Source: Octopus vulgaris
Lineage: Eukaryota
Direction of reading: 5' to 3'
NCBI GenBank assembly: GCA_951406725.2
Contig: OX597833.1
Span: forward strand, 67,828,001-67,892,000
Length of the DNA stretch: 64,000 nucleotides
The translations under genes and the position numbers were made by a program. Below are positions 1 to 64,000 of this stretch, piece after piece. How positions within the stretch are numbered: position 1 is the stretch's first letter; each line of letters opens with the position of its first letter. The notes beneath the pieces are model-generated. The model searched no databases, was not told where the DNA came from, and saw only the letters and a list, made by a program, of their open reading frames with translations.

Positions 1-393
1 GCGGCTATGCTGGAGCACCGCCTTTAGTCGAGTAAATCGACCCCGGGACTTATTCTTTTGTAAGCCTAGTACTTATTCTATCGGTCTCTTTTTGCCGAAC
101 CGTTAAGTGACGGGGACGTAAACACACCAGCATCGGTTGTCAAGCAATGCTAGGGGGACAAACACACACACAAACAAACATACATATATATATATATATA
201 CACACACATATATATATATATACGTATATACGACAGGCTTCTTTCAGTTTCCGTCTACCAAATCCACTCACAAGGCATTGGTTGGCCTGGGGCTATAGTA
301 GAAGACACTTTCCCAAGATGCCACGCAGTGGGACTGAACCCGGAACCATGTGGTTGGTTAGCAAGCAACTTACCACACAGCCACTCCTGCGCC
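1..393 (-). mobile_element. tRNA-derived CORE-type SINE with internal microsatellite (family A), cut by window start
   Basis: Reverse complement reads GGCGCAGGAGTGGCTGTGTGGTAAG (A-box-like), GGGTTCAGTCCC (B-box-like), a CORE-like CTTGGGAAAGTG, an internal (TA)n/(TG)n run and the shared 3' body. Near-identical to 23064-23475. Confidence 0.9.
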
Positions 394-442
394 TATGAAC
401 ACACACACACACACACACATATATATATGTGTTTATATATAT

Positions 443-527
443 AGGCAAGTGTCTTCTTCTATGGCCTCGGGCCGACCAAAGCCTTGTAAGTGGAATTGGA
501 AGATGAAACTGGAAGAAACCCGTCGTG
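443..527 (+). mobile_element. Family A SINE fragment
   Basis: GGCAAGTGTCTTCTTCTATGGCCTCGGGCCGACCAAAGCCTTG matches the family A middle section. Confidence 0.75.
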
Positions 528-1504
528 TATGTAACAGCTTTTGTTATATTTCTGCTGCTTTTAAATAAAGCATATTACTCTACCTCTGGTATTTGAGTAC
601 TATTTTTCCCACCTTGTTTCGCATTTATGTGCTTTTTCCGGTATAAATCTGAACTTTCAATTCAGTCGGAAGAAACGCCACCGAGATCTTGTTCAACGTA
701 CTAGCGATTAAGTGTATGTGTGTGTATATATAAGTATGGGTGACTTACATGCACTTATGCAGAGTGAGCATTTCTCATTCATGACGAGAAATATAAGAGG
801 GAGATTTTCGCTGCTATCTTTTGACAGTGTATGCCGTCATGTTGACCTAGATTCTCTGTTGGAACATTTAGCTGCTCTTTCTAACACGTCAAACAAGCGT
901 GCAATCCATCTTCCCGATTTGGTGCGTTTTTTCTTTCTTTTTTTTGTTCTTGACTTGACTTGCCGAAAGAATTGCGAGTCAGAAAGTCAAATTCCGAAAA
1001 TTCACCAAGAGGGATTTGTTTCAATGTCTGCCCATTGACATTAGTTCTTGACATTTATATCGGATGCTGGAAAGATTTTTGTATTATAGCGTCACTCATT
1101 TCAACCAAGCAAAAATGTTGCATCTCCTTCTTTGTATATAATGCTGAATGGATTTCGTTTATCGATTAGCGAACATTTTCTATTGAATGCTCGCTGTTGA
1201 ACTACGATGTCTATTAAATGTCACTTGTACTTGACTAAACTTTCTTGCAATGGTCTTTCCGTAGTTTTAGCTGTCGGAGTCGACGGCGCATTGTAGCTGT
1301 TGTCAATGGTGGGTTGTTACTAAGACGTTGATGCTTTGGTGCTGCTAACAGTTGATGGTAGTTGTTGACGATGTGCAAAAGGAACTATTGTTTAAGATAA
1401 TACCAATGCTAGAATCTTTTGTGTTTATTAGTAAAAGAATGAAAATAAACTGGAATGCTTTCATCTTCCTCCACTTCAAACCGAATTCAAGAATACCTGG
1501 CTCA

Positions 1505-1992
1505 GTCTGTGGATGTGTGGTAAGAAGCTTGATTCACAACCACAAGGTTCCGGGATGAGTCCCAGTGTATGGCAAGTTGGGCAAGTGTCTTGTACAATAG
1601 CCTCGAGTCGACTAAACCCTGGTGAGTGAATTTGGTAGATGAAAACAAAGAAGCCCATCGTGTGTGTGTGTATGTGTGTGTTGTTGTATCTGTCTTGTTT
1701 GTGTTTGTCAGCCAGTCTTTTGTAAGTGGATTGGGTAGATGGAAACAGAAAGAAGCTCTGTGTGTGTGTGTGTGTCTCTGTGTTTGTGTCGGTGTTTTGT
1801 TCCCACCGACATCGCTTGACACCGACGTTAGTGTGTTTACGTTCCTGTAACTTAGCAGTCTGTCAAAACAGACCGAGAGAATAAGTACCAGTCTTGAAGG
1901 AAAGCACTGGGGTCGATTCATTCGAGTAAAATTCGTCATAGTGCTGCCCCAGCATGGTCGCTCTCTAATGACTGAAACAAGGAAAAGATAAA
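1505..1992 (+). mobile_element. Family A SINE, diverged, with internal partial duplication
   Basis: Head, CORE-like motif, two copies of the GGATTTGGTAGATGGAAAC segment, (TG)n, and the 3' tail CCAGCATGG...ATGACTGAAACAAG. Confidence 0.85.
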
Positions 1993-2194
1993 AAATAGGA
2001 ATTAGTGAAGGGTTTATGTGAAAATAGATGCTAATATATAGCGGAGATTAAAACGATAAAATTGCGCACAATATTAGGGTGATTATTTTCTGTGAGGGAT
2101 TTCGGTGTTTACTGGGGGTCTGCGCATTTGTATACATCCTCACATTAGAGAGAGAGAGAGAGAGAGGAGGGAGGAGAAGTGTTTTTTTGGGTAG

Positions 2195-2280
2195 AAACAT
2201 GGCAAGTGTCTTCTACTATAGTGTCGAGCCAACCAGGCTTGCGAGTGGATTTGATAGACAGAAACTGAAAGAAGCCCGTC

Positions 2281-2314
<34 letters not shown>

Positions 2315-2497
2315 GTTTATGTATCTGTGTTTGTCCAACCATCATCGCTTGACAACCGATGCTGGTGTGTTTGTGTCCCTGTAACCTAGCGGTTCGGCAA
2401 AAGAGGCCGAGAGAATAAGTCTTGGGCTCGATTTGTTCGACTAAAGGCAGTGTTCCAGCATGGCTGCAGGCAAATGACTGAAACAAATAAAAGAAGA
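2195..2497 (+). mobile_element. Family A SINE, 5'-truncated
   Basis: Matches family A from GGCAAGTGTCTTCTACTATAG through the tail ATGACTGAAACAAATAAAAG. Confidence 0.85.
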
Positions 2498-2994
2498 AAT
2501 ATGTATATATATGAATCTCTCTTTGAATTCCTCTCACACGTGTGAGATATGCGTGCGTCTTCATGTATATGCAAGCGCATATACATATATACACTTTCTC
2601 ACTATATATAGAATGTATGTAGCTGTGCATAAGTGTGTATATATATATTCGTAACAAGCATATATTGTCATATTCTTTGTATTGCCTTATGCCAAAGCCT
2701 ATGCTCTTTCGTAGTGGAACCACATATGGTCGTGCTCCAAGTTAAATGTTGATAGCGTTGTCAGTGAAGTGTATCCAGAGTTGACAAGTGGCGTCAACAA
2801 GGCTTTTGTTTTTACACTTAAAAAAAAAAACAAAATATTTTTTCCGAGTTGGCGACTTTAGTTATTGACTTAACATGTTGGCTTCAAATTCAGAGAGAAA
2901 TGTATGGCTGTGTTGACATGAGACTTGTTTTGCATCAAGAAAACTCCAGAGACCGAAGAAATTGGTAACGGTTGTGTAGATATCCATTGATGAT

Positions 2995-3220
2995 ATATAA
3001 TATATATATATAGATATATAATATATATATATAGATATATAATATATATATATATAGATATATAATATATATATATATAGATATATAATATATAATATAT
3101 AGATATATAAATATATATATATAGATATATAATATATATATATATAGATATATATATATATATATATAATATATAATATATATATATATAGATATATAAT
3201 ATATATATATATATATATAC
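2995..3220. repeat. (TA)n-derived minisatellite, unit about ATATAGATATATAATAT
   Basis: Tandem repetition visible directly. Confidence 0.9.
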
Positions 3221-3394
3221 ATGTATACATGTATATATTGAATGTTCAATGTAGGATCGAACGTTTTGGCCAATCGTACTTTGTCTGAGAATGAGGAGAA
3301 GAGATAAATAGTCGTGGATTTGGATGGAAGTTTACAAATGCGGATTTTGGGTGAAATATAGGAAGGATATTGGTATGATGCGACACAGAATATC

Positions 3395-3626
3395 TATTTC
3401 TTTTGCTACCCACAAGGGGCTAAACACAGAGAGGAGAAACAAGGTCAGACAAACGAACTAAGTCGATTATATCGACCTCAGTGCGTAACTGGTATTTATT
3501 TAATCGACCCCGAAAGGATGAAAGGCAAAGTCGACCTCGGTGGAATTTGGAACTCAGAACGTAACGACAGACGAAATACGGCTAAGCATTTCGCCCGGCG
3601 TGCTAACGTTTCTGCCAGCTCGCCGC
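3395..3626 (-). mobile_element. Deu/Nin-domain tRNA SINE (family B)
   Basis: Reverse complement: GGCGAGCTGGCAGAAACGTTAGCACGCCGGGCG...GTCGACTTTGCCTTTCATCCTTTCGGGGTCGAT...CCCCTTGTGGG. The GCCTTTCATCCTTTCGGGGTCGAT block resembles the Deu/Nin conserved domain. Confidence 0.88.
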
Positions 3627-4739
3627 TTTGTGACATACATTACCTGAGTTGGTTCGAGTGGTGTGTGAGATGAGCAAAGGAGGGAGGAGAAGGTTTGAGG
3701 TAAAAAAACTCTTGAAATTAAGATGAAGAAAAGGAAACCGTGGTGAATGAACGAGAGCAGCGTAGAAAGTCTAGTGATTTGCCTGGTGGTGGTAGTGGGG
3801 GAATGTTTCGTTTCAGATTTCACATATTATACATCCAGGGTTATGAGTTGTAAGAATAATTTGTTTTCGGTTCAATGATCAGATTTTGCAATACGAAATA
3901 TGAAATTATTTTTTCCGTTACTTGTATTTTCGTATTTTACCATTTCGTGATCCTAAGAATTTCTACGTTCTATGTATAGGAATTGTTGCAGCATCTCTTA
4001 AAAATTATTTAAGAATTTTCGGTCGTTGCATGCATTCCGTTAAGTGCATTCGTGTTAGGATATAAATAAGCATAAATGTTGTTTAACACCGAAGCAGATC
4101 GCAGTGCGCATCACTTATGATCGACAATATTCTAACTATTAACTCCCAATTTTTGCTGGCATTGTGTAGCTAAACTACGATGTCCATTATGCTACTTTTA
4201 AACAGCAGTATGTGATTTAGATAAATGGCTATTTCGAGCAGCTCAAGCGGCCATGTATATATAACTTTGTTTAGTCGAATACATGCATTTAAGTTGTTAG
4301 TTGTTATTTAGTTACAGATGAGCTCTTACTTGGGCTATCTATGTTCCAGTCGTGACCATATATAATGTATTTTGGGTTACATTATCTGATATATCCTCCT
4401 TCATTGCTGTTTGGCTTCAGGTCAGATTTTCCAAATTACCAAAGCTGCGAAATTCTGCTTCCGGAAATATCTTTTTATCTTCCTAGAATTTTCCAGTGGA
4501 TACAGAATTTAACTATCCTATCATTATATTCCAAATATAGGCGGTCAATTTGCTGATATTCTTCTGTATTCTCGAAGTAAGACATGATATCTTTATTTAA
4601 ATAAACCTTCGTTGATTCCCTTAAGTCTTACGGTAAATATGATTTTGTCTTCAACTGATGATTATTATATAAAAAATAATTGCCTCAGTGTTTCGGGATC
4701 AAGACTATGTAAATCTTTGCTTCTTTGTAGCCAACATAC

Positions 4740-4803
4740 CTCCGTTAGATTGAGGGAATTATTGTTCCTTTTCAGCTTCAAATCTTTTGCAGTAAATATG
4801 AAG
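4740..4803 (-). CDS. Candidate exon 4 of an unidentified minus-strand gene, (R)FIFTAKDLKLKRNNNSLNLTE; may instead read through to a stop at 4665
   Basis: Acceptor TTTTTTACTTTGTCCATCTCTTTAAG|, donor GAG|GTATGT. Phase 2 entry is compatible with the upstream exons. Confidence 0.5.
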
Positions 4804-5129
4804 CTTAAAGAGATGGACAAAGTAAAAAAAAACACACCTTTTAAACAACATACACTGAAGGTCCTTACGCTGAACATGGCGTGCGCATGCGAAAAACAGA
4901 CATGCGTGTCTCAGCGTGCATCTGGGAATAAATCACAAGCATTACATGTCACCAGGTTTAATACAGGTGTAAAGTATAGTTATAGACATGTAAAATCCTG
5001 ATTTTGATATAACTGTAGAATGTAATCTATGCTCAGAAAATTAGATTAATGTAACTAGATTCAATGTTTATCCACTCTTCATCTGTAATCAGTTACTAAT
5101 CTTTTTTGTTAACGGAGAGATTAGATATG

Positions 5130-5274
5130 TTCTGCTCTTTTCTCTTCGTTTTATCTTTTTCTCTTCTCCCCATATTTTCCGCATTTCTTTCTGTCAAAGA
5201 GTGTAACTTCGAAACGTCAAAGATTCTTCAATTTTTCTTGAGTGTCAAATGCACCCTGTCTGTTGTTCCCTCAC
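5130..5274 (+). mobile_element. Old copy of the minimal-HHR (Penelope pLTR-like) element
   Basis: CTTT-CTGTCAA-AGAGTGTAACTTC-GAAACGTC-AAAG and downstream sequence are homologous to 24286-24441 and 43096-43286. Confidence 0.55.
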
Positions 5275-5298
5275 CGGACTCTCTTAATTTTTGGAAGA
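5275..5298 (-). CDS. Candidate 24-nt microexon, (S)LPKIKRV(R)
   Basis: Acceptor TTTGTACTTTCCCGCAG|, donor CCG|GTGAGG. 65-nt upstream intron, phase 2/2, open frame. Confidence 0.4.
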
Positions 5299-5363
5299 CT
5301 GCGGGAAAGTACAAAGTAATCCAGAAATGGATAACAAAACAAAATAAAATTAGGCAGTTTTAC

Positions 5364-5558
5364 CTTGTGTTTCTATACTTCGGGGTGAAAACCTCTTCTT
5401 CAGGATATTTGGAGAAATCAGTAGTTGGAAAAAGTCGTTGCTCAGACGTGTGCGGCGGAGGTAGGGGATGAAGTCTACTTTGTGTAGTTTCTTCCTGTTG
5501 CTTGATGGTTGGTCTCAATATTGGCTTCCATGATTCTGATATTGCCCCTGTTGCGTTG
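5364..5558 (-). CDS. Candidate coding exon (NATGAISESWKPILRPTIKQQEETTQSRLHPLPPPHTSEQRLFPTTDFSKYPEEEVFTPKYRNT), product unidentified
   Basis: Unique sequence with one open frame. Donor CAAG|GTAAAA, acceptor TTTCCATTAG| (alternative AG gives an exon start at 5568). 195 nt, phase 2/2. Confidence 0.65.
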
Positions 5559-5583
5559 CTAATGGAAACTAAAATCTTAACGC

Positions 5584-5807
5584 GGCGAGCTGGCAGAAAC
5601 GATAGCACTCCGGGCGAAATGCTTTGTGGTATTTCGTCCGCCGCTGCGTTCTGAGTTCAAATTCCGCCGAGGTCGACTTTGCCTTTCATCCTTTCTGGCT
5701 CGATAAATTAAGTACCAGTTACGCACTGGGGTCGATGTAATCGACTTAATCCGTTTGTTTGTCTGTCTATGTTTGTCCCCTCTGTTTAGCCCCTTGAGGG
5801 CAATAAA
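5584..5807 (+). mobile_element. Family B SINE, full length
   Basis: GGCGAGCTGGCAGAAACG head, GAGTTCAAATTCC B-box, Deu/Nin-like block, tail TTTAGCCCCTTGAGGGCAATAAAA. Confidence 0.9.
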
Positions 5808-6028
5808 ATCGTGGGTTTGGCACTTCCTAAAGTGTTTCTTTATTGAAATGTCTGTATGTAATGTGCTCCTTTATACGGATGGGTATTTTCCTGGCAGTGT
5901 TCCCTATGTAGGACGCCCCACATATGTTGCAGATATTGTTAATGCTTGTTCATATTTTCAGTTATAATAAAAACAATTTTACATTCATCTGATATGCTAC
6001 CCTACAATTCTGTAGAGTACAGATTTAC

Positions 6029-6207
6029 TATTCTTTCACAAGAATGTAGCTGACAGTGACATTGACAAGTAAGCCACCTCGGACCACCGACCTCACACGG
6101 CTTAACGAGTCGAAACTGAAGTTGCTGTCAGTAATATTCTTGCTGGAGAATATTATAAACAAACATGGACCCGAGGAAGTACATCTGCTTAGTTGCAGAA
6201 TGCTTTT
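6029..6207 (-). CDS. Candidate coding exon (KSILQLSRCTSSGPCLFIIFSSKNITDSNFSFDSLSRVRSVVRGGLLVNVTVSYILVKE)
   Basis: Strong polypyrimidine acceptor ending ...TTTTATTAACCAG|, donor ATA|GTAAAT. Ends in phase 2 and joins the 5558 exon in frame (TA|C = Tyr). Confidence 0.55.
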
Positions 6208-6473
6208 CTGGTTAATAAAAAAGTAAAATAAACAAACAAAACAGTTAAAAATTATGATGCAACTACACAGCTTACATTTCATGGTGCATTTATAAACATG
6301 TCTATTAAAAGTGTACGCTCGCAGTACAGATGCTTCTTTTTTGTCTGTCTGTCACTCACACTATGAATGTAGGTATACATTTATAGGTATGCATAGGATG
6401 AATTTTGTGTTGCCTTGATGATCTATTGTGGTTCAGCCTCGAATAGCACTTGGAACATCCAATGAAAAGTCTA

Positions 6474-6666
6474 CAGGAGTGGTTGTGTGGTAAGTAGCTT
6501 GCTTACCAACCACATGGTTCCGGTTTCAGTCCCACTGCGTGGCACCTTGGGCAAGTGTCTTCTACTATAGCCTCGGGCCGAGCAAAGCCTTGTGAGTGGA
6601 TTTGGTAGACGGAAACTGAAAGAAGCTTGTCGTATATATGTATGTATGTATGTATGTATATACATA

Positions 6667-6703
<37 letters not shown>

Positions 6704-6912
6704 TGGGTGTCTGTGTTTGTCCCCCAACATCACTTGACAACTGATGCTGGTGTGTTTACGTCCCCGTAACTTAGCGGTTCGGCAAAAGAGACCGATAGAA
6801 TAAGTACTAGGTTTACAAAGAATAAGTCCTGGGGTCGATTTGCTCGACTAAAGGCGTTGCTCCAGCATGGCCGCAGTCAAATGACTGAAACAAGTATAAG
6901 AGAGTAAAAGAG
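6474..6912 (+). mobile_element. Family A SINE, full length
   Basis: Complete head, CORE-like motif CCTTGGGCAAGT, internal (TATG)n(TG)n, and tail CCAGCATGGCCGCAGTCAAATGACTGAAACAAG. Confidence 0.92.
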
Positions 6913-8229
6913 AAAAAAATAACCACAGTAGCAAAACGTTCGTTGAGATAAAAACTGTTTTATCATAGTTTCTCCATTGTACGTAAATATTTCTCCATCT
7001 CCACACACGTGTATATATAAATTTGCGTGCCATGTTTCCGCGTACATGTGTGTTGTATGCTAGCATGTGTTGCTTTCTTACCAAGTTAATTCTATACACA
7101 GCAGTCCAAAATCTGACAGCCTCTCTACCCACTCAGTCACTTTGTATATATTTGTGTGTATGTATATATTATCTCTCTCTTTCTCTACACACACAAAAAT
7201 ACACAAAAACATACACACACAAATTGATATCACATTGAGAATAAAATAGTCCATCAGAAAGAAAATTAAGAGATAATTTTGAAAGAGTGAATAGTAAGGG
7301 ATATAAATATGGCGTTAATAATGACTTTAGACTTTGGTAATCCTTTATTCCATTGCTTCCTGGAATCCCCTGAGATCGAGAGTCTACGAAACACGAACTC
7401 TTAAGTTTATTTATATATTAGAGAAAAACATGGCTGCTGGCAGTATTGCGTTGCTGGATTAGACTTTGTTACGAATAATGAAAGCAGGTCTTGTTTAGCA
7501 ACAGACTGAGAGATGCTCAACTGTTTGCTAGCATTTTCTAATGCTTCAGGCAATCGAGTGCAGCGACGCGCGATAAAATGACAACAACAACAGCAACAAC
7601 ACAACAACAACATGGAGACGGTGGTACTTTAAGCAGAATACAGAATCGCTTTTGTCACCCTGTCTGCTTGCCTAGATGTCTACTTTTCTCTTTCTTTCAT
7701 TCTTTTTCTCTTCCGTCTTTCCTTTTCCATGCTTTATCATGAATGTGTGTATGTACTTCAGAGGATCTGTTCTTACTTCTAGTACTTACAGAAACTTATC
7801 AAGCAGCGGAGTTTACCGTGGATTTGCATAGGAATTGAAACCATACAAGTCATCATTCAGTCTTTGCTTGTTTTCCCTCTACCGAACATCTATCTATCTC
7901 TATCTATCTATCTGTCTGTCTCTCATGCAATAGTGTTTCCCTGAAGATCCGTTGTGGTTAGGTATTCAACTGCACTTGAATTGAAACCTCCAGTGCAAAG
8001 TTCCAAACAGTCACAATGTGGAAACGTACGTAGGAACAAATGATACAACCGTGTTTATCGTAATTTTTCATTACATCTACTCACACACACATATATATAT
8101 ATATGACTCATCCATACAGATTATTTGCCCCTCACACAGACTGTGAGTATGGTACTGTTGACACTAGTGTATCTATCTACACGTCTGTCTATCAACCTGT
8201 CTATTTAGCTACCTGTCTATCTAGCTACC

Positions 8230-8600
8230 CCTCTCTCTCTCTACCTACCTCTCTCTTTCTACCCACCTCTCTCTTTCTACCTACCTCTCTCTCTCTTTAT
8301 TTCTCACTCTCTCTTTATTTCTCACTCTCTCTTTATTTCTCACTCTCTCTTTATTTCTCACTCTCTCTTTATTTCTCACTCTCTCTTTATCTCCCACTCA
8401 CTCTCTATCTCTCACTCTCTCTCTATCTTTCACTCTCTCTATCTCTCTCTCTGTCTATTTCTCTCTTTGTCTATCTCTGTCTATCTTTCTATCTACCTAT
8501 CTACCTCTTTCTACCTACCTATCTCTACCTACCTACGTCTCTCTCTCTCTCTACCTACCTACCTACCTACCTACCTACCTACCTACCACTCTCTCTCAAT
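8230..8600. repeat. CT-rich minisatellite (18-bp CTCTCTTTATTTCTCACT units) and (CTAC)n
   Basis: Tandem units visible directly. Confidence 0.9.
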
Positions 8601-9409
8601 GTATTCCGCCGTCCATTCGCCTCACCTCAAAAACTCCGAAAATAAAAAGAAATTTATACGTTTTTCGGTATTATTTATTTCATGATTTATACTGTCAACC
8701 CTAATTATCTTCATTTTTGCCAACCTGATATCCTTAATCTAGCATGCGCCATATACGGTAATCCCCAAATAGTCGTTGGAAAGGATAAAAAGAAAAAAAA
8801 AGTTAAAGAAAATAAGGAAAGAAAAAAAAAAAAAGCGGGAGTAAATTACGAGGAAAAAAGGATTTATATGGGAAACTCCGTTAAATTTAACTTGAACATT
8901 CTCAACACGGAAGCTGTCGCCATGAATAATCGTTCTTCGGAAAGCTTCAGTGAATGTTTTTGAAAATTCCATAAGAATAATTCACCATCTGGAAATAAAG
9001 TAGCGTATCACGAAACGGTAACGGCGGGGAATTTATCAAGTTGGTGGACCTGCTAGACATAGCAACCAAATCATACACCAGTTTTGACTTAGGGTTGAAA
9101 AATTAAAAAAAGAAAAAAGAAAAAATAAGAATATATGGGCGGTTGGATAAGTTAGCACCATAGAAATGCTGAAGGAATAGGTGGGGGGTTTGGATGACTT
9201 TCAGGAGAGACCTGGCCAGAAGCGAAACGGCAACAAGCTTCTGTGGAAACGGTGGACCTGCTAGGTACAGAATGCAAATCACATTCCAATCTTGCCTTCG
9301 TGTTAAAAATGAAGTAAAGAAAAAAACCTATAAAGAGATTGGATAAATGCATTTCTGGATACTTTATCGCTAATCTCTGTCCGGAAGCAAAAGCTAAAGT
9401 AATAATCCT

Positions 9410-9856
9410 TTGTTACGGACACGATGCCTGAAATTTTGGAGTGAGGATGCTGGTCGATTTCATCCATCCCAGTGTTTAACTGGTACTCATTTTATCGATC
9501 TCGAAAGGATGAAAGGTAAAGTCGACCTCAGCATATTTTCCAGTTGGGACGTAAAAGCGGATGAAATAACACTGAGCATTTTTTTCCGGTTTGCTAACGG
9601 TTCCGTCAGTTCACCATAATGATACTTCTTATTTGGGTACGAAGTATGAGGTAATGGAGGGGGCTAATCGATTATATAAAAAGGGGCTACACACAGAGGG
9701 GACAAACAAGGACAGACAAACGGATTAAATCGATTTTATCGATCCGAAACGATGAAAGGCAAAGTCGGCCTCGGCGGAATTTGAACTCCGAACGTAGCGG
9801 CATATGAAATACCGCTAAGCATTTCGCCCGGCGTGCTAACGTTTCTGCTAACTCGT
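9410..9856 (-). mobile_element. Two adjacent family B SINE copies
   Basis: The GATGAAAGG(T/C)AAAGTCG(A/G)CCTC motif occurs twice; the two copies carry different tails. Confidence 0.8.
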
Positions 9857-10447
9857 GTTAACCATTCTGCCAACCCACCTTCCTAACAATAGTAATTTCT
9901 AGTCATGTACCTACAGATAAAACTATTTACTTGATATATTGATATGAAACCAGCCTGTTGTAATGAATTCATTCATCGCCCCTATTTTATAAATATTTAC
10001 TTTATAAGCACCTGAAAGAGGAGACATAAACTAATCCTGTTTGGATTCGAACCAGAATGTGTATTAATGACCGCTATCCTGAAAATCAGTAAGAGATCAC
10101 TTGATACTGAAGCCCTTAATAGAGTATATGTGTAGGGTAACTTACCTTTATCTCAAGCGTAGAAGAGACACACGTGAAGACAATTAATGTTGTCGGTATT
10201 CAGTCACTTTATCTCTTGCTTTTGCAATACCTATCACGAAAGTGAAACCAGATATTTGAAAGTTCTTACATTATAAGTTGGCGACATGTAAAGGGAAATA
10301 TTATACTGGGAATACGTCAACGTCAGTACTGTAAAAATACTTGGTTATATAGAGTCCCGCCTAAGAAATGAATGTTAGGTATCCCTTCTGATATATGATC
10401 TGAGAAGAAAGAACCTACATACTGGAAGATATTCGAGACAGAGGTGG

Positions 10448-10478
<31 letters not shown>

Positions 10479-10499
10479 CAACAACAATAATAATAATAA

Positions 10500-10712
10500 T
10501 GATGGTTTCAAATTTTGGCAGAAGACAAGCAATTTTAGGAGGAATTTAAGTCGATTGCATCGAGCCCCGTAATTGAATAGTATTTTACATTCCCCAGCCA
10601 ATAAGGAACAAAGGTAAATTTGGCCTCAGCGTTGTTCGAACTCTGAACTTAAAATCAGGAGAAATGGCTCTAAACCTTTTATCCACGTGCTAACGATTCT
10701 GCCAGCTTCTCG
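10500..10712 (-). mobile_element. Diverged family B SINE with (TTA)n tail
   Basis: Degenerate GCTAACGATTCTGCCAGCT head and AAGGTAAATTTGGCCTCAGC; adjoins (TAA)n at 10448-10500. Confidence 0.65.
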
Positions 10713-11139
10713 CGTTCAATATGGTTTCACATTTTGTCACAAGGCCTGGAAATCAAAGGGGACGTGTTTTGTTTCTTTTCTATTGGGGTGTGGTGCAGTC
10801 TTTTGTTGTGTTACTGCTTGTATTGTGTGTTGAGAGTGTAATGCGTTGGTTAACTAACTTGCTGGTGGAAGTTTATTTCACTGAGCAATTACTGTAAAAA
10901 GTGTTTCTTGTGTTTGTAGATTGTTTTATTCAGGATGTGTTATTGAATTGAAATCTCACCAAATGGCAAACATTTCACTTTTTATTCGCGGGTATTAGAA
11001 TAAATCTTCATTGTTTCCAAAGCGTACCCGTTTGCAATTTAATCCTTCCATTCAATACATCTCCATTTGATAACATGTGGCAGTAATATAGTTTTCTGGG
11101 AAGCATCCCAAGAGACATTCGTTTTGTTTAAAAACAATA

Positions 11140-11572
11140 ATAATCCTTTCTACTAAAGACACAAGGCCTGAAATTATGTGGGTGGGGACTAGCAGATTAC
11201 ATCGACCGCAGTGTTTCACTGGTACATAATTTATCGACCCCGAAAGGATGAAAGGAAAAATCGACCTCGTTCGCATTTGAACTCAGAACGCAGCGACGGG
11301 CGAAATACCTATTTCTTTACTACCCACAAGGGGCTAAACACAAAGGGGACAGACAAGGACAGACAAACGGATTAAATCGATTACATCGACCCCAGTATTA
11401 ATCTGGTACTTAATTTATCGACCCCGAAAGGATGAAAGGCAAAGTCGACCTCGGCGGAATTTGAACTCACAACGTAACGGCTGACGAAATACCGCTGAGC
11501 ATTTCGCCCAGGGTGCTAACGTTTGTGCCAGCTCGACATTTTGTCCAGCGTGCTAACGATTCAGCCAGCTCA
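11140..11572 (-). mobile_element. Nested or tandem family B SINEs
   Basis: Two Deu/Nin blocks (about 11230 and 11415) with two different tails. One copy appears to interrupt the other at GAAATACC. Confidence 0.85.
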
Positions 11573-13094
11573 TCACACTGATGATGATGATGATAATAAT
11601 AATAATGATTATAATTCTCATTTTCCACAGGGGCATCAAATGAAAGGGACCCAAGTACAATTTACATTTAGTAATAATAATAATGGTACCAATATTAATA
11701 ATGTTTTCATTGTTCTTAGTAATCTAGCTGAGTTTGTAAATATTTGAGTATATACTGGTGATGTCGGTAACATCAGGCGGTCGTTGATAAATTGCAGTTA
11801 CAATTTAAATAAATAATTGTATTAGTAGCTATATAGAATTGTCGACAACAGTATTTGCCTGCAGTTGTTTTGATTAGGTGTTGGAGTAGAAAATACACTC
11901 GCAAACAACATAAATAGCAGAGAAACGGTAAATTAAAAAGAAAACAAAAAAAGGAAATCATTTATCGTGTAAGAGACCATGTCAGCTTCATTTAGCGATT
12001 GCTTAATTAACGTTAATTTCTGTTGACAGTGCCACAAATTTGCATGTATGCATGTAGAATGTCGTAAATTTGTGTTACGTGTCTTCTTCACTATTCTAAA
12101 GAGAAAAAAAAAAGAACAGCGGAAAATTTCACAATATTTCGTTGAATTTAATTGTGCATAGAAGTAAACATATTACCGGAACTCAAATGAAAAATAAACA
12201 ATGACAATTAGTATAGTAAAAGCAATAATTTTAAGACGGATCGCAATTATTTCGCTTTAATTCTTTAAATGTTACCTCAGCGATGACATTTTCGCTAAAA
12301 TTCTGATGTTTGAAGAGCGGTTTGTTTTCGTTCTTTAGCTAAAGATCAATTCCGAAAGAGAGAAGAAACATTGATCAAAAGATTTCTATCCACGACCTCT
12401 ACGTCTTGTTTTCAAAACTGGTAACGAGAATATTGGAAAATTGTTCCACATGTAGAATATGAAGCTTCTTAAAGACAAAGAAAAAACCAAAGAAGATCGT
12501 GTCATGACTTGACTTTTCCTTTCTAAAATGTTTCCACAGCGACAATATTGCTGTTAAAATCTTGTCTTAAAAGTCTTAAGTGGCATACGATAAAACGTTC
12601 CAAGAGCCGAGGAGTGTAAGATTTTTATGTCTGAAGTTGTGCTTGTTAATGTAGTTCTGTTTTTTTTTAGGCTGTTGTGTAGACGTAGGTCAATTCTGAG
12701 AGATTAGATTAAAAGATCTTCACGTCAAGAATACGTTTTTTTTCAAGAATCGGGAAGAACACGTTGAAAATTTGTTCACATATACAACAGAGTGCGTGTG
12801 GATGTACGGCACACGCAGACATATACAGACATATACACATACACAAACACACAGAGACGCAGACTCACCCACACATTTTATAAATCACATACAAAAAGTT
12901 ATTATCGATCGGGAATGAGATCAACCCCAGTATTTATTTAGTCGGTTGGTACAGTATTATCGATCTTGGGAAGATGAAAAACAAATTTTATTTGGCTGGA
13001 GATTTGAATTCAGATCTTTATGTGAGGTATCTAAACACTGCCTTGGTTGACGCCATAACTCTACAGACTTTTCCATATAGACTACAGTTTTATA

Positions 13095-13490
13095 TCTTTA
13101 TATATAAGAGAGGTTGTGTGCTGTCTGTCTCCTACGATTTAGATTCCTATTCCCACATTTTGCGGTGCAGTGTAACCAAAAGCGGGTATCTTATAGTCGT
13201 GATTCATATCAAGCCCTTCTGGGTATTAGCGCGCGTCTACAATGAGTCTACGATTTAAAAAAAATTACCATCAATTTTCCCCATATTTTAATGCATTTTT
13301 TTCGCTATTATATAAGGGAAGTAACTCTCTAAAAATGTCTACGATGAGTCAACGATTTAAAAAAAAAATTACCATCATTTTTTTTCCATTTTTAGTGCAA
13401 TTTTTTGCTAATTTTTGGCTATAACTCTCTAAAAATGCTTCTATAGTTATTTCCCTTACAAACCCGAGCAACGCCGGGCGATACTGCTAG
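13095..13490 (+). mobile_element. Non-autonomous Helitron
   Basis: 5' A|TCTTTATATATA; 3' hairpin CCCGAGCAACGCCGGG followed by CGATACTG-CTAG|T. AT target, no TSD, internal ~90-bp duplication. Confidence 0.85.
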
Positions 13491-15362
13491 TTAAATATAA
13501 ACATCGACTCTTTGCCCCGTGGTTTCTTATCCGCCCTGGTCAAATATGCCTTCAATCCTACCAGAATCCAGAAATAAACTGCCAGTCAAATACCAAGGGA
13601 AGAATAATTTAATCAGTTATAAACTTCCCAGTCACTACTCAGATTTGTGACCTTTTATAAATTTTCGAAAATAATTTTATATTTATTTTGAAGTTTTTTA
13701 CGCTTATTTCTACAGTTCAGAGCCAACACTGACTTGGGTTGAAAAACTTAAGAGATAATCTTATAAACGAGAACATGGCATTGTTAACACAAAAACAAGG
13801 CACACTAATTGGGTTATTCTTTTACTTGTTTCAGCAAGGCCACTGCGGTCATGCTGGGGCATCTTTAATGTAGTTGATTGTATATTAAGTTTGCGAAACG
13901 AAATACTGTATTGTTCCTCGTAATCAAATATGGAAGTAGGCATATGGAATGGATAAATAACAGCGTATACAATACGAAATTATTTATGATTACATATTGT
14001 AAAATAATAGGAAAAACAAAAGAATAAATTATTATCTTATGAACTGCATTAGCTTGCAACTGTTTCTGCTAAAAGATGCAGCTGACGCAGAGTTGAGCAC
14101 AGGAATAACACCTTATATCTTCATCGGAGCCTCACATATGAAGTACAACTTATGAATCTTATATTGCTGAACCGCTACGCTACGTGGATGTAAACAGATC
14201 AGAGCTGGTAGTGAAGCGCCGGAGAGAGAAACAACACCCCACTACGCACATGTACTCGCGCACGAATGGTTATATCCTGTTCGAATATGCTTGGTGCCAT
14301 TCAATGTGTTTTGTCTTTCTCGCTGAAGAGAAATGGAAACTGTGTGGAACCCCATTGTGTGTGTGTGTGTGTGTATATATATACATACATACAAAAGTGT
14401 GTGTGTGCGTATATATATATATATATATTATATAGAGGGCATTATTACACATAGATGCCACTCGCTAGGAGAGACTCTTAAAGTCAAAACTACTAAAATA
14501 AACACGTGTAATAGTGCTCTCTATATAATATAAAAAAATATATTTAAAGGAAAAAATTGATGTTTTTTTCTCTTATGAGGTTGTTCACACTAACTACTTG
14601 ATAAATTCTTATGAAGATTTTATCCTATTTTAAAATTATATATATACATACACATACATACACACAACAGTTTACTCACAAGTATGAGAAGATACGCTTC
14701 TCTCAGGTGTCGTGCAGTTCAACCGAACTCGAAGCAACCAGATCGCAAAGCGAGCTTTTTAACCGCACACCCTTATATAAGAAAAAAATAAATAAGAAAG
14801 AAAACCTGGTAATCCTTGACGATAGCGAAGCTTTTCCTGCAAGCCTATCCAATACCTGAGATTTAGCATATCGTAGTAAAGTAATCAGGTTTTACATGTT
14901 GTACATATGCATAAGCAGAAGAACGTGCAACGGGATATCTCAAAGAACATCTGCTTTCAACCAATACAATATACGAATAAAATAACGAAATAAAATATAC
15001 ATAAAAACCCAGAAAACATTCGCTATTATACGAAACAGAAGATTACATTTAAAAATACAAAAAATACAAAAATAAAAATGAAAGTAAAAATCGCAAGGAA
15101 TTAAATAAAAGTTTGCAATGGTTCTAGATGGTTCTTTAGGAGGGTTATTAGTTTCAGTGACATCGAATATGTCAGTATGTACTTTTAGAGTTTTCGCGTT
15201 TCATGATGGTACGCAGAAATGGTGAAGCCATGAACAGGTTCAGCTGTTGGCAAGATTTGAAGAGATGAGTGAAACCTGATAACAATGCAACTGTTAGCTA
15301 AATGCAGAAGAAAGAGTAGTTTTAGAAAAAGCCGAACAAAGAACCAAAGAAAAATAATAATG

Positions 15363-15393
<31 letters not shown>

Positions 15394-15581
15394 GTTGTTG
15401 AAAAATTATAAGTTTCCACAAGGTGTAGTTTCGAAAATTAGGCGACGCAACTTTACACTTATAAAAGGAACACCTTAGTAGTAAAACATACGCACACACA
15501 CACACACTCTTATGCTTACAAAAATATATACACGCATAAACACGAACGCTCGTTTACACATAGACATAAGCATCCTCACGC

Positions 15582-15644
<63 letters not shown>

Positions 15645-15804
15645 AATGAAGAGAGAAATATTTCTAATTAACCTAATTGCAGAAAGGATCGCAGTGGAGG
15701 TGAGAGTTCTTTACTGCTTCTATATACACAATGTGTTCGCGTGTGTGTATGTATATATATATATATATATATATATACTCAAAATAAGCAACAAGAATAA
15801 CTCC

Positions 15805-15900
15805 GGTAATTTGGTACGATCGTTTCGCACTACATCATTTTATTAAATGTTGTACGTATTACAACAGTTTTAAATGCTGAGTACTCATCAGCAATTAATA
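15805..15900 (-). ncRNA. Hammerhead ribozyme motif (type I, long stem II, palindromic minimal stem III)
   Basis: Minus strand: CUGAUGA (15891-15885), GUACU...AGUGC stem II, GAAA (15826-15823), C-GAUC-G, GUA triplet (15817-15815). Stem I is imperfect. Confidence 0.6.
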
Positions 15901-15950
15901 TAGGTTTTCCATTAATAGAAATTCTTTTAAATCAAGTGGTAACATTATAA

Positions 15951-15990
<40 letters not shown>

Positions 15991-16179
15991 CATATTTCTT
16001 CTGAATATGTAAATGTGTATAGAATAATATCAGTTAAGTAAAGTTAAACAGGTTCTGGTTTTCACGTTTGTTATTATTGTATTTAAAAAAAAAATTTAGC
16101 TTTTATTGTAAAAGTACAATAATAATCAAGAGCAATCGGAGAGCGCAAACTTCCGCCAAGGCTACACCAACGCCCTAAT

Positions 16180-17500
16180 CTTTTCATTACCCACCAAGGG
16201 GCAAACACAGAGGGGACAATACATTACATGTGGGGACAACGTATGAGAAACATGAAATGACAAATAATATAATGAATCTACTCGGTCCCACTCCGAGTAA
16301 CTTTATTTTTACCTTTAACTCTTTTTATACTTTGTTCCCGCTAAAATATCTACTCCATATTTTTCCAACAAATTTTCATAATACGAATGGTCTCGCAGTA
16401 TGTCCCTATCTAATTCCACTTCCCAAACCATAAATCCACTTTTATATCTAAATATTTTCTCCTTTTGTTCATCTGTAGGAAATACACAAAACAATGCCAG
16501 TTTTTAATGTTATCATAACCTATTGTTCCTACTGATTTGCAATCTTCCCAAGATCGTATCTCTCTACACAATTTTTCGTTTGAATCGGCATACATAATAA
16601 TTGTACATTTTTTTCTTTTTTGTCTGGGAGGAGGGAATTTGAGAACTTTTGTAAGTTTTTCCTGTATTAGAGGGAGATGAGAATGTTTGGTGCCTGTAGG
16701 GGCAGGGCAGGATAAAGAGGGTGTGGGTGGTTGTGGGCTGGTTATGAGGACTTTTTTCTTTTGCATCTTTTATCGATAGTTTCTCATTCAATGTCCTTTA
16801 CTTCTGCTAGTTTTTTTTCTTCTTCCCTATTCACTTGCTCCTCCTGTGGTTCCTTTTCCTGGCTCTCCTCCATCTTTTTGGTCGGTGAAGGGCAGTCCGC
16901 TCTGATGGGACCCTTTAGGCCACGTTTAAAGCATCGAGCGATTCTGCATTCCACCTTCACTCTCGACACCATGTCCTCAATTGTAACAATCTCTGTCATG
17001 TTTTCCAAATTTTCTTGTGATCCCTGAATGGGCACATCTAACGTTTGTCCTCTCCAATTGGTATTTTCAATCATAGTGGCCGGGAAGTCTGCTATTTCAT
17101 CCTCGTTACCGAGTACAGCAGCCGCCACCCAAACCACATCAATTTCAGGTGGTATCCCTTCTACCCTAACACTGGAAGCTCGTCTTCCAAGGTATGTGGG
17201 TAGATGTACCACACTATCAGTTTGTAAAGGAGTTGCCGAGTTTCTGTCTTGCCTTGGCTGCCTCTCTGAAGCGAATCTTCACTGTACCAAACTTACCTCT
17301 CTTGGCAAGATATGTAATATTTTGCCAGATAAGTTTCAAAGCTTTCTCTAGTTTATCTGTTGGCATAATTTTAATTTTCTTCACTTCTGTAGAATAAAGT
17401 TTATAAATGTCTTTCTGTTTTACCTTAAACTCAAGGATTATTTAATACTAATTGTATTAAACGCATTTTTGCTTTCAAGAATAGTTTTGCCAATGACTGC
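16180..17500 (-). mobile_element. Internally deleted L1/Tx1-like non-LTR retroelement: ORF1 remnant plus 3' tail
   Basis: ORF 17212-16784 contains SVRVEGIPPEI and a degenerate CCHC knuckle CFKRGLKGPIRADC. A LINE-like 3' tail lies at 16260-16180. No ORF2 seen. Boundaries approximate. Confidence 0.6.
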
Positions 17501-18514
17501 AAAGTTTCGGCCTACAACACTTAATCAGACTTGTGTGTGTGTGTATGTAAGCATACATTACTCTTTCTGTATATTTTATAGTTACATACTCTATTTTTAT
17601 TCACAATGCAGAAGTCAGTTTTCTAAGCGACCTCTTTGTAAGTCTGCGTGGTGAGACAACGAGACGACCTTGTAAAGCAATGTTACGTTTCTTCTTGTCC
17701 TGCTTTCTTACTTGGTTGCTGTAAGTCTAGCTCATTCATTGGATAAAACACCCCATTGAACCTCCATGTGTTCCTTTTATTGAATCGATAGTTTCTTCTC
17801 ATTAGCTTGAAGTAAAACAACTCATTTAATTATCTCTACCTCTTCTACCAAATGCTTATCAAAATACCTATTTTTTTCCCGACTTGAAGTATTTTAATTT
17901 TAGATAATTAGAATGATGAATGTATCGAGCATTTAATAAAATTTTCCGTGCAGTTTTTAGCTGCATTCTTAATATTATGATTGTAAATACACTTAACCTC
18001 ACCCCGAATATATAAACCTCGGTTTCTTTCATCTTTCGGCAATCGATCGAATAAGTACAAATCAATTTGAGGAGCCGATAGAAACAACTTTGTGAGTCAA
18101 TCCCAATAAATGATGCCGAGCCAATTTTGAAATGAATATTTTATCCCGTAGGAATCTTGCTTTGATCTTCATAATTTTGTCGATATGCGAAACGTTTGAT
18201 ATGACACTGCCTTACAAACCATGCGCTAGACATGGCTTCAAAATATGAAAAGAACCAACGGGTAATGGCAGACGTAGTACCCCTTAGCTAATTAGCTCCA
18301 CTATTTCTATTACTATTAATCTTTGAAATAAATTGCATATCATCGGGCTAGTGGTGTGGTGGGGTGGTCTCTTGTTATTGTATATGTTGTTGCTTAGATT
18401 TATTCCTGTCATGGTCGAGTACCGAAATGCAGTTGAACACAGAGTTCCAAGAAATCGACTAAGCTTTTCTCGACAAAATTTCGGACATTTTTGTCTTTTG
18501 TAGAAAGAGCGGTT

Positions 18515-18838
18515 ATTCTTTTCTACTCTAGACACAAAGCCCGAAATCTTTGAGGAGGGAACCAGTCGATTAGATCGACCCAGTACCCAAGTGGTACTTA
18601 ATTTATCGACGCCGAAATGATGAAAAGCAATGTCGACCTCGGCAGAATTTGAACTCAGAACATAAAGATACATACATATATACGACGGGCTTCTTTCAGT
18701 TTCCGTCTACCAAATCCACTCGCAAGGCTTTGGACGGTCCAAGGTTATAGTAGAAGATACTTGCCCAAGGTGCCACGCGATGGGACTGAACCCGGAGCCA
18801 TGTGGTTGGTAAGCAAGCTACTTATCACACAGCCACTC
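18515..18838 (-). mobile_element. Family B SINE fragment (18515-18665) plus family A SINE 5' half (18682-18838)
   Basis: Both family motifs present in reverse complement; followed by (TTA)n. Confidence 0.85.
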
Positions 18839-18842
18839 TTAC

Positions 18843-18904
<62 letters not shown>

Positions 18905-19100
18905 TTCAATTCCTGTTGTAAACTCTCAGTGCCAAATTATCCGCTCGTCTGCGTGCATTGCATAGATGCAGAAGTTTTCTTTGGTTTTCTGTGACTTGAA
19001 TATGAAATTGTACTGGGAATATATTTTGCATAAGGCTTGTCGTATATATTTTTTTCCCTCTATTTTACCTATGTATATAGACAGCTAAATATGTACAATG

Positions 19101-19143
<43 letters not shown>

Positions 19144-19189
19144 CTCTATGTAGACTGATTTGTGGTTTTGTGTGTGTATATATGTATAT

Positions 19190-19434
19190 ATGTTAGTATA
19201 TATTTATATATATATCTGAGTAGGCAAGTTTGTAGGTGTATATATATGTGTGTGTGTATATGTGTGTATATATGTGTAGGTGTGTGTATATATGTGTAGG
19301 TGTGTGTGTATATATGTGTAGGTGTGTGTATGTGTGTGTGTATATATGTGTAGGTGTGTGTATGTGTGTGTGTGTATGTGTGTGTGTATATATGTGTGTG
19401 TATATATGTGTAGGTGTGTGTATATATATGTGTG

Positions 19435-19465
<31 letters not shown>

Positions 19466-19500
19466 ATATATGTGTATGTATATATATATGTCTGTGTGTG
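19190..19500. repeat. Compound (TG)n/(TA)n microsatellite with ~18-bp TATATGTGTAGGTGTGTG units
   Basis: Directly visible. Confidence 0.9.
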
Positions 19501-20481
19501 CAAGAATATATATAAGTATGTGTCAATAGGTGTCTAAATTGTGCAATGCTGCTTATGTGTTTGTCTGCATCGTATATTTTTCGTACCATTCCCCAGACAC
19601 CTATTAATATTTCCAGGATTATTCCTATATTTAATCTCCACATCGTAGATACATAACTACATTCCCGTTTTTTTCTTTCTTTCTTTCATTTTTATTCCCG
19701 TATTCTCTTCAGAATATTTGTTTCCTTTTATTTTTGTTTCTTTTATCCGCCCCACTACCCTTACATTACATTATGTCTAATCTTTGATTACGATATATTT
19801 TTGTTTTGTTTTCCCCCCGATGGTCTGTCAGAAAAAACAAAACGCGTGGGCGACATATTTAATCTCCAAGTTTGAGTGATTTCGCATGTCTCCTCGTATT
19901 ATCCCCGTTGTCGCTCTCAGAGACCTCTTGTGGCGAATGCATGTACCATATCTTTACCATGGGGCTGATGCAATAACGGCGCATTGGCCAGTTTACGCAA
20001 CAACCAAACTTTGTTATGTCTGTTTATATATTCTCTTTTGGGTAAGACTAGGAAAGCAGAGACATTCTGTAGCTCCGCTTTTTTTTTATTTACATCCTCC
20101 GGTTTCTTTTTCTAGTTCCTGTGTTTCTTTCGTTGTTTATTTTAACAACTCACAGAATCCGTTACCTTTGCTTCTGTTTCATAACTCTTAGCTTCCTTTC
20201 CAACCAAAACGATTAGCGGTATTTATTTGCGTTTCATTTTTTTTCTGTTCTGTAATAATTGTATCTACGTTTCATTGGTCTATAGTTAACACGTTCGTTT
20301 CACGCTCACGCTGGCCCGTGTTCGAGAACGCTGCGAGGTAGCATAACTAATTACCTTCTATTGTAAACAATAACTTGAAATTAGAAACCGGCGTAAAAAA
20401 AGCGTGAAAATATGTCGGATATGTGTGTGTGTGTGTGCCTGTGACAAAAACACCTGAGATTATCCATATTATTGTGTTTAA

Positions 20482-20537
<56 letters not shown>

Positions 20538-20539
20538 TC

Positions 20540-20900
20540 TTACTCTTTTACTTGTTTCAGTCATTTGACTGCGGTCATGCTGCATCACCGCCTTTGGTTG
20601 AGCAAATCAACCCCAGTACTTATTTTTTGTAAGCCTAATACTTATTCTATCGGTCTCTTTTGCCGAACCCCTAAGTTACGGGGACCTAAACCCACCAGCA
20701 TCGGTTGTCAAGCGATGGGTGGGGTGACAAACACAGACACACAAACACACATATATATACATATGTATATATATTCTTTCAGTTTCCGTTTACCAAATCC
20801 ACTCACAAGGCTTTGGTCGGCCCGAGGCTATTGTAGAAGACAGTACCCCAAGGTGCCATGCGGTTGGAAAGCAAACTTCTTACCAGACAGCCACGCCTCC
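20540..20900 (-). mobile_element. Family A SINE
   Basis: Reverse-complement match from tail to head, with small deletions. Confidence 0.88.
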
Positions 20901-21108
20901 ACCAATACACACGCACGCACACAAACAATTAAAATTTCTTTATGTAATTAATAAAAATGAATGCTTTTACCCGCTACAAATTGATTCTTGTAACTCAAAC
21001 ACAGAGATACACCTAAGAATGAGCGTGTATGTTTCTACATACATGTTATGTACATAAAGATGTTTATTCCTATATATATACCTACTCATGTATCCATGCG
21101 TTCGTATG

Positions 21109-21172
<64 letters not shown>

Positions 21173-21944
21173 TACACACGCACACATGTATATCATATCA
21201 GTGTGTGTGTGTTTGTTTATCTCTTCCCCTCCGCTATCTCTCTCTCTCGTTTTCTCTTCCTCTCTGCGGTGTTAGTCTCAGAGCAATTAGGGCTTAGAAC
21301 AACAAACCCCCATCGGAACGATTTAGAAGATAAAGTAAGCAGATGCGAGAACTTTCTCAGAGGCCGAACGAATTAAAACTAATTCTACAATGAATAACAT
21401 TTACTGTTTCCGTTCAACCAACACACATCCCCTTACACTCCATATTCAACGCATATCCCTTACATACGTGCAAGCACACACACACACACCGACATATCCG
21501 CAAACAGTTACATGTACCCGCGTAATTTTGTAAATATATAAGTCTGTGCGTTTATACACGTATGCATATATGGTGGTTGTCTTACTCCTTATGCAGAGTT
21601 TGACCACTTCTTGTACCTACAGCTTAGATCCATCATGGCGTCTGATGTGACTTTCCAAACCAGACAATGTATTGAAAAGTCACCCAAGTAGATTGCATAT
21701 TTAATTTGGACCTCCAAGATCTGCAGTTATGTTCTAATCGTTGTGGATCTTAAAATGTCTTTTGAGGCCTCAGTTAGATTTGCAGATATTATGGCATTCA
21801 CGGCATTGAAACAGGTGTACAGATATATAGGCAGAATAGTTAGTAGAGGTTCGTTTTTCATGGGTCCGCAAATAAGATTTGAGCCCAGCGAAAGAAAGGC
21901 ATATATATATATATATATGTGTGTGTGCCTAACATTGTTAATAT

Positions 21945-22158
21945 AAGGATTTCAAATTTAGGGTGAAGGTCAGCAAGGTTATGGACAAAGTGAAGTCGAT
22001 AATATCAACCCCTGTGTTCGAATGGTATTCATTTTATGGACACCGAAATGAATAAAAGCAAAGTTGACCGGCGGAATTCGATATCTGTACGTAAAGATGG
22101 AGAAAATACTGCAAATTATTTTGCTCGGCATGGTAGCGATTCTGCCAGGTAACCGCCG
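21945..22158 (-). mobile_element. Diverged family B SINE
   Basis: AATAAAAGCAAAGTTGACCGGCGGAATTCGA...TTCTGCCAGGTAACCGCC. Confidence 0.65.
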
Positions 22159-22360
22159 TAGACATTGTAAATATGATGTGAGGAGGGTTTGGCTTGTTAG
22201 AGAGAGAGAGAGAGAATAAGATATGGATTCATAGAATCGTGTTATCACAGTAGGGCCCTTCAAACGATTACGGCTATCAGACCACACAGTAATGCAGTAC
22301 ATAGAAGTGCAATGTAGATTGTCCACGCACTTGAGACCCCGAACATCCGATCAATGTAAT

Positions 22361-22495
22361 TACTTGACGAGGAATACATAAACCATAAAATGTCAGGAAG
22401 TATGAGAGATATATTTATTTAACCACTTGACGTGCTTAGGATTAAAGCTGTAATCATGAGGATGTCAAGTGGTTAAATATATTCGTCTCTGATAC
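22361..22495 (+). other. Decayed HHR-like motif followed by a fold-back hairpin
   Basis: TACT-TGACGA-GGAATACAT-AAAC...GTC-AGGAAGTA, then perfect 16-bp arms at 22416-22431 and 22464-22479 with further imperfect pairing. Confidence 0.45.
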
Positions 22496-22520
22496 ATTGA
22501 GTTTTTTATGATTGAAACAA

Positions 22521-22553
<33 letters not shown>

Positions 22554-22705
22554 ATTAAATTGAACTTATATAAGTGTCAAGCTTATTGTATTACTATAGT
22601 TGGGTGAGTTTAAATAGCTTGTCCTTGGTAATCGAGAACATGAAACTTATTGCTGGATTAGGCATTCGGTGTATATAAAATAGAATCTGTGTATGTGTGT
22701 GTATC

Positions 22706-22768
<63 letters not shown>

Positions 22769-23063
22769 TGGCTAACGTCTTTAAATAAGAGTTTTTGACC
22801 TCAGCTATTCCACTAACAATATACTTTGAATCGACTAAAGGTCATGCTCCAGCATGACCACTGTCAAATGACTGAAACAAGTACAAGAGAAAAGTAATAT
22901 GTACTGCTGTGCATCTTAAAGTAAGCTTCTTTCGGATTAAATTTTTTTACAAACGACACACACAGACATATATATACACACACATGTGTACAGACAAACA
23001 CACACATGTATATATATACACGTGTGTGTGTATACATATATATATATATATATATATACATAC

Positions 23064-23235
23064 AGGCGCAGGAGTGGCTGTGTGGTAAGTAGCTTGCTAA
23101 CCAACCACATGTTTCTGGGTTCAGTCCCACTGCGTGGCATCTTGGGCAAGTGTCTTCTGCTATAGCCCCGGGCCGACCAATGCCTTTTGAGTGGATTTGG
23201 TAGACGGAAACTGAAAGAAGCCTGTCGTATATATG

Positions 23236-23266
<31 letters not shown>

Positions 23267-23475
23267 TTGTGTGTTTGTGTTTGTCCCCCTAGCATTGCTT
23301 GACGACCGATACTGGTGTGTTTACGTTCCCGTCACTTAGCGGTTCGGCAAAAGAGACCGATAGAATAAGTACTGGGCTTACAAAGAATAAGTCCCGGGGT
23401 CGATTTGCTCGACTAAAGGCGGTGCTCCAGCATGGCCGCAGTCAAATGACTGAAACAAATAAAAGAGAAAGAGAA
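23064..23475 (+). mobile_element. Family A SINE, full length, young
   Basis: Complete, and nearly identical to 1-393 and 53400-53825. Confidence 0.93.
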
Positions 23476-23482
23476 TACACAC

Positions 23483-23530
<48 letters not shown>

Positions 23531-23725
23531 TACGTGTATAGACATCGAAAATTACATATGCATAGATAGAGAGCATTATAAAGAGAACGTGTATTGAGCA
23601 GTGAAGCAAGAAGACGTGGACCGACGCTTAAGCCGAGACCTGTCTGCTGTCTCTATGCCGGCGAATTAGAATCGATGAACGGCTGATAGACATCGGTGAA
23701 AGACCGAGACATGGCAGTTAATTAC

Positions 23726-23854
23726 CGCAATAGCACATGCTATCTTCCTTCTTCTTCTTCGTAGCATTGATCTTTACACTTGTACAGCGGAAAACTCGTT
23801 TAGTCGTATTCTCTGTCAAAGCCGACGGCAAGTAATTAGACTTGCATATATTAA
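23726..23854 (-). CDS. Weak candidate exon (VNICKSNYLPSALTENTTKRVFRCTSVKINATKKKKEDSMCYC)
   Basis: Acceptor CTATCTGTTTGCAAG|, donor GCG|GTAATT, 129 nt, phase 1/1, two N-glycosylation sequons. No homology recognised. Confidence 0.25.
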
Positions 23855-24236
23855 CTTGCAAACAGATAGGTATGTAAACTCGGACCGACATATGAACTCT
23901 CATAAACATTACAGGGCATTCATACCTACGCTTTAAGATATGCTATATATATATATATGTAATATATATATATATATATATGTACATTTGTGTCGGCATC
24001 TAAATATGTATAGTTTTAGAAATCTAATCTCTCTGTTTCACAGTTTTCCATGATTCTCTCTCTCTCTCTAATCTTTCTCTCCAATCTCTCCCTATCTCTC
24101 TCTCCAGCGTCTCTGTCTCTCCCCCTCACCAGCCTTTCTCTCCCCAGTCTCTGTGTGTCTCTCTCTCTCTCTCTAGTTTCTCTTCTCTCAGACTTGCTCT
24201 TTATCCTCTCTTCTAACTACCTACACGACTCCTGAT

Positions 24237-24285
<49 letters not shown>

Positions 24286-24290
<5 letters not shown>

Positions 24291-24439
24291 CTCTCCTTGT
24301 TTCTCTCCTTGTTTTTTTCTGTAGAAGAGCGTAGGGCCGAAACGTAAAAGAAATTTTCTATTCCTAAGCGTTATACTAATACATCTGTTTGTTTTGTACA
24401 CCACCTATCTTCGTCTTTTGTTTTTTTCGTAAACTCTCC

Positions 24440-24441
<2 letters not shown>
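24286..24441 (+). mobile_element. Minimal-HHR element (Penelope pLTR-like)
   Basis: TTTT-CTGTAGA-A-GAGCGTAGGGCC-GAAACGTA-AAAG plus a conserved downstream tail; flanked by (TA)n and (CA)n. Confidence 0.6.
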
Positions 24442-24513
<72 letters not shown>

Positions 24514-24516
<3 letters not shown>

Positions 24517-24680
24517 TTGATATTTACAGAAAGACAAAGACAGGCGTATCGGTTTGACGCTCTGGAAGGTGAGAAAGTATTTAGCGTTTCGAGCCTACGC
24601 TCTTCAACAGAAAGGAACACGAGGAAATAAATAGGGAGAGAATAAATAAAACTTGTGGAGTTAGCGGTCAATCATGGCGC
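24514..24680 (-). mobile_element. Minimal-HHR element, inverted relative to 24286-24441
   Basis: Reverse complement CTTT-CTGTTGA-A-GAGC-GTAG-GCTC-GAAACG. Upstream GCCATGATTGACCGCTAAC matches the 43096 copy. Confidence 0.6.
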
Positions 24681-24696
24681 TATTGTCTACTCCTAA

Positions 24697-24738
<42 letters not shown>

Positions 24739-25354
24739 TTCTGTATAAGCGTGCGCATTGCATTCCAGCTAGCACATCTTCCAAACTGGCGATATGTAAT
24801 TTCCTTCGAAGGAACGTAGCTCCCTGCGTCGGCTTTGATCCTGTAACAATTCCCGTTACAGACACCTCCCTAGTATCTACTTTGCTATTGCCCGTTAGCT
24901 CAGCTTGTACACCTTCGGAAAAACATTTCCACGAGCGCCAGTAATTAAAGTTCTTCATTAATTTGTCAACTCATGATTGATTTTCCCAACTTTACATAAC
25001 GTTTGCTGTTTCTGACATAGCATCTTCACACATTGGCTTCCATTGTGTCTAATTTTCTTGTAACTAAAACAAAGTTTCAACTAATTGATTAGTAATTTGA
25101 TTTTAACGAGACATTATGCCATTTAATAGCTTTCACAGATAATACTATAATGGTTTCCATGGTGACGTTACATGAACACGCACAAGAACATAGACATTCC
25201 AGCAATGAAACATGCAGGGAATACTTTTAACTACATTCGGCAAACGAAATAAAACTTTTATCCTCACAAATATATTCGATTTAAATGCAAATTATGTGTG
25301 TACCACTACACGTAGATAAAAGCCTTTCTAATTGTCTCTAACGTAAGTAGTACA

Positions 25355-25672
25355 TATCTGTCTGTCTATTTGCCTGTCTGTCTGTCTATTTGTTTGTCTG
25401 TTTGTGTCTGTCTGTCTATATGTCTCTCTTTCTCTATCTGTCTATCTGTCTGTCTGTATCTGTCTATCTCTCTGTATCTGTCTATCTCTCTGTATCTGTC
25501 TATCTGTTTCTATCTGTCTATTTATCTTTATCTGTCTCTCTGTCTATCAGTCTCTCTGACTATCAGTCTCTCTGCCTATCTGTCGTTCTGTCTCTCTGTC
25601 GTTCTCTCTCCCTCTGTCGTTCTCTCTCTCTCTCTGTCTCTCTGTCGTTCTCTCTCTCTCTCTGTCTCTCTG

Positions 25673-25717
<45 letters not shown>

Positions 25718-25745
25718 CTCTCTATTTGTCTGTCTATCTCTGTCT
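25355..25745. repeat. Compound (TCTG)/(TCTA)/(TC)n microsatellite
   Basis: Directly visible. Confidence 0.9.
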
Positions 25746-25749
25746 ATTT

Positions 25750-26215
25750 ACTTCAGGCCCATCACTCTGCGGATTTGAAGATTCTGGTCAAGGTGTTAGC
25801 CGAGAGGTTGGCTCTTTTCATCAAGAAACTGGTCGACAAGGCGCAAATGTGCGCCGCGTCGAGTACGACTATCCATGACCACCTCCATCTGATGCGCTAC
25901 ATCATAGACAGGGTAGTTAAGGAACCTGGTATGGGTGGTGGGGCTGATGAATTTGGATCAATCAAAAGCTTTCGATAGGGTACACCATCGCCACTTGGAG
26001 GCTGTCCTTATAGTGGCTGGTTTCGGTCCCGTCTTCCGCAGTTTGATTGCTGCCTTATACAGCGGCATCCGCTCGGTAGTTTGCGTGAATGGTCATCTGT
26101 CCAGACCATTTAACATCATGCGTTCGGTCCATCGAGGATGCTCCTTCTCGTCGCTTGTGTACGTAGTCACTCTTGAGCCACTACTGCGGAAGCTTTCGAC
26201 GTTAATGGTCATTAC
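25750..26215 (+). pseudogene. Degenerate reverse transcriptase fragment of an L1/Tx1-clade non-LTR retrotransposon
   Basis: RPIT.., ADLKILVKVLAERL, IHDHLHLMR, NLDQSKAFDRVHH, VNGHLSRPF, SVHRGCSFSSLVYVVTLEPLLRKL are RT N-terminal motifs. Frameshifts at about 25765 and 25940. Confidence 0.92.
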
Positions 26216-26345
26216 CGATACCCCCGGGCAACCCGCTGAGCAGTGCCGCAATTAGATCCCATTTCTGCGCGATACAGCCTCGTCTACCGCGACTCTGTGG
26301 CCCATGGTCCACCAACACGAGCCGTCAACCCGTCATTTGCCGGTG

Positions 26346-26389
<44 letters not shown>

Positions 26390-26392
<3 letters not shown>

Positions 26393-26510
26393 GGTGTCCA
26401 CAAAGTCTGGGTACATGGAGATTAACACATAATTTAAGAAATTATTATTTCTTATATTTGTTTGTTATGATTTTATTTACTCCATGTACCCAGATTTTGT
26501 GGACACCCTA
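26390..26510. mobile_element. Tc1/mariner-type MITE (~120 bp)
   Basis: TIRs CAGGGTGTCCACAAAGTCTGGGTACATGGAG and CTCCATGTACCCAGATTTTGTGGACACCCT; inserted in (TA)n, consistent with a TA target. Confidence 0.88.
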
Positions 26511-27114
26511 TATATATATATATATAGTGTGTGTGTGTTTGTTTATCACACCTCGACATTAATGTTCATGGAAACTGTAAGAAATTTTGTTTGAATCGGG
26601 GGTCATTTCACTATTAAATCTATCAGGTCAGTTTACAAAGTCATAAATATTTCGGTATGTAGATTAGCAGAATCGGTTGAGCGTCGAACATCATACGACG
26701 TACTTTCCCGCGTCTTTACTTTGTCATTTAGAATAATGCAAAGGCAAACATTCTAATTTCATTATTACACAAACGATGAATAAATACCAGTAATATATTG
26801 GGGTTGGATTAATCGACTAATCCCTTTCTATTTCCCGCCAAAATAGAAACCTACCAAAAACAAAAGACGAACAAAATATATTTTGGTCTTGTTTACAGCT
26901 TAGAAATCAATATTATCATTTATGTTCTATTGTCGATTCGATCGAACTGTATCTATCACGTAGATATATTGATTCGAGGCTACCCAAAACAGATCGATAT
27001 TGACTATTATATTTCAGCAAGTGTGTTACATAGTGATCTGAAAATAGATGAGGAGTTGGAGCGGCAAGACGAACGGGAAAAATTAGTTCGGATGCGTGTC
27101 TTGTCAATGGAGTT

Positions 27115-27173
<59 letters not shown>

Positions 27174-27744
27174 AGTGCAGTGTGTGCGGGATTATGAACA
27201 AAAGTACATAGCGTTTAGATTCGAAAGTGACAAGGCACCTAATAGAAGAGATGTGATTGTATGATTCTCCTTGTCATGTATTCATATGGATAAATGTAAT
27301 CCTGGATTAATTTTGTCAATAGATAATCCATTTCAGACAGACAGACAGACAGACGCTCAGTGTTGTGTGTATGTGTGTGAGAAACTGCGTGCGTGGTTAG
27401 TGGCTGTGATGTACTCTCGATCCCAAGACCTTCGCCTCGATTTACGTACAGATCGGTGTGTTGTGTTCTCTTGAGCAAGTCATTTAATTACAAGTCCTTT
27501 CATATCACGTTGCTCGAAGATCAGTTCGAGATCTGAGGTGTGAATAAAAACAAAAATTACAACGTGAGTACCTATACAGGCAATATCGATCAGATGGAGG
27601 AGTTGGCTAATGTACAGCATCAGATATATGAACGCAATAAAATTTGCCCAGGTTGTTCAACGAGAAGTTGCGGCCATTTTATCCGACCTTTATCGCTGAA
27701 GATCCACCCACTCCGACACATGTACACACACTATATATATATAG

Positions 27745-27908
27745 TTAGTGTGTTTACGTCCTGGTAGCCTCACGGTTCAGCAAAAGGACACGATAGAATA
27801 AGTACTTGGCTTACGAAGAATAAATCCTGGAATCAATTTGTTCGATTAAAGGCGGTGCTCCAGCATGGACACAGCTAAATGAATGAAACGAGTTAAAGAA
27901 TGAAGATA
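27745..27908 (+). mobile_element. Family A SINE 3' half
   Basis: GTGTGTTTACGTCC...GATAGAATAAGTAC...GGCGGTGCTCCAGCATGG. Confidence 0.8.
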
Positions 27909-28757
27909 AAATATATTCTCGAACAGGAGACCAACACAAAATGAAGGAATTAACTGTTTCTAAAGTGGTGCTTCTTGTAAGGATAGTTCTTTCGGTGAAA
28001 CGTAGTATTTTTCGAAAGTGCTATATTTTGGAATAGTATGGAATATTTGCATGGAAATGTATGAGAGGATAAATGTATGGTTGAACATTTGAAAGGTAGT
28101 AGAAGTAAGAACATAAGATTTATGGTTGCCGTGATAAAATTTAACCAGAAAATCTTTTAAATATTTTATATTTGGTAAGAAGATATATCATGCGAACATT
28201 ATAAATAATTCGAACGGGAGTTAAAACCAAACTATATATATAATATATAAAACTCTATCCATATCTGCCTATCTATCTATGCCTACCTATCTATCTATTG
28301 CTACCTGTATCTATCTATCTAACTATCTGTATCTATCTTTCCATCTGTCTTCCTCTATCTCGATTCATTTCTATAAGAAATATTCCGAGTTATGAATATT
28401 AAATACCTGATTACCTCTACTGAGCAAGGGCATAAATATGTATTTGCTTGGGAAATTATACTTAAGTTATTTCCTTTGAAATATTCAAAATATGCGGGGT
28501 GGGGTGGGTGCAGACTAAGAAAAAAAGACACTTGATGCGAAAATGGGGTCTAGATTTCGTAACATAATCTAATTATTTAAATAAAATTACGTTTCAAGTA
28601 CGTTGAAGGGCTTTTGAAAATGGAAGCCGAAGATAATGAGAATATATAATGTGGAAATAACGAGATTGATGCTGGTGTGTGTATGTATGAATACTTTATA
28701 TACACATGTATGTATATATATATATGTATGTATATGCACATACACATGCATGCAATG

Positions 28758-29025
28758 TGGGCGTAGGTGAAACTGTTTTGTAAGATGTTTGCTTTCCAGT
28801 CACATGGTTCCGGTTTCCATCTCAATCTGCGGCACCTTAGTCAAGTGTCTTCTGTAGCCTCGGACCGACTAAAGCCCTGTGTGTCGATTTCATAGATGAA
28901 AACTGAAAGAAGCCGTCGTGTGTATTGACAAACGGTGTTAGTGTGTTTACATCCCCTTAAGATAGTAGTTCAGCCGGCAGAAAAAGGCCGCAATCTGACT
29001 GAAACCGCCGGTACCAGATAAAAGA
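28758..29025 (+). mobile_element. Diverged family A SINE
   Basis: CACATGGTTCCGGTTTC...GGCACCTTAGTCAAGTGTCTTC...GAAAACTGAAAGAAGCCGTCG. Confidence 0.75.
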
Positions 29026-30872
29026 TATATTCATTGTATGTGTGCGGGATATATGCGGATGTGTACATGCTGGTGTGTGCGTATGGATAAATTTATGATT
29101 GTACGAATATATACACCTTACATTTTGTTATACAAGTGAATGTTTGAAACCCAAAGAAGAAATTGTAATCACATTGTGGTAATTGCCCCGTCCGAATCGC
29201 ACAGATTATTCCTCGGCTCTCCCGATATGCACTGAAGCTGTACTTTCCCCGCTTCAGTGTCAGTTATAAATGATTCTAGTGTTTGCAGAAGGAAAATATA
29301 AAACTATATTTGTCTGCATACACATATAAGTATGTATACATGCATGTATCTAAATATATATATATATAAATATATATAGTTGTATGTATATATGCGTGTA
29401 TATGCATAAATGCACATCTATCTGTCCCTCTATCCATCTACGTCTATTACAGTATATGATGATATAAGATACATAATGAAATGAAATATATTGGTTTAAG
29501 TAAGAGCAAAGTAGAAGAAAATTCAGGACATCTTCAAAATGCAATAAATCATATTAAAATTAACCGTAATATATATGTATATATATGTATATATATATAT
29601 ATATATACACAAACACATGCATATATGATATTGTATCTAATGCTCGTATATGACAGTGATGAATGAGCTCCTTTGCAAAAACCCGTAAAACCGAATATGA
29701 ATAAAAGAAAAAGAAAAAAGAATGATGAAGAATCCGAATAAAACATTGGAGAATGTCTCCAAGACTTTTCCCTCCATTTTGAATTCTGTCGTTTACGTTA
29801 GTGTTTGTTTGTTTGTTTGTTTGTTTGGTTGATTTTTAAAGATTTCCTTTCTGTCTTTTATTCCTCGAAACTTGATGTTGAAAAATGAGAATCTCCGATC
29901 CAAACAGCAAGATTTGATTCACTAGGTCAAAGGGGAAAAATTGTTATTTTGCACATATACGGAGGTTAATGCTAACAGGAAATACGAAGTCGTTTCCTCA
30001 ATTTTCTCACACCGTTTTATACGGATAATAATAAAAATAATAGTAATAATAATAATAATATTAGTAATAATAAATCTTGTCAGATTTGTTTCTTTTTTTA
30101 CAAAACGTGTGTATTTTCCTCCACCAAACGGTTGTAAAATCTTGTACGCATATATTTGGTGATACTTCGACCGTATGTGATAATGTGGTTAAGTGTTCAG
30201 TGCAATGGGTTTGTGATATTGAGTCTGTGAGTTTGATGACTGGATCGAAAAGTACGTTTCGATCCTGTGAATTCATTTGGAAATAAGAACCGTATTTTCC
30301 AACCTACAAGTCGAAATTTTCAGCCCAAAATTTAGTCAAAAGAAAAAGTCGAGGTCAGCTTGTACGACAAAACGTTTAAAGAACCAGAAATTCCATGTAA
30401 AGTGCAGCTGGAGTTGGAAAAATAGTGACGGTACTTGAATGTTTACACTGCACGTTTACGCTTGAATAAATTGTCGATTTATATAAGGGAAAATACATTA
30501 CGAATGTGGTGTGTTGAGCATTTTAGCCGAAGAAATCGACGCCCGCGCTTATTTTTATGCCTCTCATTTAATTGTACAGAGCTCTTTGGACCAACAACTA
30601 AGGTACACGTATGTAAATAAACCAACAGCTGCCAAGCGGTGATAGGGAGTTATAGGCACTACACAGACAAATACGCGAGTATATGTTTTCCACGACGGGA
30701 TTCCACAAAGTTTCCGTCTATCGAACAACCAGCTTCCCTCACAGAATAACAATGACTGCGCCAGCGATGATAATGATGATGAGAATGATAATGATCGGTT
30801 TGATTATATCTGTGACGACGATGGTGATGATTACGACGACCATGGCGATGATTGCAACAATGACAACGATAT

Positions 30873-31018
30873 CCGCCGTGGTCCACTTTGCCTCTCATCC
30901 TTTCGGGGTCGATAAATTAAGTACCAGTTACGCACTGGGGTCGATGTAATCGACTTAATCCGTTTGTCTGTCCTTGTTTGTCCCCTCTGTGTTTAGCCCC
31001 TTGTGGGTAGTAAAGAAA
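30873..31018 (+). mobile_element. Family B SINE 3' part
   Basis: Deu/Nin block and the tail TTTAGCCCCTTGTGGGTAGTAAAGAAA. Confidence 0.88.
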
Positions 31019-31832
31019 CGTATATAAATGATGATTATAACGTCGAAGACCGCGTCGACGCTGATAACGCTGATGACGAGAAGAACGGTGCTAAAGAAAA
31101 AAAGACAAAATCATGGTGGATAATGGAATTGCTGGTGCTGCTGCCATGACACCTGCTGTGCTACCGCTTTCTGCTGCCGGTTCAGCCACTGCTACAACTG
31201 CTATGCATGTTAATCAAATACTCTGCAGTAAAACATTGACAGAAATATAAATTACTTTTGATGCGACGAAACTTCACAGATTTTTGTCTTTGAAATTTAA
31301 TGTGGATTATTTGTGCATTTAATTGGTGTTAAAAAATATATAAAAATATAATCAAGTTTTATATACAACGGCTTAAGCAGAGATAACTAAACAGCCTATC
31401 CTCTGTCGAATCTGATATTTTACTGCTTTTAACAAACTCAATTTTCTGCACGTGTCTAAGGTCTCAAACTAGCTTAATCCACAAAATTACAAACGAGCGA
31501 GAATTTATGAGCGTACAATTAACGTTTGCGCGGATCTGCCAATAATTTTTGCGATACAAGGTTCTCGTATGTCTGTCTATTACTGATTTGTATTAGGCTT
31601 GGATATATTTCGAATTTGATATGTTTTATAAAAACCCCCGAAGCTGGAAATAAAATGTCAGAGTAACCTTTAGAAGAAGATTCAACGTTATGCATAGATG
31701 TCTATGATTTGAAGCTATACAAATGCTTATATGTATATATATACGCAGGTTATATAGCGTATATGCATAAAAGCATGCACAGAAATATGTGTAGATAAAT
31801 ATACATTACGTATATGAATATGTCTGGTTCAA

Positions 31833-31867
<35 letters not shown>

Positions 31868-31869
<2 letters not shown>

Positions 31870-32295
31870 GTGTGTGTGTGTGTTTGAATACATGTCTAGT
31901 GTGTGAATGTGGATATATACAATGTAAGTGTGCATTGTGTGTGCCTCTGTGTATATATATATATATACACACACATATGTATAATGTATGTATATATTTG
32001 ATACGCATATGTGGGTGTACAAATGTATATGTGTGTGTATATAAGAAACTTTTTTAGGTATAACTAGGTATATATATATAGTGTGTGTGTGAATACATGT
32101 GTCTAGTGTATGAATGTATATATATATATATACAGTGTAAGTGTGCGTTGTGTGTGCCTCTATATATGTATGTATATATATATATACACACATATATAAT
32201 ATATGTATATATATATATATATGATATGCATATGTGTGTACACAAATGTATATGTGTCTATAAGAAGCTTTTGTCGGTATAACTAGGTATATATG
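31868..32295. repeat. Two tandem ~210-bp copies of a microsatellite-derived unit
   Basis: GAATACATGT..CTAGTGT.TGAATGT..TGTAAGTGTGC.TTGTGTGTGCCTCT..GGTATAACTAGGTATATA occurs twice. Confidence 0.85.
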
Positions 32296-32735
32296 AAAGT
32301 GTGTAGACGTATGTATGTATGTATGTATGTATGTATGTATGTATGCGCGTGTTTGTACATCCGTGTGTGTTTCTATATACCAGCGGATATCAAGATGCCT
32401 CTCTCTTCGCATAAGGTTAACCGTTGGGGAATACGAATGTGAAGTAATGCTTAGACATGATACATAAAAGCCATGTAAAACACACACACATATACAAAAC
32501 CAGAAACACACATACACATACACACACTAGCTCTCTCTTTGTCACTGGCACACACCAATATACACACACATGCACGTATACGCTCAGGCGCTTTGATGGT
32601 TGTATGGTTTGTTAGTTTTATTCCTGAAAGAATAGTACACAAAATGTCGTTATAACCTGTTGAGGAAGTAAATGGTATTGTAAATGTCATATTGTACTTG
32701 CCATCACGATCAAAGCGAGCGTGAAACCGTATGAA

Positions 32736-32780
<45 letters not shown>

Positions 32781-32939
32781 CACGTGTGTGTGCGTGTGTG
32801 TGTGGATATAACTATGCCTGTGTACTGTAATACGTACTCATGAATGTATACTTATGTCTATATATAAATATATAGTGTATACGTGTATGTATGAAAAAAA
32901 ATATATATATATAAAAAATATATATATATGAATGAATGA

Positions 32940-32971
<32 letters not shown>

Positions 32972-33934
32972 GTATATACATGTGTGTGTATCTATGTATA
33001 TGTATGCGTGTGTGTAGCTATATTTGCATATAATGTTTATATAATTATATATGTATGAATAAATATGTATACATATAACTTTTTAATGCATGTGTAGATA
33101 TACCGTATTCATATATTTATATATGTATGAATATATATATATGTGTGTTTGTGTGAATGTGAGTATTCGTGCATATCTATTCTCAGATACATACAGAGAC
33201 ATCAATCACAAACACACACATACGCACTTATGTATATACAAACACAAATACACTTTGATGCCTGCCTATCTCCTGTTAACCTATCTACCTAGCTATATAT
33301 TTATGCGTAACCACGTCATGCTTTACGGAAATTAGTTATGTGCGTTTGTAATTAAATGACTTTGGCTGGTGCAGAAAGATGTGGTTGTATTGTGTAATGA
33401 ATGAGGGGTGATGGGTGGAGGTTGAAGTTAATGTTTAAGAGGGGGTAGCAAGTGATTTGGTATAATTTGCGAGAGACAAAAATGGCGGCGAAATGCGATT
33501 AGAACGTGAAAAATAAAACGGAATTTGGTTAGGAAAGAGTGAAGCGATGGATGGAAATATAGTGAGTGAGGGATAGTCAGAGAGGTTAAAACGAAAGTGA
33601 GAATGAGTGATGGAGAGAGGAAGGGAGATGGGAAGATGGAGGGAGAGGAGTGAAATGAGTAAAACGAAATTGATGGTTTTAGCGAGATTTAGTGGCAGGG
33701 AGAGTGAGAGATACGGGATGATGGAGGGTCGGAGGTGAGAAACTCGAGAAGGAGTCAGGTGGTTTCGTTTGCTTAACCTTTTGTCTGTCCAAAGCATTTT
33801 AAAAAGTTTGTCCTAAAGGTTCATGTTTGTTTTTACACTTCCATGCGTATTTAGTATTATAAAGCTTTTATTTTTATAAACTCCGAGTTACTGAAGCGAT
33901 TGAGAAAAAAAAGAGATATGTCTATCATATAGGA

Positions 33935-34063
33935 ACAGGAGTGGCTGCGTGGTAAGTAGCTAGACAGCTTGGGCGAGTGTCTTCTGTTATAGACAAGGGC
34001 CGACCAAAGCCTTGCGAATGGATTTGGTAGACGGAAAGTGAAAGAAGCCTCTCTCTCTCTCTC

Positions 34064-34101
<38 letters not shown>

Positions 34102-34292
34102 CATACATATATATGTGTGTGTGTCTGTGTTTGTCACTCTGCCACCGCTTGACAACCGATGTTAGTGGTTTGGCAAAAGAGACCGATAGAATAAGTACTA
34201 GGCTTACAAAGACTAAATCCTGGGGTCGATTTGTTCGAACATAGACGGTGTTCCAGCATGGCTGCAGCCAAATAACTGAAACAAGTAAAATA
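33935..34292 (+). mobile_element. Family A SINE with internal deletions
   Basis: Head, middle, microsatellite and tail motifs all present. Confidence 0.85.
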
Positions 34293-35611
34293 ATATATAG
34301 TACTTGGGCGCCAGAAAGTATATCATATGCGATACCCTGTCCTGGGTATCACCGATGGTACACCTTGCCTGTCCAGTTTGTCGTATGTAATACACAGGGC
34401 AGACAAATGTTTAACGTACAAAATTTAAAATGCTTCTTCAGTCACATGAAATAGAAGAGTTCCCTCATTCCAGCCGCCATAGACTTGATACAAATATTTG
34501 AAAACAAAATTTCGGAGGGCGACCTGTACATCTAAAGAAATTATGACACGATAGAAGAATGAATGAAATATTTCGTTTGAACACTATGGCAGAGTTAAAG
34601 GAGTAAGGCTGAAGAAAAATTCTCAAAATACTTTGAGCTTATTTTCCGTAAGTAATAATAATAATAATAATAATAATACTTCAATTTTAAAGAGCAGATC
34701 TTTTAAAGGAGAAAATTTTATTTTCAATTATAGTTTGTGAAAGCCTAAACGATATAGAGTTTTGTAATCGCGTTAAAGGAGCTTTGCGTGTTACGTAAAT
34801 TCCACAAACTAATGAGGATTTGAATCGATTTCGGGTTTAGCAAGGTTTCGATACAGAACATCTCTTAACTTTGTGGATTTGGTCTTTAGTGAAACGAGCC
34901 TAAATATGTTGAAGGAGAAGAAGAGGTAAAGAACAGTACCAGCCCGATCACCACCCCACCACCACATCTACTACTACTACTACTAAGCAAGAGCGAGATG
35001 GCGCTGCTTCGAAATGTTACGACAATGGCCTTACACGCAATCGTATATTTGAGACCCAAACACGATAATACATACATACGTGATTAGATATATAAAACAT
35101 ATTTCTACTTGCATTATATATGTGTGTATATATATATATATATATGTATGTATCTATGCTGATATGTATGCTTATGTATCTATGCTGATATGTATGCTTA
35201 TATATATATGTATATGCATATATATATGTAACTATGCTTGTATGTATGCTTATTTATATATGTATATATATGCTTATCTATATCTTTATATATATATATA
35301 TATAAATTTGTATGCTACTGCCATTTGTATGTGTACGATATCTGTATCGTATAATAAAGCGGTACTATATAGATTACTTCTGCGGTAGACCGTCTCTCCA
35401 TTATACATTTTCCAAGACATTGTTTAGCAGAGTTTCTGATGTTAATCATCTCCACACACACACACACATATCAATCAACGAACGATATCGTATAGATGTG
35501 GATTTCGGCATAATCTACTTTGCCAATCATCTTACTACGTGTCTGTCTCTCTTTGACTCTGTGTCTCTGTCTTTGAATCCCTCTCTCTCTCTTTGACTCT
35601 CTCGCTCTTTT

Positions 35612-35648
<37 letters not shown>

Positions 35649-36065
35649 CAAATCAGGTTGTATTTAATCATATTTTGCTTAATACGCTTTGACGAAAACA
35701 TGCAAAAGAAAATGGTGTAAAGACGTCATACCATTCTCCAGGAATATCTTTATTAATTCTTTTGGTATTGCAATATCGAGCAACGCTGTCATAGGTTGCT
35801 ACTGGTATTTTCTCTTCTCTATAAGTAAGTACACATATCCGATCACTGTGTGCATATATAAGTGTGTGTGTGTGTGTGTATATATATGTACACACACGCA
35901 CACACATATATATATATACACAGATACACATATATACATACATATATACATATAAAGCTACAGTAACACCCCCTCCCCTATGTGGTTAGCCATGTTAAGA
36001 TGGCTTCTATACTTTATATATATATATATATATAATACATGCGCGCGCTTATGCATTCATATTTT

Positions 36066-36103
<38 letters not shown>

Positions 36104-36990
36104 CATATGTGTGTGTGTACATGTATGTATGTAATATGTGTGTACATGTATATATGTAATATGTGTGTGTATATGTGTGTGTACATGTATATAAGTGTGT
36201 GTATATGTATGTGCACATGTATATATATTTATGTGTGTGTATATGTATATACGTATGTGTGTGTACCTGCATGTATATATATGTGTGTGTACGTGTATAT
36301 ACGTATGTGTGTGTACCTGCATGTATATATATATGTGTGTATGTGTAACTATATATACATGCACGTGTAGGTACGTGTGTGTGTTTGTATTTATAGGAAT
36401 TGTGTATATGACTGTGTATATGCATATGTACATATATGTGTATATACGTTCACATCTATATATCTGTGTGTGTGTTTGTGTGTGTATGTATATATATATA
36501 TATATATATAAATCTGTGCTCGTATATATGGCTGTGTTTAGGTATGCGTGTGGCTTGTTTTTATCTTTACCGTTAGCAGTTTCCAATTTTCAGCTATAGA
36601 CTTTCAACAATAATAGATTAGCGAATGAATTTTCTGTTGGCACGACGAACGTCATGCAATGGCGACTGTAAAACCGATTTTACTTCTCTCCGCGCTTCTT
36701 AATTCTTCTCCTCCTCTTCCCATTCCTCCTACATTTTATCATATTTATCTTTATGAGTATAATCAAGATAGTCGTCGTCGTCGTCCTCATCATCATCATC
36801 GATGTGATCAATGCTATCGTTTCTAGTAGTTCTTCGCATTAATTTTGTTATTTTCGCAAATTTAATCTCCTCGTAAGGTCACGTGGTGCAAGCGACTTAT
36901 ACGTGAATCGTGGTCTGATCCGTCGTTCATTGTAGTGCTGCGTCTTTCCGGATTAAAGAACTGGAAACGGAGAAAGTTCTCTCACGCAAA

Positions 36991-37040
<50 letters not shown>

Positions 37041-37764
37041 TAAATACACACACAAACTCACATTCACACACACAAGTGTGTTTCTGACGCTGTAATGATG
37101 ATTTCGAAGTGAATACTCCAATTTCTCGTTTCGATTTTCCTGTGCGACATCTTCAAACTTTAGCTTCTACCCTTGCCTAGGTGCTTCTAATTTTTCTGGG
37201 CCAAATTTGATATACAGACTTTGTACGCAAGCGCATTTAAATGTACGTATTATTAGATGTTCGACGTAAGATTGCAGAAGTGTGGCGTCACAGAAACACA
37301 GCTTTGTTGCTTTCCTTCATATTTTCATATCGTTTGTTTCAGTTTCCAAGGCTTTCTCTTGAAGGATTGACGATTAAAATTTATTCCACGATAAACTCTG
37401 TCACATTTGCCCCATGACTTCAATCAAAGAAGTCAGAAATAAAATGAATGTGTGTGAATAAAGAACACGTCTGAAACGGCTGTAGTGAACTCTAACCCAT
37501 CCCTATTACTATATATATATAATCCTGTTTATAAAGGTACCCCAGGGAAACGGGCAGCCTACCTGCTTGTATACTCTACAAATCCACTATCAATGGGAAC
37601 CTAGAGCTACTAATTTGCATATCGTGTTAACACTATTTTTAAATATCAGTGGCCTGTCAGAGGGGATCTCAGTCCAAATAATATCGAGGTGTGATATGAT
37701 ATATATAACCTATATGTGTGTGTGTGTGCGTGCGTATATATTTGTGTGTGTGCATATGTTTATA

Positions 37765-38143
37765 TTTTGTTTCAGTCATCTGACTGCGGCCATGCTGGAG
37801 CACTGCCTTTAGTCGAACAAATCGACCCCAGGACTTATTCTTTGTAAACCTAGTACTCATTCTATCGGTGTCTTCTGCCGAACCGCTAAGTTATGGGGGA
37901 AATAAGCACTACAATATCGGTTGTCAAGCTATGGCAGGGGGACAGACACAGACATACCAACAAAAATGCACACACATATATGATGGGATTCTCTTAGTTT
38001 CCGTTTACCAAATCCACTCACAAGGCTTTGGTCGGCCCCTGTCTATAGTAGGAGATAGTTGCCCAAGGTGCCACGTAGTGGGACTGAACCCGGAACGATG
38101 TAGTTGAGAATCTCGCTTCTTACCACACAGCCACTTCTGCGCC
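37765..38143 (-). mobile_element. Family A SINE
   Basis: Full reverse-complement match. Confidence 0.88.
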
Positions 38144-38191
38144 TGTATGTGTATATATATATATATATACACACACACATACATATACTTA

Positions 38192-38470
38192 TCACTGCGT
38201 GGCACCTTGGGCAGGCGTTTTATATTATACCCTCGGGCTGCCTTTGGTAGACGGAAACCGAAGGAAGCCCATCATGTAGATGTTCTTTTGTCTGCGTTTA
38301 TCCTTCGCCTCGGCTTGACAACCAGTGCTGGCATATTTGGGTCTCCGTAACTTAGCGGTTCGGCAAAAAAAAAATCCCCGATGGAATAAGTATTAATCTT
38401 AAAAACGTGTACCGGGATCGATTCGTTCGACTAAAAATTCTTCAACGCATGACTGAGAGAAGTGAATGAT
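38192..38470 (+). mobile_element. Family A SINE (diverged), inverted relative to its neighbour
   Basis: CACTGCGTGGCACCTTGGGCAG...GGTAGACGGAAAC...CGTAACTTAGCGGTTCGGCAAAA. Confidence 0.8.
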
Positions 38471-38967
38471 AAAATATAAGAATATAAGCATGTTTGTGTG
38501 TGTGTGTGTACACATGTATGTGCAAACAAATGATACCTTCCTCCCTATACGTACGTGCACGCGCCTAGACGCACGCAAACATGCATTCAGTCGACGCGTC
38601 TTTAGATACGGCTTTTCAAGATAATATTTATAGTTTATTTTACACACTTACAACACGATCGATATTCTCTAGAAAGCTGCACGCATTCTAGTCCCAACAC
38701 ACACAGAGAAAACATAGGAATACACACACACGGAGACGATCCTTGAGGCACGTACGAACCTAAATATACACGCACACACTTGTGTTCACATTATTAAGCA
38801 GGTAGAATGTTAAGGAAAATGGAAAATATGACCTAAATAAAGTTTATCGATTGATGGAGGTTCACTTATCACTTTGAAGCCTTTAGGAAAAATGTGAAGT
38901 TCTCCTAGCTTTAAATTTACTGCGTTCCTTAAAGGAAACGAAGATCTTTAAGTAGACAGATAAACAT

Positions 38968-39440
38968 GCTATATATATATATATATGTGTGTGCGTATGT
39001 ATGTATATGTGTATATGTATATGTGTATATGTATGTATGTGTATGTATCTGTATGTATGTATCTGTATGTATGTATGTATCTGTATGTATGTATAAATAT
39101 ATGTGTATGTATATATGTGTATGTATGTATGTATAAATATGTGTATGTATGTATATATGTGTATGTATGTATATATATGTATGTATATATGTGTATTTAT
39201 ATATATATGTGTATGTATGTATATATGTGTATGTATGTATGTATATATATGTATGTATATATGTGTATGTATGTATATATGTGTATGTATATATATATAT
39301 ATGTGTATGTATATATATATGTGTATGTATGTATGTATATATGTGTATGTATGTATATGTATGTATGTATGTATGTGTATGTATGTATGTATGTATGTAT
39401 GTATGTATATACAAGCACATGTGTGTACACACACACACAC
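38968..39440. repeat. Long (TATG)/(TA)/(TG) compound microsatellite
   Basis: Directly visible; source of many spurious ORFs. Confidence 0.95.
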
Positions 39441-40369
39441 ACGTGCGTATATAAGTGCATCTGTGTTGGCGTATATAATTGTATCTGTGTTGATGTGTTC
39501 CGTTGCAATGGCAGCTAAGAGGGCTGGGTGAACGATATATGTCAATGATGTTTCATACACTTGCCGCAAGGAGAAGAAGCGATTAAAGAATCTCTCTCCG
39601 CACACACACGTACGCACATAATAAAAATTTCAAATATTATACAAATATACACACACATATGCATGCATATAATAAACATTTCAGATATTTCTACACACAC
39701 ATATATATATATATATATGTGCATATGTATGTATATCTATATATATACACACATATACATATGTACATGTGAAGTTACACATGTGTAAAATAAATATTGT
39801 GTGAACACATACACACGTCTCTATATGTGTGTTTTATAGCTCTACAGCTTTCAAGAACTACTGAAAATTCTGGAGATTCCTGTATAAGATTGTCTTGTTT
39901 GAAAATGAAGGCCTACCTACATAACCATGAATAATTATTATGCTATATATCTACACAAAAAAAACCCCACACACATACCTGAGTGTGTAAAAAAATGATG
40001 ATATGCTCTCTCGTCTTTTCGTCTTTTAATCATGAACGCCGAAGGGTTCTCTCGAGTTCTTATCGTCCTCATTGAACTTGAATGCAAAGGAAGTCGTGTA
40101 TTGTGGAGCCTGCTCCAAATGTAAGAAGCTTTGAACTACAGGTTCGATTCCTTTCACTGTCTTTTATAGAGTCACAGCTTACGTGTCGCCCACTTCACTC
40201 GCACGTGACAAAAACGCTACATGAATAGTTTGTATCCATATCCTAACTACTTCGTTTGTCTTGATATATAAAATTTGTGCACCACTTCAAACATTATTAT
40301 TGTACATGTTTCAGCCATTGTACTGTGGTCATCCTAAAGTACCACTTCGGAAGGGAAGTTGGACAAATT

Positions 40370-40775
40370 GATAGATAGATATCTCTATCTATCTATCTCT
40401 ATCTATCTCTATCTATCTATCTCTATCTTTATCTGTCTGTCTCTGTCTGTCTGTCTGTCTGTCTGTCTCTGTCTGTCTGTCTGTGTCTGTCTGTCTGTGT
40501 CTGTCTGTCTGTGTCTGTCTGTCTGTGTCTGTCTGTCTGTGTCTGTCTGTTTCTGTCTGTCTGTCTGTCTCTGTCTGTTTCTGTCTGTCTGTCTCTGTCT
40601 GTCTCTCTGTCTGTCTGCATTTATCTTTATCTATAGATCTATCTATCTATTTTTATAGATCTCTCTATCTATCTATTTTTATAGATCTCTCTATCTATCT
40701 ATTTTTATAGATCTCTCTATCTATCTATTTTTATAGATCTATCTATCTATCTTCATCTATAGATCTATCTATCTG
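40370..40775. repeat. (TCTA)/(TCTG) microsatellite and ~26-bp TATAGATCTCTCTATCTATCTATTTT tandem units
   Basis: Directly visible. Confidence 0.9.
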
Positions 40776-41572
40776 TCCGTCTAGTTACATCTCCATCCGT
40801 GTATATGTATGTGTATATGTTTCCATCTGTATGTCTCTACCTCATTATTTATCTCTCTCTCTCTCTCTTTCTCTCTCTCACTCTGTCTATGAATGTATTC
40901 ATGTACATACACACACACACAAATGTATGTATGCATAATGTATCTTCACCGTTAAAATATGAACCAACATGATGTTCCCATCCAAAAACGTTATAATTTG
41001 TTTTAGTGTGTTTTGCTTCTTCAGATCGCATTCAGTGAATCCATCGTAATCGCTGAGCAGAACAGAACAATATCACTTATGACAAAAGACACGTATACAA
41101 TGTCATGTGATGTGATACCACATGAACATGTTGTACTCGAGAGGTTGGGTTGACATTAGGAAAATATAAATAATTAATGACAGAAAAAAAACATGAACAT
41201 CGTCCATGTCACATTCGGGTCAAAGATTGCAAAAGAGATAGAGCAGATGATAATAATAATAATAATAATAATAATAATAGAAGGGATTAGGATAAAGAAT
41301 TGTAGTGTGCAGGAGGAATAAAGAGTTAATTGAATGTTGGGAAGAATAGATGTAAAATACACAGCATTCATTATTAAAGAGAGTTCAGAAGAACGGATAT
41401 GTCGCATAAATGATCCGAGATTCTTGGCTTGAAAATTAGGTTCTAATGTTAATAGATTCAATGCTTTGAAGGTATTCAGTGGGTAATGTGTTAATGTGTT
41501 GTTGTATAAGGAAGATATTTCTTGAAAGAGGAGTAAGCATTTGATGTGCACACGGGCGCGTGCGTATATACG

Positions 41573-41943
41573 GGCGCAGGCGTGGCTGTGTGGTAAGAAA
41601 CTTCGTCCCCAACAATATGGTGCGACGTGGCAACAGGGGCGAGTGTCTTCTATGTAGCCCCGGACCGATCAATAACTTGTAAGTAGATATTATAGACGGA
41701 AACTGAATGTGTGTGTGTATGTGTCTGTTTCCGTCCACCGCTTGACAAGCCGTGCTAGTGTGTTTACGTCTGTGTAATCTAGCGGTTCGCCAAAAAAATC
41801 GATACAAAAAGTATCAGGCTTCAGAAAATTAGTACTAGGGTGGATATAGTCAAATAAAAATTCAAAGTGCTGCCCCAGCTTGGCCGCAGTCTGAAATTTG
41901 GGGAAGTGGAAAAACCCAGAACTGAAACTAGTAAAAGATAAAA
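41573..41943 (+). mobile_element. Diverged family A SINE
   Basis: GGCGCAGGCGTGGCTGTGTGGTAAG head through CCCCAGCTTGGCCGCAGTC...CTGAAACTAGTAAAAG tail. Confidence 0.8.
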
Positions 41944-42239
41944 ACGTGTATATATACATATATACACGTTCAGTTAACTTTGAAAATAATTTTGAAAAGT
42001 TGGAAGAATTTATGAAATCAATGTCTTTCCTTGAGTTGCTAGTTTTTCAACATAGCAATATGTGTGTGTACGGACAATCTATCGATATGATCAATGAAAT
42101 TACAAAAGGTAAGAAGTGTTGATTTTACAATCATAGAACCTAACAAGGTCTCAAACGAATTGTTAATAAAAATCGCTTAAAGAATCCCCCGTATTCCTTC
42201 CAGCACAAACAATATTTTACTTTTTATGCCTCAATGCAT

Positions 42240-42420
42240 GGCGTTTTAGCAGAATCCTTAAAACATCGGACAAAATCGCTTTGCGATGTTTACTTCAGAC
42301 AGTTCAAGTTTTCAGTTCAAATAACGCCGAGTTCAATTTTCGCTTTTATCCTTCCAAGGTCAATGAAATACCAGTAAGGTCAGAGGTATCGAGAAATATC
42401 TGGTTTCGAAATTACCGGCT
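42240..42420 (+). mobile_element. Old family B SINE
   Basis: GCAGAATCCTTA...GTTCAAATAACGCCGAGTTCAATTTTCGCTTTTATCCTTCCAAGGTCAATGAAATACCAG. Confidence 0.6.
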
Positions 42421-43095
42421 TTCTAAAACCTTCATTCAGGACTTGTAACGTTGTGTTCTGTCCTTCACTTCCAGTAGATTAAGAATAACACGACTTTTAA
42501 AAACGAAGACTAGAAACTAAATACGCTACTATCTATCTTGTATAAACAGAGTGAGATCAAAAATAAATAAAACTTGTAAATGTCAAACTTTCCGTGAGGA
42601 CAGAGAGCAGTCGTTTTGAATTATAGGTAGATTTAAATTACATTTTCTATTTTCTTTAACGCTACACATGGTTTCTGGCTATCTGCAATGTACGGGAGTA
42701 ATACGATACTTTGTTTCTATTGAGCGTTTTTCGTCGAGGAAAGGAGAAGAAAGTTCTGGGTTTTTCCACTTCCCAAGATTCCTGGTCAAAGAATGTATAC
42801 ATGTGTAAGCGTGTATGTGCGTATATTTATGTGTATGTGTATATATATAAGCAGTTAAAGTAGTAATTATGCTTAAGAAATACTATAAGGAAGTAGTTTT
42901 CAACGTCTGTCTGTCAGTCAATACCTCTATGTATGCATATATTCAAAGACTGGTACATACATACACACACTCGTGTGTGTGTGTGTATAAATACATTGGC
43001 ATGTGTATACATGTATATACCCATTCGTATGTGTGTGCATATATATAGTTATACATCTGTATATGTGTGCGTGTATGTATATATATGTATGTATG

Positions 43096-43285
43096 GCCTT
43101 CGCCATGATAGATCGCTAGCCACTACACATTCTTTATTTTCTCTCCTTGATTCTTTCTGTGTTCCGTTCTGAGGAAGAGCGTAGGCTAGAACCGTTAAAG
43201 ACTTTTTCACTTTCCGAGCGTTATACTAATTTGTTGTCTACACCACCTGTCTTCGTCTTTTGTTTTTTTTTGTGAATTTTCCCCC

Positions 43286-43286
<1 letters not shown>
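43096..43286 (+). mobile_element. Minimal-HHR element (Penelope pLTR-like)
   Basis: CGTT-CTGAGGA-A-GAGC-GTAG-GCTA-GAACCGTT-AAAG; same flanks as the 24.3 and 24.6 kb copies; ends at (TA)n. Confidence 0.6.
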
Positions 43287-43327
<41 letters not shown>

Positions 43328-43426
43328 ATCAATATAGGGTGGCAAAAAAATTTTGTAGAATTCTTTTGCCTCCAGCGGCCCAGTGGGAAAAAAATTAAAT
43401 AGTCATAAACCATTTTTACGTTCAAC

Positions 43427-43649
43427 ATCACAATCAAGGAACGGCCATAATAGGCCATTCACCCACTAGAAATAACAGCCAAAAGCTTTAACCGCAAAAT
43501 AACATTAATACCGTAAACCAGGAGAAAATTGAAAAACTTAAAAGTTTTTCAATTTTCTCCTGGTTTACGGTATTAATGTTATTTTGCGGTTAAAGCTTTT
43601 GGCTGTTATTTCTAGTGGGTGAATGGCCTATTATGGCCGTTCCTTGATT

Positions 43650-43654
<5 letters not shown>
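43427..43654. repeat. Perfect palindrome, 113-bp arms, 2-nt spacer
   Basis: 43427-43539 is the exact reverse complement of 43542-43654, checked base by base. Confidence 0.97.
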
Positions 43655-43697
<43 letters not shown>

Positions 43698-43781
43698 TAA
43701 GGGTAGAAATTGATATTTATCAATTAAAACCAGTGGTCTAGCATATTAAATAAGAATCCGAAGATTAAAATATTTATATAT

Positions 43782-43983
43782 ACCAATTAAGGACTGAACA
43801 CGAAAAGTGGACAGTCAACATGCTAGATATAGACGTCAAATCGCCATTCTCCACAAAAAGATTATGTTCTCAAATCAAACGAATGAGTTTGATTTGAGAA
43901 CATAATCTTTTTGTGGAGAATGGCGATTTGACGTCTATATCTAGCATGTTGACTGTCCACTTTTCGTGTTCAGTCCTTAATTG

Positions 43984-43985
<2 letters not shown>
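43782..43985. repeat. Perfect palindrome, 99-bp arms, 6-nt spacer GAATGA
   Basis: 43782-43880 is the reverse complement of 43887-43985. Confidence 0.95.
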
Positions 43986-44028
<43 letters not shown>

Positions 44029-44219
44029 CACATACACACACATGTACACGGACAAAAAGTATGCTTATGTATACATTTACATATTCATTCATTTGTATTC
44101 ATATGCATACATTTATGCAATACCTCCATGTGTGATATATATATATATATGCATACACCCACGTTCATATGTACTTATATATATGCATATATCTACATGC
44201 GTATGTTTGTGTGTGTGCG

Positions 44220-44252
<33 letters not shown>

Positions 44253-45059
44253 ATGTTAGAAAGTGAGAGAGAATGAGATAAGCAAAGATACGAAACTTGA
44301 GGCTATATCAATACTCTATTACAATTTTATTTTCCTTCGTCTTTACAAAAACACTAACTTTCAACTCACTAATGGATATTAGACACACCGGAAATGTTGT
44401 CTAGAATGAAAAGTTCTTTCGACTGTAAAAATATCTATTTAAGCTGTATGTTTCTCCTCAGAGGTTTTACTATTTTACATATTATGCTACATTGAGTCAA
44501 TACAAACTTTAAAACTACCGCATCGACCAAACTAAACTAAAATAAAATAAAATAAAATAAAATAATAAAATATAATAAAATAATAATAAAGAGTGGGTGT
44601 AGAGAGAAAGAAAAGCTTATATTTACAAACAACATATAATTAGAATTTACCTAAGATATATATTAATAATAAAAATAATGCTAGTGTAGAATTTTATCTC
44701 ATTTTATTTTAATTCTAACATGAAGAAAAAACATATAGCCCAATGATATATGAACGAATTTGGTGCGGGTTCCAAGACTTTATTTAGCAATTATTAAGAA
44801 CGAAAACATCTGAGGTGTTTACTGTTTTCCAACGTGAACTAGATTATAATTATCGTATTATTTATTTCACCGTGGGCGGGAGGACTTGAACAAATATCAA
44901 ATCTATTTTACAAGTGTTAATTTTATCGTACGGTTGTTGTAATCCGACATTTTGAGGCAGACATCACTAGTGATGATTTTATTTTCCATTGCTAACATAT
45001 TCCAGAGGACATATTTTTTTTAGCAGACAGTAGACGATTCAGTGTAGACGCCTAGAATT

Positions 45060-45430
<371 letters not shown>

Positions 45431-45983
45431 CCTACATCCATCGAATTCTCCATCTACCTCTCTTCCTACCTGTCTGTCTAGATTTCTTCATTTAGTTTGT
45501 ATAAAAATGCTATCCAACAACATAAATGGCGTGCCTACACGCGCAGGAGTGGCTCTGTGCTTAAGAAGTTTACCTCTCAAAATTCTGATCTTGGGTTCAT
45601 TCCCATAGTATAGCAGATTTGGCAACTGTCTTCAATATTGACCCTGGGACGACAAAAATTTTGACCTCAGAGCGTAAAGCCGGAACAAATACCTCTAAGC
45701 GTTTCCTCCGACGGGTTAACCACTTCTCGCAGTGTGCTGTCTTAATATAATTATATTGACCTAAAATCGAAACATCGTCAATAACAGCAACAACGAACAA
45801 ATAGAGCAGCAAGATGCTGCTTAATGAGCGAAACTAATTTAATTAAAGATGCAGAACTTGTATTCCTCAAGGGAGTGCCCCGACGCTGGTAAGGGCGGAA
45901 GTGATGATCTATGTAAGGACATTGTTTATGAGGTTGGGGGCAGTTTGGGCGGGGTTAAATTATGAACTTGATAATGAGGTAGA

Positions 45984-46257
45984 CGTTGGTAGACGAGAAG
46001 CGTCTACTACAGCGGCTAGGACTACTAGATCACGGAATTTCACCTTGCTATGGGCTCGTCAGTGACAGATATCCAGCTGCGCGATAACAGCCGAATCTCC
46101 CATCAGCGATTTGTAGAATATCAATGGCTATTCAGGTAGTGATGTGGGGAATAGCCATGGGCTCAGCAATTTTGATGGGGAAGGTACTGCATATTATGAA
46201 CACCGAAAGGATGAACGGCAAAGTTGGCCTAAATAGAATTTGAACTCAGAACGTAAA
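45984..46257 (-). repeat. 274-bp direct repeat, copy 1 (contains an HHR and part of a family B SINE)
   Basis: Collinear with 47158-47431 at a constant offset of 1174; substitutions only, as far as seen by eye. Confidence 0.95.
46012..46080 (-). ncRNA. Type I hammerhead ribozyme motif, copy 1
   Basis: Minus strand GCUGG-AUA-UCUGUCA-CUGACGA-GCC-CAUAGCAA-GGU-GAAA-UU-CCGU-GA-UC^UAGUAGU-C-CUAGC. Predicted cut between 46028 and 46027. Confidence 0.6.
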
Positions 46258-46432
46258 AGTGAAGTTGAGCATAACAACTGTGATGATGATGATGATGATA
46301 GTTGCTGTGGTGTTTCGGGTGGTAATGTGGATAATGCTGATCGTGATGATGACGGCGATGATTGCGGGAAGATGTTAGGAATAAAGTAAGACGCGGAGGA
46401 GCAGAATAACGATCTGTGTGATGTTGATAATC

Positions 46433-46853
46433 TGGCGAGCTGGTAGAATCGTTAGCACGCCGGGCGAAAGACTTAGCGGTATTTCGTCTACCGCATACGT
46501 TCTGAGTTCAAATTCCGCCGAGGTCGACTTTGCCTTTCATCCTTTCGGGGTCGATTAAATCAAGTACCAGTTACGTACTGGGGTCGATGTAATCGGCTTA
46601 ATCCGTTTGTCTGTCCTTGTTTGTCCTCTTTGTGTTTAGCCCCTTGTGGGTAGTAAAGAAATACAAATAGGTATTTCGTCTGCCGCTGCGTTCTGAGTTC
46701 AAATTCCGCTGAGGTCGACTTTGCCTTTCATCCTTTCGGGGTCGATTAAATAAGTACCAGTTACGCACTGGAGTCGATATAATCGGCTTAATCCGTTTGT
46801 CTGTCCTTCTTTGTCCTCTCTGTGTTTAGCCCCTTGTGGGTAGTAAAGAAATA
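46433..46853 (+). mobile_element. Family B SINE followed by a tandem 5'-truncated second copy
   Basis: Two consecutive GGTATTTCGTCT...CCCCTTGTGGGTAGTAAAGAAATA units. Confidence 0.92.
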
Positions 46854-47157
46854 GATAATGAAGTGTTCACGAAGATTATGATCGCGGAGAAGAGCGAGAT
46901 GTTGAGCAAGCTGATGACAACGACAAGGAAGAAAGTTTTAATTCATGGTGTTGATATTGATGAGAATTGTATCCCAACAATGATCCTGTTGGGAATATAT
47001 AGGGAAAAAAAGCAGGGATAAAATACTTCTTTCTAAAAAGCAATCTTGATCTCTAACTTAATGTAGATGTAGTTTTAGAACACAAAATCCTGCGTTATTT
47101 GTCTTGAGAAGACCTCTGATATGGACTTGTGCTGCATAAAAGAACTCTTCGTTGTCT

Positions 47158-47431
47158 CGTTGGTAGACGAGAAGCGTCTGCTACAGCGGCTAGGTCTACT
47201 AGATCACGGAATTTCACCTTGCTATTGGCTCGTCAGTGACAGATATCCAACAGCGCGATAACAGCCGAATCTCCCATCAGCGATTTGTAGAATATCAATG
47301 GCTATTCAGGTACTGGTGTGAGGAATAGCCATGGGCTCAGCAATTTTGATGGGGAAGGTACTGCATTTTATCAACCCCGAAAGAATGAACGGCAAAGTTG
47401 GCCGGAATAGAATTTGAACTCAGAACGTAAA
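47158..47431 (-). repeat. 274-bp direct repeat, copy 2
   Basis: Matches copy 1. Here the family B SINE portion continues to its head at about 47497. Confidence 0.95.
47186..47254 (-). ncRNA. Type I hammerhead ribozyme motif, copy 2
   Basis: GUUGG-AUA-UCUGUCA-CUGACGA-GCC-AAUAGCAA-GGU-GAAA-UU-CCGU-GA-UC^UAGUAGA-C-CUAGC. Stem I has 6 of 7 pairs. Predicted cut between 47202 and 47201. Confidence 0.62.
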
Positions 47432-47699
47432 TTGCTGGATGAGATGCTGCTAAGCAATTTTGTCAGACACGCTACCGATTTTGCCAGCTCACCGCTTTAA
47501 GAAAGAATTAAAAAAAAAATGAACGTGATGATATTAATGGCGTCCATGAACATGGTGTTTTCGGTTTTCCTTTTGTTGTCCGATTTTTCGTCTTGTTGCT
47601 GTAGAAGAATCTTCACATAGCAACGCACTCACATATACTATCACACACACACACACACACACAGTAACACACACTCTCTCTCTCCCGCTCTCTCTCACA

Positions 47700-47830
47700 C
47701 ATGCACACACACAGGTAGATATACACACATGTATACACGTACATATACATGCGTACATACGTATACACACGCACACAGGCGTACGTATATACATGCAGAG
47801 ACGTCCATATACACGCACACACACGCTTAC

Positions 47831-47867
<37 letters not shown>

Positions 47868-48175
47868 CTCTGTCTCACATACAAACACAGGTAGATATAC
47901 ACACACATGTATATACGTACATATACATGCGTACATACGTATATATATACGCACACAGGCGTACATATATACATGCAGAGACGTCCATATACACGCACAC
48001 ACACGCTTACATATATATATATACACACACACACTCTCTCTCTGTCTCTCTCTGTCTCACATACAAACACAGGTAGATATACACACACTTGTATACACGT
48101 ACATATACATGCGTACATACGTATATATACGCACACAAGCGTACGTATATACATGCAGAGACGTTCATATACACG

Positions 48176-48185
<10 letters not shown>
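47700..48185. repeat. Three tandem ~180-bp microsatellite-derived units
   Basis: ACACAGGTAGATATACACAC...ACATGCAGAGACGT.CATATACACGCAC occurs three times. Confidence 0.9.
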
Positions 48186-48208
<23 letters not shown>

Positions 48209-48575
48209 CATGCTGTTTGCGTGTGTTGCTGTTTATTTGATCTGCTCACTTCTAGCCGCCGTTAAACAACCTTTGATATCATCCTCCTTCTTCTGAGTTG
48301 CTGTTATTATAGGTTTATACACTTGAGAACAGTTTGGGGTAAAACACAAACATACAACAACACTTCTGTCGTTGTAGCGTGCCATTCAACCTTTACATCT
48401 TTAGACTCCTCCATTTTCACAAAACCGCTCTCTCCATCTTCTTCTCAAACTCGTCTTCTTTCTCCTGTCCTTTTACACACACCACACACACACAAACACA
48501 CACCACACACACAAACACACACCACACACACACCACACACAAACACACACACCACACACAAACACACACCACACA

Positions 48576-48654
<79 letters not shown>

Positions 48655-49651
48655 ATTTGTGTGTCTGTGGCTTATCGTCTGCTTCACTCAAATCTCCCTA
48701 TTACTTTCCCCTACGTCATTCTTCTCTATTTGCAGGCATATTTACGCACACATACGTATACACATATATACTTACATACATACACATGCATGTATATTTA
48801 CGCACATATACGTATACACATATATACTTACATACATACTTACATACATACACATGCATGTATATTTACGCACACATACGTATACATATATATACTTACA
48901 TACACACATACACATGCATGTATATTTCGTTATCGTCTGTTTTTCTTCATTCCCCTCTCCTCACTCTTACACTTCCTCCCACTCTTTCTTTGTTCAAGCA
49001 TCTTTTTGCTATCGTCTGCTTTTCTTCATTTACACACACCTCTCTATTTCCCGCACTTTTTACCCTCACTCTCTCGCACTCTCTCTATTTCTCTCTATAC
49101 ATTTTCTACAGCATCTGCTTTTATCTATGTATCGAACTCTTATATTTAATCTTTCTATATCTCTCCATTTCTTTCTCCGCTCCGCACTCTATTCCCTCCT
49201 AACTTTCACATTTTCGCCATATTTTCCTCTCTTTCTCATTCTTCATATTTCTTTGTCTCTCCCCATTTACTATATCTTACCATTCTCTCTCCCTCTTTCC
49301 CTCTCCTCATCTCATCTACTGCATCTTTTCTATCATTGTCCTTCTCTTCGATTCCTCTCATATTCCGCCTTTTCATCTCGATCTCTCCTCCCCCCTCTCT
49401 CTCTCTCTCTAACTACCATTTTCTCTTTGTTTCTTTGCTTCACATTTGTTTATTTTCTTTTAATCTTGTCTCAGAAATCTTTCAAAACAACATATCTAAA
49501 GGCTGACTCTGCACTCAACAAATACGTCTACCCTATCATAAATAACCGCACACACGTGCACAGATACACAAGGACTTCTCCACACATGGGTGCACATATG
49601 TGTCACTAACAGGCATTCTAACATATACCTATATATATATGTGTATGTATA

Positions 49652-49722
<71 letters not shown>

Positions 49723-49798
49723 GTGCATATACATACACATATATACAGTTATCGAAGCTGAGTTAGTTTTAAATTCCTACAGCTTATACTTACATTCT

Positions 49799-49887
<89 letters not shown>

Positions 49888-50614
49888 TTTATAATTTATA
49901 AATTTAACCTTAAAAGGTATTTTTTGATACTATATATATATAATTTCTGCTTTACTGTTTCCACTGCAAAGAAATCGCTTTTAACTTTTTGCGTCTCCAA
50001 AGCGTATTTATATATATATGTGTGTGTGTGCGCGTGTGCAATGTATTGAGTACACACGCTTGTTCCCTCATAATTCACTGTTCATCCTGAAAAGTGTACT
50101 ATTCACCGTGCGATAATGAAAGATTCCACGGTTTGCAGCGTGAAAAAAACCCCCCAGAAAACTGTAACGCTTACCAAAGAGAAAAAAGCAGCGTAATTAA
50201 TTTGATACTATAAGAAAGAAACAGTTTTATTTTCAGATCTTCGCATCTGTTATAATCTTTCTCTCTCCAAACTTGGATCTGGCAGACAACCACCGACTAA
50301 TTTCGAGGTATTTGAAGCATAGTTTCAGCACAGATATATTTATATCCGTTGTTTCGTTTCTTCTTTTTTCGTTACATAACGCTAAGACATGTAAACAAAC
50401 GAATTCCTGCCTTACTCCGTTTCCACTGCAAACATATCGCTTTTAACTCTTTGCCTCTCCAAAGCGTATTCATAAGCCTGTCCGAAACGTTCATTCTTGT
50501 TTACAGACTTTTAGTTCGTCCTTGTTTCATATGTTCTCAGTTGAATAAATCTTTCCTTTCATAAGTCCTGAGTTTCTGACGTGATTGATAAGAAGTGGGT
50601 ATGTATATCACGTA

Positions 50615-50962
50615 TCTCTCTCTATATATATAAACGGCAAAATGTCTGTGTGCGTGTCCTTTATACAAATCCACAATTTTTCAGTTAGAGGGCTCGCACT
50701 TTCTATGGTCACTCAAAACCGTCCAAGGGTGGTCGTGCACATCTTTACATTTCCCCAGTCACCTGGCAAAGCCATTAAAAAATCAATAGAAGTGACTTTT
50801 TTGTGAATTTTCTATCCAAAACCCAATCAAAATGCCCGAAACTTGATACGCCAATTGAATGCCAGCTAGCTGTATGTGATTGGTTGGAGATTTGGACAGT
50901 ACTCGCGTGTATGTGCGCACCCACGCAGCTGTATATGCATGCACTAGCATTACTAGTGCTAG
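50615..50962 (+). mobile_element. Non-autonomous Helitron (second family)
   Basis: 5' A|TCTCTCTCTATATATATAAACGGC; 3' hairpin GCACTAG-CATTA-CTAGTGC overlapping the terminal CTAG|T. Confidence 0.65.
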
Positions 50963-53399
50963 TAATATATAAACGCCTGAGAATTACGTTCTTTGTGATA
51001 CAGAGAACAAGCAAGGGATTAAATCTGTTGTTGGGTTCTAGGATTAAGAGGATATAACTTTGTTGTCATTAGTGCATGTATGGTGTACGTTCTAGGTTTG
51101 CTTGTTCCAAGCTTTTTCACAATTTTGTCCAGAACGCCCATTCTTGTTTCCAGACTTTAAGTCAGCCATTTTTTCGTACGTTCTATATAATATAACGCTT
51201 TCTTTCCATAAACCCCAAATTACCTCGCTGGTTCAAATAATTAATACAGTGTTTCATATACAGTGCTGCATGAACGCCAGGGAAATGTGTCACGTGCGTC
51301 ACATGTGGTACACTGGTCAGGCAAATGGTTGAAACGTAATTCTCTATTTTCTTCAACGCCTGCTTCCTAGTAGTTTGGATGTTTATTTTTTCTCACGATC
51401 ATAATGCTGTAGGTTCAATCCTTCGACTAGGTGGTACAACGTAAGACATTTCAAGTTATTCTAATCTATTCAATAGAAAATGTGGATTTGCTTTCAGATC
51501 CTGGAAAAGCCGTTTGGTCCAAAGAGTAGCGAGGTTATTAATGTCTACTTGCAGTTCCACGGGCACCTAAAATAGTTAACGAAAGAATGGTACATGTTAC
51601 TAAGCCATACTTGCTTGCAGTTGATAGCTGTTTCTGTTCAATATATGTGTCGTTTTCTTGAAGAAACGGGTAGAAATTTCACGGAAATATGCTTGTTACT
51701 TCATGCATTTGTATAAGCTATCAACATGATTCTACATTTCGTGAAATTCTTTATGCTGAAGTTATCAGATATACTTTAAAAGAAATGATTTTGTCCAGCG
51801 CGTATGTTATTATTACTGGGCATAATACCCTCTCAACACACAAAATGATATTTGTTTCCGCTCATTCTAAATGTTTCGTATTTTTGAACACACCTTATTG
51901 TTAGGAAAGTTTTGATAAATATCCCTGAACAGTACTCAATACCGAGTACAGAGCATAGGCAAGAACTTTCGTTAAAACAGAACAATGCACCTGATTTTTC
52001 AATCAGCCATTTTGAGCAGAAAAATAAACAAAGAAGTAATTATGGTATGTTAGCATTTCAGTCGCCTTAGTAACGGTTTTCGTACCTGCAGTTAAATTGC
52101 TGTACGTGTTCGGTACATTAATATTCATAGAGCGCCTCGTAGAAATTAACCCCCCCCACACACACACACATACACATACTTTACTATTAAGTCTTTTGCT
52201 AACCTCCTGCAGGTAGAAATATTTTCATTATATTTATGACTTTCATAAACACCTATCATTGAGTTCGTTTTACACGCACGCACGCGCGCATACACACACG
52301 CACGTGTTTGGGGAGAGATAGAATGTGTGTATTTGTGTGTGTGTGTCTTGTGGATATAATTGTATAATAGCTTCGCATGAATTTGTATGTTTGTATATAA
52401 ATGCGTATATTATATGTGTGTGAGTGCGTGTGTATATGTAAGTAGTTGTGCACACACACTTATCACATCCATATAAATACAGATTAATACACACATATAT
52501 ATATACAGATACATATATGCATATATATATACACACACACACATATATGCATATATATATACACACATATATATTTATATATGTACGTATACATATATAT
52601 TTATATATATATATATATATACTTACATACACACATAAACATGCGCAAACTCGCACGCATATTCACATATAACCAAAATCACATTCGCGTGTGCACCTAC
52701 ACACACACTCATACGCATCAACATACACACACACACACTCACACGACCACAGGCATGCCTATCGCTCGCAAACCATCAATAAAACTATTAATGCTAATGC
52801 AATCTTTCTTTTCAACTGACCTATAAATTGTGTTGGCATCGAGTTTTATCATTCGCCATTTCATAGCTGATAACGTGAGCGTATCACCGCTAAAATGGCG
52901 TCGAGGCAATCCACCGTAGAGCTATCAAAAACAGAACGAAATGGCCTCAGCACTATTATAAGCTGTGACTCACTCTTCAACACCTTACATTTACCAACAA
53001 ACAAATCTGAGGTCTCTCTTTTTTTCACTTACCTTCAACCTATTCAATTTATATTCTAGCTAGTCACCCATTTCCTAGCGCAGCCTTTTGTTGTATATCT
53101 TGCCACCTTTCTATGTTATCTCACCTCGCAGACTGTAAAAACTCTTTGTTCCTAAAACCTGCAACGCTCTGGGATACTAATACATTCAGTTTTGGTATTA
53201 TCGCTGTTGTTATTGTCATTGTTAATTCCCTTCATGTATATTTTTTGATGAAAACTGCTGCAAACACAGTTTTTCGCTTTTGTCTGTTTTGTAATATATT
53301 TTCATCGGTTTTACACCTTGGCTTTTAAACTGGCCTTACCAGGCCCAAACATTCTATACACTTCATGTTCAAACTGGCCAGATTGGGCCTCTCACACCT

Positions 53400-53609
53400 A
53401 CTTTTACTTGTTTCAGTCATTTGACTGCGGCCACGCTGGAGCACCGCCTTTAATCGAGCAACTCGAACCTGGGACTTATTCCTTTGTAAGCCCAGTACTT
53501 ATTCTATCGATCTCTTTTGCCGAACCGCTAAGTAACGGGGACATAAACACACCAGAATCGGTTGTCAAGCAATGCTAGGGGGACAAACACAGACACACAA
53601 ACACACACA

Positions 53610-53661
<52 letters not shown>

Positions 53662-53825
53662 TATATACGACGGGCTTCTTTCAGTTTCCGTCTACCAAAT
53701 CCACTCACAAGGGTTTGGTCGGCCCGAGGCTATAGTAGAAGACACTTGCCCAAGTTGCCACGCAGTGGGACTGAACCCGGAACCATGTAGTTGGTAAACA
53801 ATCTACTTACCACACAGCCACTCCT
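53400..53825 (-). mobile_element. Family A SINE, full length
   Basis: Full reverse-complement match. Confidence 0.92.
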
Positions 53826-54635
53826 ACCACGTAATGTCATTCGAAAAATATACAATTATTCATTAAAAATCTCGAAGCTACGAGAAAAAGCATGACCAAT
53901 AAAAACCAATTTGAAAAACATGAATATATTTGACAAAGTATTCTGAATACTGAAGTGTTAAACGGAACGGATCCATTTCAGTTTCTATCTAACAAACCAA
54001 ACCTGCTCACAGGGCTTTATTGATCTCGAAGCTAAAATAAAAAATCGCTTGTAGAAGCTGCCCAATGTCACGAGATTGGAAAGCAGGCTGCACACGCATG
54101 CGCCTTGTGTACGACACTACATATGCTATGCTAGGAAATAGTTTTAGATCCTCCAAAGCCTGTGTCTGCAAACGTAAATTAGAATTTCGTAAACTGTAAA
54201 TAATCTATGCAGTGCTTAGGGGTAATAATATGTGTGGGCGGCGCTGGTGGAAACGGTGAGATGTCCTCACGCAGGAATAGAAGAATGCGATAATATATTC
54301 ATTGGTTCATTACAATCCATTGTGCTTAGTTTACCAACATTGTGCATGCAATTAGCAACAGCCCACTCCAAGACGTATCGCTTTCACAGCAATACGAAAA
54401 CCAGGGAATCTCATGCCAACCAACTTCTGCAATGCTTTCAAATTGTTATCAGCGGCGTTTAGTAGTTCCATACATCTGTCTCTCTCCCACTCCCTCTCTC
54501 TCTTCATTCCCTTGCTCTCTCTTTTCTCTTCTCTACCTATCTCTCTCTGTTCTTTCTCCCTCTCTCCTACCTACTACTCTTTTTAACTCTCTCTTTCTCT
54601 CTTTCCTCTTTAACCCACTCTCGTATGTGTGTGTG

Positions 54636-54688
<53 letters not shown>

Positions 54689-54689
54689 A

Positions 54690-55078
54690 TTCTATTTGTT
54701 TCAGTCATTTGACTGCGGCCATGCTGGAGTACTGCCTTGAGTCGAACAAATCGACATGAGGACTTATTCTTTGTAAGCCCAATACTTATTCTATGGGTCT
54801 CTGTTGCCGAAATGCTAAGTTATTGGACGTAAACACACCAACATCGGTTGTCAAGCGATGCTGGGAGTCAAACACACACACTATATATATATATGTATGT
54901 ATGTATGTATGTATGCATGGATGTATGTACGGCGGGCTTCTTTCAGTTTCCGTCAACCAAATCCACTCACAAGACTTTGGTCGGCCCAAGGTTATAGTAG
55001 AATACATTTGTCCAAGGTGCTACACAGTGGGACTGAACCCGGAGCCATGTGGTTGGTAAGCAAGGTACTTACCACACG
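54690..55078 (-). mobile_element. Family A SINE
   Basis: Full reverse-complement match. Confidence 0.9.
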
Positions 55079-55977
55079 AGCACATCCACATGCACATGCA
55101 TTCCGAAATGCATGCACGCACACACATACTTCTGTATTTATATTTCGGTGTGTGTTTGTTTATCATATCTACCTATTTCGATATATGATTTGTTTCTTTG
55201 ATTAGCTCTACCTTCGTATCTCTCTCACCCTTTTCTCTCTCTCTCTCTCTCTCTTCCTCACTCTCTCTCTCTCTCTTCCTCACTCTCTCTCCCCCTCCCT
55301 CTCTCTCTGTACACACACATCTCATTATATCGGTTTATCTAGCTATAGCTATTTAATACTTTCCAATTTAGCTCCGAAATATATCCTCATACACGAAAAT
55401 AGTTTGCGCTCTCTAAGTCTCCCTCTCCCCCTCTCTCTCTCCCTCCCTCCCCCTCTCTTCCAGTTTCTCTTATTTCTCTTTCTCACTCTCGCCTTCCCCG
55501 AAACTCTAACGTACTCTCACTCAATATTACAATCTCTCTCTTGTCCCCACTCTCTCCTCCCCTCTCTCTCAGTTTTCCATATTCTTTCTCTATCACCCTT
55601 TCTGAAATTCTAAGGGATCGTCACTCTATATCTCAGGCAATCCCTCTTTTCTCTCCACTCCCCCTCCCTCTATGTTGTTTTACAAATTTTCACCTACCAT
55701 ACTTATATCTTGTTTCAGCTTCGTAAACTGACGGTATTTTTACCGGTTTAACTACACAAACTGCAAAAATAAATAAGGAAACAAAACAAAACAAAACAAA
55801 AAAGAAAACAAACAAAAGCAGACGATATTGAATTTCGTCCCTTTTCCCGCTCTCCTCTCTTCCACTTTACCTCCGCCATTTGGTTCAGTTTTTAAAAACA
55901 CCAAAGCCCTTCTCTCTCTCCCTCACTCCTTTTACATTTAACATCGACCGAACATCTATTTATTTATCAACGGTTAG

Positions 55978-56033
<56 letters not shown>

Positions 56034-56281
56034 TCCCAATTACACCGTTTCTTGTACGTAAAATTCTGCAAATTAACAACTCTTCTGCACTTCGTATTCT
56101 CTTTTGTATCATTCTCTCTCCTCTGCGTTTAGTTTAGATATTTGTCTGTTCTTTTTGCGTGCAATTATTTAGCTCAGCAAATGTTCGCACCTTCACTCTC
56201 GTCTCTCAACCACCAATTAATACACCAAACACACACACTCACATTCCACACTCTACCTCACGTTCACTCACACTTGTAAAT

Positions 56282-56562
56282 GCTCTCTCTCTCTCACTCT
56301 TCCTCTCTCTCTCTCACACTCTTCCTCTCTCTCTCTCACACTCTTCCTCTCTCTCTCTCACACTCTTCCTCTCTCTCTCTCACACTCTTCCTCTCTCTCT
56401 CTCACTCTTCCTCTCTCTCTCTCACTCTTCCTCTCTCACTCTCACTCTTCCTCTCTCCCTCTCACTCTTCCTCTCTCTCTCACACTTCCTCTCTCTCTCA
56501 CTCTTCCTCTCTCTCTCACTCTTCCTCTCTCTCTCTCTCTCTTCTTCTCTCTCTCTCTCACT
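56282..56562. repeat. CT-rich minisatellite, units about CTCTCTCTCACACTCTTC
   Basis: Directly visible. Confidence 0.9.
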
Positions 56563-56846
56563 CGAACGCAGCTTTCTCTTCTACAGTCGTTTAGACATGT
56601 TCTACCTTTATCTCTCACTCACACAAACATACATACTCCACCACAAACACACTCCAGTTCATACACATACGGATGCACGCTCACTCACACTCGTGTTCTA
56701 TCTTTATGCCTTACTTTCATCCACTCACTCCTTCTCTCTAAAATCCCAGCACCACAAACCTACACTAATATCTCTTTCTTGTAGAGGCACAGGGCGGAGC
56801 GGCGGTGGGGTTAATCGATTACAGCGATTCTAGTGCTTAATTAGTA

Positions 56847-56877
<31 letters not shown>

Positions 56878-56898
56878 GTTTGTCTATCTATCTATCTA

Positions 56899-56940
<42 letters not shown>

Positions 56941-57728
56941 CCTTTGTCCATCTATCTCTTTGTCTATCTATCTCTTTGTCTATCTATCTGTCTGTGTATC
57001 TATCTATCTGTCTATCTGTCTGTCTCTCTATCTGTCTGTCTGTCTGTCTGTCTGTCTTGGCAATCTTGCAATTGAGTGTTATATACGGGTGGGGGTTTAA
57101 AAGTGGTTTACCCTTCATTTATACGCCAACATAAAGTGGAGAGGATACAAAATGGACAGACATCAGCCGATAAACATATGTCTGTTTATTTATCGGAATA
57201 AATAGACACACTGGAACGTTTACCGGTTGATGTCTGTCGATTTTGTATCCTCTCCACTCATTTGCCATATACATATATATATATATGTATATACAAGTCG
57301 CACCTGCGCGTTTGCATGTACACAACGCAGTTCACCGCGGATCGCAGTCGCAGTCGTCGTGGCTGTTTAGTAGAATTTCTGGTTGTTTCAATTAACTTAT
57401 CTCTTTCCGTATCCGGAACCTTCTACATAATTACACAATTAGATATGAAAGCACTGACTGTGCACTTCCTAGAAATACCAAAAAAAAAAAAAAAAAAAAA
57501 AAATAATAATGATAAATAAATAAAACAAAGTCCTGAGTAAATAAATCTATTCCTGTAAGCAAAACAAACATCTCTTCAATATCTCTTCAGTATCTCTGAA
57601 GCAACCATTCCTGATGTTATTTTATTTAGATATTGTAGTGTATATCTTTTTTTATGTACTACAACTTTCGTTTACGTCCATCGTTGTTTCAATTTATAGC
57701 TGAACTTTAAAATGTCCTGATGTTGTTA

Positions 57729-57769
<41 letters not shown>

Positions 57770-58250
57770 GAGTGAGAGAGCAGTTCATGCCATCAAAGTG
57801 ACACTGGGGTAAAATATACGAAGCCCAATATACCCATCATGACTACCCGTCTGATAAGGGTACACCAGGCACACGCATCACAACCATATGTGCGCGACAT
57901 GGTGATCTCATATCAAGATAAACAGCACGTGACATTGCAGGTGGGGCCCAGTTAGAATTTTCTTCAGGTTGAGTAGCCCATCCTGCTCAAAAGGTCCCTG
58001 AATAAGGGTTGTTTAAGGATGTTGAAAGAACCACCCATGTTTCCAGAGGTGAATTATTCAAACCCCAAAGAATCCCTCTCAACACATGGCTATGATGCTC
58101 CCCCACTACTTCTGCTCGTGATTTAGAGATGCACATATCGTCAGCCACTAAGGGACATGCTCAACTGGTTAAGGTCAAACAACTGACAAGCAAATCTGTG
58201 GTACTGAGCAGAATATTTGCTGTAGCCCATCTTTTATACCAAGACAAAAC
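57770..58250. mobile_element. ~480-bp non-coding insert splitting a (TTA)n tract, probably a retroelement end
   Basis: Abrupt GC-richer unique-looking block with (ATT)n on both sides and no long ORF. Class is inferred only. Confidence 0.5.
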
Positions 58251-58277
58251 AATTATTATTATTATTATTATTATTAG

Positions 58278-58520
58278 GGCGGCGAGCTTTGCAGAATAGT
58301 TAAGCACGCCGTTATTTCGTCTGTCGCTATGTGCTGAGTTCAAATATCGCCGCGGTCGATTTTGCCTTGCATCCTTCAAGTACCAGTTCGCACTGTGAAT
58401 CAATATAATTGATACGATTCCTTCGCCCAAATGTGAGGCCTTACACTTCCAGTAGAATGAATTATTATTAATTCAAATTCCTCCGAGGTCGACTTTAGCG
58501 TTCATCTTTTCGTGGTTGAT
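58278..58520 (+). mobile_element. Family B SINE (alternative tail) plus a fragment
   Basis: GGCGGCGAGCTTTGCAGAATAGTTAAGCACGCCG...GGTCGATTTTGCCTTGCATCC...GGCCTTACACTTCCAGTAGAATGAATTATTATT. Confidence 0.75.
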
Positions 58521-59050
58521 TTTTTTTTATTTAGAAAAAAAAATTAATAAAATGGTTAAGAAATTATATAAAGAAAATATTACAAGTTTCGATGATGAAT
58601 CTCATCTTATCAAATATCATTAGAAATTTATAAAAACAGTTTATCTTCTGTGCGGAGTCAAAATGGCCTAGTATTACCTGATCATAAAACATTGTTAATT
58701 CACTGACGACACGAAACTCTGTCGCACCTGGTGTCTCATTATAATTTATTGAAAGAAGTGTCTTCGGCGTACTATATTTTCTTGGACTCAGTATATATAT
58801 ATATATATAAAAGTACAAAGTAAGATTGGGGTTATGAATGTAACCCACTATGGGATATCATTTATCCATTTTATATGTTTTATTTTTATGGTATTATCTT
58901 ACTTATTGATGTATATTGTTTTATTCAGTCTTATTCTGTTGGATTTGGATGTTCCTATTTAATCTAAATAATTAGTTAATAAATTATATGAAATGGTATT
59001 ATCTAGAAGTTGATCATTGAAAGAAATCTATTCCTCCATTTCTTTATTTT

Positions 59051-59097
<47 letters not shown>

Positions 59098-59262
59098 GTC
59101 TTTCTTTTCCGGAGAGATAAAAGGCTAATAGATAATTCACAGAGATTAACAGCAAGATAAGCGAGTTGATAGGAGCAAAAGGCTAAGGTTTTGCTGAGAG
59201 TGCACTAGCCATCTGGGTTGTGATAGGATTGTTGTTGGTAATTATGATCTTGAACAGAAAAG

Positions 59263-59335
59263 GCGCACCGCTAGGAATCGAACTCACGACCTGTAGATCG
59301 CGAGCCGATTACCGTAACCACTGTGATAAACACTT
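59263..59335 (-). mobile_element. tRNA-derived head of a third SINE family
   Basis: Reverse complement CAGTGGTTACGGTAATCGGCTCGCGATCTACAGGTCGTGAGTTCGATTCCTAGC has A/B-box-like motifs but no acceptor stem. Confidence 0.55.
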
Positions 59336-59451
59336 TCACGGCAGATGTCTGTAGGGATGAACTGGATGTTATTGAATGGTAGATGCAGTGATGATGATGA
59401 TGGCAAAGGAACCTCTTCTTACTAAATTGCGGAGGTAGAATTACCAGGCAT

Positions 59452-59715
59452 GGGGTAGAAAGGGCTCCTTAGCCGTAGTGAAGGCAATCTATCTAGGGAG
59501 ATAACCTTACAATAAATCACTGGATCCGTAGCTTAGAAATACTGGGTTGACGTCCAGCGGGAACAGCTTTGTTTCATGGAGGAGGAAAGATCTTCTTTAG
59601 TACTTGGTTGTACAATGCTTTCCAATGTGTGTAGTAGTGGCGCGCGCACATATTATTAGCCATTTGAAAAGACTATGAAAGTCTCGACCACGGTCGAACA
59701 ATGATGATGATGATG
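59452..59715 (+). mobile_element. RTE-like short retroposon with (ATG)n tail and 12-bp TSD
   Basis: TSD ATTACCAGGCAT at 59440-59451 and 59716-59727; 3' inverted repeat TCGACC-AC-GGTCGA, then (ATG)n. Confidence 0.75.
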
Positions 59716-60449
59716 ATTACCAGGCATACTTTCTTTCGAATTATCCACGAAGGAATTGAAGAAAACGGACGAAAATAGAGAATAACGTTTTAAACGTGAT
59801 TTCTTCAGTGGTTTCGAGGAGGTAGTTACGTAGATATAATTTTGTTTTCATATACTTCTCGTACGTGAATAACCACTGCGGACATATATATATATATATA
59901 TAAATATATATACAGAGAAAAACTATGCCATGAATACCAGAAAATTAGTCGGTGGTTGTCTGCCAGTTCCAAGTTTGGAGAAAGAATACAACAGACGACG
60001 TTTCTCTGTAAATAACACTTCTAAGAAGAAGAAGAAGAAGAAGAAGAGGAGAAGGCGGAGGAGGAGGAGGAGGAGGAGGAAAGAAAGCAGAAGCGTTAGA
60101 GGTGCTTAACACGGTTAAGATGTTGGCAGGTGCATATATGCTCTGTCATGTGTGTAGAAATAGCGAAACTGAAGACTAAATAAATATTAGCAGTTATTCC
60201 ATTCCATGAAGACGTTGGTAACATTTCTGTTGAGTGGTACTCGGTGACTAACAACTTATATATTAATCATTGCACACCTGCTGGTCCACACACCACACCA
60301 CACACACGCAGAGTATATGTAATATATATATATATTACATATACTATATATATATCACATGCTCAGTTAAAGAGATATAGTTATGCGAATACACATGCAA
60401 TATCTTAACATTTATATATGCCTAGTTATGTTTGAATGCGTATATGTGC

Positions 60450-60506
<57 letters not shown>

Positions 60507-61139
60507 TGTGTGTGTGTGTGTATACACATTTATTTATGTATGTATATACAAGAGGATTCTTTGGTAAGAGAAGCGGAAAGAAATTTTAAACATGGTATGA
60601 GATACTCAAGAACATGCAATAATTTGAAAATGATTTTAGCATTTAGAGATGGTTTTATTGGTTCAAATCTTTAAATGTGAGTTCGCACCTACCCTTGCTC
60701 GCCAAAAGAAAAAAAGCGAAAATTTATTAAGGTCTGAAGTCGAAAACCTTTTTTCCAAAGAGGAAACGGGCAGTATTGAGATAGATATAATTTCATACGA
60801 TATTTCAACCTGAAATTCGCAAGTAGACAGAGGGACATCTCTTCAAGATTCACTTCATGAAATTATCGCGATTGCAAAGATTTTAGAACCGAAGAGAAGT
60901 TCTATGAATTGCGATGGGTTTTCCTTTGCCAACGTAAAGTGTGACGCGGTTGGAAATGAGATTTAGCTGCAGATATTACGGAGTGGATTAACTTTCTCAG
61001 AATTTTCATTGAATAAATTATGTTAATTCATCATTGTCGATATTTTATAGATCAAATGAAGGATGCACTTACATGGAAACATATTCTGTGTGTATATATA
61101 TATGTTTAGCAGGGGTAAGAGTGACTCAAGGTGCGCGAG

Positions 61140-61277
61140 TGTCGCCTTAGCCGCAGGTGTGTTGTAGGAAGTTTTCTTCCCAAACACACGGTTTCAGGTT
61201 CAGTCCCAGTGCTTGGCAACTTGGGCAAGTGTCTTCTAGTATGGCCTCGGGCCGACTAAAGCATTGTGAGTGAATTT
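61140..61277 (+). mobile_element. Family A SINE 5' part
   Basis: GGTTCAGTCCCAGTG...CTTGGGCAAGTGTCTTCTAGTATGGCCTCGGGCCGAC. Confidence 0.8.
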
Positions 61278-61911
61278 ACACAACACTGGCAGATCCGTTA
61301 TCTCCAAAGGATTAGAAATACAAATGAACAGAACATGCATTTGACGTCTTTAAAAGTTTCATTTCCGTTTCCGTAACACCTTTCGCAATTTGGTAAGTTA
61401 CAGAAACGGAGCTCCGTTATATTTGTCTCCACTCCAAAATTTTTTAGCAGACGTTGAACACAGTTCGCTCGCAGACATTCATATTGGCCAGCGTTAACTG
61501 TTGAGATAGAGGCGAATTTCGGAGTACCTTGAGAAAAGGAGAAATTTCTTGGTTGGTTCGAGGCGTAAAATTACGACTAATTCTATATTCGTTACAATCG
61601 AATCAGCTCAGAAAAATCAAATATGAAGAAAGGCCACACTAATATTGTCTGTTAGTCGTCGCCTACCGTTTTTGTCCGTTTTTCATGCGAGTCTAAGTGC
61701 AAAACTGGTTAAGGAAACGGAAAGGTAAATTAATTTCCTCAGACTTCAAGTGCATATTCAATATTTCACTATATATGTATATATATATATATGTATATAT
61801 ACACACACACATATCCACATCTCTCTTACGTGAGTGCACGTATTAAATATAATTTGTTTACAATCTAATCGCATATATATTAAGAATATCTATCTACTTA
61901 CCAACCTACAC

Positions 61912-61963
<52 letters not shown>

Positions 61964-63029
61964 GTGTGTGTTTAATATTTCCATACATATAAATATAATG
62001 TTCCGCAAAGATACGAGATGTATTGCCTTGATATCAATAAATGTTGATGATTATATACACATTGATATATGTATACAGATATTCGCACACACACACACAC
62101 ACACATAGTCATACACACATGTATATGTGAGGGTGAAAGAGAAGATAAACCAATCGAAAACCGGAACACAAACAGACACGAATACATAAAATCAATATTC
62201 GTGGGTTTCATAGAAATCTTAGTCTAATTAAAACTATATTAATATTCTCTTGCTGATCAGCCAACTAATATATGATGGAGGATATGTTTCCAATGATATT
62301 TGTACTAAAGAAGGAAAGCTTTAAATTATTGTTGGTTTCCAATAAGTATTATTGGTTGCGTAGACGCAGGTATGGCTTTTAGTTTACGAGGTTCGTTTCG
62401 AATCTAAATGCTTTTGGGTTCGATCTAAATGGCAGCAACTTGAGCGAAATTTTCCTGCTGTAGACGTGGTTTGTCAAAGATATGTGATTGAGATTTAGTC
62501 AAACGGAATCTTTGTGGAAGAGCCTTGGAGCCACTGTTCTTTGTCTGTGTTTAATAGACAAAATTTGTCGCGCTTTTGCTGCCTGATGCCAAACAGCTGG
62601 GTTTTCTTTTCAATACAGCGGAGCTTATCGCCGTTCTAAATATTTGGAAGGGTCTGCAGTGTTCAGATAACAACCCTTTAGCTACCCAACAGACGAACCA
62701 CGATACGTTCCCATTTCTGGTTAAAGTTTTCGAAAAAACAATCAACAAAAAAAAAATCAATGGTTTCTCTCGTTGTCGTCTTTAGTCCCATATCAGTCAT
62801 CGATTAAGAAAGTTATCAATATTTTGAAAGTTTGAACGTTACCGTTTCTATTAAGCATCAAGAACAGGCTGTCTAATGCGTTCTATATTCATTGAAGCGG
62901 AACGTTCGATTTACTTGGTGTCTTCCTGATTGAATGGAACTCGCCGATCACGGAGAACAGGAAATGGATAAAAACTTCAATAGAGTTTTATTAGTTTGAT
63001 CCGTGACTCCTGTGCAAATCGTCTGTCAG

Positions 63030-63167
63030 TCTCTGTGTATATGTATATATATGCGTATGTGTGTAAGTGTGTGTATGTCTGTGTGTATATGTGTATATAT
63101 ATGTGTGTGTATATATGTGCGTATATATATATATGTATGTGTGTATATATGTGTGTGCATATATACA

Positions 63168-63200
<33 letters not shown>

Positions 63201-63480
63201 GTCTTTATATATATGTATGTGTGTGTATATATATGTGAATGTGCGTATATATATATGTGTATGTGCGTATATATATATGTGTATGTGTGTGTATATATAC
63301 GTGTGTGTATATATATATATGTGTGTGTCTTTATATATATGTATGTATATATGTGTGTATAGATATGTATGTTTTGTGTGTGTAGATGTGTGTGTCAGTA
63401 TATGTGTGTGTCTATATATGTATGTGTGTATATATATGCATGTATCCATATTTGTGTATATATGTGTATAAGTATGTATC
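63030..63480. repeat. Compound (TG)/(TA) microsatellite
   Basis: Directly visible. Confidence 0.92.
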
Positions 63481-64000
63481 TATGCGTCTGTATGTACATC
63501 CCTGCGTGTATATGCATGCCTATATATGCGTGTGCATGCGTGGGAATATACACATGTAAATGTTGGAAGATGCTGCGTATAGTTATTGGTAAACGAAAGA
63601 AAACGCTTGGACACTAATGGAATCCTCGCCAAACGACATATACAACGTGTGTGTGTGTGTATATATATACACTTATTAATAAAGAATGCAAACACACACG
63701 TTACACATAGTCACACGCACTTATGGATATATAAACAGCGCAAAGATACACATCCGTGTGTTTTGGTTTGTGTAGATACTTGTCTATATAAAATCATTTC
63801 TATTTTTTTATACTGTCACGGCAATCACTGCTAATCCATCAGTGACTTGGACAGAGTTACAGATTGTGTAGAATTCTGCTGAATTTGTTTTATTGCAAAA
63901 ACACCATTAAATATTACCGCCCAGAGAGAGAGAGAGTGAGATGGAGATACGGCTGATATACATAACTAGAGGGAGTTTTGAGGGGGGGGGGAGATGGGGA

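Follow-up and report, generated by a model that had tools for sequence, protein, structure and literature searches.

Introduction

Non-LTR retrozymes of metazoans were defined by Cervera and de la Pena (2020; PMC7229834), who described units of 350-390 bp in the mussel Mytilus and proposed their mobilisation by Penelope-like elements. In frogs, non-LTR retrozymes have been linked to Penelope terminal repeats, with the mechanism left open, and eight of nine vertebrate retrozyme dimers did not cleave (bioRxiv 10.64898/2026.07.22.740005). Insertions of Penelope-like elements themselves include partial tandems and inverted, 5'-truncated copies (10.1101/2021.04.23.441226). Plant LTR retrozymes, as summarised in PMC7229834, carry type III hammerheads in elements of about 700 bp with a GC content over 55%. 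A partial literature search returned no description of a cephalopod retrozyme; the supplement of PMC7229834 may list the family described below.

We analysed a 64,000-nt stretch of the Octopus vulgaris genome (GCA_951406725.2, contig OX597833.1, positions 67,828,001 to 67,892,000; hereafter the window, whose own coordinates are used throughout), where a reading made from the letters alone had pointed to two hammerhead ribozymes in direct repeats, laid out like a retrozyme. The account that we consider very probable is that the two type I hammerheads are decayed and likely inactive, that they stem from an old family of 346-bp non-LTR retrozymes, that the left copy (A) is a later duplicate of the right copy (B), and that the interval between them is likely an accident.

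Two hammerhead cores in a direct repeat

The direct repeat occupies 45984-46257 and 47158-47431 (274 nt, spacing 1174, 95% identity, 14 differences). On the minus strand both copies contain CUGACGA, GCC..GGU, GAAA, UU-CCGU-GA and AUC, with C3 at 47236 in copy B and 46062 in copy A, and C17 at 47202 and 46028, respectively. The positions of the repeat and motif thus confirm what the sequence-only reading had described, namely two 274-bp repeats 1174 bp apart with co-oriented hammerhead cores on the minus strand. Both copies keep the AUC triplet and the full set of 11 core bases, with no core changes, and the combination of CUGANGA, GAAA, NUH and three helices, open at helix I, agrees with the type I topology that it had assigned. 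The features of the locus are as follows, where monomer positions refer to the 346-bp unit of the next section.

45984..46257, minus strand: copy A, a 274-bp excerpt of the B locus, comprising about 180 bp of retrozyme and a truncated SINE piece; 95% identical to B
46010..46081, minus strand: type I hammerhead of copy A, predicted to cleave after C17 at 46028; intact core but decayed helices; 70.4 bits against family model R1
46183..46255, minus strand: SINE piece of copy A, SINE query 69-141, without the first 68 positions, which B has from position 7
46258..47034, no strand: spacer of simple repeats, SINE dimer and host sequence, without a monomer match
46428..46853, plus strand: younger SINE dimer in the opposite orientation to the SINE pieces of A and B, with both of which it forms inverted repeats
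47035..47337, minus strand: copy B, the parent, a 304-nt monomer fragment from 210 through the cleavage site to 167; 81% identical to the family majority
47184..47255, minus strand: type I hammerhead of copy B, predicted to cleave after C17 at 47202; intact core but decayed helices; 63.8 bits against family model R1
47357..47493, minus strand: high-copy, diverged SINE-like head directly upstream of B, running past the 274-bp repeat; SINE query 7-141, 73%

Elsewhere in the window, two near-perfect hairpins (43427-43654 and 43770-43997, with 113- and 111-nt arms closing loops of 2 and 6 nt) may be a foldback insertion or an assembly artefact. A microsatellite-rich tandem of three 180-bp units lies at 47642-48191, and a reverse transcriptase remnant lies at 25917-26252 on the plus strand (RVT_1, E 1.1e-05, below the cut-off).

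A dispersed family of 346-bp monomers

A search of the 2.8-Gb genome with a 183-nt query gave 111 candidates, of which the best 40 were scored. All but the two window copies were 72-82% identical to the query, and these 38 further places mean that the motif is not a chance occurrence. The family alignment with its flanks has a period of 346, sequence downstream of the ribozyme recurring upstream, and from this alignment we take the true unit to be a circularly permuted 346-bp monomer with one hammerhead. The proposed origin from a retrozyme-type element therefore stands, since the motif belongs to a dispersed family of such monomers with one hammerhead each, while the proposed unit of 1174 nt, or about 750 nt before the SINE dimer inserted, gives way to one of 346 nt.

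After removal of loci duplicating one place, 61 places, the window's included, were 70-88% identical to the family majority (median 83%). The 3' end of the longest piece fell at monomer 195-209 in 23 of them (2.6 expected if uniform) and at 150-210 in 43, and the 5' ends were scattered, with 5 and 15 in the same two intervals. Pieces lay in both orientations at 20 of the 61 places, and more than one unit stood head-to-tail at 29, the longest run being 842 nt, or 2.4 units. In the same sample, a microsatellite was found within 45 nt of the 3' end at 17 places, against an 11% background. Because the samples were ranked by score, these counts are lower bounds. Later searches gave 892 and 1632 first-look candidates, and an exact 20-mer had 21 scattered matches, 7 of them within loci already sampled; the family presumably comprises at least hundreds of copies. 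None of the 21 exact matches lay in an array, a search that a subfamily with an altered 20-mer would escape. Young copies were not found either, the best relatives of well-kept copies reaching 79% and 84%, and by its sequences the family is apparently extinct. A larger element sought in the shared flanks of 47 loci yielded other repeats alone on either side. At locus L036 (2065-2315, minus strand), there are near-identical tandem units of 107-110 nt in which monomer 239 is joined to the cleavage site; given a microhomology of 3 nt, they could equally well have arisen by slippage or from a mini-circle.

Judged on its anatomy of clustered 3' ends, scattered 5' ends and inversions, we assign the family to the non-LTR retrozymes. 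Like the metazoan members described in PMC7229834, including those of Mytilus, it has one type I hammerhead per unit of about 350 nt, a GC content under 45%, no ORF and a highly self-paired predicted circle, and it shares its genome with Penelope-like elements. The monomer, with a GC of 0.436, falls among units of 150-450 bp with one type I hammerhead and GC under 45%, and the circular family majority folds at -115 kcal/mol (z -7.2 against 100 shuffles, 67% paired). It differs from the members in that account in that no long arrays were found (longest 2.4 units), in that the sampled copies are all 12-30% decayed, and in having A-U at pair 10.1-11.1. Dispersed monomers and dimers, and inactive dimers as predicted for the window pair, are shared with the vertebrate non-LTR retrozymes of bioRxiv 10.64898/2026.07.22.740005; unlike what is reported there, no Penelope terminal repeat related to the 346-bp monomer was found. 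Partial tandems, inverted 5'-truncated pieces, microsatellite targets and a palindromic helix III recall Penelope-like insertions (10.1101/2021.04.23.441226; PMC4209133), although, unlike those elements, the 346-bp unit has neither reverse transcriptase nor endonuclease.

The family ribozyme and a sister family

The family's hammerhead is a real motif. Its majority form has 6 bp in helix I, 4 bp in helix II and, across helix III, a palindrome of 10 nt. PMC4209133 describes this as the canonical architecture of type I hammerheads in metazoans, which cleave as dimers; it is not the minimal Penelope type. The core is kept in 34 of 60 family copies. In 20 loci from a whole-monomer query, core positions were conserved at 0.956 against 0.861 for base-matched other positions, a difference to which search bias may contribute. 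The better-kept copy L052 matches Rfam Hammerhead_HH9 (RF02275) with the same helices over the whole model, but at 31.9 bits against a cut-off of 52. The covariation check that had been suggested gave nothing above shuffles within the 346-bp family, as expected for decay from one master.

Through the HH9 scan we reached a sister retrozyme-like family (L150-L163, e.g. G000:C12:78740639-78741029) with a unit of about 355 bp (353-356 bp in two loci). Its helix III palindrome is identical to that of the 346-bp family and helices I and II differ; by eye in 12 copies, the fold is kept with 5 of 10 helix I and II pairs changed on both sides, and core position 9 is U in 10 of the 12. The two families are about 75% identical over 69 nt at monomer 121-188, near the 3' end.

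Other hammerhead-like sequences turned up in these searches. HH9-like matches at L143:1501-1590 and L144:1501-1574 (44.6 and 39.6 bits) are unrelated to the monomer. Four of 30 Penelope-type loci (L074, L089, L090 and L091) share a hammerhead-like motif about 700-800 nt after the endonuclease match, which is unrelated to the 346-bp family and likely a terminal-repeat ribozyme of their own.

Decay of the window ribozymes

The Rfam scan that the sequence-only reading had recommended gave no hammerhead match in the window, at gathering score or at E<=10, and the window copies do not score against Hammerhead_HH9. Unconstrained folding did not produce the hammerhead in either copy or beat shuffles (z -0.1 to -0.4). 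Each copy has one broken pair apiece in helix I, helix II and the distal helix: helix I contains a C-A mismatch, and the fourth pair of helix II is lost. The C/U difference at 47250/46076 does leave its pair intact, as had been noted, while the difference at 47226/46052, which had been placed in loop II, is position 10.4, part of a C-G pair in the family and thus the broken fourth pair of helix II. The G-U at 10.1-11.1 was seen correctly in both copies, though not the G-C expected in its place; the family pair is A-U (A in 51 of 66 copies, U in 59 of 66), so the window copies have departed from A-U. Full pairing of helices I (6 bp) and II (4 bp), present in the family majority, is thus absent from the window copies, and the helix III palindrome is broken, with a self-duplex of -2.7 against -12.9 kcal/mol in the family.

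Constraining the window copies to the hammerhead fold carries a penalty of 15.7 and 17.7 kcal/mol against a family median of 8.3, and under looser constraints 13.7 and 15.7 against 7.0. Only 3-5 of 47 family copies are as costly, which makes the window copies worse than about 90% of the family; by number of broken pairs (4 of 22, where the family median is 3) they are only moderately worse. Both window hammerheads are decayed and, on this folding evidence, are predicted to be inactive. As the energies omit tertiary contacts and magnesium, inactivity is a prediction, and with the core bases and AUC intact in both copies slow cleavage could persist.

Origin of copy A

Copy B covers the monomer from 210 to 167 and copy A from 210 to 44 only. 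Of the 32 positions at which B departs from the family over 181 columns, 28 are departures shared with A, and each copy has 4 changes of its own; 42 other family alignments share 0-8 of these departures, which indicates that the copy was made after most of the decay. Beyond the repeat, the retrozyme extends leftward and the SINE rightward at B only, and the SINE beside A begins at query position 69, on the edge of the repeat. Since both elements continue at B and are both cut at A, A appears to be an excerpt of B. Both repeat ends cut through older elements and are therefore not the ends of an element of their own. A partial tandem from a 1174-nt circle would run into the spacer, which the observed pattern contradicts.

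Genomic searches agree with a local event. The spacer piece 46840-47060 had one match from one genomic candidate, in a search that skipped common words; the 1174-nt interval did not recur as a genomic unit; and no other descendant of B was found above 82% identity to B among 40 scored places. If A is a local duplicate of B, the 1174 bases between the cleavage sites probably do not form a mobile element. A short direct repeat lies at the left junction of A, the junctions show no A-tail or clear target duplication, and they would fit templated repair. The SINE-like repeat we take to be a tRNA-derived SINE, and ARAGORN found no tRNA in it. The caveat attached to the sequence-only reading, that a fragment bearing the hammerhead had simply been duplicated locally, is thus the part that the shared departures, truncated neighbours and single-copy spacer piece bear out.

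In layout, the window pair resembles plant LTR retrozymes as summarised in PMC7229834, where a spacer is likewise flanked by direct repeats that each carry a hammerhead; it differs from them in its type I hammerheads, its GC of 43%, its single-copy spacer and a repeat that is an excerpt of SINE and retrozyme. Nor does the pair consist of consecutive tandem units with a hammerhead in each, the criterion used for vertebrates (bioRxiv 10.64898/2026.07.22.740005).

A putative route of mobilisation

Tandem copies would have been transcribed, and the hammerhead, probably dimeric via the 10-nt palindrome of helix III, would cut the RNA to 346-nt units, which may then circularise. A Penelope-like reverse transcriptase/endonuclease would prime at an AT-rich target, and reverse transcription would begin about 200 nt downstream of the cut and run round the template, leaving insertions that are 5'-truncated, sometimes inverted and up to 2.4 units long. 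One such insertion at the window locus would have decayed by about 19%, and a 274-bp piece of it, with part of the adjacent SINE, was later copied 0.9 kb away, likely in DNA repair or replication. We infer each of these steps, from transcription, dimer cleavage and circularisation to Penelope-like target-primed reverse transcription and the mechanism of duplication. As copies span the cleavage site and exceed one unit, the template would have been a circle or an uncut multimer.

Remnants of Penelope-type endonucleases are abundant in the genome (9783 candidates, 150 scored). At one locus, L025 (1-1606), a decayed Penelope-type reverse transcriptase and endonuclease is followed, after about 170 bp, by a co-oriented monomer piece (248-7), which extends 7 nt beyond the cleavage site and stops at a TA run. 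The frame matched no Pfam family, and its Atlas neighbours are GIY-YIG (18%) and HTH_animal (17%); we take it to be Penelope-type on these neighbours and on its motifs. An ORF with reverse transcriptase and GIY-YIG was joined to the repeat at this one locus of the 61 and nowhere in the window region, and the monomer was found in 0 of 29 and again 0 of 29 Penelope-type loci other than L025. The L025 arrangement is possibly a template switch or a nested insertion. It is also a fair possibility, though less likely than not, that a Penelope-type enzyme has one preferred priming site on the circular RNA, about 200 nt away from where the hammerhead cuts, and rolls on across the junction, with the stretch of about 75% identity to the sister family just before that site serving as the recognition signal and L025 recording a template switch between retrozyme and helper.

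Alternative explanations

That the 1174-nt interval is itself a retrozyme unit, released by the two hammerheads, circularising and moving, would suit the two co-oriented intact cores, and PMC7229834 reports circles between hammerheads that range from 150 to over 1000 nt. The interval also folds strongly (z -8.3 for a 1000-nt part), but this signal disappears without copy A (z -1.1), which points to the inverted SINE pieces. The family unit is 346 nt, and the SINE runs outside the supposed unit, contrary to what a partial tandem of a circle would give. With B having no descendants, the SINE continuing at B and a spacer piece in single copy, the interval as a mobile unit is largely refuted, and we give it next to no credence. 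Should the ribozymes of the duplicated fragment still cut, minus-strand read-through would release a 1174-nt RNA that may circularise, giving an accidental circle. The cores have indeed stayed intact through about 5% divergence (K2P 0.053), none of the 14 A-B differences touching them; yet 14 differences in 274 nt would miss 12 core positions by chance with a probability of ~0.5, and the fold cost is 14-18 kcal/mol. The upstream SINE promoter, if Pol III as we presume, would stop at the T run at 47141, and no host exon was seen, 83 of 234 candidate frames having given no Pfam match over the cut-off for a host gene. We regard such a circle as very improbable. Copy A might instead be an RNA-mediated copy of a SINE-driven transcript of the B locus, given that its 5' truncation lies within the SINE and its end falls 17 nt short of the first T run. 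It landed only 0.9 kb from its source, however, with neither A-tail nor clear target duplication, and runs 44 nt beyond the cleavage site, which implies an uncut template anyway; this origin, too, seems quite unlikely.

A broader question is whether the 346-bp family consists of free retrozymes or of the pLTRs of an autonomous Penelope-like element, mostly preserved as 5'-truncated ends. Both the fixed 3' ends and the inversions are traits of Penelope elements (10.1101/2021.04.23.441226), and L025 places enzyme remains upstream of a co-oriented monomer piece. Against this, such remains occur at that single locus of the 61, no second match to its linker appeared among 40 scored, further monomer and not an ORF lies upstream at 29 of 61, and other Penelope-type loci carry a different hammerhead-like motif. 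We therefore judge the pLTR interpretation unlikely.

Significance

If, as we favour, the window holds a decayed retrozyme insertion and a local duplicate of it, the pair itself matters little. The 346-bp family carries non-LTR retrozymes into a cephalopod genome, and its insertion anatomy lets the proposal of rolling, Penelope-driven reverse transcription be tested by counting. Were the preferred priming site to prove true, these fossils would record the movement of animal retrozymes, which the literature cited here still presents as a hypothesis.
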